Positions 1 through 64,000 of a stretch of DNA of 64,000 nt are shown piece after piece. The position numbers were made by a program, and so were the translations under genes. The stretch's first letter is position 1; each line of letters starts with the position of its first letter. The notes below the pieces were generated by a model, which saw only the letters and a program-made list of their open reading frames with translations, was not told where the DNA came from and did no database searches. Where the stretch lies: the sequence record NC_047884.1. One strand, 5' to 3'. Origin of the DNA: Escherichia phage saus132.

Positions 1-8
1 TTTAATTG

Positions 9-743
9 TTAGGCAACTTTTAATTTATCAATGAATTGTTGCGGAGTGGTACTATATTCCGCGCGTTCTTCCTCGGTCATACCTTCCCAACACATTTTTA
101 AACGTTCGGCTAGGAATTGATAATCGTTATCATCATCAAGCGATTCATCAATAAAGGTTTCACCGATCAATGTTACGCCGATTGATAGGATATCATTAAC
201 GGCTTGAGCGTCCAGCGTTTTAAATCCAGCACTTGCCGCCGCCGATAATACACCTTTATGATCATCAATCATTGTAAAATCAGCGTTAGGATATAGCTGT
301 TTAAACAGTTCAAAGTAATAAGATTTATATACAGCGTCTTTGCTGTGATATATTTCGCTAACCTTATTTGCATCAAAGTATTTATGTAATGTATCGCGGG
401 AAAATACGCGAATATTACTATTTCCGCGCCCTCGCAAGCCTTGTTTACGCAAATAAAAGTAATCGCTTTTAGACATTAAGCGAGCGGTACAAATAATATT
501 TAAAGTATTTGCATCATTCATGCACTGGCGCATATATTCAACCAACGGCAATAAAGAATCCTGCATAATTAAATCATGTTTACAGGCTTCGCGGAAATAC
601 TTATTTAAATCTAAATTCCCGTTATCATCAAAGCAAGGCGCTACACGGTGGAAAGAATTAATGATAGTTCCGTCTAAGTCCCAAATCATAACGCGGGAAA
701 TATGCGGGAAAGTGCGGGTAATATTCATATTGACTTGATTCAT
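9..743 (-). CDS. dmp: 5'-deoxyribonucleotidase, HAD-family phosphatase (T5 Dmp-like)
   Basis: 244-aa ORF; HAD motif I DLDGT near N-terminus; first gene of the pre-early block. Confidence 0.75.
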   Translation of the reverse strand: MNQVNMNITRTFPHISRVMIWDLDGTIINSFHRVAPCFDDNGNLDLNKYFREACKHDLIMQDSLLPLVEYMRQCMNDANTLNIICTARLMSKSDYFYLRKQGLRGRGNSNIRVFSRDTLHKYFDANKVSEIYHSKDAVYKSYYFELFKQLYPNADFTMIDDHKGVLSAAASAGFKTLDAQAVNDILSIGVTLIGETFIDESLDDDNDYQFLAERLKMCWEGMTEEERAEYSTTPQQFIDKLKVA

Positions 744-830
744 TTGTTACATTCTCCATTTAAGGGATTTAGGTTAATTCAATCTTGCCAGCTAATTATA
801 TTAGATTAGCTGGCAATGTTCAATTAACTA

Positions 831-1223
831 TTAATTAGTGAGGCCATACGCTAGCGCGTCACCGATAAAGGAAAGATCTTCACCATGTACGCTAGAACGG
901 ATACCCGCGCAAGTGTAAACCATCGCGCTAGCTTCTGGATTGCAGACCGGACACGGCTTAACAACTGCAAACGCTAGACCGGATTTAAGCGCATCAATAA
1001 TAATTGTTTGCACTGTCAAAGTATCAGCGTAAACTCCTTTTGCTTTTGTATGGCTTGCCACTTTGCCGGTATCATAAGCAAAGGTAGTAACCTGCAAAGC
1101 GTCGTTATAATTCAGCAAATCGAAATTAACTTGCCCCGCCTCGACGTGATAACGTTCGCCATTAGAATAAACTAGAACGATGGAAGAAGTAGCACGATCA
1201 AAAGGAATGTTTTGGTTTTTCAT
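831..1223 (-). CDS. hypothetical pre-early protein
   Basis: 130-aa ORF co-directional with dmp and A1; no recognisable motif. Confidence 0.5.
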   Translation of the reverse strand: MKNQNIPFDRATSSIVLVYSNGERYHVEAGQVNFDLLNYNDALQVTTFAYDTGKVASHTKAKGVYADTLTVQTIIIDALKSGLAFAVVKPCPVCNPEASAMVYTCAGIRSSVHGEDLSFIGDALAYGLTN

Positions 1224-1255
1224 GTTTATGACTCCAGATTATTTAATTACGGGAT

Positions 1256-1534
1256 TTATTGAAAAAATACATTTAAAGATAAATCAGTTTTACGAAAATA
1301 TGTTTCGTCGCCGTCTTTCCTTTCTTGATTAAGGTAATCGCCTGTCATTACCTGAATAGAATCTTTTCCGAAAAAGATCATATTTTCGCCAATATTACTA
1401 TCCCATACGGCATACATTCCCGCGTACATTCCACGGGTAACTAAATAAACGCAACTATCAAAAGACATTTCAGACCATGCAATATCTTCTAAACAATTGC
1501 TATCAGGGATAGATATATTAATTTTACTAGCCAT
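1256..1534 (-). CDS. hypothetical pre-early protein
   Basis: 92-aa ORF, tight spacing in same operon. Confidence 0.45.
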   Translation of the reverse strand: MASKINISIPDSNCLEDIAWSEMSFDSCVYLVTRGMYAGMYAVWDSNIGENMIFFGKDSIQVMTGDYLNQERKDGDETYFRKTDLSLNVFFQ

Positions 1535-1586
1535 TTAATAAACCTTTTATTAATGGCGGTATATTTCAACCGCCGATTAAATTTAA

Positions 1587-3251
1587 TTATGCAAAGAATT
1601 TTCCATTCTTAAAGTCAATCAAAGTACGCTGCCCGTTTGCGTATGTAATTAAATGGGTTTGCGTCCAGCTACTAGCGCCAACGTTGTAACCCATATCGAG
1701 ACTACCAGCAACGCCAGCGGTATAAACGCCGCCATAAATACTAGCCGTGTGAGTGTGGCCAGTATTGAGGCGTCCCAACTTTTTGAACTGTTTTGGATTG
1801 CCCCGACTGCCATTAATGCCGTTGTGACCATGAACACCGCATTCAATTCCTGCAATCTTGAAAGATTGGTCAGTGGTTAGGAAAATGGCGTTAAATTCGC
1901 AACCTGCAACGTTTCTAAGCGCGTAATCCAATACGTTAAAGGTATCATCTTGTTTTGCAATAGCTGCATAAATCGCGGCGTTTAGGCTGTGATACAGTTC
2001 GGCGTTTGCGGGGTCGTCTTTAATGTTAGCGTTGCGATCATCAAGCCAACGGGATAACGCCAAATCATGATTGGATTCCACGATGATTGTTTGAGAAAAA
2101 TCGCGCTCCATTGACTCCAACACGCGACCGGTATCAATGAGATCGTCAATAACTTTGTCACGTCCGGCGGCGTACTGTTTAGCTAGGAATACACCAGAGG
2201 CACGATTATGATGATTGCGGGATGTAAAATCGTGTACGTCATGGATAAACTGATATTTCGGTTTAAGAATATCAAGCAAGCTATTTTCGCCCACCCATGA
2301 TGCAACGGCGCAATCATCATCTAATTTTTCGGCGTGAATATCGCCATATTGCAAGCCTAAAACATGATCAGATGTTTTGAAACATCCGGTGGGCACAGCG
2401 CAAACGTTCAAATCGTAGAACATCCCGCTTTCGTCCATAGTTTCAAGCTGGCGAACAAAAAATTCTCCGTCGTCGTCAAATTCTACCAGTAAAGCACCGA
2501 AATTATGCAGCGCCTCGGCCTTTTGTCCTGCCTTTTGCTGAATATAGTTTTTAAGTGTAGCCGTTCCGGTGGAGTACATACGGCGCACTACTTCACCTTT
2601 TAACGCTGGCACACTTTCAGCGGTAATTTTTGCGTGACCAATTGCCAGACCTTCGATGTTTAAAGCCGTTGCAGTTTCTGCGAATCCAGAAAGCGGATAA
2701 TCTGCCGTTGGTAATACATTAATTTCAGCCATGAAAGCAAAACGGCGATTATTCAAAAACACGTTTTTCTCACAAATATATTTATCAAATGCGGGATCAT
2801 ATTTGATTTTTTCGCCGCCTTCCCCGTTCTGAAATCCGTTTTTGTTGTAAATGAATTTGCTAACAAGTAATTCAGCGCCGTAATAACTAGCGTACTGCTC
2901 AAGCGCTTTCAAAAAGTTTTTATGCGGGAAAGTATTGTTTTGAATCGACGTTAGAATAAAACGGCGACCGGATTTAACTTCCCACTGTTCAACGGTGCTA
3001 GAAACAATCCCCGCCGCTTCTGGGCGATCATCGTTTTTAATGGCTTTTACTGCCTTCGCTGCCTTCGGTTTCGCTGGCTTATTTGCTTCCAACCAGTCAC
3101 AAATTGCCGTTGAATGTTTCGGCGTATCATAAACAGCTTTTGAAATATCGTCGCAAACTTCCAATTTAGTAGCGCGTAAACGCTTACCGTAGAAGTTAAA
3201 ATCTGCGGCCATTTTCAAAATTTGAGCTTGTTTTTCTGCGGAAATATTCAT
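1587..3251 (-). CDS. A1: A1-like pre-early protein with metallophosphatase-type motifs (putative nuclease/phosphoesterase)
   Basis: 554-aa ORF; GDIHAE, VHGHNG and GHTHTAS motifs resemble calcineurin-like phosphoesterase signatures; size and position fit T5 A1. Confidence 0.7.
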   Translation of the reverse strand: MNISAEKQAQILKMAADFNFYGKRLRATKLEVCDDISKAVYDTPKHSTAICDWLEANKPAKPKAAKAVKAIKNDDRPEAAGIVSSTVEQWEVKSGRRFILTSIQNNTFPHKNFLKALEQYASYYGAELLVSKFIYNKNGFQNGEGGEKIKYDPAFDKYICEKNVFLNNRRFAFMAEINVLPTADYPLSGFAETATALNIEGLAIGHAKITAESVPALKGEVVRRMYSTGTATLKNYIQQKAGQKAEALHNFGALLVEFDDDGEFFVRQLETMDESGMFYDLNVCAVPTGCFKTSDHVLGLQYGDIHAEKLDDDCAVASWVGENSLLDILKPKYQFIHDVHDFTSRNHHNRASGVFLAKQYAAGRDKVIDDLIDTGRVLESMERDFSQTIIVESNHDLALSRWLDDRNANIKDDPANAELYHSLNAAIYAAIAKQDDTFNVLDYALRNVAGCEFNAIFLTTDQSFKIAGIECGVHGHNGINGSRGNPKQFKKLGRLNTGHTHTASIYGGVYTAGVAGSLDMGYNVGASSWTQTHLITYANGQRTLIDFKNGKFFA

Positions 3252-3359
3252 AACTAAATCAACTCCTATAAAGGGATAAATATTAATACTGGCAATATTG
3301 CCAAATATAACGCCTTACCTGAAGTGAGGACAATTTAAAAGGCGTTATAATTTGCAATA

Positions 3360-3605
3360 TTATTCTAGAATTGGCATAAGACTAGAACTAAAACCGCAAC
3401 TAATAGCCAGCGTTAAAAATATAATCGCCAGATATTTTTGTTTATTAGCTTGACGTTTAAACATATCAGCGGCATAAGCTGAATTAATGCCGATAATAGA
3501 AATTATATATTTGCCGTAATTAAATATAAATATAGCGGCAACTATAAATAAACCTAAAATAAACGCTTCACTAGGGAAGAAGATCATTTTAATAACTCCG
3601 GTCAA
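3360..3605 (-). CDS. small membrane protein
   Basis: 81 aa with two hydrophobic segments. Confidence 0.45.
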   Translation of the reverse strand: MTGVIKMIFFPSEAFILGLFIVAAIFIFNYGKYIISIIGINSAYAADMFKRQANKQKYLAIIFLTLAISCGFSSSLMPILE

Positions 3606-3645
3606 AGGGAAATTATAGCGGGGAATAATCCCCGCTAATTAAAAT

Positions 3646-4062
3646 TTATTCACCTGCGGCCTGTTTTACTTCCTCCGCTACGCCTAACAATTGCGCTACG
3701 GCTTCCAGCGTTTCCAGTTTTGCACTTTCCAGACTTGCCAGATCATCAGCGTCTTTGATAACGCCAGCATCAATGGCATGTTTAGCCATAACGCGCACAT
3801 AGTGAGCTTTACGGACACTAGACCCGCCGCCAACTTTACGCGGTTTATCACTTTTCTGGTACGCTTTTGCGCTTGTCAGTTTAGAACGTACAGAAACAGG
3901 GCTTGCAGCGCCAACGGCGGCGGCAATTTCTTTCAGGCCGTCACTGTTAGCAAATTCAATTCCGCTTTTAGCGACCATTTCAGAATACATAGAAACAGCC
4001 TTTTCGGTGTTTTCTTCGTTCCAAGAGAATTTTGCGGTTTTTTCGGTTTTAACGTTAGACAT
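3646..4062 (-). CDS. A2: A2-like pre-early protein (putative DNA-binding)
   Basis: 138-aa ORF immediately upstream of A1 in transcription order, as in T5; Ala-rich. Confidence 0.5.
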   Translation of the reverse strand: MSNVKTEKTAKFSWNEENTEKAVSMYSEMVAKSGIEFANSDGLKEIAAAVGAASPVSVRSKLTSAKAYQKSDKPRKVGGGSSVRKAHYVRVMAKHAIDAGVIKDADDLASLESAKLETLEAVAQLLGVAEEVKQAAGE

Positions 4063-4348
4063 AATTTAATACTCCATTCAATTATTAATTAAGGGATTAT
4101 GATTAACTAAATGTTAATCGCTATATATTCTATTAGCTAGAATATATAACGGAAACATTTTATTTTTATTTCCAGTTTCAAGCGGTTTATTAATTCCCGA
4201 ATATATTTATATTCTCACCTTATCCGGCTTGCCAGAGAATTAATAAGGCAACATTGTATTTATACGCTGTTTATTATTCCGTTCACGCTAGGAATATTTC
4301 GAGTTATCTTTATTGCCTAACTAAGCATGATATGTAAGGCGCATTAAT

Positions 4349-4600
4349 TTATGCGATAGCTTGCCATTTATCATCTTTCTGAATGATTTTTACAACGTCG
4401 CCAGATTTAACACGGACGTTATAAATAGGCTTGCCGTGGTTACTGCGTTCCGTTTCCGCATAGACCGCTTCAATCTTATCAAAGGGATCAAGCGCCGCAC
4501 CTTTAATACGTTCGGCTTTTCCGGTTAATTCATCCGTTTTAGTTACAAAAGGAATGAATACAGATTGACCTACTTTCGGCGCGGTAATAACGTTTTGCAT
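4349..4600 (-). CDS. hypothetical protein
   Basis: 83-aa ORF in pre-early block. Confidence 0.45.
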   Translation of the reverse strand: MQNVITAPKVGQSVFIPFVTKTDELTGKAERIKGAALDPFDKIEAVYAETERSNHGKPIYNVRVKSGDVVKIIQKDDKWQAIA

Positions 4601-4764
4601 TTTTAATACTCCGGTTTATTGGGGATTATTCCACAATAGCGCCTCGATACTTTGAAACGCTATTAGATTATAATCCGCTAGGAGTTAGCCTAAACATTAC
4701 CGTTATCCAAATTGTTAAAGAGCAGTTACTACGGGGAACATCTTAAAACCTATCGGCTAGCGTG

Positions 4765-4974
4765 TCAAGCGTTTTTTAAACTTTTTTCGATTTGATGTGA
4801 GTTATATAAATCAATCATTATATTACGCCACACCATTTCCAGACCTTGCTGCTTACCTTTCTTGTATTGCTTGAATCTGTATTTTACAGATCTTTGCGCT
4901 ACTGTCAACAAATTTTTTGTTCTGCTATCAAGTGACTTGATAGGCTTGCCAGTGATCAAAAGCGTTTGTTTCAT
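4765..4974 (-). CDS. hypothetical basic protein
   Basis: 69-aa ORF. Confidence 0.4.
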   Translation of the reverse strand: MKQTLLITGKPIKSLDSRTKNLLTVAQRSVKYRFKQYKKGKQQGLEMVWRNIMIDLYNSHQIEKSLKNA

Positions 4975-5129
4975 TTGAGATCCTCCAAAGCATATAAACC
5001 ATCCCCATCATTGCAGATTATTACCGCTTCCGAATGATTAGCATAGTATTCATTTGCAGTCTTTACCCATTGTTCGATTTTTTCGATAGTGTCGTGGGTA
5101 GCTGGATGATCGTTAAATATTATTGTCAT
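4971..5129 (-). CDS. hypothetical small protein (52 aa)
   Basis: ATG ORF whose TGA overlaps the ATG of the downstream gene (ATGA); below the track size cutoff. Confidence 0.3.
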   Translation of the reverse strand: MTIIFNDHPATHDTIEKIEQWVKTANEYYANHSEAVIICNDGDGLYALEDLK

Positions 5130-5504
5130 ATCGTCGATTCCTTATAATGTATAAGTTTACCGCCGATAGGCTTTAAGATGTTCCCTAGTTTTTAAAGAGC
5201 ATGGCGGTAAACTTCCCCGCCGTGTAGTTCGTCATTGCCGCCCTACGTGATAAATATTAGGGGAATACCGAAAAGGGCGCAACCATATTTTTGTAAAGAA
5301 ACGTAAAGACAAACGCCACCGCACCACGTCCAGCGGCGCACTAAATTTAATGAAACGGGCGCGCGAATAACACCAAAACAACCATTTTAGCAAGTAATTT
5401 TTTCATTTATATCTGCTCTAGGGTACTTGACAAAATCTAAAATCCTCGTGGTGAGGTTTTCTCGGTGTGCCCCTTATGGTTGCCTATCTTTTCCTTTGAG
5501 GCGC

Positions 5505-5531
5505 TTAGAATGCGTTACAGAGCGTTTTAGA
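5505..5531. repeat. 27-bp perfect direct repeat, copy 1 (TTAGAATGCGTTACAGAGCGTTTTAGA)
   Basis: identical 27-mer recurs at 8081-8107 in the same orientation. Confidence 0.8.
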
Positions 5532-5854
5532 CCCTGTTAATAACTTATACAAAAAGCAAAAATGAAATTTAATGAGTTATCCACTTGATTTTTCAAAAAA
5601 GTATTTTCTGCTATTATTTTTCATTGACAAATAAGTTTAGACGTGCATTGATTGGTTAGCAGACTAACAATCGCTAGGATGATAATCACGCTGGTGGATT
5701 GTAACAGCTGAAACAGTTAGCAGACTATTAATACTCTAAAAACCTATTAGCCAACTAACTATTTCATATTATATAATATACTTATAAATTAAAGAGAAAT
5801 AATAACTATAAGAAACTATCGGCTAAGTGAGAACCACTATCATTTAGGTTATTC

Positions 5855-5960
5855 ACAAAGTTATCCACAGCACAAAATAACTTGACGCAATAGGCGACGT
5901 TTTGGCGACTTATCCACAGACTTATATACAGGTTATCCTACTGTATAAATATACAGGGTA
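5855..5960. promoter_or_regulatory. left arm of ~105-bp inverted repeat carrying two DnaA boxes and a LexA-type box
   Basis: TTATCCACA at 5861-5869 and 5910-5918; TACTGTATAAATATACAGGG at 5939-5958 (CTGT-N8-ACAG); reverse complement of 8135-8250 is about 75-90 percent identical. Confidence 0.6.
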
Positions 5961-6095
5961 GAATGGTAGCAGTAACAACCGCAATCAAATTTAAGCGGCC
6001 TAGAACACGCTATACGGCGTTTTCTCACTGCTACCCTTATTATAATAAAGCCTTGTGTACGCTTACAGAGAACTAGAAATAGAAAACGCGCGGCA

Positions 6096-6209
6096 ATGGA
6101 AGCGGCAATGTTGGAAATGGTACAAAGTTTCAATATTGCTGAAATGATCGATGAAATGGTAAAAGGTATTGACATTTCAACCTTTACCCAAAATGCTGAA
6201 AGCGAGTAA
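6096..6209 (+). CDS. hypothetical small protein (37 aa)
   Basis: ATG ORF followed by hairpin plus T-run; below the track size cutoff. Confidence 0.3.
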   Translation: MEAAMLEMVQSFNIAEMIDEMVKGIDISTFTQNAESE

Positions 6210-6237
6210 TAATTAGTCTAATGTAAAGTTTTGTAAA

Positions 6238-6263
6238 GGTCGCCCTAATCGGCGGCCTTTTTT
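6238..6263 (+). terminator. putative intrinsic terminator
   Basis: GGTCGCC-CTAATC-GGCGGCC hairpin followed by TTTTTT. Confidence 0.5.
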
Positions 6264-6271
6264 GTTATAAT
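6263..6271 (+). promoter_or_regulatory. extended -10 promoter element (TGTTATAAT)
   Basis: TGnTATAAT about 58 nt upstream of the 6329 ATG; -35 weak. Confidence 0.35.
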
Positions 6272-6328
6272 GCCTTTACACCGAAACGGTGGATTGAAAA
6301 TTTTCCCCTGATTTCTAGGAGGCGTTAA

Positions 6329-6556
6329 ATGGTACATTCATCATCTTCTGCAATTTTTAACGGTATGGAATGGGTATCCGTTCCCGCTATTGTCAGCGTT
6401 ATGGTTTCTGAGTTCGGCATAGGTAAAACTTATGTTACCATTCAGGGGCTTTACGACAATGACAAGATTGACCAGCAAACCGCCGGATTTTTGCTGGATG
6501 AATTGAAAGCTAACCATTGCACTAAAAAGCAAGCGGCAAAAATTGTTTTAATGTAA
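6329..6556 (+). CDS. hypothetical protein
   Basis: 75-aa ORF; AGGAGG RBS upstream of ATG; first gene of an opposite-strand cassette. Confidence 0.55.
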   Translation: MVHSSSSAIFNGMEWVSVPAIVSVMVSEFGIGKTYVTIQGLYDNDKIDQQTAGFLLDELKANHCTKKQAAKIVLM

Positions 6557-6602
6557 TTATTAAAGGGGATATATTATCCCCTAATTTCTAGGAGCTAATA
6601 AA

Positions 6603-6752
6603 ATGGTTATTTTTCGATCTATTCTGGCTAGTATCTTGGGCGCTATTTTATCGTTGTTTGCAATAGCTTTCGGTGTTCATGCCGTTATTATCGGAGCAGG
6701 TATCGCGGGGTTTTCTTACTTGTTAGGCTGTATGACTGGTAAAGGGGAATAA
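6603..6752 (+). CDS. small membrane protein (49 aa)
   Basis: AGGAG RBS; hydrophobic; stop 2 nt before next ATG. Confidence 0.4.
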   Translation: MVIFRSILASILGAILSLFAIAFGVHAVIIGAGIAGFSYLLGCMTGKGE

Positions 6753-6754
6753 AA

Positions 6755-6967
6755 ATGTTAAAGAATGTTTCCCTTGCCCGTTCCAAAGGTTTTAAGCTGG
6801 TGGATGTTAACACGTTCGAGCGTCCAGATTGTAAAATTGAATATGTAGCACGCAACAAAAACGCTTTCCGTGTCACTGAAAAGAAATTTGACAAGCGCGG
6901 CAATTTGGTAGCCGAAACGGTTAAACACTTTGCCACTTTTTACGCTGCATTTCGTGGGGTATTATGA
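6755..6967 (+). CDS. hypothetical protein
   Basis: 70-aa ORF in plus-strand cassette. Confidence 0.5.
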   Translation: MLKNVSLARSKGFKLVDVNTFERPDCKIEYVARNKNAFRVTEKKFDKRGNLVAETVKHFATFYAAFRGVL

Positions 6968-7104
6968 AAACTTTATTTTCTATTTTGCTCGGTGCTGCTG
7001 GTGGCTTTATTGCTACCTGCTTTAAAAGTGATCCTGCACTGTTAGGCGTTTATTCGATTTGTTTTGGCTATTTGCTAGGGAGGCTGGCAGATGGTTATTT
7101 ATGA
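6964..7104 (+). CDS. small membrane protein (46 aa)
   Basis: ATGA overlap with upstream stop; hydrophobic. Confidence 0.35.
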   Translation: MKTLFSILLGAAGGFIATCFKSDPALLGVYSICFGYLLGRLADGYL

Positions 7105-7435
7105 GGGCAATCGCTTTGTTACTAATTGCCGTCCGGCATTATTAGCAAACTATTTAAACCAGCTTTCACCAGTTTATAAAGGCGTAATTAATATCTATGA
7201 GGGCAAAGCACATTATAAGATTAATGCCATTGTTGCCCGTGAACTAGCGTTTCAATTTTTAACTTTTGGATCTTGTGACGTTCAGGTTATGGGGGAAGCG
7301 TTAATAGCAGAAAATGAAAATGAATTTATCGACATTTTCCGCAAAGTATGTACAGAGCGCCTGATTATGAAAGGCGCGTATATTCAATCAACCGCTGAAA
7401 GTATAGAAACAGCGTTTCGAAAGGTGGCGCAATGA
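7091..7435 (+). CDS. hypothetical protein
   Basis: 114-aa ORF. Confidence 0.5.
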   Translation: MVIYEGNRFVTNCRPALLANYLNQLSPVYKGVINIYEGKAHYKINAIVARELAFQFLTFGSCDVQVMGEALIAENENEFIDIFRKVCTERLIMKGAYIQSTAESIETAFRKVAQ

Positions 7436-7629
7436 CTAAAGATGAAGCACTAGAAAAAATGAAACAAGGTTTCAAAGTTCGTCAAGAATACTTCACTAGT
7501 GAGGAATTTTTGTACATGAAAAATGGCGTGATCATGTCAGAAGATGGATATACTTTTAATGACTGGTTTTTCAAGATTACCCCTGCTACACGTTGGAAGC
7601 TAGACGGTTGGAGCGTCTACCGTGAATAG
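7432..7629 (+). CDS. hypothetical protein
   Basis: 65-aa ORF, ATGA overlap with upstream gene. Confidence 0.5.
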   Translation: MTKDEALEKMKQGFKVRQEYFTSEEFLYMKNGVIMSEDGYTFNDWFFKITPATRWKLDGWSVYRE

Positions 7630-7752
7630 CTGGTGGCGAAAAACACAAAGCCATAAATCTAATAATACCGCTGGGAAACATTCCCAGCGTTTACGATTTA
7701 GTAGCGGGCTTGTAATGGTAATAATAATCATTCTCATTCTAGGAGCGATGGC

Positions 7753-7992
7753 ATGGCTGTAAGAATTTTACGATATGTGGAACGTAAAGAAACCGATATT
7801 ATGCAACATCATTTAACTGATGCGCAATACGCGCAATTTTTAGAAATGCAGAAAAGCGGAGCTGATACGGCAACGCTAGGAGCGTGGATCAACTCAGTTT
7901 CAACGTGTACGCATTTTGATTCATACGGGTATACGCCAGCCGAAACCGTCCAGATCTTTGATGACTACGAGAAAGAATACATAGCAGACTAA
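7753..7992 (+). CDS. hypothetical protein
   Basis: 79-aa ORF; GGAG RBS. Confidence 0.5.
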   Translation: MAVRILRYVERKETDIMQHHLTDAQYAQFLEMQKSGADTATLGAWINSVSTCTHFDSYGYTPAETVQIFDDYEKEYIAD

Positions 7993-8080
7993 TAATAACG
8001 GGGCGCAACTATCGGCCCCGCTTTTTCTGGCCTTCCTCAAATTTCCCCTTATTAAAATACCTCCTCCAAAAATAAACGCG

Positions 8081-8107
8081 TTAGAATGCGTTACAGAGCG
8101 TTTTAGA
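8081..8107. repeat. 27-bp perfect direct repeat, copy 2
   Basis: identical to 5505-5531. Confidence 0.8.
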
Positions 8108-8134
8108 GCTATATTAGAGTTATTCACTACGCAG

Positions 8135-8250
8135 GAATACTGTATAAATATACAGTAGAATAACCTGTTGATAAGTCTGTGGATAACGCCTCAAAATCGC
8201 TAGGATTTTGTCAAGTCAAATCGTGCTGTTAATAAACCGGTGGATAACTT
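8135..8250. promoter_or_regulatory. right arm of inverted repeat with LexA-type box and DnaA boxes (inverted)
   Basis: TACTGTATAAATATACAGTA at 8137-8156; TGTGGATAA at 8178-8186; GTGGATAA at 8240-8247. Confidence 0.6.
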
Positions 8251-8279
8251 AAATAACAGTGTTTCTCACTTCGCTTTGT

Positions 8280-8424
8280 AAATGCGAGTCACTCTCATTA
8301 TCATTCGCGTTTCCCTTCCTAAATGCAAATCATTCTCATTCGTATTCCGGTAGTCAAATGATAACTATTCTCATTCGCATTCAACTTCTCAAATGCGAAT
8401 CAATCTCATTATCATTTGCATTTC
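8280..8424. repeat. four tandem ~35-bp imperfectly palindromic direct repeats (AAATGCGA..TCTCATT..TCATTCGC-like)
   Basis: units beginning near 8280, 8321, 8356 and 8391. Confidence 0.7.
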
Positions 8425-8459
8425 GGCAGGCAGGGCATTTTCTATTTGCCCTGCGCTTT

Positions 8460-9061
8460 TGTGCAAATCCGACATTTGCCCCCACGGATTACGTGCCAGC
8501 GTGCATGTGCGAATCCGACAATTTTTGGTAGTGTGCAAATCCGATGGCAAATATTTTTTATATGTGCGAATCCGACAATGAATTTTCCTAAAAACTCCAG
8601 CAATCCGCAACTGCGATGCAATCCAGCTGGGTTTACTAGAGTATGTGCAAATTCGACAAGTGTTAAGGTGTGCGAATCCGACAAGATTTTTGTGACTTCG
8701 ATGAGAGGGTGTGTGATTGTGTGGGTTTGGGGAGAAGTGCGAATCCGATGAGATTTTGGGAGGAACTACGGAAGGAGCAGCGGTGATGGTGCTTTAGCAC
8801 CGGTTTGCTGCATTTTTGGGGATAATGCGGGATGTTTTGGATAGAATTGAGATTATGGGAGATAAAGCGAAATTTTATTAGCAAAATGGGGCAAAATAGC
8901 TTGACAGGTGAAAATTCCTGTGGCTCTAAAAACTCAGGCAAATATGGGCCTTCGGCCCGAAATAATGCTGCTATTTTCAGTGTTCCTAAAAACTTTGGAG
9001 ACTCCTATCAATGTGCAAATCCGACCATAAATTTCTAGAAACATAATGTGCAAATCCGACA
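8460..9061. repeat. array of nine same-orientation 15-bp repeats, consensus TGTGCRAATCCGAY
   Basis: copies at about 8460, 8506, 8532, 8563, 8644, 8669, 8737, 9012 and 9047; irregular spacing; no credible ORF. Confidence 0.75.
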
Positions 9062-9547
9062 GTAATTTCCAGACTGACAAGAGTCAATTATTTTTCCTAG
9101 AAATAACCGCCTCCCTATAACCGCCCTGTATAGGAAACCGCCCTAGGATATGTAACGTTGGAGAGAAACTGCCTTAGAATGCGTGAGTTTTCCTAGAAAC
9201 TTAGGAGTCTACTAGAAAGTGGTGTGCCATCCTAGCAGATGAGCGGCAACCGGTGTATCATCTTGAACACAAATATTGCCTTTAAATATTATAAGGTAAA
9301 TAAAAGTTAATATACCCCCATTTCATGAGAGTTAGTCCCTCTAGGCGCGTGCGATTTGATACATCCTCCTGAGTCTCGGGGAGGAAGAACAATTGACGAG
9401 AACCTGCAAGCAGAACCGTCATCAAGTATTTTCCTACGAGGAATGATGTAAATCTACGGCCTAGAGGTAAAAACAAGTTGATGTTTTTAATCTATGAGAT
9501 TATTATAACATGCAGCTCAAATAATGTCAAGAAGATTTTGCTAACGT

Positions 9548-10273
9548 TTATAGATCGTGATTGACTTTGAGTATGACTCCCCTCGATGCCATGAAAAGGA
9601 ATGTTGCTAGGTAAGATGACTCGGAATTTAGCGCAGAATAATCTACACTTCCTCTAGGTCTAGTTTCTTGTTTAGTGTCAAGAATTGTTTCGATATCAAA
9701 CTTAACAGATCTTGCAACTTTTCTAGCTTGTTCAGGATCACGTAAGATTTCAAAGTGAGCAGCATCTAGAATATGGTTAGATGATGTTGATTCGTCAACT
9801 ATACTTAGATGAACCTGCGCAAGTGTAGATACGATTCCTAGCTTTAATTCAGATAGAGAAGAATATGGTGGTTCTACTTTCTTTGTAAGTCTAGGGAGAT
9901 GATCGTATTTACATTGCTTTTGAGGAATCATCAGAATATTAGGATAACATTCTAAACATGACTTTGCATTTCCTTCTTTAAAATGCGGGAGTTCTTTATC
10001 TGCAAAGACGTGGAATGAATCTGCTGAAAATCCTTTAATAGTAGGATCAACAGCTTGAATCAGACGACGTAAACTAATATATGAAGGAGCTAATGTGACT
10101 TCTTCTGCATCTTTATTATATTTAGGTTGCCCACTAGCATTAATATATGCTGGATAAAACTCTGCACAAAATGCTACTGCATGAGCTTCTAACTCATTAA
10201 GTTCGGAAACATTCTTTCCATTACAAGCTCTAGCTAACTTAATAATCTCTGCTAAATTCTTTTTTATACTCAT
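9548..10273 (-). CDS. hypothetical protein
   Basis: 241-aa ORF, first gene after the repeat region. Confidence 0.55.
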   Translation of the reverse strand: MSIKKNLAEIIKLARACNGKNVSELNELEAHAVAFCAEFYPAYINASGQPKYNKDAEEVTLAPSYISLRRLIQAVDPTIKGFSADSFHVFADKELPHFKEGNAKSCLECYPNILMIPQKQCKYDHLPRLTKKVEPPYSSLSELKLGIVSTLAQVHLSIVDESTSSNHILDAAHFEILRDPEQARKVARSVKFDIETILDTKQETRPRGSVDYSALNSESSYLATFLFMASRGVILKVNHDL

Positions 10274-10578
10274 ATATAATCATCCGGTTTTGGTTTAGTT
10301 TTTGTTACTGATTTCACTGAAGGATCTAACTTAATCCACGTAAACCCTAGCTGCTCAGATAAGTGAGATATATTTCTAGGTGTTATTTTTATATTTGGAG
10401 GTAACTTAAATACTAGGTCTTTAAGTAACTTCATATCATCTGAACCAATGAAGAGAATATACTGCATATCTTCTTTTTGTTCATATTCGTTTTCAGATAA
10501 TGTACTAACTCCGACTGTATGTTTATTGAGTGTGGCCACCTTACAGCGGCCTACAGTAAACTGAGTAATTATATCCAT
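10270..10578 (-). CDS. hypothetical protein
   Basis: 102-aa ORF, overlapping stop/start with neighbours. Confidence 0.5.
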   Translation of the reverse strand: MDIITQFTVGRCKVATLNKHTVGVSTLSENEYEQKEDMQYILFIGSDDMKLLKDLVFKLPPNIKITPRNISHLSEQLGFTWIKLDPSVKSVTKTKPKPDDYI

Positions 10579-11189
10579 TAACGACCTCTAGCCTTATCTG
10601 CATCAATAGCTTCGAATACTTTCGTTAACATTTCTTCAAGCTCACCATCTTTGCTAGGATTGCTCAAATGGATAGTATAAGAGTTCCTAGAAACTACGGA
10701 GTCTTCCTGTGCTCCGCGATCTTTTGCAAAGCTCATCATTGTAACGCCAGCTTTATTCCACTCGTCTACACTAGATGCTTCCCCAAACTTATATGATTGC
10801 GTATTACTTATCACACCACCACAAGGAACATTGTGCATATCCGACATTAATCTTTTATCAGAATTATTCAACATTGCGATTGGCCCCGACTGCCACGGAT
10901 CTCGAATAGTCACTGGAGTACTCGGGCGGTTCACCTCAGTCTTCACGAGTTTGTATCCTGCATCGATTAGTGAATTAATCAGATTATCCGCCGGGATGCG
11001 AGCTGTGCCAAAGATCTTACGAGCATTCATGAGCTTAGCCTGAAACTCTTTGCAAGCCTGAAGATCAATGTGCAAAAACGACAGTTGCATAGATTTAAAC
11101 TGTACTGTAGCAGTCAGATCTTTAAAGCTGTAATCCCATGTGTCGAGTTCGTGGTCTGCAACTACTTTAATGGTTTGTTGTGTAAACAT
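10578..11189 (-). CDS. hypothetical protein
   Basis: 203-aa ORF. Confidence 0.55.
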   Translation of the reverse strand: MFTQQTIKVVADHELDTWDYSFKDLTATVQFKSMQLSFLHIDLQACKEFQAKLMNARKIFGTARIPADNLINSLIDAGYKLVKTEVNRPSTPVTIRDPWQSGPIAMLNNSDKRLMSDMHNVPCGGVISNTQSYKFGEASSVDEWNKAGVTMMSFAKDRGAQEDSVVSRNSYTIHLSNPSKDGELEEMLTKVFEAIDADKARGR

Positions 11190-11374
11190 TATCTATTCTC
11201 CAGTTTATCTAACAGCTTACGAGCTGCGATATTATGTTGTTTAATTTCTCTGTTAAGAATCTCGTTCTCACAGTTTAACTCTAGATTCTTAACATTGAGG
11301 CGACTACATACAATTATCAAGCCTAGAATAGTTAAGAGTGAGCCGCCTAGTAGTACAAGAAGTAATGTTTCCAT
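11189..11374 (-). CDS. small membrane protein
   Basis: 61 aa, hydrophobic N-terminus. Confidence 0.4.
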   Translation of the reverse strand: METLLLVLLGGSLLTILGLIIVCSRLNVKNLELNCENEILNREIKQHNIAARKLLDKLENR

Positions 11375-11607
11375 TATTTGATTCCCATGTAACGTTTAAG
11401 ATATACTATGAAGTCTTCTGCTGTATGTTCTAGGCTACCTTGGGCCACGAATAGCTTGAGAGATTCACGTTGTAATTTAAGAGTAGCCACCTCTCCACGT
11501 AACTTTGTTAGATCCTCTGCTAATTCTCTGGCTCTACGCATAATAACGAAAGATACGCGTATTACTATGAATAACATAACTACTAAGACGCTTGCTACAA
11601 TTTCCAT
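11374..11607 (-). CDS. small membrane protein
   Basis: 77 aa, hydrophobic N-terminus then charged helix. Confidence 0.4.
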   Translation of the reverse strand: MEIVASVLVVMLFIVIRVSFVIMRRARELAEDLTKLRGEVATLKLQRESLKLFVAQGSLEHTAEDFIVYLKRYMGIK

Positions 11608-11894
11608 TAGTTACTCCAAATTAACATCCAACTCTTATCAAAATTAGATGCTCTATTAATTAATTCGCCCATAGAAACATTATTGTCGTCTATGGCTTCT
11701 TGTACAAACTCTTTACCAAAATCATCTAATAAGTATTCTGTATCATTTATAATGATCTTATAGAGAGTTGGGACTAAAGGATGCTGATGATTAAGTGGAT
11801 TCTCGTTAACAGTTATCTCATGCCTCCCCCACGTCGTCTTGAATAGTTTGTGGGAGAGTAGAGCTAAGGGGTTTGACCAGACTACGTACTCCAT
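11607..11894 (-). CDS. hypothetical protein
   Basis: 95-aa ORF; N-terminus overlaps upstream ORF by 77 nt in another frame, start uncertain. Confidence 0.35.
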   Translation of the reverse strand: MEYVVWSNPLALLSHKLFKTTWGRHEITVNENPLNHQHPLVPTLYKIIINDTEYLLDDFGKEFVQEAIDDNNVSMGELINRASNFDKSWMLIWSN

Positions 11895-12360
11895 CTTTCT
11901 TTAACTCCTGTTTTAACTTTTGATCTTTATTATACCAAATTATGTGCTCACCGTCAACTACAAATTTGTGGAAAGATGCTGGTACGGTGTACACTCCATA
12001 TTCTGTTAAGCGTGTCACAACTTTATGGGCGCATAATCGGCAACCGTGTCCTTCTAAGTGAGACCGTGCAGTTTGCAAGAAGTAACCACCGTGATCTGGA
12101 CAATAGATTTCAACTTGCTGTTGCATCGTTCTATACTTAACTCTTTCATACCCAAAGAACTTACCATGTGCTTCTACAGCTCTTCTAATAAAGATAAGAT
12201 TAAGTGCATCTTGCTGAAAGTCTGGATGAAGTTGTTTGAGTTTAGTTCTATTAATAGATCCATCTGACTTAGTGAATCTATTTATGGGGAATTGTAGTGC
12301 TTCCTCATACAGTAATTCATTTATTTTATCACGCATAGTATACACGAAAGGCCAGAACAA
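11818..12360 (-). CDS. hypothetical protein with Cys/His zinc-ribbon-like motif
   Basis: 180 aa; CPDHGGYF...HLEGHGCRLC resembles the Zn-ribbon repeats in the 59519 ORF. Confidence 0.5.
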   Translation of the reverse strand: MFWPFVYTMRDKINELLYEEALQFPINRFTKSDGSINRTKLKQLHPDFQQDALNLIFIRRAVEAHGKFFGYERVKYRTMQQQVEIYCPDHGGYFLQTARSHLEGHGCRLCAHKVVTRLTEYGVYTVPASFHKFVVDGEHIIWYNKDQKLKQELKKDGVRSLVKPLSSTLPQTIQDDVGEA

Positions 12361-12381
12361 TTAAGTCCTGGCCTCTAGAAA

Positions 12382-12804
12382 TTAGGTAGCGTCAATGCTC
12401 ACTAAATCCGTTATAAATTCACCTGATTCCATAGGGATAGAGATCGCAGGGTCACATTCACAGGAGGTTATCCATTCGTCCCATTTACTATCAAGTAAAG
12501 AGATAAAGCTATTAGGACTTCCTCTTTCTTTATACCTAGCTAAATATTCTTCTTTTAGCTCTCGTTCTGGATAAAGCAGAATAAAATCTATTCCAGCAGC
12601 ATGAAGAGCATCTCGTACTTCTTTATGGCTAGAAACTAAGATCAGTTTACCCTCTTCTATAGCTTGTGAAATGTGCTCAATATAGTTCGCTGGAAAGTTA
12701 TCCTTCGGGAATTTAGAAGAATCCGAATCTAGTACACGTGGAAAACACTTAGTAAAGTAAGTCTTACCACACCCTGGAAAAGCAGATATAACATTAAATT
12801 GCAT
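12382..12804 (-). CDS. small P-loop NTPase (putative nucleotide kinase)
   Basis: Walker A GCGKT at residues 11-15; 140 aa. Confidence 0.5.
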   Translation of the reverse strand: MQFNVISAFPGCGKTYFTKCFPRVLDSDSSKFPKDNFPANYIEHISQAIEEGKLILVSSHKEVRDALHAAGIDFILLYPERELKEEYLARYKERGSPNSFISLLDSKWDEWITSCECDPAISIPMESGEFITDLVSIDAT

Positions 12805-12814
12805 AATTATTTCC

Positions 12815-13198
12815 TTAGTGAAGTTGCTTGCCGTTTAAGGTCATATCAGCTGTTTCCAGAAGAGATTCGGTAATCTCACGAGAAACTAGATATTCATCTA
12901 TTGAGTGGCGGCGTTTATAGGCATAAGCATTAACAATCAGATCTAGAGCACCAAGAACATCATGAACAGTTACTTCTCCATTATTATCTAGCTCTTCTTG
13001 TGTAATCTCAATTAACTGGCCAACTGCCATTAAAAGCCCAAGAATATCTGCTGTTTCGCCTGCCACCAGCGGATTAGCACATCCTACTGTAAGATCGAAA
13101 GCATGATTGACAATTGACTGCCCATCAACGCTTCCTTCCTCAATCTGCTTCTCCAACTGCTTCATCTGCTCTAGCACTGGATTTTTCTTTTGTGTCAT
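12815..13198 (-). CDS. hypothetical protein
   Basis: start trimmed to in-frame ATG (MTQKKNPV) with AGGAAA RBS; track start at 13264. Confidence 0.45.
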   Translation of the reverse strand: MTQKKNPVLEQMKQLEKQIEEGSVDGQSIVNHAFDLTVGCANPLVAGETADILGLLMAVGQLIEITQEELDNNGEVTVHDVLGALDLIVNAYAYKRRHSIDEYLVSREITESLLETADMTLNGKQLH

Positions 13199-13607
13199 GG
13201 TAAAGATTTCCTGTATCAGTTGGAAGGAATGCCGATTGTGCCTTCGGCGGATGTTGTTTAGCAATCCAGTTGAGGATCAGTACACGGCTAGGAACGATAT
13301 CGGTATTATACCAGAAATCATGAACCCAATGTCGTGCATTTTCAAACTTACCGAACTTATACGCTTTCTTGAACAGCTCAAAACCAAAACAGTCAGGTGC
13401 AAAATCTACATCACGATAAGGAATTACCTTAGATCCGGTGAGATCTTGAATCGCTGCGTTAATCTCTGTATGCGAGAACTTCGTTTCATGGAAAGTATTA
13501 AAGAAGCGGTAATTAAAACGTCCGTTCGTTTCGACAAACAACTGGATGAATAAATCATTAAATTGGCCATCAAACCAGTAATTCTGTAATCTTTGCAGTG
13601 CTGTCAT
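13140..13607 (-). CDS. hypothetical protein
   Basis: 155-aa ORF; 59-nt overlap with downstream gene. Confidence 0.45.
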   Translation of the reverse strand: MTALQRLQNYWFDGQFNDLFIQLFVETNGRFNYRFFNTFHETKFSHTEINAAIQDLTGSKVIPYRDVDFAPDCFGFELFKKAYKFGKFENARHWVHDFWYNTDIVPSRVLILNWIAKQHPPKAQSAFLPTDTGNLYHDTKEKSSARADEAVGEAD

Positions 13608-13804
13608 TTACGAACCCCATTTATTGCTGCGATAACGCCTTCATACATGAAAGGAAGAACTTGTGAAATGTGGAAATCTTGGACTGTCCAACCAGCTTCT
13701 TGATACATAATGTTAATGATTGCACAACTTAACATAAAAGCTGGTAGAATTATAAAGTAATCCCACGTTGCTTTCTGCAAGTTAGGGTTATAAAAATTAA
13801 TCAT
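13604..13804 (-). CDS. small membrane protein
   Basis: 66 aa, hydrophobic. Confidence 0.4.
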   Translation of the reverse strand: MINFYNPNLQKATWDYFIILPAFMLSCAIINIMYQEAGWTVQDFHISQVLPFMYEGVIAAINGVRK

Positions 13805-13904
13805 CTGTTTTTAAGTCTCCGTATTACTTTGGCCTGCTCAACGATTATGAAAACGGCAACCACTAAACCGAAGATTAGGATTGCCGTAACAGTTGTTAAA
13901 TCAA

Positions 13905-14237
13905 TCAAGGCAGACGCCAAATATAATGGGCTGTCCAAAGTGTTTCTGGTTCATCGTCATGATGCATCACTAGGGACTCTGGAGAATAACTATTAGCCAG
14001 TTCTTTACGAACCATCTCACGTTCTTCACCAGTTTCAATATTTTTAACAATCACTTTCATATTAAGAGGAGTTAGCTCAGAAAGTGGTCGCCATAAGTCT
14101 TCCAGATCTGTTTTAGTTTTATTCTGGATGGATTGCAAGACTTCTAGTGTCTGAGGATCTACATTAATAAACCCACGTTCAGTAACAAAACCTAGAAACT
14201 CGTCCAGCAGGGTTAATTCACTAAAATTAAGCTTCAT
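13905..14237 (-). CDS. hypothetical protein
   Basis: 110-aa ORF. Confidence 0.5.
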   Translation of the reverse strand: MKLNFSELTLLDEFLGFVTERGFINVDPQTLEVLQSIQNKTKTDLEDLWRPLSELTPLNMKVIVKNIETGEEREMVRKELANSYSPESLVMHHDDEPETLWTAHYIWRLP

Positions 14238-14472
14238 CTTTCAGAATATCCTCGATCATGTCAGAAGATTGCTGTAGTTCGTCTACAATGCGTTTAACGT
14301 CAGTTTTTGTCACTTTACCGGCCAACATCGTGAACAGCATTGCAACGATGATGATAGGAACTGGCAGAACAAACAGTGCTACTTTACCAACGTTCTTCGG
14401 GGTCCAGGTATGATACTTAGTAACCAGAACACCAACAATAACCAGATAAAAAGCTAAGATAATTAACATCAT
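14227..14472 (-). CDS. small membrane protein
   Basis: 81 aa, two TM-like segments. Confidence 0.45.
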   Translation of the reverse strand: MMLIILAFYLVIVGVLVTKYHTWTPKNVGKVALFVLPVPIIIVAMLFTMLAGKVTKTDVKRIVDELQQSSDMIEDILKDEA

Positions 14473-14750
14473 TTCTTAATCTCCGTGATTACCTGAGCGC
14501 GCAGGACTTTAATAGGAAGTTTAGTGTTACCAACAAGAGTTTCAATATTCATTAGCTTTTCTTTAAGGAGATCTGAACGTCTTTGGGCTAATTCGATATC
14601 TTCTTCCTGTTCGACAAGGCGTTTAACTAGCCCATCATTGGTGAGGCGCATCCTCTCCATATTTTTATTAGTATTAAGAATGCCAATGATTCCACCAATT
14701 GCTGCTAAAGTCGTGAGAACTAGCAATCCAATTAAAATTTCTGTAATCAT
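14469..14750 (-). CDS. small membrane protein
   Basis: 93 aa, N-terminal TM then coiled coil. Confidence 0.45.
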   Translation of the reverse strand: MITEILIGLLVLTTLAAIGGIIGILNTNKNMERMRLTNDGLVKRLVEQEEDIELAQRRSDLLKEKLMNIETLVGNTKLPIKVLRAQVITEIKK

Positions 14751-15163
14751 TAATCCGTTACTCCATTACTACATTTAATGTAGGGGCTTATAGTTTCATA
14801 AAACTTAATTTTTACTAAGGAGGAATCATTCATTTTACAGAATCTTTTACCCTCTTCAATTTGAAGCTTGACTTCAATTGAGTCTTCCATTTTGTAGGCA
14901 TCTACTACTTCAACCCCAGAATATTTCGATAACGCTTCATCTAATTCTGTTTGTTTAAGTGCAACGTTTGCTTCTGCGAGCACTCTATTACGTTCCGCTA
15001 TTGCTTGTACTTCAGGACTAGTATAAACGTATACTTCTTTAGTTACTGGTTTTGGTAAATCTGCATCTCTTTGACTAAGCATATAGCCCGTCGTGCCCAT
15101 CGAAATACAGAGTGAAACTAAGGCACCAAGCCCTAGTGAATAGAAGAATTGGCTGTAAGTCAT
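14750..15163 (-). CDS. hypothetical membrane-anchored protein
   Basis: 137 aa, N-terminal hydrophobic segment. Confidence 0.5.
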   Translation of the reverse strand: MTYSQFFYSLGLGALVSLCISMGTTGYMLSQRDADLPKPVTKEVYVYTSPEVQAIAERNRVLAEANVALKQTELDEALSKYSGVEVVDAYKMEDSIEVKLQIEEGKRFCKMNDSSLVKIKFYETISPYIKCSNGVTD

Positions 15164-15414
15164 TATTTCTTACCTTTTAGTTGCTTAACTTCACGCTCAA
15201 AAGATGCTGCACGACGTTCGGCAGTTGCTTGATGCTCTTTCGCAAAACGTGCTTCCTGTTTTGCGAGGTTGAATGCCATAGCATTCTTGTTCAGAGAATC
15301 GTACATCTTTTTCATTGCCGGAATAGACATCTTCATGAGCTGACCTTCAAACCCTTGCATGTCCAGCAGGATAGCCAATACGTTTGCCATTTCAGTTTTA
15401 GTCATGTTTTCCAT
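15163..15414 (-). CDS. hypothetical protein
   Basis: start set at ATG after GAGAGGAAG RBS in the conserved promoter leader; track start 15432 is inside the leader. Confidence 0.5.
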   Translation of the reverse strand: MENMTKTEMANVLAILLDMQGFEGQLMKMSIPAMKKMYDSLNKNAMAFNLAKQEARFAKEHQATAERRAASFEREVKQLKGKK

Positions 15415-15446
15415 TTGAACTTCCTCTCTCATTAATTTATAAATAT

Positions 15447-15475
15447 ATTATATAAGATTTCTGGACATTTAGCAA
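15447..15475 (-). promoter_or_regulatory. T5-type early promoter (-35 TTGCTA, 17-bp spacer, -10 TATAAT)
   Basis: minus-strand TATAAT at 15447-15452 and TTGCTA at 15470-15475, followed by the conserved AT-rich leader with GAGAGG RBS. Confidence 0.6.
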
Positions 15476-15480
15476 TTAAA

Positions 15481-16011
15481 TTATTTATTTAATTCTTCTA
15501 ATGCTGGAAGCAACCCGCGAAAGACTTCCTTAACTGCTAGCTCTCCGTGAAGCTCTTCTCTTAATGTATTAGCTGCTTCAACAGCTAAATTTAGATCTTG
15601 GTATCTAAAGTAGCCACCATGTACTGGAGTACTTTCAGAATTTCTGGCTTGGACTCTCCATTGCTGGCGATCTTTCTTCCAGCTAACCCCTAGATATCCA
15701 GAATTAGATTGTGCGACTTTATTACGATTATTTTCCTGAGATGTGGCATCCTTTAGATTACACCATCTGTTATCTTTTCTTATATTATTTAAGTGATGAA
15801 CTAAATCTGGAATATAACCTTCCATATACAGGAAGGCTAATCTATGGGCTGCATATCTTTTTCTGTTTATCCCGATAAATATATAGCCATCTTTATCGGG
15901 ACTGCCAGCGATAGTTCCAGCTTTGGCTCTACCCTTACTGACTTTCCTTATAAAGTCTCCTGTATCGGGATTATATTCAAATAGTTCTTTCAGTAGTTCT
16001 TGTGTTATCAT
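15481..16011 (-). CDS. HNH homing endonuclease
   Basis: 176 aa; N-terminal EYNPDTG motif and AHRLAFLYMEGY..HHLNN.R.DNR HNH-like core; one of four paralogs. Confidence 0.65.
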   Translation of the reverse strand: MITQELLKELFEYNPDTGDFIRKVSKGRAKAGTIAGSPDKDGYIFIGINRKRYAAHRLAFLYMEGYIPDLVHHLNNIRKDNRWCNLKDATSQENNRNKVAQSNSGYLGVSWKKDRQQWRVQARNSESTPVHGGYFRYQDLNLAVEAANTLREELHGELAVKEVFRGLLPALEELNK

Positions 16012-16443
16012 TTACCAATCGTTAACGAAACCTGAGAACTCCGAAGCAAATACTAACTCAAATTTCTCAGCAATTTCAGGATAATCCTTACAGATCAGTT
16101 CGATGCACTTCTCAGGTTCCATACCGTCTTCTTCAGGATCACCGTAATACTTATCCCAAAGATCATCAGGAATAACTTGCTCAGCTAGATCTTGGAAGTT
16201 CACTAACTGATAGCGTGGAGTATCCTCATTAATAAAGATCTCATGCAATTCCTCAGATACTTCTCCCTTATAATCGGAAATTAGCAGAGCATTGCAAGCA
16301 AAACATTCCCACATCATCAAACGCTCAGAAATAGGGTTCGATTTGTCTTGAACATAGGACTGAAAGACTGCCTTAAAAGTAGCTTTAACTTGCTCAAACT
16401 TATCAGCTGTTGCGATTAAGAGTGCTTTATCAATCTTTTGCAT
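16012..16443 (-). CDS. hypothetical acidic protein
   Basis: 143-aa ORF with promoter and RBS upstream. Confidence 0.5.
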   Translation of the reverse strand: MQKIDKALLIATADKFEQVKATFKAVFQSYVQDKSNPISERLMMWECFACNALLISDYKGEVSEELHEIFINEDTPRYQLVNFQDLAEQVIPDDLWDKYYGDPEEDGMEPEKCIELICKDYPEIAEKFELVFASEFSGFVNDW

Positions 16444-16473
16444 TTTGATTCCTTCTCATCAATTTATAAAGTA

Positions 16474-16502
16474 ATTATACAGAAAACTAAGCATTTTAGC
16501 AA
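16474..16502 (-). promoter_or_regulatory. T5-type early promoter
   Basis: TATAAT 16474-16479 and TTGCTA 16497-16502 on minus strand, 17-bp spacer. Confidence 0.55.
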
Positions 16503-16510
16503 ATGAAGTT

Positions 16511-16537
16511 TTAAAATAAAAGGCCTAAGCCTAGGCC
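16511..16537 (-). terminator. putative intrinsic terminator
   Basis: GGCCT..AGGCC hairpin with adjacent A/T run, downstream of the 16605 gene. Confidence 0.4.
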
Positions 16538-16604
16538 CGTAAAGAAAGAGATAAGAACTACTATCCCTATTGCTACAAATATCTCACGAGCCATGCCATC
16601 AAAA

Positions 16605-17072
16605 TCAAACATAATTCCACGTTCTTCCTGTCTTTATATTACTGATAGTAGACTGATCTACTTTATAGATTTTGGCAATTTCGGTATTAGATCTGCCTTG
16701 TATAAGCAGACTTCTAATTTCCCATACTTGTTCTACTGTAAGCGCATCTGTAGTTAACCCATTAATTCTAGCATGCCTATTATTTTCCAGTATAGTAGAC
16801 CATTCTACATTAGATTTATGGTTATTCTGCTTATCCCCATCCTTGTGATTAACAGGTAGGTTTTCCCAGTTATCTGGTAAATCTAGATGGTATTGCGCGA
16901 CTAATCTATGGGCTTTTAACTTTTTAGGTTTACCCTTATTATATAGTGTATAAATAACATATCCATCTCTATCTATATGGGGAGTTAAAAGTCTACCCCG
17001 TGATATATTCTTAACTTCCCCATCTTCTGATACAGCATAGTTAGGATATTCTGTAATTTGTATCCATATCAT
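16605..17072 (-). CDS. HNH endonuclease (distinct subfamily)
   Basis: 155 aa; HKDGDKQNNHKSNVEW HNH motif and C-terminal helix-turn-helix-like tail. Confidence 0.6.
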   Translation of the reverse strand: MIWIQITEYPNYAVSEDGEVKNISRGRLLTPHIDRDGYVIYTLYNKGKPKKLKAHRLVAQYHLDLPDNWENLPVNHKDGDKQNNHKSNVEWSTILENNRHARINGLTTDALTVEQVWEIRSLLIQGRSNTEIAKIYKVDQSTISNIKTGRTWNYV

Positions 17073-17587
17073 TCCAACATCCAGCTAGTTTTATCATGAG
17101 AAGTATACTTACCACTCATAATATCTTCTAATCGTACAGGCGACTTTGCATACTCAACACAAACGTTAATGTAACGTGGATCTCCCATTAATTCAAAGTG
17201 AGTATGCCCATGCAAATTCTTTTTACCCCTTAACTCTCCTGGGTGCACTGGGGCATGAGAAAGCCAGAAGTTCTTATATTTAACTAAAGACTGCACATTA
17301 TCTACTACACCTACTAAGTCTGTAAAAGATAAGCCTTCTCGTTCCAAATCGTGGTTTCCCAGAACTAGAGTAGTCCTAACATTGCTAAATAGTTTTTCAA
17401 ACTTCTCCAGACCCTTTCTAGATACAAATGCGTCCCCTAAAATGAAAAATACAGTACGTTTATCCTTCATAGACGTAATAGTATCCATGATAAATTCGTC
17501 GTGCTCTTCCATACTAGAGAACATAGTTCGAAACTTAGGGATATTAACATGCCCTAAGTGTAGGTCGCTCCAAAAATAAACTTTCAT
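17069..17587 (-). CDS. metallophosphoesterase
   Basis: 172 aa; WSDLHLGH, GDAF, GNHD and GHTH motifs. Confidence 0.65.
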   Translation of the reverse strand: MKVYFWSDLHLGHVNIPKFRTMFSSMEEHDEFIMDTITSMKDKRTVFFILGDAFVSRKGLEKFEKLFSNVRTTLVLGNHDLEREGLSFTDLVGVVDNVQSLVKYKNFWLSHAPVHPGELRGKKNLHGHTHFELMGDPRYINVCVEYAKSPVRLEDIMSGKYTSHDKTSWMLE

Positions 17588-17955
17588 TACAGAACTTCCT
17601 CCGCATATTTATTCCAACCTTGACAATAGCTGCTAATACCACGAAGTTTGAATATTTCATCATGAATCTCGTGATGTTCTTTTGCTTCTTGATATCCTTT
17701 GTCAAGTTCTTCCTGTCGTGCTTGCTCAAAATCAACACGATTCTCTAGCATTTTCCAGACTTCTTCATACTCTGGCCAGTCATGCTCTACCACAACGGTT
17801 TTGAGATCCTTTTTTCCACGTTGTGCTCGACTATACCAGAGCTTAGTTAGTATATGTTCCAAAGTGGTAAAGTTACTCTGAGTGATATGCCCTAATTCTA
17901 GGGCTTTCTCAATATCAGACAACTTTATTACTACATAACGTTCTTCACGTTCCAT
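17587..17955 (-). CDS. hypothetical protein
   Basis: 122-aa ORF. Confidence 0.5.
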   Translation of the reverse strand: MEREERYVVIKLSDIEKALELGHITQSNFTTLEHILTKLWYSRAQRGKKDLKTVVVEHDWPEYEEVWKMLENRVDFEQARQEELDKGYQEAKEHHEIHDEIFKLRGISSYCQGWNKYAEEVL

Positions 17956-18818
17956 TATAGAATCCTCTGCTCACCACAGCTATCATTTTTATCTGTGGTA
18001 AATGTCATGATTTTACCGGCTTCATCATTAACTTGCGCAACCGTCAACTGCCCGTTGAAAACACCGCCAGTATCAAGATAAACACGGTTCTTATATAGAA
18101 TCGGGTAAGGAACACCAGTGTGGCCGTGGAATACGAAATCCACACTTTCAACTTCTGGTACTTCCACCGTCAATTCATCTTTAAAGCCTGTATAACGCTG
18201 GAAATAAGGATGTTCTGCACCTTGCTTAGATAGATGAAAACCAATTTCCTGAATTACATCACGATCCCACAAATATGGTTCAATATAATAACTAGGATGG
18301 TCATTAGGATCATTTTCACTTGCAGCGATATGATCAATAATATCATCCCAGTTAGGTGTATGTACATCGAATCCAGCATCTTTATACTGGAACGGTATTC
18401 CACCATGAACAACACCATATTTCTTGCCACGATGGAGTACGGTCATGAATACCGGCATTTTAGCAGCCATATCTTCTGCGATACCTTTAATTGTATCGGT
18501 ATCCAGATCATTCATTGCCCACATTCCACCATTATACATCCAGTTGGCATAGTCACCAGCAATCATAAACTGATCATGGTTGCCACGAACGCTACGGAAG
18601 CGTGGGTTATATAAGAATTTGGCTAGAACCTGTAAGTTCTGCGGGCCACGGTCAATTAGGTCGCCAACACAGACAACATAGTCACGCTTTTCTTTATATC
18701 CTGCTAGTTTAAGAGCATCTTCCAGCATATCATTACAGCCGTGAATATCTCCTACGAAGAACAGGTTAACATCGTCTGGTACTACTAACATTTCGTGCAG
18801 GTTAAATTCTTTTTTCAT
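17955..18818 (-). CDS. serine/threonine protein phosphatase (lambda-PPase-like)
   Basis: 287 aa; GDIHGC, GDLIDRG, GNHD and GHTG motifs. Confidence 0.7.
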   Translation of the reverse strand: MKKEFNLHEMLVVPDDVNLFFVGDIHGCNDMLEDALKLAGYKEKRDYVVCVGDLIDRGPQNLQVLAKFLYNPRFRSVRGNHDQFMIAGDYANWMYNGGMWAMNDLDTDTIKGIAEDMAAKMPVFMTVLHRGKKYGVVHGGIPFQYKDAGFDVHTPNWDDIIDHIAASENDPNDHPSYYIEPYLWDRDVIQEIGFHLSKQGAEHPYFQRYTGFKDELTVEVPEVESVDFVFHGHTGVPYPILYKNRVYLDTGGVFNGQLTVAQVNDEAGKIMTFTTDKNDSCGEQRIL

Positions 18819-18849
18819 TATCTGGTTCCTTTCTCAAGTTTATAGGTAT

Positions 18850-18878
18850 ATTATATCAAAAATTTTAGCAGAAAGCAA
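18850..18878 (-). promoter_or_regulatory. T5-type early promoter
   Basis: TATAAT 18850-18855, TTGCTT 18873-18878, 17-bp spacer. Confidence 0.55.
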
Positions 18879-18885
18879 CTGAATT

Positions 18886-19407
18886 TTAGGGCTGTTCTTC
18901 ATATTTCTCATACAAAGCAAATTCGCCAAATAATTCAAATCTCAATTCATTGGCTGCCTCCACAGCATCTTTCTTATGAATAAAAGTGCCACCATAAATA
19001 GACTTGCCATCTTTTTGTACTGTTACTTGCCATTTCCCCGTACTTTTATCCCAAGAAACATTTTTATAACCAGAAGTATTATCAGACCGTTTAGTAATAT
19101 TGGCTATATTTTGGGATTGTGTACAAGATCTGAGATTGTCATAAATATTGTTATCTCTAACCCTATCTTTGTGGTCTACCCGTTTTGGTAGGTATCCTTC
19201 CATGTATAAGATAGCCAATCTATGAGCTTGTTGGGCTTTACCATTTACTCGTATATAGATATATCCATTCTGCTTACTACCTGCTTTATTACCCGCATTT
19301 TTCTTATTCCACGCTAGGGATGCATCTGCCCTCTCTTTCCATGTGAACTCTCCAGTGAGAGGATTGTAATCAAGTATTGATTTAATATATTCTTGTGTTA
19401 ATTCCAT
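18886..19407 (-). CDS. HNH homing endonuclease
   Basis: 173 aa; paralog of the 15481 and 19750 ORFs. Confidence 0.65.
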   Translation of the reverse strand: MELTQEYIKSILDYNPLTGEFTWKERADASLAWNKKNAGNKAGSKQNGYIYIRVNGKAQQAHRLAILYMEGYLPKRVDHKDRVRDNNIYDNLRSCTQSQNIANITKRSDNTSGYKNVSWDKSTGKWQVTVQKDGKSIYGGTFIHKKDAVEAANELRFELFGEFALYEKYEEQP

Positions 19408-19466
19408 AATTATTACTTGCCTTTATATAATAAAACCCAGATCAGCTAAGATCTGGGTTGGATTTA

Positions 19467-19757
19467 TTAATCTTCTGGATTATCTTCCAGGAAGTTTTTG
19501 ATTGCATCGTGCATAGTTTCTTTACGAAGCTGACGACCAATCAGAATGTGGTTGGCTTCCACACGACCATTAGGGAGACGATCTGCTAGAACTACTACAG
19601 GAACCTGACGAACGCCAAATTTCTGCATAAGTTCTGTGTTATCAGTCTCTTTATGAACTTCTAGACTGTAGTCCTGTACTACTTTATCGAATACAGGCTC
19701 GAACATTTTGCACGGATTGCAGGTAGATCCCTTTAATAGATATACTAATTTACTCAT
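19467..19757 (-). CDS. thioredoxin-like protein
   Basis: CxxC motif STCNPCK; start set to the in-frame ATG that avoids overlap with the upstream HNH gene. Confidence 0.45.
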   Translation of the reverse strand: MSKLVYLLKGSTCNPCKMFEPVFDKVVQDYSLEVHKETDNTELMQKFGVRQVPVVVLADRLPNGRVEANHILIGRQLRKETMHDAIKNFLEDNPED

Positions 19758-20277
19758 GTTTATCTCCTTTAAATGGTTCATATAGGGCAAATTCCCCAAA
19801 TAATTCAAATCTTAACTCATTGGCAGTTTCTACAGCATCTTTGAGGTTTGTGAAGTATCCTCCCGAGTAGGATTTACCATCTTTCATAACCTGTACTTGC
19901 CATTTACATGTTTTCTTTGTCCAATATACGTTCTTATATCCAGAACTATTGTTCGAATACTTTAACGCATTAGCACCATTTTGAGAGACTGTAGCTTCTC
20001 GTAGGTTAAGCCATTTATTATCAGACCTAACTCTGTTTTCGTGGTCTACTCTTGCAGGCATATAGCCTTCCATGTAAAGAAAGGCTAATCTATGTGCCCC
20101 ATGCACTTCAGAATCAACAGTAATATTGATATAACCGTTATTTTGAGGATTGCCAGCAATTTTTCCTGCAAATTGCTTGTTAAAACCACTTCTATCTACC
20201 TTTCGGCTCTTCCATATAAATATCCCTGTATCTGGATTGTACTCTAGAAGTTCCTTCAATCTTTCTTGGGTAATCAC
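19750..20277 (-). CDS. HNH homing endonuclease
   Basis: 175 aa; same N-terminal and HNH motifs. Confidence 0.65.
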   Translation of the reverse strand: MITQERLKELLEYNPDTGIFIWKSRKVDRSGFNKQFAGKIAGNPQNNGYINITVDSEVHGAHRLAFLYMEGYMPARVDHENRVRSDNKWLNLREATVSQNGANALKYSNNSSGYKNVYWTKKTCKWQVQVMKDGKSYSGGYFTNLKDAVETANELRFELFGEFALYEPFKGDKHE

Positions 20278-20681
20278 AATTTATTAACTGCCTCTAAAAA
20301 CGCACGCATCACTTTAACAGTTGCAGTGCTAAGATCTGCGGTAGCACCTAAGCACTCAGATACAGCAGCCTGATAAGGGGCTTTTAGCCTGCCTTCCGGT
20401 ACTTGTACTTTCTTATAGGTTTTCTTTTTGACTTTATCCAGCATCGTTTCAAGAACATTGAGAGGCAACTTCTGACCTTCAATATTCACGCCAAGCTCTT
20501 CCATTAGCATGGTATTTAAGTCAATACGAGTAAGTTTCTTGCCCTTGCTAGACATACGAATTCCCGCCTTTTTCTCAAGTTTTGCACGCTCTGGTGAATC
20601 GAGGTCACGTAATGCGATGTTCAATTCATACGGAGCCATATTGTAATGGTTAGCCATCTGAGTATAGTAACGATCTGACAT
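20274..20681 (-). CDS. hypothetical protein
   Basis: 135-aa ORF; GAGGAG RBS. Confidence 0.5.
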   Translation of the reverse strand: MSDRYYTQMANHYNMAPYELNIALRDLDSPERAKLEKKAGIRMSSKGKKLTRIDLNTMLMEELGVNIEGQKLPLNVLETMLDKVKKKTYKKVQVPEGRLKAPYQAAVSECLGATADLSTATVKVMRAFLEAVNKL

Positions 20682-20714
20682 TTGTGAAACTCCTCTGATT
20701 CAATTTATACAAAT

Positions 20715-20743
20715 ATTATATAAAAATTTCAGCGGAAAGTCAA
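20715..20743 (-). promoter_or_regulatory. T5-type early promoter
   Basis: TATAAT 20715-20720, TTGACT 20738-20743. Confidence 0.5.
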
Positions 20744-20751
20744 TTACTTTT

Positions 20752-21174
20752 TTATATTAGTGTGCTTGATGTGGGGAATCTCTTCCTAACTAAGTACATA
20801 GTTATTGGATATATTGAATACATAAGTATAGGGGAGAAAAGGGTGGAATAAGCCGTGACTCCCCCAGCTAACATTAGTGGTATCAATGCTAGAGTAAGGG
20901 CCATAAGAATCATACCGAATGTGACAGCCAGGGCTACTGTGATGCAGTTTTCTAACTCCATCCAAAGCCAACAATATTTCGTATTTCTCTGGCAGTTGCA
21001 TTTGCAAACGCCGAATGTGCCCATAATTATATACTCTAGCCCATGAACGACTTTCTTTAATGTATCATTTTGGGTAACTAGTGCGACAACAGTGAGAATT
21101 ATCATTAAGATGAAAACTACTAGACTTATTTTCCATACTCCTAGTAATATCATGGTGAATAGTTCTGCAAACAT
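20752..21174 (-). CDS. membrane protein
   Basis: 140 aa, several TM-like segments. Confidence 0.45.
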   Translation of the reverse strand: MFAELFTMILLGVWKISLVVFILMIILTVVALVTQNDTLKKVVHGLEYIIMGTFGVCKCNCQRNTKYCWLWMELENCITVALAVTFGMILMALTLALIPLMLAGGVTAYSTLFSPILMYSIYPITMYLVRKRFPTSSTLI

Positions 21175-21249
21175 GGCTTTCTCCTATCATTAAGTTTTTA
21201 AAGCCCCCTTTGCTTTAAAAGGCGGGAATTACCCCGCCTTGATTTATTA

Positions 21250-21663
21250 TCAGACTAATTCTACGTGACCACCGTCGTAAGTACCACGATCGATCTCATC
21301 ATGATAATCACCAGAACTATTCCAGTCGGCACCAAAACGAAGTTTGATACCAAGTTCCTTACCGGCTTGTTCAAAAGCCTTCTTAACAGCCCAAAATGCT
21401 TCCAGATCTTTCCAATCAATCTTACCATTAATATATGGTGCAAAATCTATAGCGTCTCCAGTTACATGCTTACTTTTGCTAGGGTCTTTCAAGAATGAAG
21501 TACCATTAGCAATATTTTGGGCACTTTGTGCTACTGTACGAATACCTTGTACGATTGTGAAATCGTATGGGGATAGTTCTAAAGCCCTACGAGCTACCTT
21601 TTGTAGCTCGGGCTTAACAGTTGCTAATTGTTTTTCGCTATTTTTACCAAATTTAAAACTCAT
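21250..21663 (-). CDS. lys: endolysin (L-alanyl-D-glutamate peptidase type)
   Basis: 137 aa; matches recalled T5 endolysin; SKHVTGDAIDF and GGHVEL metal-site-like motifs. Confidence 0.65.
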   Translation of the reverse strand: MSFKFGKNSEKQLATVKPELQKVARRALELSPYDFTIVQGIRTVAQSAQNIANGTSFLKDPSKSKHVTGDAIDFAPYINGKIDWKDLEAFWAVKKAFEQAGKELGIKLRFGADWNSSGDYHDEIDRGTYDGGHVELV

Positions 21664-22316
21664 ATAGATCTACCTAATGATCTCCGTTGTGGGGAACAGA
21701 GCTTTGCTAAGTACTCGTTAAATTGTTCCGAATCAGCTGTATCTACGGGTTTATCCTTCCATGCAATACCTATGTATCCAGCATAGATATTATTTAGGTT
21801 GAAATATGGACAAGTGTAGACGTAATTAAAAGTAATGTTCTTAAACGCTGGTATATTTGACCCCGTATATTTATTTACTTTTACACTTAAATCCGCAGCG
21901 TAGTTAAAGCCTTCCAGGTGACGTCTATAAAGTTCAGACGTCTTATTTACTGCTTTATCGGCCAAGTCAGCCCTATCCAATTGCGCATTGCTTTCCCATG
22001 CAATAATGTTTGAATAATCATTTATAGCATCTGGTTTATACTTTACTACAAAAACGGCATCCGCACCAGTCTGGGAGAAAAGAACCATACTCTTTTCTCG
22101 TGCTACATTAGGAAAGTTATCTATCCTTTGGGTTTGAACATCCTGTAAAACCGAAGACGTGGAGAAAGTCTTTAAAAATGACATCACCTCGCTAGTGTTA
22201 CTTACAAACAAGAAAATAATGACAGCAACTAAGATAGTTAGCAGACGTTTTAGTAGTGAAGCTGGATCTTTCGCTTCTTGTAGCAGTATCGTTAATAGTT
22301 GTATAAACTTTTCCAC
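21660..22316 (-). CDS. holin-like membrane protein
   Basis: 218 aa with N-terminal TM segment, immediately upstream of endolysin with overlapping stop/start. Confidence 0.4.
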   Translation of the reverse strand: MEKFIQLLTILLQEAKDPASLLKRLLTILVAVIIFLFVSNTSEVMSFLKTFSTSSVLQDVQTQRIDNFPNVAREKSMVLFSQTGADAVFVVKYKPDAINDYSNIIAWESNAQLDRADLADKAVNKTSELYRRHLEGFNYAADLSVKVNKYTGSNIPAFKNITFNYVYTCPYFNLNNIYAGYIGIAWKDKPVDTADSEQFNEYLAKLCSPQRRSLGRSI

Positions 22317-22430
22317 TTGTAACCTCCTCTAACCACTACCATTATACTAATTCTAGAGTAAAATTACAATGTGTTTTTTAAGATCACTTCTGGAGCACAA
22401 TTTTTTGTCGTTGTCAAGAAGAATTTTAGG

Positions 22431-22461
22431 CAAAAGAAAAGCCAGAGTCGTTAAACTCTGG
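22431..22461 (-). terminator. putative intrinsic terminator
   Basis: 8-bp stem GCCAGAGT..ACTCTGGC with A/T run, downstream of the ClpP-like gene. Confidence 0.5.
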
Positions 22462-22472
22462 CTTAAAACTAC

Positions 22473-23072
22473 TTACACTTCTCCATGTTCTTCTGGATGC
22501 GGGGCTTGAGCTTTACTACACTGCTCTTTACGATAATTCGCCAAAATTTCAATACGCTTATTGATTTCTTTGCTGTTGAGATAGATATTCTTATTCTCTT
22601 TTACCATGTCCTCGATTTCATCGACAGAGAAGAACGGAAAGTAAATATCTAGCATCATATCTTCTACAAACTGGTTGTAGGATTCATAGGCTTTCTTGAT
22701 TTCTTGACCTTTCTCGCAGAATCCGCCAGAGAACGTATGTCCCATAAGCGTAGCATGTGGATGTACAACCCAACCGTGGCAAGATAGGAAGATTGTGCAG
22801 TAAGCAGAAGCACTAGGACCGAGCAGGTGTCCAATAACCGTTCCACGACAGTTAGCGATTAGGTTAGATAGCTGTGCAGCAGTATCAACATAACCACCAG
22901 GCCCATTAATCATCAGATTAATTTCATCATCTTCACCAGCCTGCATCAGTATCATTGATAGATCACGATACTCATCCGGTGAGCCTAACTCTTCGTCAAA
23001 GAAAAAGGTATACTCATTAGATTGGCGAACAGTGTGAAATAGGTTAGTCTTTTCTTCTTTCTTATTAGTCAT
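22473..23072 (-). CDS. ClpP-family serine peptidase
   Basis: 199 aa; INGPGGYV and GPSASAY align with ClpP INxPGG and active-site Ser region. Confidence 0.55.
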   Translation of the reverse strand: MTNKKEEKTNLFHTVRQSNEYTFFFDEELGSPDEYRDLSMILMQAGEDDEINLMINGPGGYVDTAAQLSNLIANCRGTVIGHLLGPSASAYCTIFLSCHGWVVHPHATLMGHTFSGGFCEKGQEIKKAYESYNQFVEDMMLDIYFPFFSVDEIEDMVKENKNIYLNSKEINKRIEILANYRKEQCSKAQAPHPEEHGEV

Positions 23073-23084
23073 AGTGATCCTTAA

Positions 23085-23837
23085 TTATCCAACTAGTGGT
23101 TCTAGCTCTAAGTCACAGAAGTGGTACACATCGGTACGAAGTGCATCAAGTCCGTTGAAGGTATTCTCAAATTTATGAGAAATGTATTTTTCAGGAATAC
23201 CGCTTTCAGACGGATGATCTGTCTCGATGCGATACTTATTAGTAATACCAGATTCAACCTTAATAAGTATGGAATCCATATCTAGAGTATTGGATTCCAT
23301 GATTAGCTCTCCCTCATTTGGAAAACGCACATCGGTAACGATTGCGACGTCTGGGTCGTCTTTATCGATGGATTGCTCCAGAATTATGAGCCAAATGCGT
23401 TCATGCACCAGCTGCCTTCCTAACTCAGTACCTACAAGCTGTAGCATTTTTCTTGGGGAGATAAATACGCTATACAGCGCATCATCAGCTTGCCCAATTA
23501 ACTGCTGAGGATCAAGGTATTTTCCTTCAAAAATAGGCCAAACGTACGAGAAGTCCTCAAACTTATCGATACCATACTTAAACCATACGTCTCTAGCTCG
23601 CTCCAGCTGAGATTGTGTGACCGTAAACCATTGGTCAATCTCCTTTCCCCTGCGCTCTCCCAGAAACTCTGGAGTTACCCCGAGGATTACGGATGCAAGT
23701 TCGTAAACGGGTTTAGCAAAACTGTAACGACGGGATAAACACGTTGGGAACGTGTCATTACACCAGTCAATCATTAATTCTGCAACGGTATCTTTTCCCG
23801 CACCAGCCTCACCATGTAAACCGACTAATACTGACAT
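23085..23837 (-). CDS. dnk: deoxynucleoside monophosphate kinase
   Basis: 250 aa; Walker A GEAGAGKDT near N-terminus. Confidence 0.55.
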   Translation of the reverse strand: MSVLVGLHGEAGAGKDTVAELMIDWCNDTFPTCLSRRYSFAKPVYELASVILGVTPEFLGERRGKEIDQWFTVTQSQLERARDVWFKYGIDKFEDFSYVWPIFEGKYLDPQQLIGQADDALYSVFISPRKMLQLVGTELGRQLVHERIWLIILEQSIDKDDPDVAIVTDVRFPNEGELIMESNTLDMDSILIKVESGITNKYRIETDHPSESGIPEKYISHKFENTFNGLDALRTDVYHFCDLELEPLVG

Positions 23838-24190
23838 TAATCTTTCCTATTTGTAATGGGTGGATAGTAAACTAAGCAACGTTTTTCTTGTAAATCTTGA
23901 CGATAGAAGCAAACCATACCAGTCAGTCGTGAAATGTAAGAGTAAACTGCTTCCTCGCATTTTGCTTTTGCATTCCAATCTTTGTAAGGTACAACAACTA
24001 CTACGCCATCTTCACCATTTGTAGCTAATTTATTTTCGAATTTGAAATCAAAACTACACGGCTGAAGTCCTTTAGGCCAATCTACATGAGCTTGCTTTAA
24101 CTCATGGGATGGCTCCGGTTTTATTTCTTCTGCACAGCCTGTGATTGTGATTGCGGCTGCAAGCAGTACTCCAAGTTTCCAGTTAAACAC
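23837..24190 (-). CDS. lipoprotein (o-spanin-like)
   Basis: signal peptide with lipobox ITGC; 117 aa; 5' end overlaps the 3' end of upstream ORF in another frame. Confidence 0.4.
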   Translation of the reverse strand: MFNWKLGVLLAAAITITGCAEEIKPEPSHELKQAHVDWPKGLQPCSFDFKFENKLATNGEDGVVVVVPYKDWNAKAKCEEAVYSYISRLTGMVCFYRQDLQEKRCLVYYPPITNRKD

Positions 24191-24564
24191 GCTAATCTTT
24201 CCTCGAACTCTTTATTCTGCTTTTTAGCAATTAATGTTACCAATCCAGGCTTTGCAGCGATAATATCTTGACGACTAAGAGCTTTATCTAACTGCTTAAT
24301 CTTTTTGTCTAGATCTGCTTGCGAAATATTATTCATTGTGAAATACTGATTCATTCGAGTCTCACGAAGTTCACTCTCAGCTTTCACCTTATTAAGGGAG
24401 GTTTCTAGAGAAGAGATTTTTTTAGTAGCTACCGCAAGATCTCCCGCTAAAGTCTCCACTTTATCTACTAAGTGATAAGCACCGAATCCGATACCTATCG
24501 CAAGACCAGCTCCCAGGATATACCACTTACCTTGCCATAGAGAACTAATAAAGTTTTTTATCAT
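24121..24564 (-). CDS. membrane-anchored coiled-coil protein (i-spanin-like)
   Basis: 147 aa; N-terminal TM then helical region; overlaps the lipoprotein ORF. Confidence 0.4.
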   Translation of the reverse strand: MIKNFISSLWQGKWYILGAGLAIGIGFGAYHLVDKVETLAGDLAVATKKISSLETSLNKVKAESELRETRMNQYFTMNNISQADLDKKIKQLDKALSRQDIIAAKPGLVTLIAKKQNKEFEERLACLTGNLEYCLQPQSQSQAVQKK

Positions 24565-25241
24565 CTTTTCATATTCCTGAATGACGTAACCGTATCAAAT
24601 CCATGTGCTGCTAGGCGGTCTTTATCAGAAATGGTAATAATATCTGGTTCTCCTGTTCCAAGCACGCCCCAGATATATTGTTCAATTCTCTGGTGTAATC
24701 GATATAGGTTGCTTTCAATTTCCTGCCACGGAATACCTGATAGGTGTAGACGCGGATTAGTTATAACCTTGAAGTATTTATTGTTATCTTTATCATTTGG
24801 AACTAATGAATCTAGAACTGCTAACGGTACTCTTAGCTCAGATAAGGCTTCTTTAGCTTTCGGGGTAACTTCATCTTGCCATGATAAGATAGACTCTTTT
24901 GGCTTCCCTCTATTTATATCTAGTAGAGAAAATCCCGTTGACCATCCATTCTCTTTCAAAACTTCTAATGCTTTGTCTAGGTTGAAAGTTTTTACTTGGG
25001 TATCCAATACATCAATATGGTACATCCAGTAAATCTCTCCTGCTAGGAAAAACGGTAGAATTTTAAAGTAGCCTTTCTTTTCACCAACACGAGCAATCAT
25101 ACGTTCTTGCATAATCATGTAGTTGCCATCATCTGGAGCCTTTATTATTAGCTCTTCAGTTTTACGCTCCCAAGCACGATCGGGGTCAAACAAGCTGTTC
25201 TGCAAATCATATACATCTGCCCATTTACTAATAATTCTCAT
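24561..25241 (-). CDS. hypothetical protein
   Basis: 226-aa ORF with promoter leader and RBS. Confidence 0.5.
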   Translation of the reverse strand: MRIISKWADVYDLQNSLFDPDRAWERKTEELIIKAPDDGNYMIMQERMIARVGEKKGYFKILPFFLAGEIYWMYHIDVLDTQVKTFNLDKALEVLKENGWSTGFSLLDINRGKPKESILSWQDEVTPKAKEALSELRVPLAVLDSLVPNDKDNNKYFKVITNPRLHLSGIPWQEIESNLYRLHQRIEQYIWGVLGTGEPDIITISDKDRLAAHGFDTVTSFRNMKR

Positions 25242-25393
25242 ATTTAATCCTCTTGCCTCAATCTATAAACATATTATATAATACTTGTGGCATCTGAGCA
25301 ACTGAAATTTTATTACAAAAAATAGCCCAGTCGCAAAATTGCAGGCTGGGCTTTGTCATTATTATTCTTGCTAGGAGGTGATTATCATCACTC

Positions 25394-25735
25394 TTATTTA
25401 CTTAATTCTCTAGCACGACGTAGCGATCCAGCGGTTCTCCATAGTTTAATGTCGTCAATAACTTCTTTATAGGGCGCAATAGTAAGACCTAGCGGTCCTG
25501 CTACCAACAGTCCAAAGAAACCAATTACACGCATGTAGAGCAAGCATTCTTTGGGAGTCATTGACTGGACAGCCTGCCTTTCCTCATCACTGTCGAACTC
25601 GTATTCTTGATCGTCTAAACGTAGGTACTTAATAAACCATTCAGCAGAATATTCATCCAGATGACGAATAACTGCAATAGCATAGCCTAAACCAATAATA
25701 AACCATGCTGCTACAATGAATAAAATAAAGCTCAT
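25394..25735 (-). CDS. membrane protein
   Basis: 113 aa, two to three TM segments. Confidence 0.45.
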   Translation of the reverse strand: MSFILFIVAAWFIIGLGYAIAVIRHLDEYSAEWFIKYLRLDDQEYEFDSDEERQAVQSMTPKECLLYMRVIGFFGLLVAGPLGLTIAPYKEVIDDIKLWRTAGSLRRARELSK

Positions 25736-25851
25736 GATATCTCCAGTTAAAGTTTAGGTCCGCGACCAACTCACCACTTACCGCACTAAGGGGCACGACT
25801 CCCTTATCCGTAACAGTTGCAGGTGACGCAACTCGGTCCTACGCGAGTTCT

Positions 25852-26136
25852 TTACTTGCTCTGCATTTCAGCACGGAATTTTTTCATCTTACGAGTTTTA
25901 CGGAAGAAGAAATAAGTAGCTACTGGCCCGAACAAGGTGTCCATAATAAGCATACCTGACATAATGAATTTGAACATCTTTTCATCGTCAAATCCTGCTA
26001 ATTCTGGTGGACGATATTTGTTTATAACATAAAGAATAACATCTTTATTTTTAGAGATATACAGATCATCAATCAGACTGTAAATCGCGACAACTGCACC
26101 AATAACAAACCACAAAGCAAATGGAGAGATAATCAT
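25852..26136 (-). CDS. small membrane protein
   Basis: 94 aa. Confidence 0.45.
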   Translation of the reverse strand: MIISPFALWFVIGAVVAIYSLIDDLYISKNKDVILYVINKYRPPELAGFDDEKMFKFIMSGMLIMDTLFGPVATYFFFRKTRKMKKFRAEMQSK

Positions 26137-26429
26137 TTAAGATCCTTTTCGTCAATTAGAATAGTAACAAACAATGGTATACAACCTGGGCACAAATCTT
26201 TACCAAACTTTTCCATTACATCCCAAAGTGGTAAGGTAATCATACCATTTTTAACTCTAGGATCTATATACTCAGCTATTCGTTTATCCGCGAATGTTAT
26301 TGCACTAGAAGTTTCTTCGTACTGTTCTGCATAGTTAGTCCAGAACTTAATATGTTCCTGTTTGAGGAAGCCTAGTACAGCATCAGTTGCTGGAATCTGT
26401 ACTAGACTGTTGAGATTTAGCTCTTTCAC
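26133..26429 (-). CDS. hypothetical protein
   Basis: 98-aa ORF. Confidence 0.45.
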   Translation of the reverse strand: MKELNLNSLVQIPATDAVLGFLKQEHIKFWTNYAEQYEETSSAITFADKRIAEYIDPRVKNGMITLPLWDVMEKFGKDLCPGCIPLFVTILIDEKDLK

Positions 26430-26802
26430 GTTCTGCTCTCCGACGTTTGCGTTCTTTCATCATGTAAGCTGCTACAACTTCATGATAGTAGTCATTAATG
26501 TTATCTTCTGGCAAGAAATGTTTAATTGTTTCTAGCTGACAGATAACACGGTAAAGATGTTTATTTGGTAGACATAGTTTCATGCCCATAACAAATCCAG
26601 AGAAGCCTGGAACACTGAACATGGGTTGGGCTTCTACGGTACCCTCGGGATTGATACTAAGTTCAATCGAGATACCCATTTTCATGCTATAAAGCTGACA
26701 ACCTTCACCATTACCGAATTTTGACCAAACAGTGAAATCCTCATCGATTTGATCTTGGATTTCTTCGACTGCATGTTTAATTCTAGGGTCTAAATTACTC
26801 AT
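26383..26802 (-). CDS. hypothetical protein
   Basis: start trimmed to in-frame ATG with AAGGTG RBS; track start 26880. Confidence 0.45.
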   Translation of the reverse strand: MSNLDPRIKHAVEEIQDQIDEDFTVWSKFGNGEGCQLYSMKMGISIELSINPEGTVEAQPMFSVPGFSGFVMGMKLCLPNKHLYRVICQLETIKHFLPEDNINDYYHEVVAAYMMKERKRRRAERERAKSQQSSTDSSN

Positions 26803-27094
26803 CTTCACCTTCAAAGCCGCAGTCATAACGGCAAGTAAAAGAATCAGAACTATTAGTACGTTGAGTAGTGATTTCACCACGTTTACTAACAGTAATAGCC
26901 GGAGTAGAGAAGTTTTTATTAGTATATATTTCTACTTTGCCATTACGTTCTTTTACATCACGTACTTTACCATATTCGGTGGTAATGCCATTCTGCTGAA
27001 CTTTAACATTACCATTTTTCATAGAAACTTTGGTAGATGCCAGAGAACCGAAACTAACTGCTGAGATTACTAGAGCAATAATAAACTTATTCAT
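26795..27094 (-). CDS. secreted/periplasmic protein
   Basis: signal-peptide-like N-terminus MNKFIIALVISAVSFGSLAS; start trimmed. Confidence 0.45.
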   Translation of the reverse strand: MNKFIIALVISAVSFGSLASTKVSMKNGNVKVQQNGITTEYGKVRDVKERNGKVEIYTNKNFSTPAITVSKRGEITTQRTNSSDSFTCRYDCGFEGEDE

Positions 27095-27368
27095 CTTCAT
27101 CGTCCTCTTTACAGTCACGGCATACATCATAATCATTGAAAGAATGTTCGTGAGCTTCACACCACCAAGAACAAGAATCGCACAAGAAAATTTCTGTTTT
27201 CTCTATTGCCTGTCCAAGCAGTTCGTCTGCTTCATCTTCGGTGATTTTCAAACTACAAACATCAGCAACACGTTTAACAATCATTTTACCTGCTTCATGA
27301 TAAGACATACAAGTCCCAACAACATCATGCTCAAGTACGTGAACAGCACAGTCTAGGCGAGTTTTCAT
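27087..27368 (-). CDS. small Cys-rich protein
   Basis: 93 aa; CDSCSWWC and CRDC motifs; promoter leader upstream. Confidence 0.45.
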   Translation of the reverse strand: MKTRLDCAVHVLEHDVVGTCMSYHEAGKMIVKRVADVCSLKITEDEADELLGQAIEKTEIFLCDSCSWWCEAHEHSFNDYDVCRDCKEDDEDE

Positions 27369-27398
27369 TTCAAAGCCCTCTCATCAATTTATATAAAT

Positions 27399-27427
27399 AT
27401 TATATCAAAAGGAGAGGGTTTTAGCAA
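27399..27427 (-). promoter_or_regulatory. T5-type early promoter
   Basis: TATAAT 27399-27404, TTGCTA 27422-27427, 17-bp spacer. Confidence 0.55.
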
Positions 27428-27444
27428 ATGAATTATTTACGAAA

Positions 27445-27798
27445 TTAGTCGTAGCACCACCATAACCCACGCTTACGTAGGTCATGATCGCAGTTGTAGT
27501 CGTAATTTTCCGGATCTTGCATAACACGATGCAGTTCCATACGGTTTCCTTGACGAACCATTTTGTTAGAGTGCCACTTGACGGCTTGGCTGATAGAATC
27601 CCAGTTGTAACCATCCTTCTTCTCATATTTAATGATATCGTCTTGTAATTCCTTTTCAACTTCTTCTCTAGTATACGGGACTGCTGGCTCCTTCAAAGCA
27701 AAGAAACGACGATTGTACCCAAGAGTAAAGTTGAATTTAGAACGATGTGCATCACGCCAGTGACGATTTCCCGATTGTTTACGATATGTACGGCTCAT
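27445..27798 (-). CDS. hypothetical protein
   Basis: 117-aa ORF. Confidence 0.5.
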   Translation of the reverse strand: MSRTYRKQSGNRHWRDAHRSKFNFTLGYNRRFFALKEPAVPYTREEVEKELQDDIIKYEKKDGYNWDSISQAVKWHSNKMVRQGNRMELHRVMQDPENYDYNCDHDLRKRGLWWCYD

Positions 27799-27857
27799 AA
27801 TACCTCCATTAAGTCTGTTAAAGTAACTTAATGTGGTCTAACTTCAAAATATAACAT

Positions 27858-28043
27858 TTAGTAGTCTCCGTTATCGTTGTATACTACCCCACTGCTAGGG
27901 AGTTCTTCTGCTGTCACATTCTCGAATTCTATAGAACTTCTATGATTTCTAGCCAGTTCGATTGCTTCTTCCGCAGTTTCCGCAACAACAATAGCTGTAC
28001 CACCTAACCACAGGCCGCTATAGTTCACTTTAAAAATTTTCAT
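27858..28043 (-). CDS. hypothetical small protein
   Basis: 61-aa ORF. Confidence 0.4.
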   Translation of the reverse strand: MKIFKVNYSGLWLGGTAIVVAETAEEAIELARNHRSSIEFENVTAEELPSSGVVYNDNGDY

Positions 28044-28107
28044 TTCGAAAATCCTATATACAAGAAAACCCCAGACTACGTATTCAATAGCTGGGGTTTA
28101 TTATTAA

Positions 28108-28407
28108 TTAGATAATTTCGACAATATCCTGAGTTACAAAACCGTCGAATTCATCAGAGATACCACCTGTAAAGGTGATGCCCATAATCATTGCATCCAT
28201 CTTTTTAATCTCCGAGATTTTCATGCCTGCTTTACTATTCTTATAGTATTTGCGAGGATTCCCACACATCCAACAAGAACAGATGCAAGGAGTGGTAGTG
28301 ATAATGCCTAACCTCTTAGGGCTTTCTTCATGTGGGAAGACTGTCCAATACTTCTTGCGATTGTTTTTCACACGTTGCCGGTGATGGCGTCTTAATGCTC
28401 GATCCAC
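28108..28407 (-). CDS. small radical-SAM-like protein (NrdG-like glycyl-radical activase candidate)
   Basis: CICSCWMC gives C-x3-C-x2-C; GITFTGG resembles the NrdG ISLSGG region; only 99 aa, so tentative. Confidence 0.4.
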   Translation of the reverse strand: MDRALRRHHRQRVKNNRKKYWTVFPHEESPKRLGIITTTPCICSCWMCGNPRKYYKNSKAGMKISEIKKMDAMIMGITFTGGISDEFDGFVTQDIVEII

Positions 28408-28488
28408 ACATTTCTCCTAAAACTTGGGAGATAAATGGAGTTTGCTCGACTACCTTGCGTAGTTGGGAGAAATCGTATCCAAACCCCA

Positions 28489-28857
28489 TTATATCGCCTG
28501 AGTAAATGTACGACTAATAACGTCGTTCTGTTGTTCACGCGTCAATGCGTTAAATCGAACAGCATAGCCAGAGACACGGATGGTCAACTGAGGATATTTT
28601 TCAGGATGTTTCTGTGCATCCAAAAGCTGATCACGGCTTAACACATTGACATTTAGGTGCTGACCACCCTCGACTTGAGGAACCACTTCTACATCTACAA
28701 TGCGGAAGGCCTCAGGGTCAAAATGAGGTGTGATACCCTCTAGATCTTCAACTAGAACCTTTTGTTTAAGTTCACCATCTTTAGAATATAGCTGAATGAT
28801 CTGGTTATCATGAACAAGGTTAATTACGCCAGACTTAAGACTTTGATATGCTTTCAT
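28489..28857 (-). CDS. grcA: autonomous glycyl radical cofactor GrcA/YfiD homolog
   Basis: 122 aa; C-terminal [32 protein letters not shown] matches recalled E. coli GrcA including the RVSGY glycyl-radical motif. Confidence 0.75.
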
Positions 28858-29040
28858 TAGATCTCCCTGATGTTAGAATTTGGCTCAGCTTTTTGTTAAC
28901 CCAGAAGCAAGATAAAAACTGGGAGGCAGGCTGTTTATTAAGTGAATACCCGATAATCGCTCGTAGTCCGGCTTGTGGATTGATAGTCCCATTCAGTTTA
29001 ATAAACACAGAGATCTGGCACAAAGGCCTGATCTTATCTT

Positions 29041-29116
29041 TGGTAGTTAGTAGTGGAGTTGAACCACTGTAGTCGCTCCGTATGAAGGAGGTGCATAACC
29101 ACTCTGCCAACTAACT
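29041..29116 (-). tRNA. tRNA-Met-type (anticodon CAU; could be Met, fMet or Ile2)
   Basis: 76 nt with encoded CCA; acceptor AGTTAGT/ACTAACT; T-arm AGTGG-TTCAACT-CCACT; anticodon loop TTCATAC. Confidence 0.6.
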
Positions 29117-29122
29117 ATAATT

Positions 29123-29198
29123 TGGTACTCCGACTTGGGATCGAACCAAGATTTGACGATTATCGGTCGCCTGTTCTAACCTGTTGAACTATCAGAGC
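29123..29198 (-). tRNA. tRNA-Ile (anticodon GAU), non-canonical C33
   Basis: encoded CCA; T-arm CTTGG-TTCGATC-CCAAG; anticodon loop CCGATAA; acceptor with G-U pairs. Confidence 0.5.
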
Positions 29199-29199
29199 A

Positions 29200-29493
29200 T
29201 TACATCATTTCATCCAAGTAAGAAGTATACTGGTATTTAGCTTCCCCAGTTTTATCTACTTCGACTTCTGTTCTAGGTACTTTTCGTACCAGACCGTGAA
29301 TCATCTTGTACTGAATAGACTTAGATGGTTCGTGATCTTTTGGAAAGACTTGTTTAACCGTTACTACTTTGAAGCCTTCACGAGGTGTTAATACAACAAC
29401 TTGATCACCTTCTTTAATTTTCCAGGACTCAGGAAATTCATAAGTGTAGCGTTGACCACCAGTTTGGAACACGACAGAAAGATAACGTTTCAT
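29200..29493 (-). CDS. hypothetical protein
   Basis: 97-aa ORF; promoter leader with GAGAGGG RBS. Confidence 0.5.
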   Translation of the reverse strand: MKRYLSVVFQTGGQRYTYEFPESWKIKEGDQVVVLTPREGFKVVTVKQVFPKDHEPSKSIQYKMIHGLVRKVPRTEVEVDKTGEAKYQYTSYLDEMM

Positions 29494-29567
29494 TTGGTTT
29501 CCCTCTCATTAATTTATATAAATATTATAACAAGAAATAAGAGAGAAGGCAAATGAATTTTTAAATT

Positions 29568-29642
29568 TGGTGCTCCCACCAGGAGTCGAACCCAGTTCAG
29601 ATGCTTACAAGGCAACTGCATCGCCAGCAATGCTTTAGGAGC
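29568..29642 (-). tRNA. tRNA-Thr (anticodon UGU)
   Basis: encoded CCA; acceptor GCTCCTA/TGGGAGC; anticodon loop CTTGTAA; T-loop TTCGACT. Confidence 0.6.
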
Positions 29643-29652
29643 AATAAACCCG

Positions 29653-29817
29653 TCATTTCAACGGGATTTCTTTTTCAAATACAGGAGACTTATCAGACAT
29701 TACTGTCATCGCCAACTGCTGAAGAAACTCGAAGGATAGTGCTAGGCGTTCGTCACCAAGCTCAATCTCTACACGTTTCTTTTGTTTGTCAACCTTTAGT
29801 TTCAGGTTATCAGCCAT
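29653..29817 (-). CDS. hypothetical small protein (54 aa)
   Basis: ATG ORF between tRNA genes; below track size cutoff. Confidence 0.3.
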   Translation of the reverse strand: MADNLKLKVDKQKKRVEIELGDERLALSFEFLQQLAMTVMSDKSPVFEKEIPLK

Positions 29818-30031
29818 CTTCGGATTCTAGTTGCTCGGCTACTGCTAGCCAGTCTGGTAAAAGAAACTTAGTACGAAACTCTTCATAAGGTTCTTCTGGA
29901 TAAAAGCTAAAATTTGCTTTCTCATCATTCAAGATAACAGAGCCGTCAGTTTGTTCGTATGCTAGGTATGTTTCTCCAATAACAATAACTCGTTTATTGT
30001 TACTTTTATCACGAAACTCAAAAACGTGCAT
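29810..30031 (-). CDS. hypothetical protein
   Basis: 73-aa ORF. Confidence 0.45.
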   Translation of the reverse strand: MHVFEFRDKSNNKRVIVIGETYLAYEQTDGSVILNDEKANFSFYPEEPYEEFRTKFLLPDWLAVAEQLESEDG

Positions 30032-30048
30032 AAATGTTTCCTTAAAGT

Positions 30049-30124
30049 TGGAGCGGCTAGAGGGAATCGAACCCTACTCAGCGGGGCTTGGAAGGCCTGC
30101 GGCACAACCCGTGTGCTTAACCGC
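30049..30124 (-). tRNA. tRNA-like gene, isotype uncertain (possibly Gly UCC); weak anticodon stem
   Basis: 76 nt; good acceptor and T-arm (TTCGATT) with CCA; only a 3-bp anticodon stem around loop CTTCCAA. Confidence 0.35.
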
Positions 30125-30132
30125 TTATTGTT

Positions 30133-30210
30133 TGGCAGGGGATATTGGATTTGAACCAATGATCTCGACTTCAAAGGCCGAAGCTTTAGGCCAAGCTAAG
30201 CTAATCCCCA
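30133..30210 (-). tRNA. tRNA-Gln (anticodon UUG)
   Basis: T-arm ATTGG-TTCAAAT-CCAAT; anticodon arm TCGGC-CTTTGAA-GTCGA; CCA encoded. Confidence 0.55.
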
Positions 30211-30216
30211 ATTGTT

Positions 30217-30292
30217 TGGCTGGAATGTCTAGGATCGAACTAGAAACCTACGGTGTCAGAAACCGTCGCTCTGCCAGTTGAGCTACACTCCA
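30217..30292 (-). tRNA. tRNA-Gln (anticodon CUG)
   Basis: T-arm TCTAG-TTCGATC-CTAGA; anticodon arm ACGGT-TTCTGAC-ACCGT; D-stem GCTC/GAGC. Confidence 0.6.
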
Positions 30293-30300
30293 ATAATTTT

Positions 30301-30501
30301 TTATTCTACAGGAACCGTGGCGATTGGATCAGGCTCTTCTAGACGTTTACCATTATGATCAACACGGATAATGCCACAACCTTCACAGATTACAACAGCA
30401 CCATAGCCTTCTTTAACTTCGGCTTCTGTAATCAGACCAGAAAGATCACCAGTATCTCTTCCCCACATATCAATAGAGCATTCTTTGCAGAAATCAGCCA
30501 T
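30301..30501 (-). CDS. small Cys-containing protein
   Basis: 66-aa ORF; CKEC...CEGC. Confidence 0.45.
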   Translation of the reverse strand: MADFCKECSIDMWGRDTGDLSGLITEAEVKEGYGAVVICEGCGIIRVDHNGKRLEEPDPIATVPVE

Positions 30502-30525
30502 ATTTTATTTCCTGTTTAAGTTAAT

Positions 30526-30600
30526 TGGTGCATCCTCAGGGAATCGAACCCCGATCGTAAAGTTCGTAGCTTTACATTCTTTCCGTTGAAATAAGGACGC
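30526..30600 (-). tRNA. tRNA-Arg (anticodon ACG)
   Basis: T-loop TTCGATT; anticodon arm TAAAG-CTACGAA-CTTTA; CCA encoded. Confidence 0.55.
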
Positions 30601-30606
30601 AATATT

Positions 30607-30683
30607 TGGGGTGGCTAGTGGAATTCGAATCCACATAGGCCTGATTCACAATCAGGATCATTAACCAATTATGATATAGCCAC
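30607..30683 (-). tRNA. tRNA-His (anticodon GUG)
   Basis: perfect acceptor GTGGCTA/TAGCCAC; T-arm GTGGA-TTCGAAT-TCCAC; anticodon loop TTGTGAA; discriminator C. Confidence 0.65.
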
Positions 30684-31063
30684 AATTGAATACTATTAGG
30701 GGATGATCAGTCCTCCATTTGGCCGTCTAAGGTACCAAAGTTAGTCATTCTGCGCACAGGTTTTTCTCCTGATTCTTTCTTGCGAATGCTCTCTAGTAAT
30801 ACTCAATTGTGGCGGCTCTCCGAAACTCTTCTACTCTAGCCTTAGCAGCTTACTCCCGAACGCATGTCGGGAAAGTCTTACTAAGAACATCAAATAGCAC
30901 CGTTACACTTTGAGCCATTGAATATCAAGAAGCAGAAGGACTTGAACCTTCATGAGATAGACCATTTATCTCAGCCTCGTTTTCGGGTATCTTATGAGGA
31001 GTGGATGTTCCCCTTACGCCCTTTAGGAAGCCCCGTCTACCGATTCCGGCATACTTCAAGATT

Positions 31064-31153
31064 TGGCAGAAGATAATGGAGTCGAACCATCACCGTATCA
31101 CTACAGCGGGCCGGTTTTCAAGACCGGTTACGTACCACTACGTCCTATCTTCT
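31064..31153 (-). tRNA. tRNA-Ser (anticodon UGA), long variable arm
   Basis: 90 nt; anticodon arm CCGGT-CTTGAAA-ACCGG; about 19-nt variable arm; perfect acceptor. Confidence 0.65.
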
Positions 31154-31380
31154 AGTATTTGTTCTACTTCTTTTCGAAGATCTTCTGGATTATCATGATA
31201 GGTTGTTTGCCATACATAAATAACTCCAGCATCACATGCTTTATCAAATATTTCTCGCTCAGGAAGTTTCATGCCCATTGCGTACTTGATATGAAACTCT
31301 AAAGCTTGCTTACTAGGGAATGTATGACGCAAGAAAAACTTATCATTAGCTAAATCCAACATCATAATCTTGACTTTCAT
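31138..31380 (-). CDS. hypothetical protein
   Basis: 80-aa ORF; 3' end overlaps tRNA-Ser 5' end. Confidence 0.45.
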   Translation of the reverse strand: MKVKIMMLDLANDKFFLRHTFPSKQALEFHIKYAMGMKLPEREIFDKACDAGVIYVWQTTYHDNPEDLRKEVEQILEDRT

Positions 31381-31401
31381 TTATATTCCCTATTAGTTGT
31401 T

Positions 31402-31477
31402 TGGTGGAAGAAGAGAGATTCGAACTCTCAAGCCTGCTTTAACAAGTCAGCCACTTTCCAAGCGGTTTTCGTCACCT
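31402..31477 (-). tRNA. tRNA-like remnant (canonical 3' half, 5' half does not pair)
   Basis: CCA, acceptor 3' strand and T-arm GAGAG-TTCGAAT-CTCTC present; Asn-like loop TTGTTAA with weak stem; no complementary 5' acceptor strand. Confidence 0.3.
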
Positions 31478-31653
31478 AATCGATTTGCTCTTCCGTAGAT
31501 CTCAGGATTAAATCATAAACTTCATTAGCGGATACTGGAAGTATGAGATTATACATCTTTTGGTCATACCTCTGACCATACTCTATAAACACATACTCTT
31601 TAGTCAATGTATTAACAGCTAACCAGATATCAGTTATAGGAGTTTTCATCATG
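31476..31653 (-). CDS. hypothetical small protein (59 aa)
   Basis: ATG ORF overlapping the 5' side of the tRNA-like element. Confidence 0.3.
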
Positions 31654-31668
31654 AGTTAATCCAATGTT

Positions 31669-31749
31669 TGGTAGGGATGGAGGGACTCGAACCCACACCC
31701 GAAGACTAGAACCTAAATCTAGCGCGTCTGCCAATTTCGCCACATCCCC
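31669..31749 (-). tRNA. tRNA-Leu (anticodon UAG)
   Basis: anticodon arm CTAGA-TTTAGGT-TCTAG; 9-nt variable region; CCA encoded. Confidence 0.5.
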
Positions 31750-31756
31750 ATTTTAT

Positions 31757-31975
31757 TTAGTTAGAAATAAATAGTAACCCTGCAACAATGGAACCTATGC
31801 CACTGAATACCATTATCAGCATAGCTTCTAAGCTGATAAAGCGGACGTTATATGGAGCGCCCCAAGAATAATCAGTAAAGAAAGTTTTCTTTTCTTTAGC
31901 TAAATCTTTAATAGTTCTAAAATAGATAGCTAGTGCTAAAGCTGCAAGAACTACAGAGGCTGCTAAGAATACCAT
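31757..31975 (-). CDS. small membrane protein
   Basis: 72 aa, two TM segments. Confidence 0.45.
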   Translation of the reverse strand: MVFLAASVVLAALALAIYFRTIKDLAKEKKTFFTDYSWGAPYNVRFISLEAMLIMVFSGIGSIVAGLLFISN

Positions 31976-31994
31976 ATTATTTCCTTAATTTGTT

Positions 31995-32070
31995 TGGTGG
32001 AGTCACTCAGAATTGAACTGAGTTCCACTGCTTGCAAGGCAGTAAGTTTAACCAAATAACCTATGACCCC
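31995..32070 (-). tRNA. tRNA-Ala (anticodon UGC)
   Basis: G3-U70 wobble in acceptor (GGGGTCA/TGACTCC); anticodon arm ACTGC-CTTGCAA-GCAGT; CCA encoded. Confidence 0.65.
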
Positions 32071-32075
32071 GAATT

Positions 32076-32154
32076 TGGTGGAGAATAACGGAATCGAACC
32101 GTTCTGATGTCCTCGGTGCAAGCGAGGTGTCCACTCCATGCAGACCCATTCCCC
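32076..32154 (-). tRNA. tRNA-Ala (anticodon UGC), second divergent copy
   Basis: G3-U70 in acceptor (GGGGAAT/ATTCTCC); anticodon arm CCTCG-CTTGCAC-CGAGG; 7-nt variable loop. Confidence 0.55.
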
Positions 32155-32509
32155 AAAATCTTTAAGTTTACTAAGGCTATTAGCTCGGTGTGCGTATTAC
32201 CCTCAGACATTATCCAGTAGAGGATAACCGCTCTTCACAAACCCGATACACTATTCAGTTGCCGCTGAATCTAGTGGACTAATCTAGAACTTCTCCCGAG
32301 TCGTAGGGATCGTGCTTTTTGGCAGCCAGTCCTAGGTCGAGCTAATACCTTAGTGAACTAAATTGATGGATATCAGACTAATTTTGCTACGGCGTTTATC
32401 CTGAGGATCTCTTTTTCGGTAGCTCTGCTAGTGTAGACGTCATACACCTGATATCTAGGCAGCTATTTTCACATCAATTTATATAAATATTATAACAAGA
32501 AATTAAGCA

Positions 32510-32863
32510 TTAAGCAAGTACATTTTTAGCGATTTCTTGTAGTTCCTTAACGTCGCTAACGAAAAGGTAATCAGAGCTTCCAGAGTGCATACTCTGCATA
32601 ACCACACCACCATCCGGTGCATCTTCTTTCAAAGTAATACCTAACCAGAACTTGGCAAAACTAGGTGTTACCTCACCTTGACTTGCCTTGAACACATCGC
32701 CTTCTGTGATCTCTTGACCAGTGGAGAGTCCCATGTATGGTACGTTCAGATCAATATCTTTGTAGAACTCAGCTAGATCTTGCTCGAAATCCCAACCTTT
32801 AGAGATAGCGAACTCCATTGTTACATGACCGAAATAGCCTTGAACCTTGCTTGATAATTGCAT
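32510..32863 (-). CDS. hypothetical protein
   Basis: start moved to ATG after AAGGA RBS (track start is TTG). Confidence 0.5.
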   Translation of the reverse strand: MQLSSKVQGYFGHVTMEFAISKGWDFEQDLAEFYKDIDLNVPYMGLSTGQEITEGDVFKASQGEVTPSFAKFWLGITLKEDAPDGGVVMQSMHSGSSDYLFVSDVKELQEIAKNVLA

Positions 32864-32888
32864 TTGCAATTCCTTATTTTGAGTTAAT

Positions 32889-32962
32889 TGGTACTCGGTG
32901 ATAGAATCGAACTATCGCAACCGCCGTGTAAAGACGGGGTTCTCCCATTAAACTAACCGAGC
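32889..32962 (-). tRNA. tRNA-Val (anticodon UAC)
   Basis: T-arm GATAG-TTCGATT-CTATC; anticodon loop TTTACAC. Confidence 0.55.
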
Positions 32963-33095
32963 AAAAGACGTCCTATAATATAGGCTTCAACTACAAATTC
33001 ACAGAAACCTGCTAAAAACATACCTATTGTAAAATCGGCAGAGAATACATAGGAATCTTTTATTTTCTGCTTCATTAAGTAAAACCAGATAGTCA

Positions 33096-33413
33096 TTAAA
33101 ATCTCTCCATTCTAAAGCCAATGAAGTAAGGTGCATTACATGGAACATGCTTAAGATCTTTAAGAGTAATTTTACGTCCTAAGCGTCGTTCCATACAAGT
33201 GAAACATAGAACAATATCTTTGGGCTGCTCTTTTCTTATCTGATCCCAGACCCAATCTTCAACCATACACATTTCATGGTATTGTTCACAGTCTCGACAA
33301 TAGTGACACTGATGTTCTGGTACTTTTTGATTTTTAATACACAGTTCAGTAAAGCGTTTTCCGGCTCTGCCAGACATTTCTGATATTGTTTCTAGAACTT
33401 TGTTAATATTCAT
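33096..33413 (-). CDS. Cys-rich zinc-finger-like protein
   Basis: 105 aa; HQCHYCRDCEQYHEMC and CFTC motifs. Confidence 0.5.
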   Translation of the reverse strand: MNINKVLETISEMSGRAGKRFTELCIKNQKVPEHQCHYCRDCEQYHEMCMVEDWVWDQIRKEQPKDIVLCFTCMERRLGRKITLKDLKHVPCNAPYFIGFRMERF

Positions 33414-33430
33414 AACAAATTCCTTTAAAT

Positions 33431-33509
33431 TGGTAGACCGCCTGGGACTCGAACCCAGAACCTTCCGGTTAAAAGCCGGGTGCTGCTAAACCAATTGAGC
33501 TAGCGATCT
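33431..33509 (-). tRNA. tRNA-Lys (anticodon UUU)
   Basis: T-arm CTGGG-TTCGAGT-CCCAG; anticodon loop CTTTTAA. Confidence 0.55.
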
Positions 33510-33511
33510 AT

Positions 33512-33676
33512 TTAGTACATATATACTTCTTTAATAGAGTAGACTTTTAAGTAAGGATGATTAATACCAAATTCCGCCATCACTTCGTTTTCATCTTTAC
33601 CGTAATGGGCTAGTGGATACTTCTTACGATCTTTGCTAGAACGTAGATCACTTACTTTTAAGCGAAATAATTTCAT
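33512..33676 (-). CDS. hypothetical small protein (54 aa)
   Basis: ATG ORF between two tRNA genes. Confidence 0.3.
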   Translation of the reverse strand: MKLFRLKVSDLRSSKDRKKYPLAHYGKDENEVMAEFGINHPYLKVYSIKEVYMY

Positions 33677-33697
33677 TTCGAAATCCTTCTATTAAAT

Positions 33698-33775
33698 TGG
33701 AAGCGGGTGTAGGAATCGAACCTACCTCTTTCTAGCTTATGAGACTAGCGATCTCTACCAGAGATCTAACCCGCA
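33698..33775 (-). tRNA. tRNA-Met-type (anticodon CAU), mismatched 1-72 pair
   Basis: anticodon arm CTAGT-CTCATAA-GCTAG; T-loop TTCGATT; U1/U72 mismatch. Confidence 0.55.
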
Positions 33776-33781
33776 ATTGTT

Positions 33782-33859
33782 TGGTCTCCGTGGGAGGATT
33801 TGAACCCCCGACCCTACCGCCCCAAACGGAACGCTCTGGCCAAACTGAGCTACACGGAG
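33782..33859 (-). tRNA. tRNA-Pro (anticodon UGG)
   Basis: perfect acceptor CTCCGTG/CACGGAG; anticodon loop TTTGGGG; D-stem GCTC/GAGC. Confidence 0.6.
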
Positions 33860-34336
33860 AATATTATCTTTTTAACCATAGTAAGGTTATACCTAACATG
33901 GTAAATCCAGTACCCAGCCCAATACTTTTTTCTATGAAATTGAAGGTATCAGTATTGACTGCGGTAATTAGTATAGGTATAGACCATAGTACCATGAATA
34001 CTTGAGCTATCTTATATTTCACTTTGCTTTCCTTCTTAACATTTTATAAGATATATTATACAGAGAATTAAGCAAAGTAGCAAATGAATTTTTAATAAAT
34101 TTACTTATTGCGTAGGCCACCTGGAGGGTTCAAGCCCCACGGCTGACAAAGAAGTTTGCGAGACTTCTCTTAAACGCCAGAATAGACCCGCCGATCTATC
34201 GGAACCTACTCAATAAGTAAACTTTCATTTACTTACACCTACCTGGTCGGGAGGATTTTCAGCGACTAGAACCGGCCGGAAACTCATCGCCTTGTTTATC
34301 TAGGAGTCCGTTCTCTAGGAAGCAGAAACCTAAATT

Positions 34337-34410
34337 TGGTGCGGTCGGAGGGAATCGAACCCTCAACTTCTGGTTGGCAACCAAAAATTATACCTTTTAA
34401 CTACGAACGC
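34337..34410 (-). tRNA. tRNA-Gly (anticodon GCC)
   Basis: T-arm GAGGG-TTCGATT-CCCTC; anticodon arm TTTGG-TTGCCAA-CCAGA. Confidence 0.6.
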
Positions 34411-34608
34411 ATAATAAGTCAATCTAGGCAGGACTTGAACCTGCTATCACTTGTGCGGATTTACGAGAACCATTCTTTCACTCGAATCGAACGAGCTTCT
34501 ACCCTCGGCAAGCTGGTGTCCCCTCTCCACCACGCTAGAATGTTTGATAAAGAGTCCGGTGTAGCAATCCGTAAGGGTGCACCTACTGTAGCCTTTACTC
34601 TTTAAATT

Positions 34609-34684
34609 TGGTACACCCACTAGGACTTGAACCTAGAACCCTCCGCTTAAGAGGCGGTAGCTCTAACCATTGAGCTATGGATGT
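34609..34684 (-). tRNA. tRNA-Lys (anticodon CUU)
   Basis: T-arm CTAGG-TTCAAGT-CCTAG; anticodon loop CTCTTAA; D-stem GCTC/GAGC. Confidence 0.55.
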
Positions 34685-34690
34685 ATTATT

Positions 34691-34767
34691 TGGCGCGACC
34701 GATGGGATTCGAACCCACATTCTCTCCCGTGACAGGGGAGTACCATTACCAAGCCAGCCCCGATCGC
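34691..34767 (-). tRNA. tRNA-Asp (anticodon GUC)
   Basis: anticodon arm CTCCC-CTGTCAC-GGGAG; discriminator G; CCA encoded. Confidence 0.6.
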
Positions 34768-34776
34768 ATAATTTGT

Positions 34777-34962
34777 TTACTCAGCTTTGAGTTTTTCGAT
34801 AGCTTCCTCAACCTCTTTTAGAGCTTCACGACGTGCATTCTGTTGCTGCATATCTTGAATTAATGTCAGTTTTTGGTTTTCAATTTCTTGATCCCAAACC
34901 TTAATATTATTAATCAGACTATCACGATCAGCTTCTAGTCGAGCAATTGCACGAGTTGTCAT
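34777..34962 (-). CDS. hypothetical coiled-coil protein
   Basis: 61-aa ORF. Confidence 0.4.
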   Translation of the reverse strand: MTTRAIARLEADRDSLINNIKVWDQEIENQKLTLIQDMQQQNARREALKEVEEAIEKLKAE

Positions 34963-35065
34963 ATCTATTTCCTCAGTTGTTAATGAAAAATGGTATCTGT
35001 GACTGAATTCGATATCAGCAATGATAGCTGGTTGGCTACCGGTTTACTTAACTCTACACAGAATT

Positions 35066-35143
35066 TGGCGGTTCCTGCTGGATTCGAACCAGCAACCCTC
35101 AACTTAACAAGATGCCGCTCTAACCAATTAGAGCTAAGGAACC
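35066..35143 (-). tRNA. tRNA-Asn (anticodon GUU), weak anticodon stem
   Basis: perfect acceptor GGTTCCT/AGGAACC; T-arm GCTGG-TTCGAAT-CCAGC; loop TTGTTAA; two stem mismatches. Confidence 0.5.
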
Positions 35144-35638
35144 ATATAAGTCAGAACTAGAGTTAATACGTTCTAGATATTTACTAAGATCCCTAGAATT
35201 TATACTAAACCACTCATGTTCTTTTAAGTCTTTGAAATATTGGTGAATTTGTTTTTCACCTTTTCGTTTGTCAAACCAAAACGACCAATGCTCTAGTTTA
35301 TAGTCCCTATAAGGACTATAAGTTTGATACTGAGCTAATCTCTCTTTTGGATTTTGACTCATACCTATTTTATACTGGTTTTTCCATGCAGGATTACTGA
35401 TACAGTATACAAAACCTTCAGAAATAGGAAGCTTATTTTCCTGTTTAAACTTTATAAAGGAAAGTGCGGCAAGTTTCCTCGAATACAGAGTATTTGTATT
35501 CTTTTTGGTATTACCACTGGTTCCTGAAAGATTTATATACTCTTCCATAAATCTTTGGATTAGTTCTGTGGTTATGTAGAAAGGCTCATTAGTAACAATG
35601 CCTTTCTCTACCAAGCTGTCAAAAACTTTTGTATGCAC
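35120..35638 (-). CDS. T5orf172/GIY-YIG-like domain protein
   Basis: 172 aa; GFVYCISNP...YKIGMSQNPKERLAQY resembles the T5orf172 core. Confidence 0.5.
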   Translation of the reverse strand: MHTKVFDSLVEKGIVTNEPFYITTELIQRFMEEYINLSGTSGNTKKNTNTLYSRKLAALSFIKFKQENKLPISEGFVYCISNPAWKNQYKIGMSQNPKERLAQYQTYSPYRDYKLEHWSFWFDKRKGEKQIHQYFKDLKEHEWFSINSRDLSKYLERINSSSDLYGSLALIG

Positions 35639-35659
35639 TACTTCTTTCCTTTAGTAATT

Positions 35660-35734
35660 TGGAGCATCCTGTTGGAATTGAACCAACCTAGACGATTTTG
35701 CAGACCGTCACCTAAGCCACTCGGACAAGGATGC
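35660..35734 (-). tRNA. tRNA-Cys (anticodon GCA)
   Basis: perfect acceptor GCATCCT/AGGATGC; anticodon loop CTGCAAA; T-loop TTCAATT. Confidence 0.65.
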
Positions 35735-35737
35735 AAA

Positions 35738-36010
35738 TTAATCTACTTCACACATATCATCATAGCCACAAGTTGGGCATTCCCAATGACATTCGTCATG
35801 CTCACCGCATTGAGCACATTCATAAATCTTTGGCTTTTCAACTTCTTCTAGATTAATAAATTCTAGATCATCGAAGTTACCAATGGATCTGGCATAGTAA
35901 CCATCGCCTGCGTCATAACCTGATTTACCACACTCACACATCTTAAACTCACGCAGATGTGTGAAGATATGTTCAGAGCCACAACACTTAAATTTAACTA
36001 ACTTTTTCAT
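35738..36010 (-). CDS. zinc-ribbon protein
   Basis: 90 aa; several CxxC pairs. Confidence 0.5.
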   Translation of the reverse strand: MKKLVKFKCCGSEHIFTHLREFKMCECGKSGYDAGDGYYARSIGNFDDLEFINLEEVEKPKIYECAQCGEHDECHWECPTCGYDDMCEVD

Positions 36011-36059
36011 TTGCTTCTCCAGTTCAATTTATGTAATAATTATACAGAACTTTAAGCGG

Positions 36060-36347
36060 TTAAGCAACTACATTTTTCAGAAATATGATGCCTTTCTTTT
36101 TCTTCTTATACTTCCACGTTAACGGGTTCTGTCGATTATGAACGCTTGAGATCTTTGTCTCGTCAAAGTTCTTCAATACCATGTAATCACAGGCCAACTG
36201 TTCTAGTGGAATGTGATCTCCGTCAAAAGCGTAAACGTAAGGCTGTTGACTGGCACGATAATGATAGACTTTGTTAATTCTGCGTTTCAGTGACTTATCC
36301 GCACAGTAAATAAAGAAGTTTTCAGGATGCATCAGCATCTCCTTCAA
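36060..36347 (-). CDS. hypothetical protein
   Basis: 95-aa ORF; track start is TTG, a likelier ATG lies 9 nt in. Confidence 0.45.
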   Translation of the reverse strand: MKEMLMHPENFFIYCADKSLKRRINKVYHYRASQQPYVYAFDGDHIPLEQLACDYMVLKNFDETKISSVHNRQNPLTWKYKKKKKGIIFLKNVVA

Positions 36348-36349
36348 AT

Positions 36350-36424
36350 TGGTGCACCCTGTTCGAATTGAACGAACCTCTCAAGCTCTTCAGGCAAGCG
36401 CTAATCCATCTCAGCTAAAGGTGC
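36350..36424 (-). tRNA. tRNA-Phe (anticodon GAA), anticodon stem with two U-U mismatches
   Basis: T-arm GTTCG-TTCAATT-CGAAC; loop CTGAAGA; CCA encoded. Confidence 0.45.
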
Positions 36425-36430
36425 AAATAT

Positions 36431-36507
36431 TGGCAAACCTACTAGGACTCGAACCTAGACCGTACGGTTTTGGAGACCGACATGCTGTCCAGTAACACTC
36501 TAGGAAT
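36431..36507 (-). tRNA. tRNA-Trp (anticodon CCA)
   Basis: T-arm CTAGG-TTCGAGT-CCTAG; anticodon arm TCGGT-CTCCAAA-ACCGT; two U-U mismatches in acceptor. Confidence 0.5.
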
Positions 36508-36515
36508 GCAGAAAT

Positions 36516-36592
36516 TGGCGTCCTGTGCGGGGATCGAACCCGCAAATCCTACCTTGAAAGGGTAGTGACTTTACCAGTTTGTCTAACAGGAC
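36516..36592 (-). tRNA. tRNA-Glu (anticodon UUC)
   Basis: perfect acceptor; T-arm GCGGG-TTCGATC-CCCGC; anticodon arm CTACC-CTTTCAA-GGTAG. Confidence 0.65.
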
Positions 36593-36599
36593 TTAAATT

Positions 36600-36690
36600 T
36601 GGTGTTGGATGATGGAGTCGAACCACCCGAGACCCTTCCGAGTCGGCAGATTTACAGTCTACTTCGCTACCTCTACGATACTAATCCAAC
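36600..36690 (-). tRNA. tRNA-Tyr (anticodon GUA), long variable arm
   Basis: 91 nt; perfect acceptor GTTGGAT/ATCCAAC; anticodon loop CTGTAAA; about 18-nt variable arm. Confidence 0.6.
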
Positions 36691-36879
36691 ATATTTGAAT
36701 GAAAAGTAAGTCGGTTAAACTCAAGGTGGAATATTTCAGGATTTCCTGACTTTACCCCTAAAAGCAACTCGCTTAATTACTTCTCATTCAGATATGTTTC
36801 CAAATTAGATAAATATTATATCAAGTTTTAAGGCACTGAGCAAGTCAAATTTTAAAGAACTTGCTCAGTGCTGTATCAG

Positions 36880-37173
36880 TTAATCAAATGAAGGAGTGAC
36901 TTTCAAAGTGAATGGAAGTTCGAATACCTCTTCACCTTCATCAGTAACAGTGACTACTCGACCCTCTAGCTTATTCATGCTGATTTCAACATCAGCCGTA
37001 GCATCAGGAGCCATACCAGCCTCAATACATTGAGCTTTGATCTCTGGAAGAAGTTCTACATTGTAGAAATAAAGCCACTCGATCTCACCTTCCCAACCAC
37101 CCCAGGATTTACATACTGAGCTTTCAATACCAGTTGCTGCAAAACGTTTTAACATTCTGATTCCTCTCATCAA
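36880..37173 (-). CDS. hypothetical protein
   Basis: 97-aa ORF. Confidence 0.45.
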   Translation of the reverse strand: MMRGIRMLKRFAATGIESSVCKSWGGWEGEIEWLYFYNVELLPEIKAQCIEAGMAPDATADVEISMNKLEGRVVTVTDEGEEVFELPFTLKVTPSFD

Positions 37174-37244
37174 CTTATATAACTATTATAGCAGAAATCT
37201 TAAGCAAAAAGCAAGTACATTTTTAAAATTTCTGCTTGGAGGAG

Positions 37245-37517
37245 TTAAACTCCTGATTCTTCAGCCAGATCAAGCCCAACCAATGTGATTGCCATAATAG
37301 CCGCGCCATGTTCTTTCTCTCCTAGCTCTTTGGCTTGAGTGAGAATATTGAGGAATTGCTTTTGAAAATCTGCAACTTCTTCTGTCATGCCTGCTTCAGC
37401 AATAATTCCTTTCAGCATAAAGCGTTGTGCCGTAATTTCAGGATTAGCCATTTGTTTTCTCCAGTTATTTAGAATGTAAGCCAAACTTAGGATCATAGCG
37501 ATCGTAAGTAGTACCAT
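37245..37517 (-). CDS. hypothetical protein
   Basis: 90-aa ORF. Confidence 0.45.
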   Translation of the reverse strand: MVLLTIAMILSLAYILNNWRKQMANPEITAQRFMLKGIIAEAGMTEEVADFQKQFLNILTQAKELGEKEHGAAIMAITLVGLDLAEESGV

Positions 37518-37602
37518 TAGTTGAAGCCTTGATGCTATGAAAACGACAATACATAAATTTACGCAGTGCTTTCTTAATAGCTTTCATTTTATTTCCTTAA
37601 TT

Positions 37603-37679
37603 TGGTAGGGGTGGTGGGATTCGAACCCACAAAACCTGAATTTTAAGTCCAGTACCTATGCCAATTCGATTACACCCCC
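37603..37679 (-). tRNA. tRNA-Leu (anticodon UAA), short variable loop
   Basis: T-arm GTGGG-TTCGAAT-CCCAC; anticodon loop CTTAAAA; 77 nt. Confidence 0.45.
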
Positions 37680-37687
37680 ATGTAATC

Positions 37688-38041
37688 TTAGCGAATCTCT
37701 AAACCCTGGAAATATCGAGGGAATGGAGAGCCAACTTCAAAATTGATGCCCCAGTTAAGTTCAACGAGTTCAGATTTATTAAGATCTAGGCCATTACCTT
37801 CAAAGATATAGCCGTAAACCGCAGGGAACATAGCTGCTAGATCTTCCATATCGGAATGAGCATTGTGTTCTTCACGTAACTGCTCAAACTCTTCAAAGAA
37901 CTTTTCTAGGAAGAACTCAGGTACGATGAACGTTACCACATCAGTAGAATCATCAGTACGATACACCGTAGCTTGGAACAAGCCAACACCTAAAAGGTTT
38001 ATTGCCGGAGTAGTAAAAATATCCATCTTAACCTCGCTCAA
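37688..38041 (-). CDS. hypothetical protein
   Basis: 117-aa ORF. Confidence 0.5.
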   Translation of the reverse strand: MSEVKMDIFTTPAINLLGVGLFQATVYRTDDSTDVVTFIVPEFFLEKFFEEFEQLREEHNAHSDMEDLAAMFPAVYGYIFEGNGLDLNKSELVELNWGINFEVGSPFPRYFQGLEIR

Positions 38042-38213
38042 TGTCTAGAGAAATACCACATTCAGGATTAATACCAGAACCATTACAATATGTACAAACG
38101 TATGTATTATACCGTGTATCACCGGGTTCAGCATCGTTCCACTCACCTACTCCGAAGCATTTTGGGCAGGCACACTCTTCTAGCTCTTGCTTGAGTTCTT
38201 GAAATTTGGACAT
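38028..38213 (-). CDS. small zinc-finger protein
   Basis: 61 aa; CPKCFGVGEW and CTYCNGSG motifs. Confidence 0.4.
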   Translation of the reverse strand: MSKFQELKQELEECACPKCFGVGEWNDAEPGDTRYNTYVCTYCNGSGINPECGISLDIERG

Positions 38214-38221
38214 ATAGTCTC

Positions 38222-38410
38222 CTAGTTAATTACTTTTGAGGCTTCTAAAGCATTGACGTAGTAAACGTCTTCTACTTTATACATATAGTCTACTACTTTG
38301 TCCATAGCATGTAGTTCAGATGTAGCCTTTACTAGTCTGTACCCTTGTTTAAACTCGTCCGAATGTTCTCTATCTTGTGCAAATTTAACAGAAACTATGA
38401 ATAATTCCAT
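38222..38410 (-). CDS. hypothetical small protein
   Basis: 62-aa ORF. Confidence 0.4.
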   Translation of the reverse strand: MELFIVSVKFAQDREHSDEFKQGYRLVKATSELHAMDKVVDYMYKVEDVYYVNALEASKVIN

Positions 38411-38429
38411 TAGTTGTCCTTATTTAATT

Positions 38430-38507
38430 TGGTGGCTCCCGGAGGATTCGAACCTACCTACCTTTCGCTTATGAGGCGACGGCTCATACCAAATGAGCTT
38501 GAGAACC
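38430..38507 (-). tRNA. tRNA-Met-type (anticodon CAU), third CAU copy
   Basis: T-loop TTCGAAT; anticodon arm GTCGC-CTCATAA-GCGAA; CCA encoded. Confidence 0.5.
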
Positions 38508-38512
38508 AAATT

Positions 38513-38606
38513 TGGAGGAAGATGCCAGATTCGAACTGGCACACCGTGTCTCCACAGCTACTGGCTGTTTAGCAAACAGCTCCCTTACCTTTAGGGTTAA
38601 TCTTCC
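38513..38606 (-). tRNA. tRNA-Ser (anticodon GCU), long variable arm
   Basis: 94 nt; perfect acceptor GGAAGAT/ATCTTCC; anticodon arm GCTGT-TTGCTAA-ACAGC. Confidence 0.6.
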
Positions 38607-38626
38607 AAATTTATGAATATATTATA

Positions 38627-39028
38627 TTAGAAATTTAGCTTCATGGCAAGAAAATTTTTCAAGTTTTCTGTATTCATTTCATCTAAATCCATGAGGGAAG
38701 TAAACCCATTTAGTTTTTTAGCAAAATTCTCACCAGCAGAATCATTATCGCCTACGGCTACTACTTTAAAAGGTTGTAATTTTAGCTGCTTTAGCAATGC
38801 TTTGCTAGGGGAAGATCCTAGCATTGCTAGTGCGGGATATCCCGCGTTGTGTAGTGCCACAGCTTTAAATACAGATTCTGCAACTAATACTAGGTCTTCA
38901 TTACCTGTAAGAGTTTCTAAACCCCATAGACATTGAGTAGAAGAATGCGTAAAATATTTAGCTTCAGAAGGACATTTTCCATGACCTTTAGCTGCACTAG
39001 GGTTATATGTTTGATATCCACGTAACAT
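38627..39028 (-). CDS. Toprim-like small protein (possibly N-terminally disrupted)
   Basis: 133 aa; VVAVGDNDSAG acidic motif; short out-of-frame ATG ORF directly upstream. Confidence 0.35.
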   Translation of the reverse strand: MLRGYQTYNPSAAKGHGKCPSEAKYFTHSSTQCLWGLETLTGNEDLVLVAESVFKAVALHNAGYPALAMLGSSPSKALLKQLKLQPFKVVAVGDNDSAGENFAKKLNGFTSLMDLDEMNTENLKNFLAMKLNF

Positions 39029-39213
39029 GCCAGAGAAATCATACAGTGGAACTGTTAACCATCCATGTGGAGAGAGCCAACAGTGATACTTATCACTATC
39101 AAAGCCCCTAGATTAAAGATGTTGTTTTAACTCGTCAACAGTCATATATGACTCCTATCTATAATTTATAGAATATATTATATAGAAAATTTCGGCATTA
39201 AGCAAGTGAAATT

Positions 39214-39510
39214 TTACTGAACACTGCACTGATACACTTGTTTGATACGTGTCACTGACTTCTTAGTTGGATTGATAGAAGAACCTTGCCACCAACGTGA
39301 TTCTGAGCTGAGAACAGCACCAGGAACAGCTTGTTCTTTTGGCAGAACAATATCAAAACATTGCTCACCCATATTATCTTTAATGTGTGACCAAATATCC
39401 AAAGTAAATCGTTCTAGCTTATTACAAACTTGAACTTGACAAAGTTCCTGTTGTGGAGCAGCAAATACAGAAGTAGATACTAGAGTCAATGCAAGTACAA
39501 TGCGTTTCAT
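39214..39510 (-). CDS. secreted protein with signal peptide
   Basis: start set at ATG after GAGAGG RBS; MKRIVLALTLVSTSVFAAPQ signal sequence. Confidence 0.5.
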   Translation of the reverse strand: MKRIVLALTLVSTSVFAAPQQELCQVQVCNKLERFTLDIWSHIKDNMGEQCFDIVLPKEQAVPGAVLSSESRWWQGSSINPTKKSVTRIKQVYQCSVQ

Positions 39511-39540
39511 ATTTGATTCCTCTCTCAAATTTATAAATAT

Positions 39541-39569
39541 ATTATACAGAAATTTTCTATATTAAGCAA
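39541..39569 (-). promoter_or_regulatory. T5-type early promoter
   Basis: TATAAT 39541-39546, TTGCTT 39564-39569, 17-bp spacer, conserved leader. Confidence 0.6.
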
Positions 39570-39616
39570 GTGAAAATTTCTGTATAATAGCCCTCTAAGC
39601 GAGGGCTATAACTACT

Positions 39617-40309
39617 TTATTTGTTAACGCGTACAAAGTATCCTTTATAGGCTCCCATAATAGAGTTACCTAAGAATACTAGCCACATTGCTAGGATTGC
39701 ATAAGATGCACCTGTAGATTGAGCAGTTACAAGCCAAATGTATACAGTACCAATGTTAATAGCAATCCAGATCAGCCATTGTTCAGCATATTGTTTGACC
39801 ATAAGCCACATAGCAATCACACTACCAACCGCAGTAAATGCGTCAAGCATTGGGAATGGATCAGCGGTAGTAGCAAGGAAGCTGCCGTAACCTAAAGTAG
39901 CTACTGCTAGAATCCCTAGAGTCAGCAGAGCTTGGGCTTTAGTCAGAACCTTAGTTGGAACATCTGGCAGATTACTTGGCTTATTTTTATGCCATAAGTA
40001 CATTCCATAAAACTGCATAGGAACGTAGTATAGCAGGTTTAGTGCAGCGTTACCATAAAGATCTGCGTTTAAAGCTGTAATACCATATGTAAGAACACCC
40101 ACTAAGCCCCAAATATAGTTGGAAACACGTCCTTTTGCAACCAGAATAACACAAACCACATTGGTTATTGCAGTAGCCCAATCTAGAGCTGTACCATTAT
40201 AGTTTGCTAAACTAATGAAGACAACCGCTATGAACAGCCACAGATATTCCAGAGGTTTCCAGTTTTTAAAGTCATTTACGAGATAGTTAGTCATATTAAA
40301 ACTCTCCAA
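39617..40309 (-). CDS. pnuC: nicotinamide riboside transporter PnuC-like
   Basis: 230 aa polytopic membrane protein; SNYIWGLVGVLTYG and WHKN region resemble PnuC. Confidence 0.6.
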   Translation of the reverse strand: MESFNMTNYLVNDFKNWKPLEYLWLFIAVVFISLANYNGTALDWATAITNVVCVILVAKGRVSNYIWGLVGVLTYGITALNADLYGNAALNLLYYVPMQFYGMYLWHKNKPSNLPDVPTKVLTKAQALLTLGILAVATLGYGSFLATTADPFPMLDAFTAVGSVIAMWLMVKQYAEQWLIWIAINIGTVYIWLVTAQSTGASYAILAMWLVFLGNSIMGAYKGYFVRVNK

Positions 40310-41351
40310 CGTTAAAGTGATGAATCAGCCAGTCTACTGCGTTTACTGCTTCGTCCATACGAACTTTGTAGTCCGGGGAGTCGATGTAAACAGTACGCCC
40401 TTCAGGGAACTGATTTGGAAATTCTTTCTTCATCTGCTCGAACAGTTCAGAAGTAATTGAACGATCGGAGTTAATACGTAAACCATCATCTACCCACTTG
40501 ACAGTAGGCGCTAGAACAATTACTAAATCGTAATGTTCTTCTTTTGCAATTGCTGTAACCACAGGGTTCTTACTATGTTCATAAAGTCTGTGGTAGAACT
40601 CAGTAATAAAAGCATTTGTATCCACAAACATGATCTTATTTGCAGTACGTTCTGCTTCAAACTCTAGCTCTTTGTGTCTGAACGCAATTTTACTATAGTC
40701 TTCGCTGGTAAGCAGATTTTCGTTACCAACTAGATCAACTTCACAATACGTTCGGCCATATTCTTCTACCCACGAAGTGTTGTATAGCTTCGCAAGGTAT
40801 TTTGTTAAAGTAGTCTTTCCTGAGCTTTCAGTCCCAATGATTACAACCTTACGCACGTAATCTTTACGAACTACGCTAGGAAGAAACTCCCAATACTTCA
40901 TAAGATCATTACGAATCATTGTAGCTGAGATTGGAACACGAGTCCGATCAGAATCTACAATATAATGACCAAACTTCGGCAGATATTTCTTATATTCTGC
41001 ATCATAGTCTAGTTCGCTAGAGAAAATGGTGATCTCAGGCAAATGTCCGTAATTTTCATTAAGGATTCTAGCATATTCCGGCCAACCATTCGGATATTCA
41101 GGAATATCATCTTCAATAGTGTACTCTACCGAAATGTGCTCAATATCCGCGTAAGTTTGTTCTAACCAACGAAGTCGATTCTTTAACTGTAATACTTCCT
41201 GATCACGTGTGTTCTGCTTATCCAACCAACGATTATCATGACTAACTACAACAATAACTCGTTCACACATAGTTGCTGCTGTGTTTATTAGGTTAATATG
41301 ACCACGCGTTAATGGTGCGAACTTACCAATTACTAGACCAGTCTTAATCAT
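40296..41351 (-). CDS. nadR: NadR-like bifunctional NMN adenylyltransferase / ribosylnicotinamide kinase
   Basis: nucleotidyltransferase motif GKFAPLTRGH; Walker A GTESSGKTTL in C-terminal half; start set at ATG after GAGAGG RBS. Confidence 0.65.
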   Translation of the reverse strand: MIKTGLVIGKFAPLTRGHINLINTAATMCERVIVVVSHDNRWLDKQNTRDQEVLQLKNRLRWLEQTYADIEHISVEYTIEDDIPEYPNGWPEYARILNENYGHLPEITIFSSELDYDAEYKKYLPKFGHYIVDSDRTRVPISATMIRNDLMKYWEFLPSVVRKDYVRKVVIIGTESSGKTTLTKYLAKLYNTSWVEEYGRTYCEVDLVGNENLLTSEDYSKIAFRHKELEFEAERTANKIMFVDTNAFITEFYHRLYEHSKNPVVTAIAKEEHYDLVIVLAPTVKWVDDGLRINSDRSITSELFEQMKKEFPNQFPEGRTVYIDSPDYKVRMDEAVNAVDWLIHHFNVGEF

Positions 41352-41381
41352 ATTTGATTCCTCTCTCAAATTTATAAATAT

Positions 41382-41410
41382 ATTATACAGAGAATTTAGC
41401 ATTCAAGCAA
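41382..41410 (-). promoter_or_regulatory. T5-type early promoter
   Basis: TATAAT 41382-41387, TTGCTT 41405-41410, 17-bp spacer. Confidence 0.6.
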
Positions 41411-41623
41411 TCGAATTTTTTAACTTTTTAGTGGAAAAAATCTCAAGGCATTTAGTGGTAGCACGTTGTTGCTACAATAATAGTATATGATTCTAAAGAA
41501 TTAAAGAATTAAATACTAAAGACCTTAGTTGAATAACTTATGGGCTTTTCTTTTGCCTTAAATACAGAAAAGCCCGCGCTCTCGGAGGAAACGCGGGCTT
41601 ATTTCGAAGATTACGTGTAACTA

Positions 41624-42568
41624 TTACTTATTACGCATATCCATAATCATCTGGCCATCATAACCAGTACCTACAACAGTCTGAGGAACGCCACCCTGAT
41701 ATTTTTCAGCGCGTTTCATATCAACTTCCAGCTGTTTCCAGCGAATCATCTCTGGAGTGATGGTACGCTGCAGAGCGGTGTTAGCTTCAGCTTCTTTCTT
41801 AGCCGCATACAGTTTAGCATCTGCGTCACGTTCGTTAGCTACTGCCATATTTTCACGAGCAGAACGATCAGCCTCAGCTTGCTTAACTTTCTGCTGTGCT
41901 TCTTGTTCAACACGAGCTAGTTCAGCTTTTGCAGCGTTAACTTGTTCTTCACGAACTTTGGTGTTTTGTACCTGTTCCATGATTACCGGTGGCAGAGTAA
42001 TATCCTGAAGGAATACTTGCTTAACGGTGTAGCCATAAGGACGCGCATACTCTTCTACTTCTTGCTGAATAGCGGTTTGCAGTTGAGCCTGAATCTTAGC
42101 GTCGAACAGATCTTGTGCTTTTGGTACAGACTTACCAAACTCACGAATCGTAGACAGCATCTTCTCTTCAACGTACTTGTTCAGAGCTTGATCCTGAGTA
42201 CCTGCGTTAACACGGTTCATAGGAGCTTTAGCACCATCAAACTGCAACATAACGGTAATGTCAACTGTAGACTTAAACTTATCCTGGCTAGGAACCTGAA
42301 GTTTATCCAGTTTCATAGAAATATCTTTCGTACTAAAAGTATCAAAAGAGGCGAATGGGTTGACAATATGGAACCCCGGCAATACAGGATTAGGACTAAC
42401 TTTACCCAGGAAAGTCTGAGTTTTAACCGTACCGTCCTGAACAACTGTATAGGAATTGAGAGCCAGAATAAGAGCGCCAAGACCAACTACAGCACCAACA
42501 CCCCAACGTTTAATAGTACGAATTACTTTTTGATCGGAAGTCAGTTCTTTAGTGTTTTTAGTAAACAT
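41624..42568 (-). CDS. SPFH/band-7 (prohibitin/HflC-like) membrane protein
   Basis: 314 aa; N-terminal TM; FLQDITLPPVIMEQV motif and long coiled coil. Confidence 0.55.
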   Translation of the reverse strand: MFTKNTKELTSDQKVIRTIKRWGVGAVVGLGALILALNSYTVVQDGTVKTQTFLGKVSPNPVLPGFHIVNPFASFDTFSTKDISMKLDKLQVPSQDKFKSTVDITVMLQFDGAKAPMNRVNAGTQDQALNKYVEEKMLSTIREFGKSVPKAQDLFDAKIQAQLQTAIQQEVEEYARPYGYTVKQVFLQDITLPPVIMEQVQNTKVREEQVNAAKAELARVEQEAQQKVKQAEADRSARENMAVANERDADAKLYAAKKEAEANTALQRTITPEMIRWKQLEVDMKRAEKYQGGVPQTVVGTGYDGQMIMDMRNK

Positions 42569-42579
42569 ATATTTCCTTA

Positions 42580-42780
42580 TTATTTAGAAGAGTTAGCTAC
42601 TACAGTTACTTTAGTTGCAGAAATAAACAGGCTAGCATCCACAGCAAATTCAGGAGCTTTGATATCTCCGTTATGAAATATGACTATACCGGAGACTACT
42701 TCAAATGCTAGCGCTGTAACATCGGTGGTATTTACTTGTGAATGTTCACCTACTACTTTTACTATATATCGTGTTTTCAC
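42580..42780 (-). CDS. hypothetical small protein
   Basis: 66 aa, GTG start with AGGAAA RBS, downstream of SPFH gene. Confidence 0.4.
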   Translation of the reverse strand: MKTRYIVKVVGEHSQVNTTDVTALAFEVVSGIVIFHNGDIKAPEFAVDASLFISATKVTVVANSSK

Positions 42781-42806
42781 TTTATTTTCCTAGCAGTTAA
42801 TAAAAT

Positions 42807-42881
42807 TGGCCGAGGTGACAGGATTCGAACCTGCATAAAGGAATTTAGAAGACTCCTGCCTATCCCTTAGACTACACCCCG
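42807..42881 (-). tRNA. tRNA-Arg (anticodon UCU)
   Basis: T-arm GCAGG-TTCGAAT-CCTGT; anticodon arm GGAGT-CTTCTAA-ATTCC; CCA encoded. Confidence 0.6.
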
Positions 42882-43777
42882 TTTAGGTATTTTTAAGAAC
42901 TCTTATAAAAGCTCTTAAAGATACCCGACGGTAGGTAGGGTCAGCCCCCTCAGATTAAGCTCTGCAGCCCTTCCGTCAGACAATATCTTCCAGTTTAAGT
43001 CAGGGTGACTTTGTGGTTATGTTCTCCGTATGTGAAGAACTCGGTTAGGCTTAGGTCATGACTCCCAGCCTACTGCTGCCGCTCAACAGGAATTATCGCG
43101 AATTACCTGTACTATTGGGCACCATTAGTGACATCTCTCATGTCAGCGTTTCCCACTCTCATATTCACGCGGTCTGTTAGAATCGCACCTCCGATTTTCG
43201 ATGCGAAGCTGGATGCCTAGTCTCAGGTTAAACGGGGCACACACTAGGCAGTGATCCCGAGTTCCGAGTTTGGTTGAGGCCGTCAGGTTTCCTCGTGGTT
43301 TAGCTGTTTCGATTCTAACCTAATACTGATCAGGTGGCGTACCTCCTGAACTGTCATAGTATGTACTCCAGCAGCGAATGCTTATCCGGTATAAGCCCGA
43401 GTTATCTGATTCTTTCCGACCGCAGGATTCGAACCTGCATCTTCCACCAGTTACGGTTTGATATTACCGTTTATACTAGGACGGCAGTGTTATCACATAA
43501 GTCAGTTCGACACCCCACTAACATAAACTAGAGAAGAGTTTACGAGATTTCGGGACAGCTCCCGAGTTTTCCGCAGATTTTCAGTTCCCTATCAATAGCA
43601 ATAAGCGTTAGCTCGTAGCCTCTCTCAGAGTACTTACTAGTCTCCAACTCACCGACTCTATTCAGTGGAATAGCTATCCTAGTAGGAATCACTAAACTCA
43701 CTCAGCGTAATCGGCTCGCTGTTCTCTAATTTATGAATCTATTATACAGAATTTTGAGGCGTTTAGCAAATCAATTT

Positions 43778-44221
43778 TTAATTAAATTCGCCAGCAACCT
43801 GAGCAGCAATGCCACCGTCGTAACGACCAGGAAACTCTTCCTTAATCGCTTTCATCAGCATACCTTTTGTAATCCCAGGGTTCAACTTAACTAATTCTGC
43901 AAAGTATTTGCGAATCTCAGAATCAGATAACTGAGGCGGCAGATACTGTTGTAGCCATTTGTTCAGTATATACTCATACTGAGCAGACTGCAAGCTATAA
44001 TTATCAAGGTCTTGACCGTGAAGTTTAGCTTTCGTCTGATTAATGCTTTTCAGTTGAGCTTTTAGATAAGATACAAACTGTTCAGAAGTAATGAAGTCTT
44101 TATCAACACGCTGAAGATCTCCGATTATGGTCTGGTAGCTTTTAGCTACTTCTTTATCAGAACCATCAACCTTAGATTCCTGCAAAGCCCTACGCAAAAC
44201 ATCTAGAATATTCTCTTCCAT
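43778..44221 (-). CDS. GatB/YqeY-domain-like protein
   Basis: 147 aa; C-terminal MKAIKEEFPGRYDGGIAAQV resembles YqeY tail. Confidence 0.4.
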   Translation of the reverse strand: MEENILDVLRRALQESKVDGSDKEVAKSYQTIIGDLQRVDKDFITSEQFVSYLKAQLKSINQTKAKLHGQDLDNYSLQSAQYEYILNKWLQQYLPPQLSDSEIRKYFAELVKLNPGITKGMLMKAIKEEFPGRYDGGIAAQVAGEFN

Positions 44222-44391
44222 TATTTAATTCCCAGTGCTTGGTTAAAAGATTGTTCTGTCATAACTGCCGAGACTTTAGCGAAATCAAACTTCTTAGGGT
44301 TTGTAGTAATTTCAGCAACGTTAGTAGTTTTAACTGTTTTCGTAGTACGGATACCACGAGTATTAACACCAATAATTACAACTGATTTCAT
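44221..44391 (-). CDS. hypothetical small protein (56 aa)
   Basis: ATG ORF; TAATG overlap with downstream gene. Confidence 0.3.
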   Translation of the reverse strand: MKSVVIIGVNTRGIRTTKTVKTTNVAEITTNPKKFDFAKVSAVMTEQSFNQALGIK

Positions 44392-44459
44392 ATTTCGCTT
44401 CCTCTCATTAATTTATGAAAGTATTATACAGAAATTTAAGGCTTTAAGCAATCGAATTT

Positions 44460-44909
44460 TTAAGTTTTCTTAACCACAGGCTTGTAGAATGTATGGCCTT
44501 GAATCTTCGTTGTTTTCTTAAACTTCTTTGTCCAGTACGGTTTATCTTTACCACTATGGAAGTATAACGCTCCATGTGTTGGATCTTGTGGTAAATCAAC
44601 GTAGTATATCACTCTAGCTAAATTCTTAGCAACTTGCCAAGCCTCATCGGTTTTATCAACTTTTGGTCTCCTGGCCACCCAAGAGAACTGGTTAGACTGA
44701 TATACTACTTTACAGTAAGAATCAGGAAAAGTACCAGAGTTAACACGGTTTTTAGTAACCTGTGCAACTGCGATCATTCCTTTAGTGCCCTCACCTCGTG
44801 CTTCGAAGTAGATATTTTTTGCAATGCAATCAATCTGCTTTGAGTCGTAGGTCGCATGACTATTGAAGCTATAGGTTAGGGCAGCTATTAAAAGCAAAGC
44901 TGCCTTCAT
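44460..44909 (-). CDS. cell-wall hydrolase (SleB/Hydrolase_2-like) with signal peptide
   Basis: NIYFEARGE...GMIAVAQVTKNRV motif; start set to ATG after GGAG RBS. Confidence 0.5.
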   Translation of the reverse strand: MKAALLLIAALTYSFNSHATYDSKQIDCIAKNIYFEARGEGTKGMIAVAQVTKNRVNSGTFPDSYCKVVYQSNQFSWVARRPKVDKTDEAWQVAKNLARVIYYVDLPQDPTHGALYFHSGKDKPYWTKKFKKTTKIQGHTFYKPVVKKT

Positions 44910-44914
44910 TTTAT

Positions 44915-45232
44915 TTACTCCGGCCAATCGTACTCAATACGATTAGGGCTTTCTTGATACCCTTCGTCTAAGAGATCATTACGCATGGTCTCTTTAGCTA
45001 CTGGGTTCGAGGTTACTAGTACCACTTTCTTGGGTCTCTGACCAAATTCTAGGAGTAAACGAAGAATTTGATAACCTTCCATACCATCTACAGCCAGATC
45101 GTTATCCATATAAACGAAATGACCTGTGGTATCGGTTTTATTCAGAAACTCAACAGCGGCTTCGGGGGTTCGAATGATAATGTCCATTCCATGAAGGTTA
45201 CGCACATCATCAATCAGAATATGAAAAATCAT
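44915..45232 (-). CDS. hypothetical protein
   Basis: 105-aa ORF. Confidence 0.45.
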   Translation of the reverse strand: MIFHILIDDVRNLHGMDIIIRTPEAAVEFLNKTDTTGHFVYMDNDLAVDGMEGYQILRLLLEFGQRPKKVVLVTSNPVAKETMRNDLLDEGYQESPNRIEYDWPE

Positions 45233-45675
45233 AATAGCCTCGTCTCATCAATTTAAAAATATATTATACAGAAAACTAAACTAATTAGCAAATACATTTT
45301 TAAATTGAGAGACTAGTAAACCGATAAACAGCCTAGAGGCGCCACAGGCCATATCTTATGAGCCATGTACCTTTGATCTAGGGTTTGAATCATCAACGAA
45401 TACTTTGCATCTTTTAGCTTTAGAAGGTTAGAAGTTTGAGTGCTTTTAACTTTTCAGCTTTCATACTTGAGCGTTGATCTTTGAAGTTGTGTTGGTACTA
45501 CCAACGACCTTTTGTTTTTACGTGTCAGATTAAATGTCTGATGTAATAAACATAATCTCCAATAGATTATACTTTATAGTATGGTCAGCGGTCTTATTTA
45601 ACCTCGTATTTCAACCGCTGCTGCGAGGTAAGATGCTTGGGCTTTCGTCTACCGATTTACTAGTCTTTTAAATTA

Positions 45676-46314
45676 TTACTCTACTTCGATAAAAGTAGAG
45701 GCGTTGGACTCAGACAGAACAAAGTCAACGTTAGTTGCAAAGTCCTGGTATTCTTCGTCGTGTTGCTTGATCAGCTTTTCCAGCTCCAGCGGATCGATCA
45801 GGAACGGAGTGTTCTTGAGTTCCAGCAGGTTAAGCTGCATCTTAACTTCATCCTCGGAAGTCTTCTTGTCGCGGGTAGCCATGGTATCCTGCAAACGCTC
45901 ATACTTGGCATCAAACTGAGCCTTCTGAGTGTTAAACTTAACAGTAGCAGCATGGAACTGCTTACGCATGTTAGCCAGCAACTGAGCCTTGAGTTCCATA
46001 GAACGCTTAGCTTCGATTGCTTCCGCAACAGTCATAGAGCGAGAGCCGATCTCTACAACAGTTTCAGCATTGCTCTTGATCAGCGCAGCTTTCAGACGAT
46101 CACGCTGGGACATCATATCCAGCAGAGACTGGAAATCAGTCTTAATACGAGTAGACAGAGCATCTACTTCGATTGCAGCGCCAACTACAACTTGGTTCTT
46201 GTCCTTACCTTCACCAACAGCAATCAAAAGCTGTTGTTCAGTAGCTTTACGGATTTTAGCTTCCAGAGACTTGATAGTTGCCAGAGCACGAGTTTTAGAG
46301 ATACGAGTAGTCAT
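45676..46314 (-). CDS. coiled-coil protein, GC-rich gene
   Basis: 212 aa; AAGGAAG RBS; codon usage markedly more GC-rich than neighbours. Confidence 0.5.
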   Translation of the reverse strand: MTTRISKTRALATIKSLEAKIRKATEQQLLIAVGEGKDKNQVVVGAAIEVDALSTRIKTDFQSLLDMMSQRDRLKAALIKSNAETVVEIGSRSMTVAEAIEAKRSMELKAQLLANMRKQFHAATVKFNTQKAQFDAKYERLQDTMATRDKKTSEDEVKMQLNLLELKNTPFLIDPLELEKLIKQHDEEYQDFATNVDFVLSESNASTFIEVE

Positions 46315-46367
46315 TATTTGCTTCCTTATATGAAGTTTGAGATTTGAATTTGTTTTAAAATGGTCTA

Positions 46368-46550
46368 TTACAGACCGATTGCCAGCAGAGTGCGCAGAAC
46401 AGTATCAGAACTGTTATCAATATTCGGATTAGCGCGATTCAGCACGTTAAAGATTTTCTGGATGCCGGACTGACGCTCAGCCATACGACGCAGACCCAGG
46501 TTACGTTTTGCTACTTTACCATTTTTACGGACGTTTTTAGATACTGGCAT
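46368..46550 (-). CDS. hypothetical small basic protein
   Basis: 60-aa ORF. Confidence 0.35.
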   Translation of the reverse strand: MPVSKNVRKNGKVAKRNLGLRRMAERQSGIQKIFNVLNRANPNIDNSSDTVLRTLLAIGL

Positions 46551-46620
46551 AATTATTTTCCTTTTGTTGTTCTCTCAAATTTATGAATATATTATACAGA
46601 ATTTTGGAGCTGAAAGCAAA

Positions 46621-47322
46621 TCAAATTTTGATTTTTTCGATCATGATGGCTACACAATAACTTTCAACTAAAGCATCGAATGCTGGATCATGCTTCACGG
46701 GATAGATTCCATAACGAATGGTGTCCATCTTTTCCATTTTAGCTTTTGCCCAGCTAGCACCTTCGGCTTCTAGATCTTTATAACTATAACCAGCTTGCAT
46801 CCACTGATTACGGAAAGATCGAACGTTACCTAAGTTCCAGAATTTCCACGGAACTATTTCTTCATGGGTTCCGGCATGGAACGTATTTGCAGAGTAGATA
46901 GTCATATCAAACTCTGGGCCATTGCCGTAATACAGAGCATTATCTCCTAGAGACAATTCCATAATGTTCTGAGCCATAGAGAAGGCAGCGTAATTAGAAC
47001 CTACATCATTAGTGCAGTGATGCTTACCATCACGGAAGGCAATCAGTTTCGGATTGCGATTAGTCAATGCTTCTACTATATGGCAAGCTGAAGTACTCAG
47101 TCTAGCTTGTTCCATCCAGAATGCAATAGTAGAGGCAGTTACCTTAGCACCCGCATTAAGCTGATCCTGAACGTCTAGAGTAACGAAAACCAGATCAGGA
47201 TCTTTATCAATTCCGTGCATCGCTACAAAAGCGAAAGAAGGCATTGCGATATGAGTAGTACCGCAATTTCCTGGAGTACCTAGAGATTCAATGTCCAGCA
47301 TACCAAAGGGCTTGAATTTCAT
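46621..47322 (-). CDS. exonuclease (DexA-like)
   Basis: 233 aa; LDIESLG and KFWNLGNVR motifs resemble T4 DexA. Confidence 0.4.
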   Translation of the reverse strand: MKFKPFGMLDIESLGTPGNCGTTHIAMPSFAFVAMHGIDKDPDLVFVTLDVQDQLNAGAKVTASTIAFWMEQARLSTSACHIVEALTNRNPKLIAFRDGKHHCTNDVGSNYAAFSMAQNIMELSLGDNALYYGNGPEFDMTIYSANTFHAGTHEEIVPWKFWNLGNVRSFRNQWMQAGYSYKDLEAEGASWAKAKMEKMDTIRYGIYPVKHDPAFDALVESYCVAIMIEKIKI

Positions 47323-47352
47323 AATTATGTCCTTTATTGTTGTAGAAAACTA

Positions 47353-47565
47353 TTAAAGAGCTGTCTCTTTAATAGACTCCCACTGTTTGGGGTCTTTCAG
47401 AGGAATTTCCTCTTCTTCAAACAGGTCTGTTCCATTTTCGTTAACATCCCAGTTTTCTTCCATGATTTCTTCTAGAAGCTCATGTTTAGAAAGACGAGTG
47501 TAGTCTCTAGCAGACTTATGAGTGCTAGCACGGTTAAAATCATTCTTTGCAACGAAGTTACGCAT
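47353..47565 (-). CDS. hypothetical acidic protein
   Basis: 70-aa ORF. Confidence 0.4.
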   Translation of the reverse strand: MRNFVAKNDFNRASTHKSARDYTRLSKHELLEEIMEENWDVNENGTDLFEEEEIPLKDPKQWESIKETAL

Positions 47566-47570
47566 AGTTT

Positions 47571-47596
47571 CTCCAAATAAGAGGGGCTTTCGCCCC
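47571..47596 (-). terminator. putative intrinsic terminator (GGGGCTTTCGCCCC hairpin)
   Basis: hairpin recurs near 47861 and 53728. Confidence 0.45.
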
Positions 47597-47606
47597 CTGA
47601 TTTAAA

Positions 47607-47822
47607 TTACTTGCCCAGTAGTTTAAGGATATTTTCCTTAATAGTTTGAGCAGATTTTTCACTCTTATTGGTTTCAGCCAGTTTCAGAGCGAGTTCTTCC
47701 TGCTGTTTCTGAATATCAGCAGCAGTTTTCTGGTCAGCTTCAATACGAGCTTGAAGTTCATCAGTAATAGTGGTAAAGGAAGCAACGATTTCAGTAACGG
47801 AACGTGGTTTCTTAGAGAACAT
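47607..47822 (-). CDS. hypothetical coiled-coil protein
   Basis: 71-aa ORF. Confidence 0.4.
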   Translation of the reverse strand: MFSKKPRSVTEIVASFTTITDELQARIEADQKTAADIQKQQEELALKLAETNKSEKSAQTIKENILKLLGK

Positions 47823-47860
47823 AAAAATATCCTTAATTAGTCAGAGAAAGAGTTAATATA

Positions 47861-47876
47861 TGGGGCTTTCGCCCCA
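47861..47876 (-). terminator. putative intrinsic terminator (GGGGCTTTCGCCCC hairpin)
   Basis: same hairpin core. Confidence 0.45.
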
Positions 47877-47883
47877 TCAATCA

Positions 47884-48399
47884 TTACTTCGCTTTACGCT
47901 TACGAGCAGGTTTAGCGGATTTACGATCAGAAGCACCAGTAAACTTAATACCGATACCATAGCACAGAGCGCGAACGTTGTCACGGCTGTACTCTACACC
48001 GAAGATATTCGGTTTAACGGAGCCAAACTGTCCACGCGATTCACGCATTACGTCAGCCATTGGCTTACGCTTCTGATTGACTGCTTTTTCGTAGTCTTTC
48101 AGAGCCATACCGTTGCGGGCGAACATTTCAGCACCGCCGTTAAAGCTCAGAGTTACCGGTACAGACTTATGACCTTCACCCTTGATGAACACAACCTGCT
48201 TAGCAGTTGCGCGAGTAGAGTTCTTGGCCTTCGGCTTCTGGCGAACCGGAGCCGGAGACTTCAGGGCAGTCTGAGCCTGAGCATCAGTAGGATGCTTACG
48301 CAGATGACGTTCCAGACGAGCCTTACGATTGGCTTCGGTCTGAGCGAAAGTTTTAACTGCCGGAGCTGCCTGAGTTTTTGCGTTTTTCTGCTTAGCCAT
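47884..48399 (-). CDS. basic Lys/Ala-rich protein (putative nucleic-acid binding), GC-rich gene
   Basis: 171 aa with K/R/A-rich termini; elevated GC. Confidence 0.5.
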   Translation of the reverse strand: MAKQKNAKTQAAPAVKTFAQTEANRKARLERHLRKHPTDAQAQTALKSPAPVRQKPKAKNSTRATAKQVVFIKGEGHKSVPVTLSFNGGAEMFARNGMALKDYEKAVNQKRKPMADVMRESRGQFGSVKPNIFGVEYSRDNVRALCYGIGIKFTGASDRKSAKPARKRKAK

Positions 48400-48482
48400 T
48401 ATTTGTTTTCCTTTTTGTTGATCAATTTATGAGATATATTATACGAAATTTTGAAGCGTTTAGCAAATGAATTTTTTAAAAA

Positions 48483-48761
48483 TTATCTGCCAATCATCTT
48501 AGCTTGTTCCTCACTGGAAACGTACTGATAACCACCCTTGTTATACGCAGGAGCAGTACACAGTTTCTTGCGCTCAATTTCTTCTTGAGCTTTGCGTTCC
48601 CTTTCGGCTAATTCTTCGTCTAGGTAAACTAGACGTTGCTCCGGAGGTGGTGGAAGCCTAGTTTCTGGCTCACCAATATTTGCCTTTCTGATCTGACGCG
48701 GAGGTTGTGCGCGTTTTCTCAAAGGTTTAAATCCTAATGAATTTGAGTTGTAAATTCGCAT
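48483..48761 (-). CDS. hypothetical protein
   Basis: 92-aa ORF. Confidence 0.4.
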   Translation of the reverse strand: MRIYNSNSLGFKPLRKRAQPPRQIRKANIGEPETRLPPPPEQRLVYLDEELAERERKAQEEIERKKLCTAPAYNKGGYQYVSSEEQAKMIGR

Positions 48762-48837
48762 AAAGCCCTCCTCACTTTCAATACGAATATTATACTAAAT
48801 TCGAGGGCTTTAAGCAAGTGAATTTTTAATTTATTTA

Positions 48838-49326
48838 TTACATCTCAGCAAGTTCTTGCTCAGTAATTACAGTATTGCATAGAGCATCAACTTCTTCGTT
48901 ACCACGAATACCTGAGTGACCTTTAACCTTAACAAAGGTTGGGTTAGTATCATGGAAATTAATATACTGTTGAGTTAGTTTAAACGCTTCTTGCCAGAGT
49001 TCTAGATTAAGAGGAGTTTCACCATCTCCTTTCTTCCATCCTTTCTTCTGCCAAGACCACATCCAGCTTTCCATACCATTTTTGCAGTAAGCAGAATCAG
49101 TGTATATAATTACTGGACGATTATCTTTCTTAGTAGACCAACGAAGAACTTCAACAATTGCAGTGAGTTCCATTTCATTGTTAGTAGTTTTAGGACTGAA
49201 GCCAGATTTAGAGCCAATACGATCATCATTATCATTATAGACAACGAATCCCCACGCACCTAAACCAGGATTGCCTTTACATGCACCATCTGTATATATG
49301 TGGAAAACCGACATTATTTGCTCCAA
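48838..49326 (-). CDS. rnh: ribonuclease H
   Basis: HIYTDGACKGNPG and YTDSAY motifs of RNase HI; real start may be the second ATG. Confidence 0.7.
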   Translation of the reverse strand: MEQIMSVFHIYTDGACKGNPGLGAWGFVVYNDNDDRIGSKSGFSPKTTNNEMELTAIVEVLRWSTKKDNRPVIIYTDSAYCKNGMESWMWSWQKKGWKKGDGETPLNLELWQEAFKLTQQYINFHDTNPTFVKVKGHSGIRGNEEVDALCNTVITEQELAEM

Positions 49327-49583
49327 TCAATTTCAAGCCAAAAACCTTCACGCTGTTCATACTTAGCTTCCACAACATAACCTAGTTTGCTAAGTTTTTG
49401 CATAACGCTATTTCTAGCGTTTTCTGAGTATTCAGTCAATCCCTGGATGTGACAGTTAAATTCTTTATCTTTGATAGCTTTGTCAATCTCTACGGCAATA
49501 AGTGATTCTAAATCAAGTACTTCCTTTTTAATACTAGCAATAGTATTTTGTTTTGCTTCTAAAGCAGATAAAAGAATAGACAT
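49314..49583 (-). CDS. hypothetical protein
   Basis: 89-aa ORF. Confidence 0.4.
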   Translation of the reverse strand: MSILLSALEAKQNTIASIKKEVLDLESLIAVEIDKAIKDKEFNCHIQGLTEYSENARNSVMQKLSKLGYVVEAKYEQREGFWLEIDWSK

Positions 49584-49585
49584 AT

Positions 49586-50164
49586 TTATTCTCCAATTAC
49601 TAAAACATCATGTTGAGAAGATACACCACACATATAATCTGCACAATGCGTAAAAGCCAGATCAATGATTTCAAATATATCATCTACATCTAAATCTGTG
49701 GCTCGACAATCCGCAATAGCTAAACCTGTACGAATACTGGAAAGTACATCTTCTCCTCCACAGCCTACACCGGCATATTCAACTTCTAGGATAGAAGCAT
49801 TAGATTGGAAAATAAAGATTCTTCCTTTGTAGAGCATAATAAATTGTCCCAGATTAGGTTCAGCATATTTTTCATTTTTCTTTTCGCCAAAATCTTTCTG
49901 GTTAAACATATCACGTAATTTAGGTACTATTTCCGTATATAAATATTTATCATCGGAAATATCTGCTAAACGTGGTGGTATAGTAAAGCTATGCTCTAGT
50001 AATTGTCCCATGTAGAAGGAACTAGTGTATCCGAAGTACAAATCATCGGAGATTTTGAATACTTTCGGATTTTTAACCAGCAGTTTCGTATAGCCATTAG
50101 AACCCATACGATCACCAGCTAAGTATACTTTATCTTTATATTTAAATGCTACTATGGCTGTCAT
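49586..50164 (-). CDS. HslV/proteasome-like Ntn-hydrolase
   Basis: N-terminal MTAIVAFKYKDKVYLAGD resembles HslV MTTIVSVRRNGHVVIAGD; GVGCGGED. Confidence 0.4.
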   Translation of the reverse strand: MTAIVAFKYKDKVYLAGDRMGSNGYTKLLVKNPKVFKISDDLYFGYTSSFYMGQLLEHSFTIPPRLADISDDKYLYTEIVPKLRDMFNQKDFGEKKNEKYAEPNLGQFIMLYKGRIFIFQSNASILEVEYAGVGCGGEDVLSSIRTGLAIADCRATDLDVDDIFEIIDLAFTHCADYMCGVSSQHDVLVIGE

Positions 50165-50262
50165 TATTAAATCCTTCTGTCAAATTAGAAGTATATTATA
50201 TTTGAATTTCACTAAGTAAGCAAATGAAATTTAAATATAATAGCCCCGAAGGGCTATTTGAA

Positions 50263-50616
50263 TTAGATTATAATCAAGATTATTAGGGCGTATGTCAGAT
50301 AATGCAGTAACTGATCAAATCCTAAAGCTATCCAAAACTTAGCATCGCTTATAGCATATTTACAGCGTTGTGCTTTCCAATAATCTATAATAAAGTGTAG
50401 AATTAATTCCATAATAGCTAAAGCTATAGACATTCCTGGTGATGTGAATAGGATTAGAATTGCAAATGTTAACCCAGCATGTACTAGCGAATGGGTTAAT
50501 AATGGAAGTTTCCACCCTATTTTATGCGTCTTTCTTAGCATATATGGTGTTTGGAGTGGATAATCGGCCATAAAATGTTTTAGAAAGAATATGACAAATA
50601 ATAGTATAATTAACAT
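50263..50616 (-). CDS. membrane protein
   Basis: 117 aa, three to four TM segments. Confidence 0.4.
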   Translation of the reverse strand: MLIILLFVIFFLKHFMADYPLQTPYMLRKTHKIGWKLPLLTHSLVHAGLTFAILILFTSPGMSIALAIMELILHFIIDYWKAQRCKYAISDAKFWIALGFDQLLHYLTYALIILIII

Positions 50617-50619
50617 ATG

Positions 50620-51474
50620 TTACACCGTAAATGGATATGCAATAGCAGGATGGTGTTCATAGCCATGAACAGTAAAATCATCCTTACTTACCCACGTTAA
50701 TACATCATCCAAAGTTCTAATATTTGGATTGATTTCTAAAGTAGGAGGTGCAAAAGGTTCACGATCGAATTGCTTGTGCTCCATCAGAACATTATACTGA
50801 TCTTCATAGATATGAAGATTGATAATCTTTTGACGAGCAATACCTGGCTTAAGACCTGTAATCTGTGCCATAATAGCTAGAAGTGCATAGCATTGTACCA
50901 TATTAAATACTTGGCCCAGCAAGAAATCATTAGACCTCTGGAAAGAGTTTAGGTATAGTGTATCACCTAAAATAGAGAATTGATGGGTATGCATACACGG
51001 ACGTAGGCATCCTTTACGAAATTCCCCAGGGTTCCAAAAAGTTAAAATTTCTCCACGATCGTCAATCCCTCTTTTCAAATTATGATAGACTTTGGCTAAC
51101 TGATCAAATACCATACCATCAGAATTAGTCCAATGACGTCCTTGAACACCATAGACTCGTCCCATATCATCCTCGCCTTTACGGAATGGATTACCTAGCC
51201 AGGCAATATTTTCATTTGCATTAGCATTCCATGTATTAACACCAATAGCGCGGAATTGTGCTGCTGAGTCGTACCCACGGAGATATCCGATCATTTCCAT
51301 TATTGCTTGTTTAGCAAATGCTTTACGAGTAGTTACTAGCGGCAGTTCTCCTGCTCCTACGTTAAAGGTAAAGTCTGCATCAATAATGGTTAGGCAACGA
51401 ACCCCTGTTCTAGGATTCGTTACCCATACACCCTCTTCAATAATACGTTTTCCAGTTTCAATATATTGGCGCAT
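50620..51474 (-). CDS. thyA: thymidylate synthase
   Basis: 284 aa; [10 protein letters not shown] and [22 protein letters not shown] align with ThyA catalytic Cys and folate-binding regions. Confidence 0.75.
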
Positions 51475-52001
51475 TAATAAGTCACCAGTTCTTGTACAAA
51501 AGATAAACTTTTGTCTGCATTATGCCCTACTGCATAGTCCATCCTAGTTGCTGTTGAATTAGTCATAGTAATATGATGGTGAAGATGTACATCAGCAGAT
51601 AATGGTGTAACTGAATTAATAGTAGATACATACGCCATATCTAGATGATTATTGACGTACATTTCAAGAAGCAGAGTTGCTCCTCCTAATACTACAGTTA
51701 CTTCTTCCTTGAGGAAATCAGGCAGACTGTACCCAATATTACTTATGCGTGTGGCTGATCCTACAGAGTTCGGTAGTGGTCTATTTGCATAAATAAATAG
51801 GTCAGAATCCCCTAGTATTCTTTTTTGCAGAGTCTCAGGGAATGCTAACCAAGTTCCTGCTCCTACAATAATATTGTCAGGTGCTAGAGAATCCAAAGTA
51901 GCATAGAAGATATCTAGTTCTTCTTTGAAAGAACCCCAAGGGAGTTTACCATTGAGGCCGAACTCCCCATTCGGCCCAGTTGCATAGATTGCTGCTATCA
52001 T
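51474..52001 (-). CDS. frd: dihydrofolate reductase
   Basis: 175 aa; N-terminal [22 protein letters not shown]; ATGA-coupled to thyA. Confidence 0.7.
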
Positions 52002-53146
52002 TAGAACATACCCTCAAATTCGTTGCCAAGATCTTTCAGAGTATCCATAGATGTTTCTGTGACTTGACCTACACGATATGCTGCGCCAATCTGAATCTCT
52101 TGCGGAGCAGGTTGTAAAGATGTAGTATCCAACCAGTTCATGATCCACGGAATAGGGTTCTTAGTAATTACAGGTAAGTGGCTTGGCCATTCTACACCAA
52201 TGTGCATAAATGCGTTACGTCCTACAAAGTAAAGGTATTCTTCAAGCAGTTCTGCGTTCAAACCAATCAGACTACGGCCTTTAAAGATAAAGTGACCCCA
52301 TTCAATCTCAGTTTTCAGAGTTTTTAGGAGTTGTGTTGGTGCTTTAGCTAATGCTTCATCTACCAGATCTTTATCAAATTGCTGAAACATAATCTGGATG
52401 ATAGCTTTAGACATTTGAGTATGTAGAGCTTCATCTTTAGCGATTAATTGCAGGTTCTTAGCAATACCTTGCAGAATATCGTTCTCTGCTAGAGCAAAGG
52501 TACATGCAAAGGATGCGTAGAACTGCATTGCTTCCAGACCGTAGATTGCAAAGTAAGCATCTAACAGCTTAGCCTGAGTTTCACGTTTAACTTCAGGGAA
52601 CTCAGTTTCTGGATAAGTATTATCACCACGATGATCACGTACTGCAAGGAAATACTGACCTAACAGATACAATTCATCAAACAGTTCAACAGAATCTGCG
52701 ATACGTGCAAATGCTTCTTGGTTTTTAGTTACAGAATCAATAAATTCTGCTGGATCAGTCAGAACGTTACGAATAATATTACTATACGCACGGCTGTGCA
52801 GATCTTCGAAGTAGCTCCACTGCTTGAGCATACCCTCCAATTCAGGACGGCTTACAAGCGGCATAATAGCTGCTTCAGGAGCACGGCTAATGAAAGAATC
52901 TGTTTGGGTCTGCCATGCTAAGTTCAGGAGAGTAATTTCCTGAATATCACGCGGAAGGTTTGGCCATTGTTTCTTATCGGCTTCCAGACTGATTTCAGTT
53001 TCAGTCCAAAATTGAGAACGTTGCAGAAGTGCTAGACGCTCAAGTTCAGGATGTGCTACACGAACGTAATCTGCGATACCAAGAGAATCGCCCAGGAAAA
53101 GGTCAGCGTTAGTATGATCCCAATTCAGGTTTAGTAAAGTAGTCAT
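52001..53146 (-). CDS. nrdB: ribonucleotide reductase small subunit
   Basis: 381 aa; di-iron helix motifs; overlapping stop/start with frd. Confidence 0.8.
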   Translation of the reverse strand: MTTLLNLNWDHTNADLFLGDSLGIADYVRVAHPELERLALLQRSQFWTETEISLEADKKQWPNLPRDIQEITLLNLAWQTQTDSFISRAPEAAIMPLVSRPELEGMLKQWSYFEDLHSRAYSNIIRNVLTDPAEFIDSVTKNQEAFARIADSVELFDELYLLGQYFLAVRDHRGDNTYPETEFPEVKRETQAKLLDAYFAIYGLEAMQFYASFACTFALAENDILQGIAKNLQLIAKDEALHTQMSKAIIQIMFQQFDKDLVDEALAKAPTQLLKTLKTEIEWGHFIFKGRSLIGLNAELLEEYLYFVGRNAFMHIGVEWPSHLPVITKNPIPWIMNWLDTTSLQPAPQEIQIGAAYRVGQVTETSMDTLKDLGNEFEGMF

Positions 53147-53212
53147 TGATTTTCCTCTTTCTCACTATTTCAGGAATATTATAGCAAATCTGGTAGCGAT
53201 TAGCAAGTAAAA

Positions 53213-53695
53213 TTATAAACTATCAAGCTCCAATAGTTTAGCATCGCGCCATTCTATAGCATCCTCTAATTCTTTAAATGTTTTAGTATGTTTTACACCT
53301 TTCCTAGCTATTTGGACTTGATAAGATCCACTTGCTTTTTGGTGTATATTTTTAATACCTAACTTATTGTCCTTATGTGCTCCAACGTTCTTTCCATTAC
53401 TAAATCTGTTAGAGGCTAGTAAATTAATTGCTCTATTATCATGACGTATTCTATTATCATGATCTACTTCTTTTGGGATGTACCCATGCGTAATATAGAA
53501 TGCTAGGATATGTGCGTAGTATTTTGTACCTCTTACCTGCATTACTATGTATCCTGAGCATTTTTCCAAAGAGCCTGCCTCTTTGCCTGCAAACTTAGTA
53601 TTAAATGATTTATCTTCTCTAGGTTTGTGGGTAAAGATTCCGGTTTCTGGATTATAGTCAAATAACTCAGCTATTTCTTTGTATTTTTCTTCCAT
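53213..53695 (-). CDS. HNH homing endonuclease between nrdA and nrdB
   Basis: 160 aa; EYNPETG and AHILAFYITHGY..DHDNRIRHDNR motifs. Confidence 0.6.
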   Translation of the reverse strand: MEEKYKEIAELFDYNPETGIFTHKPREDKSFNTKFAGKEAGSLEKCSGYIVMQVRGTKYYAHILAFYITHGYIPKEVDHDNRIRHDNRAINLLASNRFSNGKNVGAHKDNKLGIKNIHQKASGSYQVQIARKGVKHTKTFKELEDAIEWRDAKLLELDSL

Positions 53696-53727
53696 AATCT
53701 AAAATTACAGCCATTATAGGCCTAATA

Positions 53728-53745
53728 AAGGGGCTTTCGCCCCTT
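53728..53745 (-). terminator. putative intrinsic terminator (GGGGCTTTCGCCCC hairpin)
   Basis: third copy of the hairpin, downstream of nrdA. Confidence 0.45.
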
Positions 53746-53750
53746 ATTTA

Positions 53751-56084
53751 TTATAATTGACAACCACCAGATGCGCATCCAGCAGCAGCTTCCTCTCCTG
53801 CACCTCCACCATTTTCAGTGTTGAAGTTTGCATAATAAAAGGTTTTCCAACCGTACTTAACAGCAGTCATAAAGTCACGAACTACTACTGGGCCGGGAAT
53901 GATTTCATTCTCGAACTTGGTGTAGTCATAGTACATATTCGTACTGATAGACTGGCTGAAGAATTTCTGCATGGTTGCTACCCATTTGATCCACTCGATA
54001 CGATCTACATCATAAGCCAGTTTATAGCTCATTAATGTATCCCAATCAGTTGCACCTGGAGCAATTGCAATTACTTTATTCACTGCACTACCCTTGATAG
54101 ATACGATCTTACGGGGCGGTTCGATAGAGTTAGTAACACCTAGCAGTACAGAGGAACTTTCACCTGGCATCTGAGCAGTCAGAACAGAGTTGCGCATACC
54201 ATATTTCAGAATATCTGCACGCAGAGATTCCCAATCCATTTCTAGACCTACAGTTACCAGTTCATCAACAGTTTTCTTGTACGTGTCGATTACCAGAGTT
54301 CCTTGCGAAGGCTTAGTACGATTAAACCAGTCACATGCACCTTGTTCTTTAGCCAGACGTACAGAGGCTTTATGTAGGAAGTAGGACAGCTTTTCAGCTT
54401 CACGGTGAATCCAGTTACGTGCTTCAACACCTTCGTAAGCCAAACCTTCTGCTGCCATTGCACCTGCTGCGTTCATCAGACCAATACCAACGTTACGACG
54501 TTTCTTAGCCGTGTATTCCATAGTTGGGAATGGATAATCCTGAATCTCGATGATTGTATCAACGAATTTCAGAAGGATGTAGCAAGTTTTCTCCCATTCA
54601 GCCAGAGATTCCATGCGGCCTAGTACAACACCACCTAAGTTACACAGAGATACTTCACCAATATCTTCTGGACGCATATCGTCTAACTGATCTTGGGTTT
54701 TATACAGTTCCGTAACGTGATGGAATGGACGGGTTGGCTGAGTAATTTCAACACAAAGGTTGGTCATACGAATCGGGTCAAGGAAGTTACCATGACGGTT
54801 AGATTCACCAATGTGATGAGCATACATACGCCCTGTTTCCATACGGATACGTAACCAAGTATCTAGGATTTCTTTTGCAGAGATTCTAGGAGCTGCTGGA
54901 ATTGTTTTTCCTTCGTGGTCGATCTTTGTAAGAGATGCCACACGTTTCTCCGCTGCCACGTAGATTTCTTCAAACTTAGCCTCATCTTCACCATAAAACG
55001 CTTCATGAACTTCTGGTGCGTAGAAGTAGGACATTAGCGTAATATCTTCGTTTTTCAGGTAACGTTTTAACAGAAGGTTGTTAAAGCTCAGAGAATAATC
55101 CATCTTATCGATTTTATTCTCGTCTGTAGCACGTTGCTGCTTAACCTGCATCAACTGAATGATTTCAGGATCGAAGTATGGATAAGACACAGTAGCAGAA
55201 CCGCCACGGGTTTGCTGAGTGTTAGCTTTTACTGAACGGTCAATGTGTCGATAATATGGCAGTTTTCCGGAATGCGGGAATGCCCCATTTCGCACCGGAT
55301 CAGCAATTGATCGGCTTTCAAGATGATACCCGATTCCCGCTCTGGCTGCGACCATTTTGAAGACGATATGCTCGGCTGTGTCGATTGAATCCAGCGTGTC
55401 AGTGGAATCCACGAGGCAACAACTAGCAAATCCACGGTCACTAGAGCGCAGGCCAACCAGTGGCGGCGTAGGAACGTTGATTTTGTGGAGCGACATTGCA
55501 TTGTAGAGGTCGATTGCATCTAGAATTGTCCAGTTAGGTTGAGATAACATCGCCATTGCCATACCCATGTAGGCAAACTGCGGGGTTTCATAAATTTCAC
55601 CAGTTGCAATATTACGACGAGAATACTTGTCGAAGAACTGTTTCAGTCCACCACTGGTGAATAAACGATCGCGATCATGATCAATAACTTGGTTCAGAGC
55701 GTCAAACTGATCATCGCTAATCCATGCACTCATGTCTTCCCAAGCGCCAACACGAACCATATGATCGTGGAAGAAACGCAGAGAAGGTGGTTCGAAGGAA
55801 TCATATAGGCGTTTACGCATCTGCGCAAGACGTAATTCCTTTGCTGGCACATCGTATGCTGGGTTATCTTTGATAAGACCTTCAGCGGCTTTAATTAACG
55901 CATCCATTAGGGTATCGGAATCTACAACACCTTTAGGTAGAGTTTTTTGAGCAGACATAGTGATGGCTGACCAGCTCACATCAACTGTTTTGCAGCCATA
56001 TACTGCCCAACCATTGAGTTTTTCAGGAGCAAAGTCTTCTACAGTACCGTCACGTTTAATTACTTTTGTAATTCTAAAGTCCAT
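53751..56084 (-). CDS. nrdA: ribonucleotide reductase large subunit
   Basis: ATP-cone VIKRDG near N-terminus and class I RNR catalytic core; start set at ATG after AAGGAA RBS (track start 56144). Confidence 0.8.
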   Translation of the reverse strand: MDFRITKVIKRDGTVEDFAPEKLNGWAVYGCKTVDVSWSAITMSAQKTLPKGVVDSDTLMDALIKAAEGLIKDNPAYDVPAKELRLAQMRKRLYDSFEPPSLRFFHDHMVRVGAWEDMSAWISDDQFDALNQVIDHDRDRLFTSGGLKQFFDKYSRRNIATGEIYETPQFAYMGMAMAMLSQPNWTILDAIDLYNAMSLHKINVPTPPLVGLRSSDRGFASCCLVDSTDTLDSIDTAEHIVFKMVAARAGIGYHLESRSIADPVRNGAFPHSGKLPYYRHIDRSVKANTQQTRGGSATVSYPYFDPEIIQLMQVKQQRATDENKIDKMDYSLSFNNLLLKRYLKNEDITLMSYFYAPEVHEAFYGEDEAKFEEIYVAAEKRVASLTKIDHEGKTIPAAPRISAKEILDTWLRIRMETGRMYAHHIGESNRHGNFLDPIRMTNLCVEITQPTRPFHHVTELYKTQDQLDDMRPEDIGEVSLCNLGGVVLGRMESLAEWEKTCYILLKFVDTIIEIQDYPFPTMEYTAKKRRNVGIGLMNAAGAMAAEGLAYEGVEARNWIHREAEKLSYFLHKASVRLAKEQGACDWFNRTKPSQGTLVIDTYKKTVDELVTVGLEMDWESLRADILKYGMRNSVLTAQMPGESSSVLLGVTNSIEPPRKIVSIKGSAVNKVIAIAPGATDWDTLMSYKLAYDVDRIEWIKWVATMQKFFSQSISTNMYYDYTKFENEIIPGPVVVRDFMTAVKYGWKTFYYANFNTENGGGAGEEAAAGCASGGCQL

Positions 56085-56207
56085 TGCGGTTTCCTTTTTA
56101 TAGTTCTCAGGATTTAGATAGTATTCTACTTTGTTTTGAGTCATTATGCAAGTACAATTTTTCAGATAAAAAGAGCCCGGATATTTTCATACCCAGGCTC
56201 GTCTGTC

Positions 56208-56450
56208 TTACCATTTAAGTTTATCGGCTTGATCAAGTAACTGCTGTTGTATTTCTCGGTTAAAGAGAATATCTACAGAAGTACTTAGTTCATTATAGTT
56301 GAAAGGCCGATTTGGATTAGAGGCTACAATTTTCCACGCTAGGGTAGTCTTAGGACTTTCTTCTCCTTCCTTACGTGTAATCATATTAGCAGCACTCAAT
56401 GAAGTACGGTGGATCTTAGTTTTGCGGTGCAGATGTACGACGTTTCCCAT
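56208..56450 (-). CDS. hypothetical protein
   Basis: 80-aa ORF between phoH and nrdA. Confidence 0.4.
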   Translation of the reverse strand: MGNVVHLHRKTKIHRTSLSAANMITRKEGEESPKTTLAWKIVASNPNRPFNYNELSTSVDILFNREIQQQLLDQADKLKW

Positions 56451-56451
56451 A

Positions 56452-57204
56452 TTACACCTTCCCCATATCCTTAAAGATATCGTAGAATGCTTTAGACTCT
56501 GGTGAGCGAACGTTGTCGATCAGTTCGATCATAGAGAAAGGAGAGTTTTCGTACTTCTCATAGACTTCCATAAGAAGTGCTAGACCTGAATCACCCTTGA
56601 TGTCTTTCTGAGCTATATCTCCACAGATAATTAGACGACAATCTTGTCCGACACGAGTCAAGAGACAGATCATTGCTTCAACGGAGATATTCTGAGCTTC
56701 ATCGACAATTACATAGGAGTTGTTGAAAGTTCGGCCACGGGCATGTTCGATAGCCAGGAATTTGATTTTCTGACGTTCGACATATCCTTTGTAGGCGTGA
56801 TCACCGATTGCCCATTTCATGCCATCGGCTATTGGTTCCAACCAAGGCTCTAGCTTTTCTGCTAGATCACCTGGGAGCATACCAAGAGATTTACCTAGAG
56901 GTTCGTTCGGACGCACGAGGATCACTTGCTCAATATCTGAGTGAATGTCTACGAGTTCCTGAGCTGCAAGAACGGACGGAATAAAGGTTTTACCAGTACC
57001 TGGTTCACCGATACCCACAGTCACTGTGTTGTTCTTGATCATATTGATATATGATTTTTGCTCACGGTTTTTACCAACTAGGGATTTAGCAACTGGATTG
57101 GCGTAATCACCAGAGAAATCTGCTTGAATTACGTTACTCTCATACTTGTTGCCACGCTTTCTTGAACCATTGCGGTTCTCTCTTTTTTGACGTGCTTTTC
57201 CCAT
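56452..57204 (-). CDS. phoH: PhoH-like ATPase
   Basis: Walker A GEPGTGKTF; start set at ATG after AGGAG RBS (track start is GTG at 57213). Confidence 0.75.
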   Translation of the reverse strand: MGKARQKRENRNGSRKRGNKYESNVIQADFSGDYANPVAKSLVGKNREQKSYINMIKNNTVTVGIGEPGTGKTFIPSVLAAQELVDIHSDIEQVILVRPNEPLGKSLGMLPGDLAEKLEPWLEPIADGMKWAIGDHAYKGYVERQKIKFLAIEHARGRTFNNSYVIVDEAQNISVEAMICLLTRVGQDCRLIICGDIAQKDIKGDSGLALLMEVYEKYENSPFSMIELIDNVRSPESKAFYDIFKDMGKV

Positions 57205-57277
57205 AAATAACACTCCTATAGTGTACTTCGCTAACAGAGGATCAACAAAAAGATCTTGTTTATCAACTTACAAATAT

Positions 57278-57306
57278 ATTATACCAATATATGCGGGAGA
57301 AAGCAA
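57278..57306 (-). promoter_or_regulatory. T5-type early promoter for phoH
   Basis: TATAAT 57278-57283, TTGCTT 57301-57306, 17-bp spacer. Confidence 0.5.
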
Positions 57307-57498
57307 CTACAATTTTAAATAAGCCTATGATATTGCATTTAAATAAAAAATTTGCTTGCTTTTATTGGGAGATGTATGGTACTAGATAATCATTTTATAT
57401 CGCGTACACGGGCGCGTGATTATACTATTTTTAATAGAGGTTGGCAAATAAAATTTTTTGACTCAGATCATGTTACAGAACTTTATAGTAAAATATTG

Positions 57499-57527
57499 TT
57501 GACATCCGCCTTCGAATGAGTTATAAT
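57499..57527 (+). promoter_or_regulatory. consensus sigma70 promoter for nrdD (TTGACA-17-TATAAT)
   Basis: TTGACA 57499-57504, 17-bp spacer, TATAAT 57522-57527; GAAGGAGGG RBS before ATG 57557. Confidence 0.65.
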
Positions 57528-57556
57528 AGTAGTCTTAGTTAGAGAAGGAGGGTATA

Positions 57557-59431
57557 ATGAATCGCAATGAAGAACTAAAATATAAAGGAATGCAGTCCTT
57601 AATTCGAAACTGCAAAGAAATTATCGAAGGTTCAGCAGATGAAGAGCTGCTGTTTAATAATGCCAATAAGCCCTCAGAACGTTTCCCTACACAAAGGGAT
57701 ATGCTTGCAGGGGAATTGAGTAAATATCTGATTCTGGAAGAAATGCCAATCCAGATTCGAAATGCTCACATGATTGGTGATATTCACTTCCATGATGCTG
57801 ATTACGCTGCGTTAGGTATGACTAACTGTTGCCTGGTTGCTTTGGAAGATATGTTGAAGAATGGTATGAAGGTTGGTAATGCTGAAATCAGTACGCCAAA
57901 CTCCATTACTACTGCGGCTGCTATTACAGCTCAGATTATCACTCAGGTTAGCTCACACCAATATGGTGGTACTTCTGTAGACCGATTAGATGAAGTATTG
58001 GCTCCTTATGTTCGTAAGTCTTACGATAAGAATCATGCGTTTGCAAAACGTTGGACTAAGGATGAAGCCAAAGCATCTGTAATGGCTACGGAAATGACTG
58101 AGAAAGAAGTTTACGATGCCTGTCAAGGTCTAGAGTATGAAATCAATACGATGTTCAACTCTAATGGTCAGAGTCCATTTATTACCTTTGGTTTTGGTCT
58201 AGGAACTTCCTGGGAAGCACGTCTTGTACAGAAAGCAATCTTAGAAGTGCGTATGGATGGTTTGGGTATCAATAAACGTACAGCTATCTTCCCTAAACTG
58301 GTATTTGTTTTGCGTGATGGCGTAAATATGAAACCTGGTGATGTTAACTATGATATCAAGAAGTTAGCTATGAAATGTACTGCTGAACGTATGTATCCTG
58401 ACTACATCAGTTATGATAAGGTTGTAGAAGTTACGGGAGACTACAAAGTCTCTATGGGCTGTCGTTCATTCCTGGCTGCTGCGGAAGATGGTGAAACTTC
58501 TGGTCGTAACAACTTAGGCGTTGTTTCCGTAAACCTTCCTCGAATCGCTATCGAAGCGGAAGGAAATATTGATCTATTCTTCGATCTGCTTGAGCTGCGT
58601 GTGGATACCGCGTTAAAAGCATTGGAGTGGAGGGTTGATCGCTTAAAATACATCCAAGCTAAAGCTGCGCCCATCCTCTATATGTCAGGAGCCTTTGGAT
58701 TACGTCTGGGGCCAGATGAATATGTGTTTGATCATTTCTACAAGCGTGCTTCTGTATCTCTAGGATATATTGGTTGCCACGAAATGTTGCAGCTCATGTT
58801 TGGTAAAGATGTAGATACAATGTCTGAGTCTTGTATCAAGTTCGTTCAACGTGTGCTACAATACATGCGTGATCGTGCTGATCAGAAGAAGGAAGAGACT
58901 CAATTAGGGTATAGTCTGTATGCTACACCATCTGAATCTCTATGTGATCGCTTCTGTCGTCTAGATCGTGAGTATTTCCCAGAGCATGAAGATATTCTGG
59001 CTAAAGGATATTACACTAACTCTCATCACCTTGATGTGGAGCGTAAGGTTGCTCCGAACGTGAAGTTCGATTATGAGTCTAACTTTACCCCAATTGCTTC
59101 TGGTGGGTGCATTTCCTATGTGGAATTGCCTGATATGAAACGATTCCCAGATGCGCTGGAGTGGGTTATTAACTATGCTGCAAGTAAAGTTCATTACTTC
59201 GGTATTAATACTCCAGTAGACTCTTGTGGGGAATGTGGATTCTTGGGTGAAACTATAGCTTCTGAGGATGGTTTCAAATGCCCAATTTGTGGCAACCATG
59301 ATCCTGAGACTCTTGAGGTAACTCGTCGAGTTTGCGGATATCTTGGAAATCCAGGTGCTCGTCCATTTAACCCAGGTAAACAACATGAGGTTATGGGTCG
59401 AGTGAAACATCAGGACATTCGCGCTAAATAA
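57557..59431 (+). CDS. nrdD: anaerobic ribonucleoside-triphosphate reductase (class III RNR)
   Basis: 624 aa; C-terminal CPICG zinc site and TRRVCGYLG glycyl-radical motif. Confidence 0.8.
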   Translation: MNRNEELKYKGMQSLIRNCKEIIEGSADEELLFNNANKPSERFPTQRDMLAGELSKYLILEEMPIQIRNAHMIGDIHFHDADYAALGMTNCCLVALEDMLKNGMKVGNAEISTPNSITTAAAITAQIITQVSSHQYGGTSVDRLDEVLAPYVRKSYDKNHAFAKRWTKDEAKASVMATEMTEKEVYDACQGLEYEINTMFNSNGQSPFITFGFGLGTSWEARLVQKAILEVRMDGLGINKRTAIFPKLVFVLRDGVNMKPGDVNYDIKKLAMKCTAERMYPDYISYDKVVEVTGDYKVSMGCRSFLAAAEDGETSGRNNLGVVSVNLPRIAIEAEGNIDLFFDLLELRVDTALKALEWRVDRLKYIQAKAAPILYMSGAFGLRLGPDEYVFDHFYKRASVSLGYIGCHEMLQLMFGKDVDTMSESCIKFVQRVLQYMRDRADQKKEETQLGYSLYATPSESLCDRFCRLDREYFPEHEDILAKGYYTNSHHLDVERKVAPNVKFDYESNFTPIASGGCISYVELPDMKRFPDALEWVINYAASKVHYFGINTPVDSCGECGFLGETIASEDGFKCPICGNHDPETLEVTRRVCGYLGNPGARPFNPGKQHEVMGRVKHQDIRAK

Positions 59432-59518
59432 TGAATCAGCCAGGTTGCTAGTCGACCTGGCTTTTATTTTATTTGCTTTCGAGCTAAAACTTAGGTATAA
59501 TTGTACAAGGAGGGCTAA

Positions 59519-60205
59519 ATGGTACGAAGGAAGTTAGATAAAGACACTATCAATAAAGATTTAGAGCCTAGAAGAATTAAGCTAATAAGTGAGTATTCTG
59601 GAATCCTTAATAAAGGCACATTCATATGTAGTGTAGGTCATACATGGGAAGCTACTGTTAATAATGTAAGGAATAGCAAATCTGGCTGTCCAATATGCGC
59701 AGGTACTTTTAAACTTACTAAAGATTCGGTAAATGAAGGGTTACGTAGTAGGGGTATTACTCTTATTGGAGAGTATAAAAATAATGCTACTAAAACTCTT
59801 TTTGAATGTGAGCATGGGCATAGGTGGGAAGCCACAGTAGGCAATGTAAAGAATAAAAATTCTGGGTGTCCTGTGTGCGATACTGATTGGAATACCCCTG
59901 GTTTTATATACATTATGTGTAGTAGTATGGGAACTAAAATAGGAATTAGTATCTCTCCTGAAAGACGGTGGAAAGAGATAGTTAAAAGCTCCAATATACT
60001 AGATTTATATATTTTTGGTGTCTATTCAATAGATTCTGGTACCAAATCTAAAAGTAGGTCTATCGAGAAACAGACTCATGAATATTTTTCAGAATATAGA
60101 TTAAAGTATACAGGATTTGCTGGATGTACTGAATTCTTTGATATATCTCCCATAGCCGTAGAAAAGCACTTAATTAATAATGGGTGTATAAAGGTAGAAA
60201 AATAA
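59519..60205 (+). CDS. T5orf172-domain protein with two zinc-ribbon repeats
   Basis: two repeats GH(T/R)WEATV.NV.N..SGCP.C, then GFIYIMCSSMGTKIGISISPERRWKEI core. Confidence 0.55.
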   Translation: MVRRKLDKDTINKDLEPRRIKLISEYSGILNKGTFICSVGHTWEATVNNVRNSKSGCPICAGTFKLTKDSVNEGLRSRGITLIGEYKNNATKTLFECEHGHRWEATVGNVKNKNSGCPVCDTDWNTPGFIYIMCSSMGTKIGISISPERRWKEIVKSSNILDLYIFGVYSIDSGTKSKSRSIEKQTHEYFSEYRLKYTGFAGCTEFFDISPIAVEKHLINNGCIKVEK

Positions 60206-60270
60206 ATAAAGTACTTGCTTATATTACTTTTATTTGATATTATATTATTATAAATTAGAGAGGAGGGTGT

Positions 60271-60630
60271 ATGAAATTAAAACCATTTATTGTTGTATCT
60301 AAACTAGGGCATTATCACGTAGGAGTAGATACAATTCAGGAAGCTATTTTTGCTGCTACAGGTGATTACTCATTACTAGAAGGTATTGGGTATCCTACAT
60401 TACTAGGAGACTTCGTAGAGCAAGAACTAGATATTACTGTCTATAATCCTATATATGAAGAACCTGAAGACTTAAAAGAGACTCTAGAATTTGTATACTG
60501 GAACCACTTACAAGTATTTAATGTTACCTCTAATGGCACAGAGGATTTCTCTTCTGCTATTAAGTATTATATTAAACAAGTTTACTATGATTATTTCTAT
60601 GAGGATATTGGAGCGGAGCTAAAAGTATGA
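60271..60630 (+). CDS. hypothetical acidic protein
   Basis: 119-aa ORF; GAGGAGGG RBS. Confidence 0.5.
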   Translation: MKLKPFIVVSKLGHYHVGVDTIQEAIFAATGDYSLLEGIGYPTLLGDFVEQELDITVYNPIYEEPEDLKETLEFVYWNHLQVFNVTSNGTEDFSSAIKYYIKQVYYDYFYEDIGAELKV

Positions 60631-60830
60631 AAAACGTAAAACATCTTAAGTATCGCTTAATTTACAACGGACGTATGGAAATAGAAGATCTAGCTCAGCT
60701 AGCGATCAATTCAGATGAAGTTACAGTTCGTGCTTTGTCCATCGAGAAGCTGCGTGCTTCTTACGAAAATCGTATTATGGAATTAGAGGAGAAACTTTAT
60801 GGCATTCTCGAGTCAGAAGCTACCAGGTGA
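60627..60830 (+). CDS. hypothetical protein
   Basis: 67-aa ORF, ATGA overlap. Confidence 0.4.
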   Translation: MKNVKHLKYRLIYNGRMEIEDLAQLAINSDEVTVRALSIEKLRASYENRIMELEEKLYGILESEATR

Positions 60831-61044
60831 AAATGTTAGTCTTATTGATCTGAATAAGCTCAATCAAGAGTTTCAGGGAGTTTTAATGAAGCACTGGGAA
60901 ACTGGTTATAAGGATGGTGTTGAATCCTGTGCTACTATGCTAGAAGTTCTTGCTGATAACCTAGTGGAGAAAGGCAATAAAGAATTAGCTGAGCTGTTAG
61001 ACAGTATTGGGCAAAACTTTAGAGAACAGGTGAAAAATGCGTAG
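60799..61044 (+). CDS. hypothetical protein
   Basis: 81-aa ORF; start uncertain. Confidence 0.4.
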   Translation: MAFSSQKLPGENVSLIDLNKLNQEFQGVLMKHWETGYKDGVESCATMLEVLADNLVEKGNKELAELLDSIGQNFREQVKNA

Positions 61045-61888
61045 ACTAATCGTTGTTAGTGGTGCAGGTTTGAGTGTAGATAGTGGTGTTCGTGCTTTCC
61101 GTACTGATACTGCTAGTGGGAAATCCTTGTGGGATGAGTACGATCTAGAGGAAGTATGTAGCTTGCCTAACTTTGAAGCTGGCTTCCGTCGCTTCTGTGG
61201 TGAAGATGATCCTAACTACTTCAGTGCTCGTTTCCCTGGCATTGATGAAGATGGTAACGATCTGTATCTCAAGACTCATGAGTTCTACAACATGCGTCGT
61301 CAGGAATTACAGACTGTTGAGCCTAACATTGCCCATCTGCGAATTGCAGAATGGTTCCAGCGTTATGGTGCGGATAGCGTGAAGAACTTCACTACTAACG
61401 TTGATGACCTTCTGGAGCGCGCTGGTATCCCTCGTGATGAAATCATCCATGCTCACGGATACTTGAAAGAGGTGATCTATCGTCGGGGTCGCAATCAAAT
61501 CATCGAAGATGTTGGATACACTGCAATTGTTCCTGAAGATTACGAATGGGTAAAACCAAACGTGGTGTTCTTTGGTGAAACAGCTCCGTGGTACATGGGT
61601 CAGATCAACCTGTTTGATACGCTTACTAGCAATGATATGGTTATTGTGGTGGGTTGTAGCAACCAAGTTATCAACTTCAACTGGGAATTATTCCCTGCTG
61701 TATGTCGTGGAACTAAGATGATGGTTGTTAACCCTCAAGTTCGTTATGATGAACAGCTTGAGTATGAGAAACGTGGTGTTACTGTATGGCGGGCTGGAGC
61801 TGCCGAAGTTTTTGGTAACAAGAATTTCATTGGTCAAGTAGAAGCCTTTATGGAAGGAACTATTTATGCACCGCAAGAGCATGTGTGA
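61037..61888 (+). CDS. Sir2-family NAD-dependent protein (deacylase/ADP-ribosyltransferase-like)
   Basis: GAGLSVDSGVRAFR NAD-binding motif, TTNVDDL, HAHG catalytic His, FFGE and VVGCS motifs; no CxxC zinc module. Confidence 0.65.
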   Translation: MRRLIVVSGAGLSVDSGVRAFRTDTASGKSLWDEYDLEEVCSLPNFEAGFRRFCGEDDPNYFSARFPGIDEDGNDLYLKTHEFYNMRRQELQTVEPNIAHLRIAEWFQRYGADSVKNFTTNVDDLLERAGIPRDEIIHAHGYLKEVIYRRGRNQIIEDVGYTAIVPEDYEWVKPNVVFFGETAPWYMGQINLFDTLTSNDMVIVVGCSNQVINFNWELFPAVCRGTKMMVVNPQVRYDEQLEYEKRGVTVWRAGAAEVFGNKNFIGQVEAFMEGTIYAPQEHV

Positions 61889-62048
61889 TCTTTTAGTATG
61901 GCCGGACGGTAGTTGGTGCTACCGTTTCGAATTTGCTACCGATGACTTCTCATGGAAGAGTGATGATTTCTGCGTTATCTATGAGGATACAGCAGAATGG
62001 AAAGAGTTCCTTATTAAGGAGGGAGAATATGGTGAAGAAGATTTTTAA
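61866..62048 (+). CDS. hypothetical small protein
   Basis: 60-aa ORF. Confidence 0.35.
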   Translation: MHRKSMCDLLVWPDGSWCYRFEFATDDFSWKSDDFCVIYEDTAEWKEFLIKEGEYGEEDF

Positions 62049-62214
62049 GGGTATCTGGAAGGGTCTAGTATGGTTTGTCAACCTAATTGGTATGATTACC
62101 ATTTATTCTCTGTTCCTATCTGTTATGTGGGGTAAAGGTGAGCTGAAGGTTCCGGTTCCTTTTACTGATGAAGTTAAAGTCTGGACGTGGGATGCTACTG
62201 GTGGAAATAAGTAA
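62029..62214 (+). CDS. small membrane protein
   Basis: start at ATG after AGGAGGGAG RBS; hydrophobic core. Confidence 0.4.
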   Translation: MVKKIFKGIWKGLVWFVNLIGMITIYSLFLSVMWGKGELKVPVPFTDEVKVWTWDATGGNK

Positions 62215-62707
62215 TACTCCTGTGATTTTCCTGGATATTGATGGGGTACTCAATTCGAGCATCTCTCACCATCATGCTCTAGACAGTGAAAAGCTGTTCT
62301 TTGGCAGTGATTGGGTTTATAAGCCATTACTCCAGGTTTTTCAGAACTTTCTTAAACCCTCCCCAATAATGATTGTTGGGGTCTCTTCATGGTTTTCTGT
62401 ACGAAATGAAATGGAGAACGTTCAGATTATGACCGGACTCGGTTTGATCGATCGTTTCCTTGGTACAACAGATTTTACTGGAGGTGGTTTATATCGGGGT
62501 AATTCTGTTTTACGTTTCGTCGAAAAACATAAGCTCAAGCATTGGTGTGTCTTAGACGATGCTGGTGCTATGATGTATCAATTTCCTACTGTTATTGTAA
62601 ATGGCAGGACTGGAGTAAACCTTCAAGATTTAAATGCTATAAGCTATATGCTGGAATTTAGTCCAGATCTTGAAATGTGTAAGGCTCTTCAGAAACTTAA
62701 GGTATAA
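62192..62707 (+). CDS. HAD-like hydrolase (putative phosphatase)
   Basis: FLDIDGVLN HAD motif I near N-terminus; start set to in-frame ATG. Confidence 0.5.
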   Translation: MLLVEISNTPVIFLDIDGVLNSSISHHHALDSEKLFFGSDWVYKPLLQVFQNFLKPSPIMIVGVSSWFSVRNEMENVQIMTGLGLIDRFLGTTDFTGGGLYRGNSVLRFVEKHKLKHWCVLDDAGAMMYQFPTVIVNGRTGVNLQDLNAISYMLEFSPDLEMCKALQKLKV

Positions 62708-62709
62708 GC

Positions 62710-63138
62710 ATGTTCAATAATATTTTCATGAAAGAGGTAAATCCTATGCTCCTCAACTTCTGGCGTTCTCTCCCTAATGGTATGTATAATGAAACCATCA
62801 ATCTGCTTAAGATTTGGTGTGAGAATAATGATATCTTCTTATCCTTTAAAGGCCCACTAGAGGAAGCTCCATGTATTGGAGTTAGTGTGGATTTAGGTGA
62901 GGGAGTAGAAGAGATTGTAGACTGGAAAGAACTCGATGAAATGGGTCTGGTTTTTGCCTTAAATCATAAGCTGTTTATGCCTGCAAATCACCGTCTTATT
63001 GTAAATTATCGCACTGGTGAAGCTCCTGCTTTCCAGGTAAATGAACGTGAGGGCTGGTCATATTCGCCCGAGGAAGTAAATGAGGGGATTCAGAAACTTC
63101 GTCGTTTCGGGTATATGATCCCAGGTTTAACTGCTTAA
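62710..63138 (+). CDS. hypothetical protein, paralog A
   Basis: 142 aa; AAGGAGG-type RBS; similar in sequence to the next ORF. Confidence 0.5.
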   Translation: MFNNIFMKEVNPMLLNFWRSLPNGMYNETINLLKIWCENNDIFLSFKGPLEEAPCIGVSVDLGEGVEEIVDWKELDEMGLVFALNHKLFMPANHRLIVNYRTGEAPAFQVNEREGWSYSPEEVNEGIQKLRRFGYMIPGLTA

Positions 63139-63147
63139 GGAGGCAGA

Positions 63148-63543
63148 ATGGAACAAGTATTTTGGCGTCAGATAGATCCTAGTTTGGTAGAGCGTGCTGA
63201 GGGGCTCCTTGCACGTTGGTTGGGGGTTGACAAGGTTAGTGTAACATTTCCGTTTACTTCTGTAACAGACCCTAGTGTAGGTGTCTTTGTGGACGAAGAT
63301 GAAGATGATGGTTGGGAAGCTGACTGGAATGAATTGTCCAGTATGGGCTTGATTGTTGCCCTCAACTTCTCTATATTCCATCCACGTGGCTTAGCCATTA
63401 CACGTGACCCCGAAACTGGTGAATCCCCTTATCTTTTGCAAGTAGAAGATGATATTTGGGAGTACACCGAAGATATTCTCGAAGAAGCTAAAGGTCAATT
63501 AAATCGCATTGGGATCTATGTTCCAGGCCTAAATGATGATTGA
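63148..63543 (+). CDS. hypothetical protein, paralog B
   Basis: 131 aa; shares WxELxxMGL(V/I)xALN and C-terminal IxVPGLxxx pattern with 62710 ORF. Confidence 0.5.
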   Translation: MEQVFWRQIDPSLVERAEGLLARWLGVDKVSVTFPFTSVTDPSVGVFVDEDEDDGWEADWNELSSMGLIVALNFSIFHPRGLAITRDPETGESPYLLQVEDDIWEYTEDILEEAKGQLNRIGIYVPGLNDD

Positions 63544-63567
63544 TTTTCATTAGTCCAATCCTGATTA

Positions 63568-63596
63568 CCGAGTCATTTTGGCTCGGTTTTCTCTGT
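63568..63596 (+). terminator. putative intrinsic terminator
   Basis: ACCGAGTCATTTTGGCTCGGT hairpin followed by TTTTCTCTG. Confidence 0.5.
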
Positions 63597-63633
63597 GCTC
63601 AAAGACACTGATAGCACCTTCGGAAAAATTTTA

Positions 63634-63662
63634 CTTGCAGGATGCTCAAAATCTTGATATAA
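63634..63662 (+). promoter_or_regulatory. T5-type promoter on the plus strand (TTGCAG-17-TATAAT)
   Basis: same -10 plus leader motif (TATAATATTTATATTGAATTGAGAGAC) as the minus-strand promoters, oriented rightwards. Confidence 0.5.
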
Positions 63663-64000
63663 TATTTATATTGAATTGAGAGACATTAGTAAAAATTGAT
63701 TTTGCTAATTTTTCTTGTTTACAATCCGCAATACGGAACAGTTAGGCTGCCCCATTAAGGGTTGTTTTAACTATTACTAGTGTTTATACTGCATTAGTTA
63801 ATTATCAATTAAGTGATCTGCGTACCCTGAATTCGGAAAGGTAAATCCAAACCGTGCATATTTAGCTCGTTATATAGGCAGAGCTTTATATGGGGGTGCG
63901 AACGAAAAGAGCAGCGAATGGTGACACGTCCAGTAGCCACCTACCAATAGGATAGTGAGGGCAATCAGAATCGGCTTAGCGGCCAATGACCTAGGTTCTG

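What the first reader, a model, noticed from the sequence alone, without database searches (positions are those of the whole stretch)
5424..8250. Opposite-strand gene cassette bracketed by inverted repeats carrying DnaA and LexA-type boxes, plus a perfect 27-bp direct repeat
5855-5960 and 8135-8250 are inverted copies that each contain TTATCCACA DnaA boxes and a near-consensus LexA box (TACTGTATAAATATACAG). An identical 27-mer sits at 5505-5531 and 8081-8107. The bracketed segment holds about eight small plus-strand genes in an otherwise minus-strand region. This looks like an invertible or recombinogenic module, or an SOS- and DnaA-controlled switch.
Basis: seen in the sequence. Interest (0 to 1): 0.7.

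Follow-up and report, generated by a model that had tools for sequence, protein, structure and literature searches.

The report
T5 pre-early inverted repeats with LexA/DnaA boxes
This is the already-described pair of inverted non-coding blocks that bracket a dispensable gene cassette in the first-injected DNA of T5-like phages; it is not a flip-switch, but each block carries a near-perfect, family-wide conserved binding site for the host SOS repressor LexA that the accessible literature does not mention.

Summary
The window is positions 1-64000 of T5-like phage chee130_1. The finding lies in its left terminal repeat, the first-step-transfer (pre-early) DNA.

**Already known.**
- The two arms are the published IRC-spacer-IRD and IRD'-spacer-IRC' repeats.
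- They carry eight paired DnaA boxes, described for 25 T5-like phages including this one (Davison 2020).
- The right arm opens the injection-stop-signal region.

**Apparently not described.**
- Each arm ends, on the cassette side, in an SOS box. These are the two top LexA-matrix hits in 64 kb (26.2 and 22.6 bits; next best 13.5).
- The box is kept in all 45 complete loci examined, including Proteus, Pectobacterium and Vibrio phages.
- The same 20-mer sits in front of DinI-like and UmuD-like genes in other viral contigs.

**Not supported: an invertible switch.**
- No inverted or deleted junction appears in about 540 related records, and the cassette encodes no recombinase.
- Protein homology does show one or more ancient inversions of the block, in Sugarlandvirus and Myunavirus.
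- No convincing LexA-controlled promoter was found.
- T5 lacking hegG-017 is viable.

**Best reading.** The arms are host-protein (DnaA, LexA) binding platforms on the first-injected DNA. Their function is unproven.

The parts
5505..5531 (.). Left copy of the exact 27-mer (TTAGAATGCGTTACAGAGCGTTTTAGA), in the non-coding region left of the left arm. It probably corresponds to T5's IRB element.
   Evidence: family D9, 100%. The left copy is found only in close Epseptimavirus relatives. The CTAAAACGCTCT motif on its reverse strand recurs in distant phages.
5822..5956 (+). Left inverted-repeat arm, IRC-spacer-IRD of T5 nomenclature (Repeat Region 2).
   Evidence: (I1). [quoted passage not shown] Described in Davison 2020.
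5849..5869 (+). DnaA box pair 1: TTATTCACA-AAG-TTATCCACA.
   Evidence: direct reading.
5910..5930 (+). DnaA box pair 2: TTATCCACA-GAC-TTATATACA. The second box has one mismatch.
   Evidence: direct reading. TRF reports a period-12 repeat at 5907-5931.
5939..5958 (.). Left LexA-type (SOS) box, TACTGTATAAATATACAGGG, on the cassette-proximal edge of the arm.
   Evidence: 17/20 to consensus; 22.6 bits; 17.0-26.2 bits at this position in relatives.
6096..6209 (+). 37-aa ORF, the C-terminal remnant of pre-early gene 011 (DUF7566). The rest of 011 and its promoter region are deleted.
6235..6271 (+). Intrinsic-terminator hairpin (6235-6263) followed directly by an extended -10 motif, TGtTATAAT (6264-6271). 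Both are conserved in T5 after gene 011.
   Evidence: terminator; 25/26 identical to the annotated T5 terminator; flank conserved in T5. The promoter reading is inference.
6329..6556 (+). 75-aa pre-early ORF, homolog of T5.012.
   Evidence: 72% identity; phrog_5145.
6603..6752 (+). 49-aa hydrophobic ORF, homolog of T5.013. Not annotated in the GenBank record.
   Evidence: phrog_5607.
6755..6967 (+). 70-aa ORF, homolog of T5.014. This family is labelled 'endonuclease nicking abasic sites generated by host Ung' in PHROGs and RefSeq.
   Evidence: 93% identity; phrog_4227.
6964..7104 (+). 46-aa hydrophobic ORF.
   Evidence: phrog_19184.
7091..7435 (+). 114-aa ORF, homolog of T5.015 (toxic in E. 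coli; called an Ung-dependent nickase in the 2026 preprint). Not annotated in the GenBank record.
   Evidence: 89% identity; phrog_4379.
7432..7629 (+). 65-aa ORF with a sub-threshold Tad2-like (Thoeris anti-defence 2) match.
   Evidence: phrog_3474; PF11195, E 0.0025, 18.8 bits against a cutoff of 25.
7753..7992 (+). 79-aa ORF, the last gene of the cassette. Not annotated in the GenBank record.
   Evidence: phrog_12351; 96% identical in Seafire.
8002..8030 (.). G+C-rich hairpin followed by a T run (CGGGGCgcaactatcgGCCCCGCTTTTT), the likely end of rightward transcription.
   Evidence: Direct reading. The homologous hairpin is annotated as a terminator in phage Seafire. The scan missed it because the loop exceeds 8 nt.
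8078..8107 (.). Three phased 10-bp units (GCGTTAGAAT, GCGTTACAGA, GCGTTTTAGA) that contain the right copy of the 27-mer (8081-8107).
   Evidence: D9; direct reading. The right copy is kept with 5 or fewer mismatches, 57 nt from the box, in about half of the relatives examined; motif recurrence. TRF does not call it.
8138..8157 (.). Right LexA-type (SOS) box, TACTGTATAAATATACAGTA, on the cassette-proximal edge of the right arm.
   Evidence: 19/20; 26.2 bits, the best in the window; 22.9-26.2 bits in all close relatives. In T5 it lies inside the annotated iss.
8140..8274 (-). Right inverted-repeat arm, IRD'-spacer-IRC' (start of Repeat Region 3, the injection-stop-signal region).
   Evidence: (I1). 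440 of 536 records cover at least 80% of 8060-8290. Described in Davison 2020.
8166..8186 (-). DnaA box pair: TTATCCACA (8178-8186) and TTATCAACA (8166-8174), 3 bp apart.
   Evidence: direct reading.
8227..8247 (-). DnaA-like box pair: TTATCCACC (8239-8247) and TTATTAACA (8227-8235), 3 bp apart.
   Evidence: Direct reading.

Best explanation
**What it is.** The region is the right half of the terminal repeat (first-step-transfer, pre-early DNA) of a T5-like phage. Two conserved non-coding blocks in inverted orientation bracket a variable, dispensable operon of small host-takeover genes. These blocks are T5's IRC-spacer-IRD and IRD'-spacer-IRC'.

**Anatomy of each block.** Each is a compact array of operator sequences for pre-existing host proteins:
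- two pairs of DnaA boxes around a fixed 52-nt interval;
- one near-perfect SOS box on the edge facing the cassette;
- beyond that, a short array of phased CTArAACGC-type units, to which the '27-mer' belongs.

**Most likely mechanism (inferred).** When this DNA enters the cell, host DnaA and LexA occupy both blocks. This forms nucleoprotein complexes at the two ends of the cassette. The right one sits at the start of the injection-stop-signal region. These complexes act at the DNA level, not as a DNA-inversion switch or a classical SOS promoter. Possible actions are helping to hold or pause the partly injected genome and marking where pre-early transcription ends.

**Shown.** The sequences, their statistical strength, their architecture, their family-wide conservation, a fixed orientation within genera, an ancient inversion between genera, and the dispensability of the cassette in T5.

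**Inferred.** Actual DnaA and LexA occupancy, and any role in the transfer pause.
For: - **Identity and location.** The window is 100% identical to MF431736.1, with the left terminal repeat at 1-8717.
- **Published description.** The same repeats and eight paired DnaA boxes are described in 25 T5-like phages, including chee130_1.
- **Arms verified here.** The arms, box pairs and 52-nt interval were checked directly.
- **LexA boxes as outliers.** They score 26.2 and 22.6 bits, against 13.5 for the next best site and 12.5 +/- 2.1 for simulated maxima.
- **Conservation of the boxes.** In every complete T5-like locus the two best LexA-matrix hits are the two arm boxes. The box persists next to TTATCCACA boxes in Stubb, My1, Vibrio Chester and Vibrio 70E37-3, where A1 is only 33-43% identical.
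- **Substitution pattern.** Natural variants fall at positions that genuine operators tolerate: T1C, A15C giving CCAG, and a central CC as in sulA (operator tolerances are my own knowledge).
- **Same 20-mer elsewhere.** The identical 20-mer lies 15-20 nt upstream of DinI-family and S24/UmuD-like ORFs in unrelated viral contigs.
- **The right arm is the more constrained.** It follows the operon's terminator and lies inside T5's annotated iss. This fits a DNA-level role better than promoter control.
- **The field.** The iss mechanism is still open, and interaction with host components is invoked.
Against: - No binding data exist for DnaA or LexA on any T5-like first-step-transfer DNA.
- A cytoplasmic protein bound to DNA that has already entered gives no obvious mechanical stop.
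- T5 deleted from hegG to 017 is viable with only small plaques. If the deletion is contiguous, it removes the left arm. So at least the left block is non-essential.
- T5 is generally grown on recA strains (own knowledge), so LexA cleavage cannot be required for second-step transfer.
- Several relatives have a damaged left box, ACAA at 17 bits.
- The palindrome could instead be the site of the phage's dimeric A2 protein, whose HTH-like recognition stretch is invariant across the family.
- The LexA matrix was built from operators recalled from memory.
Confidence: 0.6

Rival explanations
1. **Classical SOS and DnaA operator.** Each arm contains a weak inward-firing promoter, with its -35 inside a DnaA box and its -10 inside the LexA box. 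Host LexA and DnaA repress it. Cassette genes (sense from the left arm, antisense from the right arm) would then be tuned to the host's DNA-damage or replication state.
For: - The left box lies upstream of the rightward operon.
- A promoter-like match, TTATCA-16-TATATT (9/12), overlaps the right box on the inward strand.
- Identical 20-mers act upstream of SOS genes in other viral contigs.
- With inward-firing promoters in both arms, one would always face the cassette in either orientation.
Against: - The hexamer matches are weak. The left arm's equivalent has only 2-3 of 6 in the -35 (direct reading).
- The candidate TAGAAT after the left box is not conserved in T5 or Seafire.
- T5's experimentally characterised rightward promoter is about 200 bp downstream of the box and is absent here.
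- The better-conserved box is the one downstream of the operon.
- In the scan, 20 promoter-like sites were found against 12.6 +/- 3.8 expected, so single weak hits carry little weight.
Confidence: 0.15
2. **A phage protein is the true ligand.** The palindrome is the binding site of a phage-encoded protein and only resembles an SOS box. The most likely candidate is the dimeric DNA-binding protein A2, alone or with A1, which is required for second-step transfer. In a mixed version, A2 competes with LexA for the site.
For: - A2 is essential for second-step transfer and is a DNA-binding dimer (literature summarised).
- The A2 family keeps an invariant HTH-like stretch (S54, V58, R59, K61, L62) from E. 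coli phages to Vibrio phages. A conserved operator is therefore expected somewhere in this DNA.
- The palindrome lies in the iss, where A1 and A2 are thought to act.
Against: - The site matches the LexA consensus at 19 of 20 positions, including the flanking TA dinucleotides. It outscores the recalled E. coli operators, and its variants follow LexA's tolerance pattern. That is an unlikely coincidence for an unrelated protein.
- A2 shows no significant similarity to LexA (hhalign probability 0.3%). It matches no Pfam family and no solved structure.
- Other conserved motifs, such as the CTArAACGC arrays and the DRD repeats, are equally available as A2 sites.
Confidence: 0.2
3. **Programmed invertible or recombinogenic module.** The arms are recombination sites that flip or excise the cassette during the phage life cycle. 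The 27-mer direct repeat mediates deletion.
For: - Inverted repeats bracket an opposite-strand cassette.
- The block has the opposite orientation in Sugarlandvirus and Myunavirus.
- The cassette content is highly variable among relatives.
Against: - Orientation is fixed in all close relatives.
- 0 of 543 records contain the inversion junction and 0 of 535 contain the 27-mer deletion junction.
- The arms are only 75% identical, and no recombinase or invertase family is present.
- In the inverted genera, two or three plus-strand genes remain beside the right arm, so the breakpoints need not be the arms.
- The actual deletion seen here (gene 011) used a different 10-bp repeat.
- The left 27-mer copy exists only in a few close relatives.
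Confidence: 0.03

Closest known systems
T5 first-step-transfer repeat regions 2 and 3: IRC-spacer-IRD and IRD'-spacer-IRC' with eight DnaA boxes, at the injection stop signal (Heusterspreute 1987; Wang 2005; Davison 2015 and 2020, bioRxiv 10.1101/866236)
   Same: - The genomic position, the inverted layout and the paired DnaA boxes 3 bp apart are the same.
- The 52-nt interval is the same.
- A variable rightward operon lies between the arms.
- This very phage is in Davison's comparison.
   Different: - Structurally nothing differs.
- The SOS-box identity of the terminal palindrome is not mentioned in that paper ('LexA', 'SOS' and 'promoter' each occur 0 times). It is not mentioned in any other held paper either.
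- Gene 011 is deleted in this phage.
LexA operators (SOS boxes) of Gammaproteobacteria and their phages, for example in front of tum-type antirepressors, dinI and umuD homologs
   Same: The 20-bp sequence is the same. The exact 20-mer is found upstream of DinI-family and S24-family ORFs in other viral contigs. Its matrix score is above the recalled E. coli operators.
   Different: - Here no gene start or convincing promoter is within reach of either box.
- The boxes come as an inverted pair 2.2 kb apart, fused to DnaA-box arrays.
- The phage is strictly lytic, so there is no induction decision to couple to SOS.
Site-specific invertible segments (Mu G / P1 C segments with Gin/Cin, Salmonella hin, fimS)
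   Same: Inverted repeats flank a gene block whose strand differs from its surroundings. Both orientations exist somewhere in the family.
   Different: - There is no recombinase.
- The arms are long and 25% diverged, rather than short crossover sites.
- There is no orientation polymorphism among about 540 relatives.
DnaA-box clusters such as oriC and datA
   Same: Several consensus TTATCCACA boxes are closely spaced in fixed phase.
   Different: T5 replication origins map near the genome centre, and replication genes are not on the first-injected DNA (literature cited). No unwinding element was examined here.

Membership tests
T5-type IRC-spacer-IRD / IRD'-spacer-IRC' repeats of first-step-transfer DNA | Located in the long terminal repeat of a Demerecviridae genome, between the A2-side leftward operon and the untranslated repeat region (iss). 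| tested here: met
   The window equals MF431736.1 and the LTR is 1-8717. dmp, A1 and A2 lie on the minus strand to the left. A repeat-rich untranslated stretch at 8250-9500 lies to the right.
T5-type IRC-spacer-IRD / IRD'-spacer-IRC' repeats of first-step-transfer DNA | Two copies of about 131 bp in inverted orientation, homologous to those of T5. | tested here: met
   The arms are 135 nt and 75% complementary. They are 79-91% identical to the T5 arms.
T5-type IRC-spacer-IRD / IRD'-spacer-IRC' repeats of first-step-transfer DNA | Eight DnaA or DnaA-like boxes in pairs separated by 3 bp, with a 52-bp spacer. | tested here: met
   Four boxes per arm in two 3-bp-spaced pairs, with 52-nt intervals at 5870-5921 and 8175-8226. 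The interval definition is my reading of Davison's text.
T5-type IRC-spacer-IRD / IRD'-spacer-IRC' repeats of first-step-transfer DNA | Acts as the injection stop signal (DNA transfer pauses here). | not testable with these tools
   Two-step transfer has been shown only for T5 and BF23, and the responsible sequence has not been mapped genetically.
LexA operator (SOS box) | A 20-bp palindrome matching TACTG(TA)5CAGTA with intact CTGT and ACAG half-sites. | tested here: met
   19/20 and 17/20, with both half-sites intact. Scores are 26.2 and 22.6 bits against 12.5 +/- 2.1 for simulated maxima.
LexA operator (SOS box) | Overlaps or adjoins the promoter of a regulated gene. | tested here: inconclusive
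   Only weak promoter-like matches overlap the boxes. The mapped T5 promoter is about 200 bp away and is absent here. The right box is downstream of the operon.
LexA operator (SOS box) | Bound by LexA, with DNA-damage-dependent derepression. | not testable with these tools
   No experimental data were found in the library.
Site-specific invertible DNA segment | An invertase or recombinase is encoded in or next to the segment. | tested here: not met
   No recombinase family was found among the nine cassette ORFs or the neighbouring pre-early proteins in Pfam or PHROGs.
Site-specific invertible DNA segment | Both orientations are found among close relatives or within a population. | tested here: not met
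   A single orientation is seen in all close relatives. 0 of 543 records have the inversion junction. The opposite orientation is seen only between genera. Read-level heterogeneity could not be tested.
DnaA-dependent replication origin | A DnaA-box cluster next to an AT-rich unwinding element, at a mapped origin. | not tested
   The boxes are present, but the literature places T5 origins near the genome centre. No unwinding element was analysed.

The most novel reading that the evidence does not exclude
Host LexA, together with DnaA, is a working component of the T5 injection-stop complex.

1. Pre-existing LexA dimers occupy the palindrome at the edge of each arm as the first 8% of the genome enters.
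2. This occupancy helps to arrest or anchor the DNA.
3. The newly made dimeric HTH protein A2, with A1, displaces LexA to license second-step transfer.

The accessible literature on the 60-year-old two-step-injection problem never mentions LexA. The site is conserved from E. coli phages to Vibrio phages.
Probability: 0.1. Interest if true: 0.8.

Novelty: already known. Interest (0 to 1): 0.4.

Why it matters
What stops T5 DNA transfer after 8% of the genome, and how A1 and A2 restart it, has been unexplained since the 1960s. Papers from 2026 still call it poorly understood.

The inverted repeats and DnaA boxes are already part of that discussion. What this analysis adds is a second host-factor site: an essentially perfect LexA operator fused to the DnaA-box array. 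It is conserved across Demerecviridae genera that share little other nucleotide similarity.

This makes simple experiments possible:
- LexA and A2 gel shifts on a 20-mer;
- infection of lexA(Def) sulA hosts;
- point mutations of the palindrome.

The analysis also corrects the idea that the inter-arm genes of Sugarland-type and My1-type phages are unrelated replacements. They include inverted homologs of T5.011, T5.015 and T5.017.

If the LexA site proves irrelevant, the region remains an ordinary, well-described feature of T5-like genomes.

Tried and rejected
1. **Host-motif-switch test.** I looked for a T5-like phage of a host with a different LexA motif. Citromicrobium phage RXM has an A1-like gene, but it sits in a replication module with no A2 or first-step-transfer layout. 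The test was not applicable. All true Demerecviridae found infect Gammaproteobacteria, which share the CTGT-N8-ACAG motif.
2. **Mapping T5's promoters onto the window.** The promoter upstream of 011 and the minus-strand promoter near hegG have no counterpart here. Only P-H22 and P-D/E20 align, and they lie far to the left at about 4458-4920.
3. **Known RNA families.** Only sub-threshold hits were found.
4. **Tandem Repeats Finder on the 27-mer.** The 10-bp phasing is not called and rests on direct reading.
5. **A2 as a LexA-like protein.** There is no significant similarity, no Pfam family and no solved relative.
6. **Davison 2015 (PMC4743489).** The paper could not be read. Heusterspreute 1987 and Wang 2005 were not looked up, so I cannot exclude that one of these three noted the LexA similarity.
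7. **Conservation of the box relative to its flanks among close relatives.** This was uninformative, because the whole arm is 88-98% conserved there. Only the distant genera discriminate.

Full report
**Where this is.** Window 5200-8500 is 100% identical to positions 5200-8500 of Bacteriophage T5-like chee130_1 (MF431736.1, genus Epseptimavirus) and four sister isolates. The record annotates 1-8717 as the left terminal repeat. To the left, dmp, A1, A2 and several small genes lie on the minus strand. Plus-strand ORFs occupy 6096-7992. An untranslated, repeat-rich stretch follows, and minus-strand genes resume at 9548. The finding therefore sits in the first-step-transfer (pre-early) DNA of a T5-like phage.

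- The inverted repeat has arms at 5822-5956 and 8140-8274 (135 nt, 75% complementary, aligned).
- TTATCCACA occurs three times in the 64-kb window, always inside the arms, against 0.64 expected.
- With consensus variants, each arm carries four boxes in two pairs, the boxes of a pair 3 bp apart. Both arms share the same 52-nt interval, 5870-5921 and 8175-8226.
- The LexA-type 20-mers are at 5939-5958 (17/20 to consensus) and 8138-8157 (19/20).
- The loose pattern CTGT-N8-ACAG is not rare (2 found, 0.97 expected). On a LexA weight matrix, however, the sites score 26.2 and 22.6 bits. The next best site in the window scores 13.5. Simulated 64-kb sequences have maxima averaging 12.5, the largest 19.1. 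I built the matrix from about 24 E. coli operators recalled from memory, so the absolute values are approximate.
- The 27-mer is exact at 5505-5531 and 8081-8107.

**Most of it is already published.** Davison's 2020 preprint (10.1101/866236) compares 25 T5-like phages, chee130_1 among them. It describes Repeat Region 2 (IRC-spacer-IRD) and the start of Repeat Region 3 (IRD'-spacer-IRC') as near-identical inverted 131-bp blocks. It reports eight DnaA or DnaA-like boxes, always in pairs 3 bp apart, with a constant 52-bp spacer. The blocks bracket a highly variable coding region. It proposes that membrane-bound DnaA arrests DNA transfer there. T5's RefSeq record annotates 9140-10149 as the injection stop signal, and the T5 right-arm box lies inside that feature. 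Papers from 2023 and 2026 repeat that experimental tests are lacking and the mechanism is poorly understood.

**What the accessible literature does not mention is LexA.**
- 'LexA', 'SOS' and 'promoter' each occur zero times in Davison 2020.
- No held paper combines T5 or T5-like phages with LexA in a relevant way.
- The palindrome string occurs in no held text.
- I could not read Davison 2015, and I did not look up Heusterspreute 1987 or Wang 2005. Priority is therefore uncertain. The palindrome is probably Wang's 'palD'.

**The LexA-type box is strongly conserved.**
- I fetched 37 loci around A2 homologs and T5, DT57C, Seafire, Sugarland and KpGranit.
- In every complete locus the two best LexA-matrix hits are the two arm boxes. 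The right arm scores 22.9-26.2 bits (mostly 26.2) and the left arm 17.0-26.2.
- Among close relatives the whole arm is conserved, so these loci do not single out the box.
- The distant genera do. A1 is only 33-43% identical and nucleotide similarity is otherwise lost, yet the box persists within about 100 nt of TTATCCACA boxes:
  - Proteus phage Stubb: CACTGTATATTTATACAGTA;
  - Pectobacterium My1: TACTGTGTATTTATACAGTA and TACTGTATATTTATCCAGTA;
  - Vibrio Chester: TACTGTATATTTATACAGTG;
  - Vibrio 70E37-3: three boxes, 19-23 bits.
- The local syntax is also kept: DnaA box, 3 bp, DnaA box, GG, TTATCC, box.
- The variants seen are T1C, A7G, A15C (giving CCAG), A20G and a central CC. By my knowledge of E. 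coli SOS boxes, genuine operators tolerate changes at these positions.
- The exact 20-mer occurs in more than 120 other viral contigs, mostly prophage-sized. There it lies 15-20 nt upstream of ORFs that include a DinI-family protein (E 6e-12) and a Peptidase S24/UmuD-like protein (E 1e-4, truncated query). The sequence is thus used as a bona fide SOS operator in the same host range.

**It is not a working inversion switch.**
- In all A2-anchored loci, the left flank, both arms, the cassette genes and the right-hand repeats are on the same relative strands as in the window.
- 132 records hold at least 80% of 5200-8500 collinear in one place.
- I built a synthetic inversion junction (left arm followed by the reverse complement of the cassette's right end) and a synthetic deletion junction across the 27-mer. 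No record covers 80% or more of either query: 0 of 543 and 0 of 535.
- No recombinase family is found among the nine cassette ORFs or the neighbouring pre-early proteins.
- Sub-populations within a lysate cannot be assessed from assemblies.

**The block has been inverted in evolution.**
- All the loci compared were oriented with A2 on the minus strand, and the arms have the same polarity in each.
- T5.011 (336 aa, DUF7566; plus strand, next to the left arm in T5) has full-length homologs on the minus strand in Sugarland gp014 (36% identity, E 1e-43) and KpGranit, and a 110-aa match to My1_019 (52% identity, E 2e-36), also on the minus strand. Its homolog is on the plus strand in Stubb.
- T5.015 matches Sugarland gp011 and its KpGranit ortholog (E 1e-4 to 7e-7), and T5.017 matches My1_016 (E 1e-16), all on the minus strand.
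- The order along the direction of transcription is preserved. Davison described these genera as having the region replaced by other ORFs read in the opposite direction. The protein matches show that at least part of it is an inverted homolog.
- In both inverted genera, two or three plus-strand genes remain next to the right arm. The breakpoints therefore need not be the arms, and a role of the arms in the inversion is unproven.

**Cassette content.** The ORFs are small pre-early genes:

| Coordinates | Length | Identity |
|---|---|---|
| 6096-6209 | 37 aa | C-terminal remnant of gene 011 |
| 6329-6556 | 75 aa | T5.012 homolog |
| 6603-6752 | 49 aa | T5.013 homolog |
| 6755-6967 | 70 aa | T5.014 homolog |
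| 6964-7104 | 46 aa | membrane-like ORF |
| 7091-7435 | 114 aa | T5.015 homolog |
| 7432-7629 | 65 aa | sub-threshold Tad2-like match |
| 7622-7762 | 46 aa | doubtful ORF |
| 7753-7992 | 79 aa | unknown function |

- About 990 bp of gene 011 were lost between GCGCGGCnAT repeats.
- T5's mapped promoter upstream of 011 has no counterpart here.
- The terminator after 011 is conserved at 6238-6263. It is followed at once by TGtTATAAT, also conserved in T5, which I infer is a restart promoter.
- In T5, 011, 013 and 015 are toxic in E. coli. A phage deleted from hegG to 017 is viable with small plaques. The cassette is therefore dispensable, and so is the left arm if the deletion is contiguous.

**The 27-mer.**
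- It reads as three phased 10-bp units: GCGTTAGAAT, GCGTTACAGA and GCGTTTTAGA (8078-8107).
- Its reverse complement contains CTAAAACGCTCT. Related motifs (CTArAACGyyCT) recur beside the arms in T5, DT57C, Sugarland, KpGranit, Stubb, My1 and Vibrio Chester.
- The right copy is kept, with up to 5 mismatches, 57 nt from the box in about half of the relatives. The left copy exists only in a few close Epseptimavirus relatives.
- Beyond the exact core, the repeat decays quickly (46/60 with gaps).
- It is therefore a member of a conserved motif family rather than a recombination scar. What binds it is unknown. TRF does not detect the phasing.

**How it most likely works.** The arms are dense arrays of sites for proteins that already exist in the host when the DNA arrives. 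The better-conserved arm lies after the operon's terminator, at the start of the stop-signal region, and no convincing promoter overlaps either box. I therefore favour a DNA-level role: DnaA and LexA occupy both arms of the first-injected DNA, as part of the complex that holds or delimits it.

- Binding by LexA is very likely on sequence grounds.
- That this binding matters to the phage is inference.
- Against an essential role: the left arm appears dispensable, several left boxes are damaged, and T5 grows on recA hosts (own knowledge), so LexA cleavage cannot be needed for second-step transfer.

**Rivals.**
- *A LexA- and DnaA-repressed inward promoter.* There are weak matches only, and the best box faces antisense.
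- *A phage protein as the true ligand, most plausibly A2.* A2 family members share an invariant HTH-like stretch. They show no significant similarity to LexA, and they match no Pfam family and no solved structure.
- *A mixed model.* A2 displaces LexA to restart transfer. This is the most novel reading not excluded.

**Verdict.** The structure is real, non-random and already described for this phage family, including this isolate. The invertible-switch idea is not supported, except as an ancient evolutionary event. The LexA-type operator is the one element that appears to have escaped comment, and it gives the unresolved injection-stop problem a cheap, direct test.

Noticed in passing
window 8078-8107 and 5501-5531; also L003, L004, L005, L006, L044, L045, L046: The 27-mer is three phased 10-bp GCGTTnnAGA units. 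Its reverse strand carries CTArAACGyyCT, which recurs next to the arms across distant Demerecviridae. It looks like a binding-site array for an unknown protein.
   Followed up: partly
window 7432-7629 (+): The 65-aa pre-early ORF gives a sub-threshold Pfam match to the Tad2-like (Thoeris anti-defence 2) domain (E 0.0025, 18.8 bits, cutoff 25). It may be an anti-defence gene.
   Followed up: no
window 6603-6752, 7091-7435, 7753-7992 (+): Three ORFs have clear homologs in T5 or Seafire and match PHROG families (T5.013-like, T5.015-like, phrog_12351). They are not annotated in MF431736.1.
   Followed up: yes
window 6088-6097; Seafire L002 3887-3896 and 4885-4894: Gene 011 (DUF7566, toxic in E. 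coli) and its upstream region are removed by a deletion of about 990 bp between GCGCGGCnAT direct repeats. A 37-aa remnant ORF is left.
   Followed up: yes
window 9502-9530 (-): A perfect sigma-70 consensus (TTGACA, 17 nt, TATAAT, with an upstream TG) lies just outside the terminal repeat. It points leftward into the untranslated repeat region.
   Followed up: no
window 4734-4757 and 5162-5185: A second inverted repeat (24 nt, 96% complementary, 404 nt apart) brackets two small minus-strand genes in the hdi/009 region. It is probably T5's IRA/IRA'.
   Followed up: no
window 8263-8424 and 8457-9075: A 35-bp tandem array (2.6 copies) is followed by at least 7 copies of TGTGCRAATCCGACA. The second array runs across the annotated end of the terminal repeat at 8717. 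These match the DRE- and DRD-type repeats of the T5 stop-signal region.
   Followed up: partly
window 6755-6967 versus 7091-7435; NC_005859 T5.014 and T5.015: The label 'endonuclease nicking abasic sites generated by host Ung' is attached to the 70-aa T5.014 family in RefSeq and in PHROG 4227. A 2026 preprint names the nickase Gp015. This may be an annotation off-by-one.
   Followed up: no
window 3646-4062 (-), alignment A2: A2 proteins from E. coli phages to Vibrio phages share an invariant HTH-like stretch (LKEIAAAVGAASPVSVRSKL; S54, V58, R59, K61, L62). They match no Pfam family and no solved structure.
   Followed up: partly
L005 2070-6003, L006 2383-6010, L045 7854-11824: In Sugarlandvirus and Myunavirus, homologs of T5.011, T5.015 and T5.017 between the arms lie on the opposite strand. 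Two or three plus-strand genes remain beside the right arm. This indicates an ancient inversion of most of the block.
   Followed up: yes

What the first reader, a model, noticed from the sequence alone, without database searches (positions are those of the whole stretch)
8280..9061. Two arrays of short direct repeats in an ORF-free stretch after the pre-early block
Four ~35-bp imperfect palindromic units (8280-8424) are followed by nine same-orientation copies of TGTGCRAATCCGAY (8460-9061) at irregular spacing. The only ORFs here are repeat-generated. The position, just after the pre-early genes of a T5-like genome, fits an injection-stop or protein-binding array, but the bound factor is not evident from sequence.
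Basis: partly seen in the sequence, partly recalled or inferred. Interest (0 to 1): 0.7.

Follow-up and report, generated by a model that had tools for sequence, protein, structure and literature searches.

The report
Known T5 injection-stop repeat region
The two repeat arrays are real, but they are the long-described non-coding "injection stop signal" region at the right end of the terminal repeat of T5-like phages; its existence is known and only its mechanism remains open.

Summary
The window is the first 64 kb of T5-like phage chee130_1 (MF431736.1, 100% identity). The finding is T5 "Repeat Region 3". [quoted passage not shown] They list direct repeat C copies 1-4 with palindromes E-I, palindrome J, the 7.9% nick, and direct repeat D copies 1-9. 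Both arrays are confirmed.

- Array 1 is four DRC units at 8276-8424.
- Array 2 is nine same-strand TGTGCRAATCCGAY copies at 8460-9060.
- No ORF in the stretch is conserved, and there is no Rfam or tRNA hit.

Davison (2020) already compared this region across 25 T5-like phages, including chee130_1.

My additions:
- DRC copy number varies from about 2 to 9 between relatives.
- The DRD module has fixed geometry. It starts 4 bp after the conserved nick motif, and cluster 1 is 223 bp in all ten genomes aligned.
- The nick-to-repeat-end distance is 470 +/- 1 bp in nine phages.
- The physical end of the terminal repeat falls between the two DRD clusters. In the window this is about 8926, not the annotated 8717.
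- A Vibrio phage keeps the DRD core.

The function is still unproven. I read array 1 as part of the pause/restart control and array 2 as a docking array for DNA maturation or transfer. Novelty: already known.

The parts
7997..8025 (+). GC-rich hairpin plus T run that ends the rightward pre-early operon. It is homologous to T5 palindrome C / putative terminator.
   Evidence: Sequence. T5 features 9194-9213 map to 7997-8022.
8138..8157 (.). Palindrome D, TACTGTATAAATATACAGTA. It resembles a LexA (SOS) box. It lies outside the finding but in the same region.
   Evidence: Mapping. A second exact copy of the 16-mer lies at 5941. The identical 16-mer is present in Vibrio phage Chester.
8165..8248 (-). 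Two paired DnaA-box modules (T5 DRB1/DRB2 inside IRD'-spacer-IRC'), for example TGTGGATAA at 8178.
   Evidence: The module 8138-8270 is exactly 133 bp with no indels in 10 phages and about 93% identical.
8276..8424 (+). Array 1: four DRC units (T5 direct repeat C copies 1-4, palindromes E-I). The T5 shear-mapped end of first-step DNA (T5 position 9618) falls in unit 4, at about window 8398.
   Evidence: Unit number varies from about 2 (Sw2) to about 9 (DT571/2) among relatives.
8430..8454 (.). Palindrome J, a GC-rich hairpin (-9.3 kcal/mol, z = -3.7).
8449..8456 (-). CCCTGCGC, the motif of the T5 major single-strand interruption at 7.9%. The nick is in the - strand, just right of 8456.
   Evidence: T5 annotations; mapping. 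CCTGCGC lies 3-5 bp before the first DRD in T5-, Klebsiella-, Serratia-, Proteus- and Vibrio-type phages. Four PhageTerm 'repeat ends' fall exactly here.
8460..8749 (+). Array 2, cluster 1: DRD copies at 8460, 8506, 8532, 8563, 8644, 8669 (T5 DRD1-6) and 8736. The 8736 copy has no T5 counterpart but is present in Seabear and Sepoy.
   Evidence: The span 8460-8682 is 223 bp in all 10 aligned phages. Motif columns are 93% identical against 79% for the spacers.
8880..8978 (.). Conserved 99-bp block that contains the T5-type physical end of the terminal repeat (...CTGTGGCTC | TAAAAACTC..., 8926|8927) and the hairpin GGGCCTTCGGCCC (8946-8958).
   Evidence: The block is 92-99% identical with no indels in 10 phages. 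The deposited repeat end lies at this homologous position in T5, BF23, Sw2, Sepoy, SIY1lw, EscoHU1, Elw and phiR201.
9012..9060 (+). Array 2, cluster 2: DRD copies at 9012 and 9047 (T5 DRD7 and DRD8). They lie outside the terminal repeat, and 9012 is 86 bp from the repeat end.
9502..9530 (-). Perfect sigma-70 promoter consensus (TTGACA-17-TGtTATAAT) pointing left, towards DRD8/DRD7 and the repeat end. It is not part of the finding, but it would transcribe through cluster 2.
   Evidence: The hexamers are kept with divergent spacers in 9 of 14 phages, including Klebsiella and Proteus phages.

Best explanation
Identity (near certain): this is 'Repeat Region 3' of T5-like phages. It is the untranslated, cis-acting block at the right end of the long terminal repeat that T5 records annotate as the injection stop signal. 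Array 1 is direct repeat C with its palindromes. Array 2 is direct repeat D.

Mechanism (inferred, not shown): both arrays are sets of binding sites for sequence-specific DNA-binding proteins. They are not genes or RNAs. I think they belong to two different devices.

(1) Array 1, together with the LexA-like palindrome and the paired DnaA boxes on its left, lies where first-step DNA ends. It is the likelier part of the pause/restart control. It behaves as a dosage-tolerant, lineage-specific array. That fits a co-evolving phage protein such as the essential dimeric DNA-binding protein A2.

(2) Array 2 is a one-directional, bipartite array of fixed geometry. It begins 4 bp after the conserved minus-strand nick site and brackets the physical end of the terminal repeat. 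It most likely docks a conserved phage protein that positions DNA-processing events. The candidates are a small terminase subunit of family phrog_3802 or a nickase partner. On this reading the complex cuts the right genome end between the two clusters, in the way terminase small subunits use repeated sites on both sides of a cut.
For: Identity:
- 100% match to MF431736.1.
- One-to-one mapping of the annotated T5 features DRC1-4, palJ, nick 1 and DRD1-8 onto window coordinates, with identical DRD spacing 46/26/31/81/25 ... 343-344/35.
- chee130_1 is named in Davison's comparative set.

Non-coding binding-site arrays:
- The ORFs are broken in relatives, and there is no RNA family or tRNA.
- Motif columns are more conserved than spacers, 0.93 against 0.79.
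- All nine copies share one orientation.

Two devices:
- The DRC region varies from 137 to 269 bp within the ten aligned genomes and from about 2 to 9 units across all phages examined.
- DRC is replaced by unrelated repeats in Serratia phage Kamaji and by a 16-bp tandem repeat in Vibrio phage Chester.
- In contrast, DRD cluster 1 is exactly 223 bp and the terminus block exactly 99 bp in 10 phages.
- The nick-to-repeat-end distance is 469-471 bp in nine phages.
- The DRD core GTGCAAATCC persists in Vibrio phages whose A1 protein is only about 33% identical.

Link to the genome end:
- Eight records from different laboratories place the repeat end at the same site, 86 bp before DRD7 (120 bp in phiR201). 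Three of these were called by PhageTerm.
- A look-alike block (TTGACA...TGTGGCTC|) sits in the gap between DRD clusters in Klebsiella and Serratia phages.
- A small terminase candidate exists and is 44% identical between chee130_1 and Chester.
- Terminase small subunits binding repeated sites that flank the cut (SPP1 pacL/pacR, lambda cosB) is established knowledge, not tested here.
Against: - No binding, packaging or transfer experiment exists for either array. Papers to 2026 give them no role.
- The left genome end shows no DRD copies, so DRD cannot be a general end signal.
- The other major nick positions have no DRD next to them.
- Proteus phage Stubb keeps A1, A2, the nick motif and a long repeat, yet has only one degenerate DRD copy. 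An array is therefore not indispensable.
- In the Chester record the deposited repeat boundary lies left of all DRD-like copies, not between clusters.
- Eight of the nine copies lie within about 660 bp of the shear-mapped stop. The classical reading, that DRD is part of the stop or restart, is therefore not excluded.
Confidence: 0.4

Rival explanations
1. Classical reading. The whole block, DRD included, is the injection stop/restart signal. As the DNA enters left end first, the same-orientation 14-mers are met in series by a membrane-associated factor. That factor would be A2 or A1-A2 for restart, or a host or virion protein for the stop. It holds or pulls the DNA.
For: - The T5 record labels the homologous 1 kb as iss.
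- The shear-mapped first-step end (T5 9618) maps to window ~8398, 62 bp before DRD1.
- The region is conserved in all phages that carry A1 and A2.
- A uniform orientation suits a process with fixed polarity.
- A2 is an essential DNA-binding protein needed only for second-step transfer.
Against: - DRD7 and DRD8 (and DRD9 in T5) lie outside the terminal repeat and well beyond the stop, yet they are as conserved as the others.
- The module's length is locked to the nick and the genome end, which are products of DNA maturation rather than of injection.
- Stubb has no DRD array.
- The position of the stop rests only on shear mapping reported in the literature.
Confidence: 0.3
2. The DRD copies are weak DnaA boxes. 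The reverse complement ATTTGCACA is one step from TTWTNCACA. On this reading they extend Davison's model, in which membrane-bound DnaA holds the first-step DNA.
For: - Consensus DnaA boxes lie 210-280 bp to the left.
- Some DRD variants (TGTGCAAAACCGAC) are exact TTTTGCACA boxes in Seabear, Sepoy, Klebsiella and Serratia phages.
- The motif core is kept in phages of hosts that share the DnaA box.
Against: - The R position of the motif puts C at box position 4 in about half of the copies. That position is invariant T in the consensus quoted.
- The first box position is A, not T.
- The best-conserved part, CCGAY, lies outside the 9-mer.
- Spacing of 25-81 bp does not resemble DnaA oligomer arrays. 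That comparison rests on established knowledge and was not tested here.
Confidence: 0.07
3. The region is an iteron-type replication or maintenance element. DnaA boxes plus clusters of one-directional direct repeats would be bound by a phage initiator, as in P1 oriR/incA or RK2 oriV.
For: The region has paired DnaA boxes, two clusters of same-orientation repeats, and AT-rich stretches after most copies. Klebsiella phages have a regular 27-bp series.
Against: - There is no initiator gene next to the arrays.
- Spacing in the T5 group is irregular.
- The literature places T5 origins near the genome centre, and replication genes are absent from first-step DNA.
Confidence: 0.06
4. Array 1 is a set of Fur-like operators. 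The core TGAGAATnATTCTCA is 12 of 14 identical to the Fur 7-1-7 box TGATAATnATTATCA. Host Fur would then coat the end of the first-step DNA.
For: - T5 and poul124 have sites one mismatch from the 15-mer. The window has sites at 2-3 mismatches.
- The DRC block holds six sites with at most 4 mismatches, a count reached by none of 2000 shuffles.
- T5 uses the Fur-regulated receptor FhuA (established knowledge).
Against: - The resemblance was recalled from memory and then checked only against a consensus string.
- Sites of equal quality occur elsewhere in the window, at 118, 7716 and 49220.
- Serratia and Vibrio relatives replace the array with unrelated repeats, although their hosts are expected to have the same Fur box.
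- BtuB-using relatives keep DRC.
Confidence: 0.05
5. The repeats have no function. They would be slippage or recombination debris in a non-coding gap, or unrecognised small genes.
For: Many deposited genomes call small hypothetical ORFs here. DRC copy number drifts.
Against: - The ORFs are not conserved.
- DRD sequence, orientation and spacing are kept across genera while the neighbouring genes are replaced.
- Paired DRD copies (two 14-mers 10-40 bp apart) occur only in T5-like genomes among 2.9 million viral contigs, and in two stray contigs among 185,579 species genomes.
Confidence: 0.02

Closest known systems
Phage T5 'Repeat Region 3' / injection stop signal (iss). Described by Heusterspreute et al. 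1987 (Gene 52:155). Annotated in GenBank AY587007 (Wang et al. 2005) and AY543070. Compared across phages by Davison 2020 (bioRxiv 10.1101/866236).
   Same: It has the same position, the same order of elements (palC, palD, DnaA-box pairs, DRC x4, palJ, nick, DRD series), the same 14-mer, and the same DRD1-6 and DRD7-8 spacing. chee130_1 itself is in Davison's data set.
   Different: The differences are minor. There is an extra degenerate copy at 8736. T5's DRD9 is missing. The DRC units have diverged in sequence, and palJ has a longer loop.
Terminase recognition sites with repeated small-subunit binding sites on both sides of the cut (SPP1 pacL-pacC-pacR; lambda cosQ-cosN-cosB).
   Same: Clusters of short repeats flank the site where the mature genome end is made, and a small-terminase family is encoded by the phage.
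   Different: This is analogy only, and no binding has been shown. The distances are larger (190-258 bp and 86 bp). The left genome end has no such repeats. T5 ends are long direct repeats rather than cohesive or headful ends.
Iteron-type origins and control loci (P1 oriR/incA, RK2 oriV).
   Same: DnaA boxes sit next to clusters of same-orientation direct repeats.
   Different: There is no adjacent initiator gene, the spacing is irregular, and published T5 origins map elsewhere.
DNA uptake signal sequences of Pasteurellaceae and Neisseria (short oriented motif plus AT-rich flank that promotes DNA transport).
   Same: It is a short oriented motif followed by a T run, repeated where DNA transport across the envelope must restart.
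   Different: The resemblance is functional only. The organisms and machinery differ, and uptake sequences are spread over whole genomes rather than clustered.

Membership tests
T5-family Repeat Region 3 / iss | A large untranslated stretch at the right end of the left terminal repeat, after the pre-early genes dmp, A1 and A2. | tested here: met
   dmp, A1 and A2 lie at 9-4062. There is no conserved ORF between 7993 and 9547.
T5-family Repeat Region 3 / iss | Palindrome D followed by IRD'-spacer-IRC', with paired DnaA or DnaA-like boxes. | tested here: met
   Window 8138-8270 aligns to T5 9330-9462 without indels. The length is 133 bp in 10 phages.
T5-family Repeat Region 3 / iss | Direct repeat C copies with palindromes E-I. 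| tested here: met
   Four units lie at 8276-8424 and map to T5 DRC1-4.
T5-family Repeat Region 3 / iss | Palindrome J and the 7.9% nick motif immediately before DRD1. | tested here: met
   palJ is at 8430-8454, CCCTGCGC at 8449-8456 and DRD1 at 8460. The nick itself cannot be seen in sequence.
T5-family Repeat Region 3 / iss | A series of about nine DRD 14-15-mers in one orientation that runs past the end of the terminal repeat. | tested here: met
   There are nine copies. DRD1-6 and DRD7-8 have T5 spacing. Two copies lie beyond the inferred repeat end at 8926.
T5-family Repeat Region 3 / iss | DNA transfer actually pauses here, and resumption needs A1 and A2. | not testable with these tools
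   This has been shown only for T5 and BF23, according to the literature.
DnaA box (TTWTNCACA) for the DRD motif | A match to the 9-mer consensus, including the invariant T at position 4. | tested here: not met
   The reverse complement is ATT[T/C]GCACA. Position 1 is A, and position 4 is C in the G variants.
Fur box for the DRC core | A close match to GATAATGATAATCATTATC or TGATAATnATTATCA, plus retention wherever the host has Fur. | tested here: inconclusive
   The best window sites have 2-3 mismatches to the 15-mer and 5 to the 19-mer. The array is absent from Serratia and Vibrio relatives.
Terminase recognition (pac/cos-type) site | It lies at the site where the mature end is cut. | tested here: met
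   The repeat end falls between the DRD clusters in nine records.
Terminase recognition (pac/cos-type) site | It is bound by the small terminase subunit and required for cutting and packaging. | not testable with these tools
   Only a candidate protein was identified (phrog_3802).
Iteron-type origin | An adjacent initiator gene and regularly spaced iterons next to an AT-rich unwinding element. | tested here: not met
   There is no conserved ORF nearby, and the spacing is 25-276 bp.

The most novel reading that the evidence does not exclude
The DRD module is the long-sought cis-acting site that defines the right end of the T5 terminal repeat. A maturation complex, built on the small terminase, would assemble on the two DRD clusters. 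It would make the double-strand cut at 8926 and fix the nick 470 bp away. The same nucleoprotein block, or its binding sites, would also cause the transfer pause. This would explain why the stop signal and the repeat end are always co-located.
Probability: 0.1. Interest if true: 0.7.

Novelty: already known. Interest (0 to 1): 0.3.

Why it matters
How T5 stops DNA delivery after 8% of the genome and then restarts has been open since the 1960s, and this block is the accepted location of the signal. The finding itself adds nothing to what is annotated and published.

The comparative details gathered here do sharpen the experiments:
- The first array has free copy number and is specific to each lineage.
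- The second array is a rigid module tied to the nick and to the physical genome end.

This suggests that mutating the two arrays separately, and testing A2 against small terminase for binding, would separate injection control from end formation.

A practical point also follows. Several deposited T5-like genomes place the terminal-repeat end at the nick site or elsewhere, and this record appears to be about 209 bp short.

Tried and rejected
- Small genes: rejected. All ORFs are interrupted in relatives.
- Structured RNA or tRNA: nothing found.
- DRD as a host regulatory site that also occurs as arrays in bacterial chromosomes: a two-copy pattern scan of 185,579 species genomes found only two short MAG contigs, which look like stray phage fragments. 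The 43 viral hits all come from 104-123 kb T5-like genomes.
- DRD as a partner of every nick site: rejected. Other CCTGCGC sites in the window have no DRD beside them.
- 'Tail ruler' idea, that the fixed 470 bp (about 160 nm) equals the tail-tube length, so the repeat end would sit at the portal during the pause: not supported. Klebsiella relatives have a longer tape-measure gene span (4.4-5.1 kb against 3.7 kb) but a shorter distance from the nick to the terminus-like block (about 350 bp). This test is weak because those termini are unverified.
- Similarity between the left and right genome ends: only a vague TGTGRCT resemblance, not pursued.
- CTAAAAACTC as a repeated terminus motif: not enriched in the window.
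- Pfam gave nothing for A1 or A2.
- The 2015 Davison review could not be fetched.
- The paper describing chee130_1 gives no method for the 8717-bp repeat length.

Full report
**What the window is.** Region 7990-9550 is 100% identical to MF431736.1, 'Bacteriophage T5-like chee130_1' (Epseptimavirus), and to four sister isolates. 517 phage records match by megablast. Window coordinates equal record coordinates. The record annotates dmp, A1 and A2 at 9-4062 and a 'left terminal repeat' at 1-8717.

**The observation.**
- The 14-mer TGTGCRAATCCGAY occurs nine times on the + strand between 8460 and 9060. Seven copies are exact and two have one mismatch.
- The whole 64 kb window has 14 matches at up to two mismatches, against 1.1 expected. 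None of 100 shuffles reached 14.
- The first array consists of four related units between 8276 and 8424.
- The units are direct repeats built from hexamer-phased CATT. Units 1 and 4 are clear palindromes, units 2 and 3 are weak, and units 3 and 4 together form a long inverted repeat. The block folds far better than shuffles, with z = -6.3.
- ORFs in the stretch carry stop codons in most relatives, while the flanking genes remain open at 28-50% identity.
- No Rfam family and no tRNA was found.

**What it is.**
- T5 record AY587007 annotates palindrome C, palindrome D, inverted repeats D' and C', direct repeat B, direct repeat C copies 1-4 with palindromes E-I, palindrome J, 'major single-stranded nick 1, 7.9%', and direct repeat D copies 1-9.
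- T5 record AY543070 labels 9140-10149 'injection stop signal (iss)'.
- A pairwise alignment maps these features one-to-one onto the window: DRC1-4 to 8276-8417, palJ to 8430-8454, the nick motif CCCTGCGC to 8449-8456, DRD1-6 to 8460...8669 and DRD7-8 to 9012 and 9047.
- The copy at 8736 has no T5 counterpart, and T5's DRD9 is missing here.
- Davison's 2020 preprint describes this 'Repeat Region 3' in 25 T5-like phages, names chee130_1 among them, and states that no role can be given to the repeats.
- Papers from 2023 and 2026 still treat the stop signal as a non-coding, repeat-rich region of unknown mechanism.

The finding is therefore a rediscovery of a known, annotated feature.

- In T5, Seabear, Sepoy, poul124, Elw and Seafire the DRD copies have the same orientation and the same spacing (46, 26, 31, 81, 25, then 343-344 to DRD7 and 35 to DRD8). 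EscoHU1 lacks one copy. BF23, phiR201 and DT571/2 vary slightly.
- In an alignment of ten genomes the motif columns are 93% identical to the window, against 79% for the spacers within cluster 1.
- Several segment lengths are fixed in all ten. The DnaA-box module is 133 bp, DRD cluster 1 is 223 bp, the block 8880-8978 is 99 bp, and 8683-8879 is 196-198 bp.
- By contrast the DRC region ranges from 137 to 269 bp, and the sequence right of 9061 is full of indels.
- DRC units number about 2 in Sw2 and about 9 in DT571/2.
- Klebsiella T5-like phages keep three DRC units and 9-11 DRD copies with other spacings. Serratia phage Kamaji keeps six DRD copies but has unrelated repeats in place of DRC.
- Vibrio phage Chester, whose A1 protein is about 33% identical, has the same layout. 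It has the identical 16-mer of palindrome D, paired DnaA boxes, a 16-bp tandem repeat in place of DRC, a CCTGCGC motif, and then seven or eight same-orientation (A/G)GGTGCAAATYC copies.
- Proteus phage Stubb has one DRC-like palindrome, the nick motif and a single degenerate DRD, but no array.
- Pairs of DRD copies 10-40 bp apart occur only in T5-like genomes among the viral contigs, and in two stray short contigs among 185,579 species genomes.

**Relation to the genome end.**
- Eight records end the terminal repeat at the same homologous site, ...CTGTGG(C/A)TC | (T/C)AAAAACTCAGGC. These are T5, BF23, Sw2, Sepoy, SIY1lw, EscoHU1, Elw and phiR201. BF23, Sw2 and Sepoy were called by PhageTerm.
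- That site is 86 bp before DRD7 (120 bp in phiR201) and 469-471 bp after the nick motif. Stitch is 5 bp off.
- In the window this site is 8926|8927, inside a block that is 92-99% conserved.
- The annotated 8717, like the value in the sister record poul124 from the same authors, lies about 209 bp to the left. The paper gives no method for it.
- Four other PhageTerm-based records (Seabear, Seafire, Stubb, Sugarland) end the repeat at, or 1 bp before, the end of CCTGCGC. A minus-strand nick gives the same read-start signal as a right terminus, so these are probably artefacts. They indirectly show that the nick is conserved in Klebsiella and Proteus phages.
- DRD cluster 1 therefore lies inside the repeat, cluster 2 lies just outside, and the physical end lies in the gap between them.

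**How it most likely works.**

What is shown:
- The arrays are conserved non-coding repeats.
- Array 1 lies at the position reported for the end of first-step DNA (T5 9618, about window 8398).
- Array 2 has fixed geometry relative to the nick and the end.

What is inferred:
- Both arrays are protein-binding sites.
- Array 1 differs in sequence between lineages and tolerates changes in copy number. That fits a co-evolving phage protein. A2 is the obvious candidate, because it is an essential DNA-binding protein needed for second-step transfer.
- Array 2 is bounded by two products of DNA maturation, the nick and the double-strand end. Part of it lies beyond the first-step DNA. I therefore favour a docking array for the maturation machinery, by analogy with terminase small subunits that bind repeats on both sides of the cut.
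- The phage encodes such a subunit (phrog_3802), 44% identical between chee130_1 and the Vibrio phage.
- I give this composite about 0.4. The classical view, that the DRD copies belong to the stop/restart device, gets about 0.3.

Points against my reading:
- No DRD copies lie at the left end.
- Stubb lacks the array.
- In the Chester record the deposited boundary lies left of all the copies.

**Other readings.**
- DRD as weak DnaA boxes is unlikely. The variable R falls on an invariant box position, and the conserved CCGAY tail lies outside the box.
- An iteron-type origin lacks an initiator gene and conflicts with published origin mapping.
- The DRC core resembles a Fur box at 12 of 14 positions. 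Sites of equal quality occur elsewhere in the window, and the array is replaced in Serratia and Vibrio relatives, so this is only a lead.
- The idea that the 470 bp matches the tail length is not supported by tape-measure gene lengths in Klebsiella relatives.

**Verdict.** The feature is real and strongly conserved but already known. Interest is about 0.3. The value lies in the sharper anatomy, which separates a variable array at the stop from a rigid array around the genome end.

Noticed in passing
window 8717 versus 8926; L008 (poul124): The left terminal repeat annotated in MF431736.1 (1-8717) ends about 209 bp before the site where eight other T5-like records end it (a ninth, Stitch, is 5 bp off). 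That site is ...CTGTGGCTC|TAAAAACTC, or 8926|8927 in the window. The true repeat is probably 8926 bp.
   Followed up: yes
L006 1827, L015 1466, L017 11415, L070 2639: The PhageTerm-predicted repeat ends of Seabear, Seafire, Stubb and Sugarland fall at, or 1 bp before, the end of the nick motif CCTGCGC. The minus-strand nick was probably mistaken for a terminus. This also implies that the nick is conserved in Klebsiella and Proteus phages.
   Followed up: partly
window 9502-9530, - strand: There is a perfect sigma-70 promoter (TTGACA, 17 nt, TG-TATAAT) just left of the last early gene, pointing into the non-coding region. The hexamers are kept with different spacers in 9 of 14 phages, including Klebsiella and Proteus phages. 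No conserved ORF lies downstream, so it may drive an unannotated RNA that crosses DRD8/DRD7 and ends near the hairpin at 8946-8958.
   Followed up: partly
window 5941-5956 and 8140-8155: There are two exact copies of CTGTATAAATATACAG (T5 palindrome D). It is close to the LexA SOS-box consensus CTGT-N8-ACAG. The same 16-mer is present in Vibrio phage Chester. The papers I could read do not mention LexA.
   Followed up: partly
window 9105-9146: There are three copies of AACCGCC(C/T), at 9105, 9119 and 9136, in a stretch that is 98% conserved. Similar triplets occur in T5 and in Serratia phage Kamaji. They are not among the features the T5 record annotates in this stretch.
   Followed up: no
L019 3186-4749, reverse strand (Vibrio phage Chester): Six or more tandem 16-bp units (ATGGATAGAAGTCTAG) occupy the place of the DRC array. 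The deposited repeat boundary falls inside them, about 30 bp before a CCTGCGC motif.
   Followed up: no
window 118-132 and 7716-7736: Fur-box-like 15-mers lie outside the arrays. TGATAATCGTTATCA (one mismatch) is inside dmp, and two overlapping sites with two mismatches are in a small pre-early gene.
   Followed up: no
L063 (SABI01000336.1) and L064 (RZZU01000077.1): Two short contigs binned as Spirochaetia and Clostridia MAGs carry DRD pairs. They are most likely mis-binned fragments of T5-like phages.
   Followed up: no
window 23649-23655: CCTGCGC occurs on the + strand at 19.4% of the genome, in a context like that of the 7.9% site. It is a candidate for the second major nick, which is at 18.5% in T5.
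   Followed up: no
window 8460-9075: Most DRD copies are followed 5-10 nt downstream by a T run (for example ACAATTTTTGG and ACAAGATTTTTGTG). The same is seen in Klebsiella phages, so the recognised element may be longer than 14 bp or may include a bend.
   Followed up: no

What the first reader, a model, noticed from the sequence alone, without database searches (positions are those of the whole stretch)
8584..9201. Recurrent TCCTARAAAC motif within and after the 15-mer array
At least five copies (about 8584, 8925, 8983, 9095, 9190) of TTCCTAAAAACT / TCCTAGAAAC lie between and after the 15-mer repeats. This suggests a second binding-site class in the same regulatory landscape.
Basis: seen in the sequence. 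Interest (0 to 1): 0.35.

Follow-up and report, generated by a model that had tools for sequence, protein, structure and literature searches.

The report
Conserved repeat at T5-like terminal-repeat boundary
The recurring TCCTARAAAC words are real: they are the core of a 15-19 bp element, conserved in T5-like phages, and one copy lies exactly where the packaged genome's right end is cut, but what binds the element is unknown.

Summary
The window is bases 1-64000 of T5-like phage chee130_1 (Epseptimavirus). The finding lies in the long non-coding "Repeat Region 3" / injection-stop region, which spans the right edge of the left terminal repeat. The 15-mers are T5's DRD repeats.

- **Observation:** it holds. 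Exact TCCTARAAAC occurs at 8586, 8984 and 9191, with near copies at 8924, 9033 and 9095, all on the + strand (3 exact against 0.01 expected; 0 of 2000 local shuffles).
- **What the motif is:** comparison of 27 T5-like regions shows it is the core of a longer element, TYCYARAAACTYMRG, often followed by CAAT. Tequintavirus and Epseptimavirus phages carry 2-5 copies. In some lineages copies sit at different positions or are inverted, yet keep the sequence.
- **Link to the genome end:** copy 2 sits in a near-invariant 88-bp block. In T5 (two records), BF23 and MM-2 the annotated terminal repeat ends exactly at CTC|TAAAAACTC, which is window 8926|8927.
- **What it is not:** a promoter, the T5 nick consensus, or a genome-wide motif.
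- **Best reading (inferred):** oriented protein-recognition sites tied to forming the genome end (terminase), with a rival role in restarting DNA injection.

This is a modest new member of a known, functionally unsolved repeat landscape.

The parts
8586..8604 (+). Copy 1: TCCTAAAAACTCCAG+CAAT. It lies inside the terminal repeat, 8 nt after a DRD 15-mer.
   Evidence: Exact match. Conserved as TCCYAAAAACTCCAGCAATC in 21 of 24 Tequintavirus/Epseptimavirus regions, including two where the upstream DRD has been replaced.
8924..8938 (+). Copy 2: CTCTAAAAACTCAGG (followed by CAAAT). By homology, the right boundary of the terminal repeat, which is the physical right end of the genome, falls between 8926 and 8927.
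   Evidence: One mismatch to the 15-mer. The annotated terminal repeat in T5 AY587007, T5 AY543070, BF23 (determined with PhageTerm) and MM-2 ends at GTGG[A/C]TC|TAAAAACTC; in Stitch it ends 5 nt further right.
8884..8971 (+). Near-invariant block around copy 2. It contains TTGACA (8901-8906), GAAAATTCCTGTGG, copy 2 and the hairpin GGGCCTTCGGCCC (8946-8958).
   Evidence: Mean majority fraction of at least 0.97 across 24 phages. It is the only part of 8440-9290 that BLAST matches in Klebsiella and Erwinia phages. Klebsiella phages carry a different perfect hairpin, CACGGTGacaCACCGTG, at the same place.
8984..8998 (+). Copy 3: TCCTAAAAACTTTGG, in unique DNA 58 nt right of the boundary.
   Evidence: Exact core. 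Most relatives have GTTCCTAAAAACTTAGGC(A/G)(A/T)T here; a minority have GTCCATGAAAACTTAGGCAAT.
9032..9043 (+). Weak copy TTTCTAGAAACA (palindrome TTTCTAGAAA), between two DRD 15-mers.
   Evidence: Conserved in about 17 of 24 relatives. The others carry AGTTTTTAAAC here, which contains the reverse complement of TAAAAACT.
9094..9105 (+). Weak copy TTCCTAGAAATA, abutting the first AACCGCC repeat.
   Evidence: YCTAGAAATAACCGCCCTCCC is conserved in all Tequintavirus/Epseptimavirus regions.
9191..9215 (+). Copy 6: TCCTAGAAACTTAGG, followed by a degenerate inverted partner AGTCTACTAG (an imperfect palindrome).
   Evidence: Exact. In 7 phages the forward copy lies about 45 nt upstream and a reverse-strand TCCTAGAAACTCCAG occupies this spot. 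T5-type phages have an extra reverse copy at +224.
10685..10699 (+). Probable outlying copy TCCTAGAAACTACGG, inside the coding sequence of the early gene 10578..11189 (minus strand).
   Evidence: One mismatch here, but a perfect TCCTAGAAACTCCAG at the homologous place (+1.75 to +2.7 kb from the boundary) in 10 relatives, despite diverged flanks. It overlaps conserved codons Val-Ser-Arg, so coding constraint contributes.
8461..9062 (+). Context: nine DRD 15-mers (GTGCRAATCCGAC), seven to the left of the boundary and two to the right. Copy 1 and the weak copy at 9032 each follow a DRD by 7-8 nt.
   Evidence: T5's annotation labels these 'direct repeat D copies 1-9'. Erwinia phage KEY has DRD followed by TATATTTT(A/G)CCTAGAA.

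Best explanation
**What is shown.**
- The TCCTARAAAC words are the core of a genuine cis-element of 15-19 bp, conserved across the lineage. Its consensus is T-Y-C-Y-A-R-A-A-A-C-T-Y-M-R-G, often followed by CAAT.
- The element is confined almost entirely to the non-coding DNA that spans the right boundary of the long terminal repeat of T5-like phages.
- One copy lies exactly on that boundary. In relatives with annotated ends, the packaged genome's right end lies immediately 5' of its TAAAAACT.

**What is inferred.**
- The copies are recognition sites for a sequence-specific protein.
- The most likely reader is the phage's DNA-maturation (terminase) machinery.
- The boundary copy, embedded in an invariant 88-bp block with a hairpin, would be the cleavage and initiation site for packaging. 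By the general rule for tailed phages that the last DNA packaged is the first ejected, packaging should start at this right end, because the left end is injected first.
- The flanking same-orientation copies, interleaved with the DRD 15-mers, would act as accessory or non-cleaved binding sites that assemble and orient the complex.
For: - **Enrichment and clustering:**
- **Orientation:** all six window copies are on the + strand.
- **Conservation of the longer element:** 27 distinct T5-like regions at 49-96% identity keep the element at homologous places.
- **Sequence kept when position or orientation differs:** some lineages carry a reverse-strand TCCTAGAAACTCCAG(CAAT), at +224 in T5-type phages and +281 in another group. 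Others carry a forward copy about 45 nt further left. The 9033 copy has an alternative allele containing the reverse complement of the core.
- **Sharp edges:** similarity between paralogous copies stops at the edges of the element.
- **Boundary coincidence:** four records (T5 twice, BF23, MM-2) end the repeat at CTC|TAAAAACTC, and Stitch ends 5 nt away.
- **Conserved block:** the block around that copy is the most conserved non-coding stretch, and the only one detected in Klebsiella and Erwinia phages. The hairpin next to it is replaced by a different hairpin in Klebsiella phages.
- **Candidate readers exist:** a terminase small subunit (genome 109678-110160) and the DNA-binding pre-early protein A2 (window 3646-4062) are both encoded.
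Against: - No binding or cleavage data exist for this phage.
- Its own record puts the repeat end at 8717, not 8926.
- The cut falling on one copy is only mildly improbable by chance. The copies cover roughly 6-15% of the non-coding region.
- The left genome end of T5-like phages has no copy of the motif.
- If the 15-mer alone directed cleavage, copy 1 inside the repeat would also be cut.
- Column by column, most copies are no better conserved than the highly conserved flanks: majority fraction 0.74-0.94 against 0.875 background. Only copy 2 stands out, at 0.99.
- A conserved copy 1.8 kb away inside a gene is hard to fit to a terminase site.
- The DRD 15-mers, seven to the left and two to the right of the cut, are at least as good candidates for terminase binding.
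- The strict 15-mer is absent from Klebsiella phages.
Confidence: 0.33

Rival explanations
1. The sites serve the restart of DNA injection. The copies would be recognition sites for a pre-early DNA-binding protein (A2, possibly with A1) or a host protein, acting on the first DNA to enter after the injection stop. The action could be pulling or ratcheting the second-step DNA in, or the specific cleavage to the right of the stop signal that Davison predicted.
For: - Every copy lies to the right of the 7.9% nick and stop region. The first is about 130 nt past the nick consensus at 8450-8457. None occurs anywhere in up to 10 kb of terminal repeat to the left, in any phage examined.
- All are in one orientation, and their density falls with distance: -337, 0, +61, +108, +170, +268, +1761.
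- A2 is a DNA-binding protein required for second-step transfer.
- Davison's model needs a specific site inside the repeat, to the right of the stop signal. Copy 1 fits that position.
- The neighbouring DNA carries host-protein boxes: DnaA, and LexA-like and Fur-like sequences.
Against: - There is no evidence that A2 is sequence-specific.
- Most copies are outside the repeat, whereas Davison's model needs the site in both repeats.
- This reading does not explain why one copy coincides with the genome end.
- During the pause this DNA is probably still in the tail or cell envelope.
Confidence: 0.25
2. The motif has no function of its own. The copies would be remnants of local duplications (for example of DRD-plus-tail units) inside a region that is conserved as a whole for other reasons, and the overlap with the cut site would be coincidence.
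For: - Per-column conservation of the copies is not above that of the surrounding non-coding DNA.
- Two copies directly follow DRD repeats as part of a 29-nt unit (family D1).
- The cut-site overlap has roughly a 6-15% chance expectation.
Against: - Paralogous copies remain 80-100% identical to one consensus in all lineages, although the lineages differ by about 30% in this region.
- Inverted and relocated copies keep the 15-mer.
- Similarity stops sharply at the element's edges.
- A perfect copy persists inside a diverged gene; the chance expectation for a perfect match genome-wide is about 0.02 (my calculation from base frequencies).
Confidence: 0.15
3. The motif is a transcription signal: a promoter or terminator element, or an operator for an early-gene regulator.
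For: - A -35-like TTGACA lies 17 nt upstream of copy 2.
- A perfect sigma-70 promoter (9530-9502, minus strand) points into the region.
- Copy 6 and the relatives' copy 3 can form a small hairpin (TCCTA-N6-TAGGA).
Against: - No promoter-like site in the scan includes a copy, and no acceptable -10 follows the TTGACA.
- No canonical terminator overlaps a copy.
- The motif is absent from the other intergenic regions of the 113 kb genome.
- Rfam and tRNA scans found nothing.
- The T5 records annotate no promoter here.
Confidence: 0.06

Closest known systems
Named repeats of T5 'Repeat Region 3' / injection stop signal (DRA-DRE, IRC'/IRD', palindromes C-J; Heusterspreute 1987, Wang 2005, Davison 2015 and 2020)
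   Same: It occupies the same non-coding region at the right end of the left terminal repeat and running into unique DNA. It is interleaved with the DRD 15-mers, conserved among T5-like phages, and of unknown function.
   Different: This element is not among the features annotated in AY587007 or AY543070, and it is not named in the text of the 2020 preprint. I could not read Davison 2015 or the preprint's supplement, so earlier description cannot be excluded. Unlike the named repeats, one copy marks the repeat boundary itself.
Reiterated terminase recognition elements flanking a cut site (lambda cosB R-sites, P1 pac hexamers, SPP1 pacL/pacR) - from general knowledge, not tested here
   Same: Short oriented repeats cluster within a few hundred bp on both sides of the position where the genome end is made.
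   Different: Binding and cleavage are not shown. The left terminus has no copy. One copy lies 1.8 kb away inside a gene. The DRD 15-mers could equally be the terminase elements.
Short repeat arrays next to the terminal repeat of T7 (CCTAAAG-like heptamers; recalled from Dunn & Studier 1983, not checked here)
   Same: A phage with exact direct terminal repeats carries arrays of a short A-rich word beside the repeat boundaries, and their function is unresolved.
   Different: The phage family, word and repeat length (160 bp against about 9-10 kb) all differ. The resemblance is by analogy only.

Membership tests
Repeat landscape of the T5-like injection-stop / Repeat Region 3 | Lies in the large untranslated region at the right end of the left terminal repeat, next to the DnaA-box inverted repeats, DRC and DRD repeats and the 7.9% nick. 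| tested here: met
   - The window is identical to chee130_1 at the same coordinates.
- The same order of elements is seen as in T5.
- The nick consensus R/GCGCRGG is present at 8450-8457 on the minus strand.
Repeat landscape of the T5-like injection-stop / Repeat Region 3 | Conserved in position among T5-like phages. | tested here: met
   Twenty-four Tequintavirus/Epseptimavirus regions keep the copies at about -337, 0, +61 to +70 and +228 to +328. The match is partial in Erwinia phage KEY, and in Klebsiella phages only the boundary copy remains.
Repeat landscape of the T5-like injection-stop / Repeat Region 3 | Already catalogued as a named repeat. | tested here: not met
   It is not among the repeat_region or misc_feature entries of AY587007 or AY543070, nor in the preprint text.
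Terminase recognition/cleavage (pac/cos-type) site | Coincides with a physical genome terminus. | tested here: met
   Met for copy 2 only, and by homology. The repeat ends at CTC|TAAAAACTC in T5 (two records), BF23 and MM-2. This was not verified for chee130_1, whose record says 8717.
Terminase recognition/cleavage (pac/cos-type) site | Same recognition element at the other terminus. | tested here: not met
   The junction between unique DNA and the right repeat has a different conserved block (TCTCGAAATTTCATAAGATTACACATG) and no copy of the motif.
Terminase recognition/cleavage (pac/cos-type) site | Bound by the small terminase subunit, cut by the large subunit, and required for packaging. | not testable with these tools
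   All that could be shown is that a terminase small-subunit gene exists (phrog_3802).
Sigma-70 promoter element | -35 and -10 hexamers at 16-18 nt spacing that include the motif, and recurrence at other transcription units. | tested here: not met
   None of the 13 promoter-like sites overlaps a copy. The motif does not recur at other intergenic regions.
T5 site-specific nick site | Matches the nick consensus 5'-R/GCGCRGG-3'. | tested here: not met
   The motif has no GCGC. The nick site lies at 8450-8457, about 130 nt to the left of copy 1.
Palindromic operator of a dimeric DNA-binding protein | Inverted half-sites at a fixed spacing. | tested here: inconclusive
   Only the copy 6 site is an imperfect palindrome (CCTAGAAACT-N4-AGTCTACTAG). 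In other lineages the better half-site is on the opposite arm. Copies 1-3 are single and asymmetric.

The most novel reading that the evidence does not exclude
The 15-19 bp element would be the recognition sequence of the nuclease complex that creates the exact right boundary of the ~9-10 kb terminal repeat of T5-like phages. That complex could be terminase, or the A1/A2 nuclease proposed to cut to the right of the injection stop signal. The non-cleaved copies would load and orient the complex. This would give the first defined cis-site for T5 end formation or for the restart of second-step transfer.
Probability: 0.2. Interest if true: 0.7.

Novelty: new member of a known kind. Interest (0 to 1): 0.38.

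Why it matters
T5's two-step DNA injection, and the way its exact ~10 kb terminal repeats are made, have been open questions for over 50 years. The cis-acting region is known only as a thicket of repeats.

This work gives concrete, mutable targets:
- a short, oriented element that is conserved across genera;
- one copy that sits on the repeat boundary;
- an invariant 88-bp block with a hairpin beside it.

Copies 3-6 lie in single-copy DNA, so they can be mutated without having to change both terminal repeats. These targets suit binding, cleavage and packaging assays.

The result also flags that the terminal-repeat coordinates in this phage's GenBank record are probably wrong. If the element proves to be only a by-product of duplication, the outcome is a modest refinement of the repeat catalogue.

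Tried and rejected
- **RNA genes:** an Rfam scan of 7900-9700 gave only two sub-threshold chance hits, and there were no tRNAs.
- **Promoter or terminator:** the consensus scan placed no site on a copy.
- **Nick site:** the T5 nick consensus R/GCGCRGG does not match the motif.
- **Shared motif at both termini:** the left junction was retrieved from T5, chee130_1 and 5 IMG/VR contigs and has no copy.
- **Stronger conservation than the flanks:** not found, except for copy 2.
- **CTAG peculiarity:** CTAG is not rare in this genome (312 sites in 64 kb), so CTAG content is not informative.
- **Neighbouring genes as the binding protein:** PHROG and Pfam searches of the seven flanking ORFs examined gave 'unknown function' or no family.
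- **Copy at 23658:** it lies inside the conserved dNMP kinase gene and has one mismatch, so I treat it as chance plus coding constraint.
- **Host transcription-factor consensus sequences:** I compared the motif with RcsB, PhoP, TrpR, IHF and sigma-54 consensus sequences from memory. None fitted convincingly. These were not formal tests.
- **Literature:** the 2020 preprint, the BF23 paper and the 2026 T5 preprint do not describe the motif. Davison 2015 and the preprint's supplement could not be read.
- **Record boundaries used with caution:** Seafire's PhageTerm 'repeat end' maps to the nick site, and Kenya-K36 and K37 and the chee/saus records give other positions. Only the four concordant records were relied on.

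Full report
**Where this is.** The window is identical, at the same coordinates, to bases 1-64000 of T5-like phage chee130_1 (MF431736.1, Epseptimavirus).

The finding lies in the ~1.5 kb gene-free stretch 7993-9547, between the rightward pre-early genes and the leftward early genes. In T5 this stretch is "Repeat Region 3", which contains the injection stop signal. It sits mostly in the left terminal repeat and runs on into unique DNA.

Reading from the left, it holds:
- a palindrome and the DnaA-box inverted repeats;
- the DRC repeats;
- the 7.9% nick (consensus R/GCGCRGG; present at 8450-8457 on the minus strand);
- nine DRD 15-mers.

**The observation.**
- Exact TCCTARAAAC occurs at 8586, 8984 and 9191. 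The 12-mer TTCCTARAAACT is exact at 8585, 8983 and 9190.
- The copies cited at ~8925 and ~9095 are degenerate: CTCTAAAAAC and TCCTAGAAAT. An unlisted copy, TTCTAGAAAC, lies at 9033.
- All are on the + strand.
- Against 2000 dinucleotide-preserving shuffles of the intergenic region itself, the counts are 3 against 0.012 (10-mer) and 7 against 0.22 (YCTARAAAY). No shuffle reached the observed value.
- In the non-redundant 113.4 kb genome, 4 of the 8 matches with at most 1 mismatch to the 15-mer consensus fall within 620 bp.

So the motif is real and far above chance for this composition.

**What the motif really is.** I aligned 27 distinct homologous regions, 49-96% identical to the window. They comprise T5, BF23-like, DT57C, Eps7-like, IMG/VR contigs, two Klebsiella phages and Erwinia phage KEY.

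The copies are conserved as longer elements:
- Copy 1 is TCCYAAAAACTCCAGCAATC. The T of "TCCTA" is C in most phages.
- Copy 2 is CTCTAAAAACTCAGGCAAT.
- Copy 3 is GTTCCTAAAAACTTAGGC(A/G)(A/T)T.
- Copy 6 is TTCCTAGAAACTTAGGAG.

The family consensus is TYCYARAAACTYMRG, often followed by CAAT. Positions A-R-A-A-A-C-T are invariant among the retrieved sites.

Tequintavirus and Epseptimavirus phages carry 2-5 strict copies each. Three observations argue that the sequence itself is maintained:
- Paralogous copies stay close to one consensus in every lineage, although the lineages differ by about 30% here.
- Similarity between copies stops sharply at the element's edges.
- Copies differ in position or orientation between lineages while keeping the 15-mer. 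T5-type phages have an extra reverse-strand TCCTAGAAACTCCAGCAAT at +224. Seven phages have the forward copy about 45 nt further left and a reverse copy at the usual place. The 9033 copy has an alternative allele containing the reverse complement of the core.

One caveat applies. Column by column, the copies are not better conserved than the surrounding DNA, which is itself highly conserved. The majority fraction is 0.74-0.94 against a background of 0.875. Only copy 2, at 0.99, stands out.

**The link to the genome end.** Copy 2 sits in an 88-bp block (8884-8971) that is nearly invariant in all 24 Tequintavirus/Epseptimavirus regions. This block is the only part of 8440-9290 that BLAST still detects in Klebsiella and Erwinia phages.

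In both T5 records (AY587007 and AY543070), in BF23 (boundary determined with PhageTerm) and in MM-2, the annotated terminal repeat ends at GTGG[A/C]TC|TAAAAACTC. In Stitch it ends 5 nt further right. By homology, the right end of this phage's repeat, and so of its packaged genome, is 8926|8927, immediately 5' of the motif's TAAAAACT.

The record's own annotation (repeat 1-8717, with dmp starting at base 9) disagrees. It is probably approximate.

A hairpin (8946-8958) follows 7 nt after copy 2. Klebsiella phages have a different perfect hairpin at the same place, which suggests that the structure matters.

The coincidence of the cut with a copy is suggestive but not compelling, because the copies cover about 6-15% of the region. 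The left terminus has a different conserved block and no copy.

**What it is not.**
- None of the promoter-like sites includes a copy, and the TTGACA upstream of copy 2 has no usable -10.
- Nothing matches Rfam or tRNA models.
- It is not the nick consensus.
- It does not recur at other intergenic regions.

A probable outlying copy lies inside the early gene 10578..11189. It is perfect (TCCTAGAAACTCCAG) in 10 relatives at +1.75 to +2.7 kb, despite diverged flanks, although it overlaps conserved Val-Ser-Arg codons. No copy occurs anywhere to the left of -340 in up to 10 kb of repeat, in any phage.

**Mechanism.**

*Shown:*
- a conserved, oriented element confined to this locus;
- one copy at the repeat boundary.

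*Inferred:*
- The copies are protein recognition sites.
- My best guess (confidence 0.33) is that the DNA-maturation machinery reads them. The boundary copy in its invariant context would be the cleavage and initiation site. By the general rule for tailed phages, packaging should start at the right end, because the left end is injected first. The other copies, interleaved with the DRDs, would be accessory sites.

*Rivals:*
- Sites for A2/A1 or a host factor acting in the restart of second-step transfer (0.25). This explains why all copies lie to the right of the stop and nick region, in one orientation, with density falling with distance.
- A by-product of duplication (0.15).
- A transcription signal (0.06).

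Nothing available here can identify the protein.

**Comparison with what is known.** The region and its other repeats have been known since 1987. This particular element is not annotated in the T5 records and is not named in the 2020 preprint. I could not read Davison 2015.

In design it resembles the reiterated elements around the lambda cos, P1 pac and SPP1 pac sites, and the short repeats beside T7's terminal repeat. Those comparisons rest on general knowledge and are analogy only.

**Verdict.** The feature is real. It is a new member of a known but functionally unsolved repeat landscape, and of moderate interest.

Noticed in passing
window 8138-8157 and 5939-5958: A near-consensus LexA (SOS) box, TACTGTATAAATATACAGTA, lies at 8138-8157 with 1 mismatch to TACTGTATATATATACAGTA. 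A second CTGT-N8-ACAG box lies at 5939-5958 (3 mismatches) in the partner inverted repeat; no such match occurred in shuffles. This is T5's 'palindrome D', next to the DnaA boxes. It is conserved in the Klebsiella and Erwinia phages. LexA is not mentioned in the 2020 preprint or in any paper found.
   Followed up: partly
window 8280-8420: The DRC repeats and palindromes resemble Fur boxes. They match 13-14 of 19 positions of GATAATGATAATCATTATC. There are 15 hits of at least 12/19, against 0.5 in shuffles, although the count is inflated because the sequence is repetitive. Erwinia phage KEY has GCGAATGATAATCATTAAT (15/19), and a Klebsiella phage has GAGAATAATTATCA. This is of interest because T5's receptor FhuA is iron-regulated.
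   Followed up: partly
window 9105-9173; also about 40 nt inside the left end of the repeat (L004 ~695-705, L003 ~650): A third repeat family, AACCGCC(C)T, occurs three times, plus AACTGCC once, about 180-250 nt to the right of the repeat boundary. It is highly conserved. An ACCGCC(C) also lies just inside the left terminus in T5, chee130_1 and others. So this word, unlike TCCTARAAAC, occurs to the right of both end-forming sites.
   Followed up: partly
window 9502-9530 (minus strand) and 9280-9500: A perfect sigma-70 promoter (TTGACA, 17-nt spacer, TGnTATAAT) points leftward into DNA with no convincing gene. T5 has a similar TTGACA-17-TATCAT at the homologous place (read by eye). The ~200 nt downstream of the promoter look unrelated between T5 and this phage (read by eye), and the only local ORF (9282..9476) has no family. 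This may be an unannotated small RNA or peptide.
   Followed up: no
window 1-8717 (record annotation) against 8926|8927: The MF431736 terminal-repeat coordinates look approximate. The record starts about 115 nt inside the T5-type left end, since dmp starts at base 9. It ends the repeat 209 nt short of the boundary found in T5, BF23 and MM-2. The same authors' record for saus47N stops at the homologous place.
   Followed up: partly
L005 (Salmonella phage Seafire) locus 1066, about window 8455: Seafire's 'terminal repeat predicted with PhageTerm' ends at CCCTGCG|CTTTTG, which is the major 7.9% nick site rather than the true repeat end. Site-specific nicks can evidently mislead read-start-based terminus callers in T5-like phages.
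   Followed up: partly
window 7432-7629: A 65-aa pre-early ORF gives a weak, below-cutoff hit to the Tad2-like (Thoeris anti-defence 2) domain: E = 0.0025, 18.8 bits against a cutoff of 25.
   Followed up: no
window 8946-8958; L017 ~1583-1599: The hairpin GGGCCTTCGGCCC, 7 nt after the boundary motif, is invariant in Tequintavirus and Epseptimavirus. In Klebsiella phages it is replaced by an unrelated perfect hairpin, CACGGTG-ACA-CACCGTG, at the same place. It is not a canonical terminator on either strand.
   Followed up: partly
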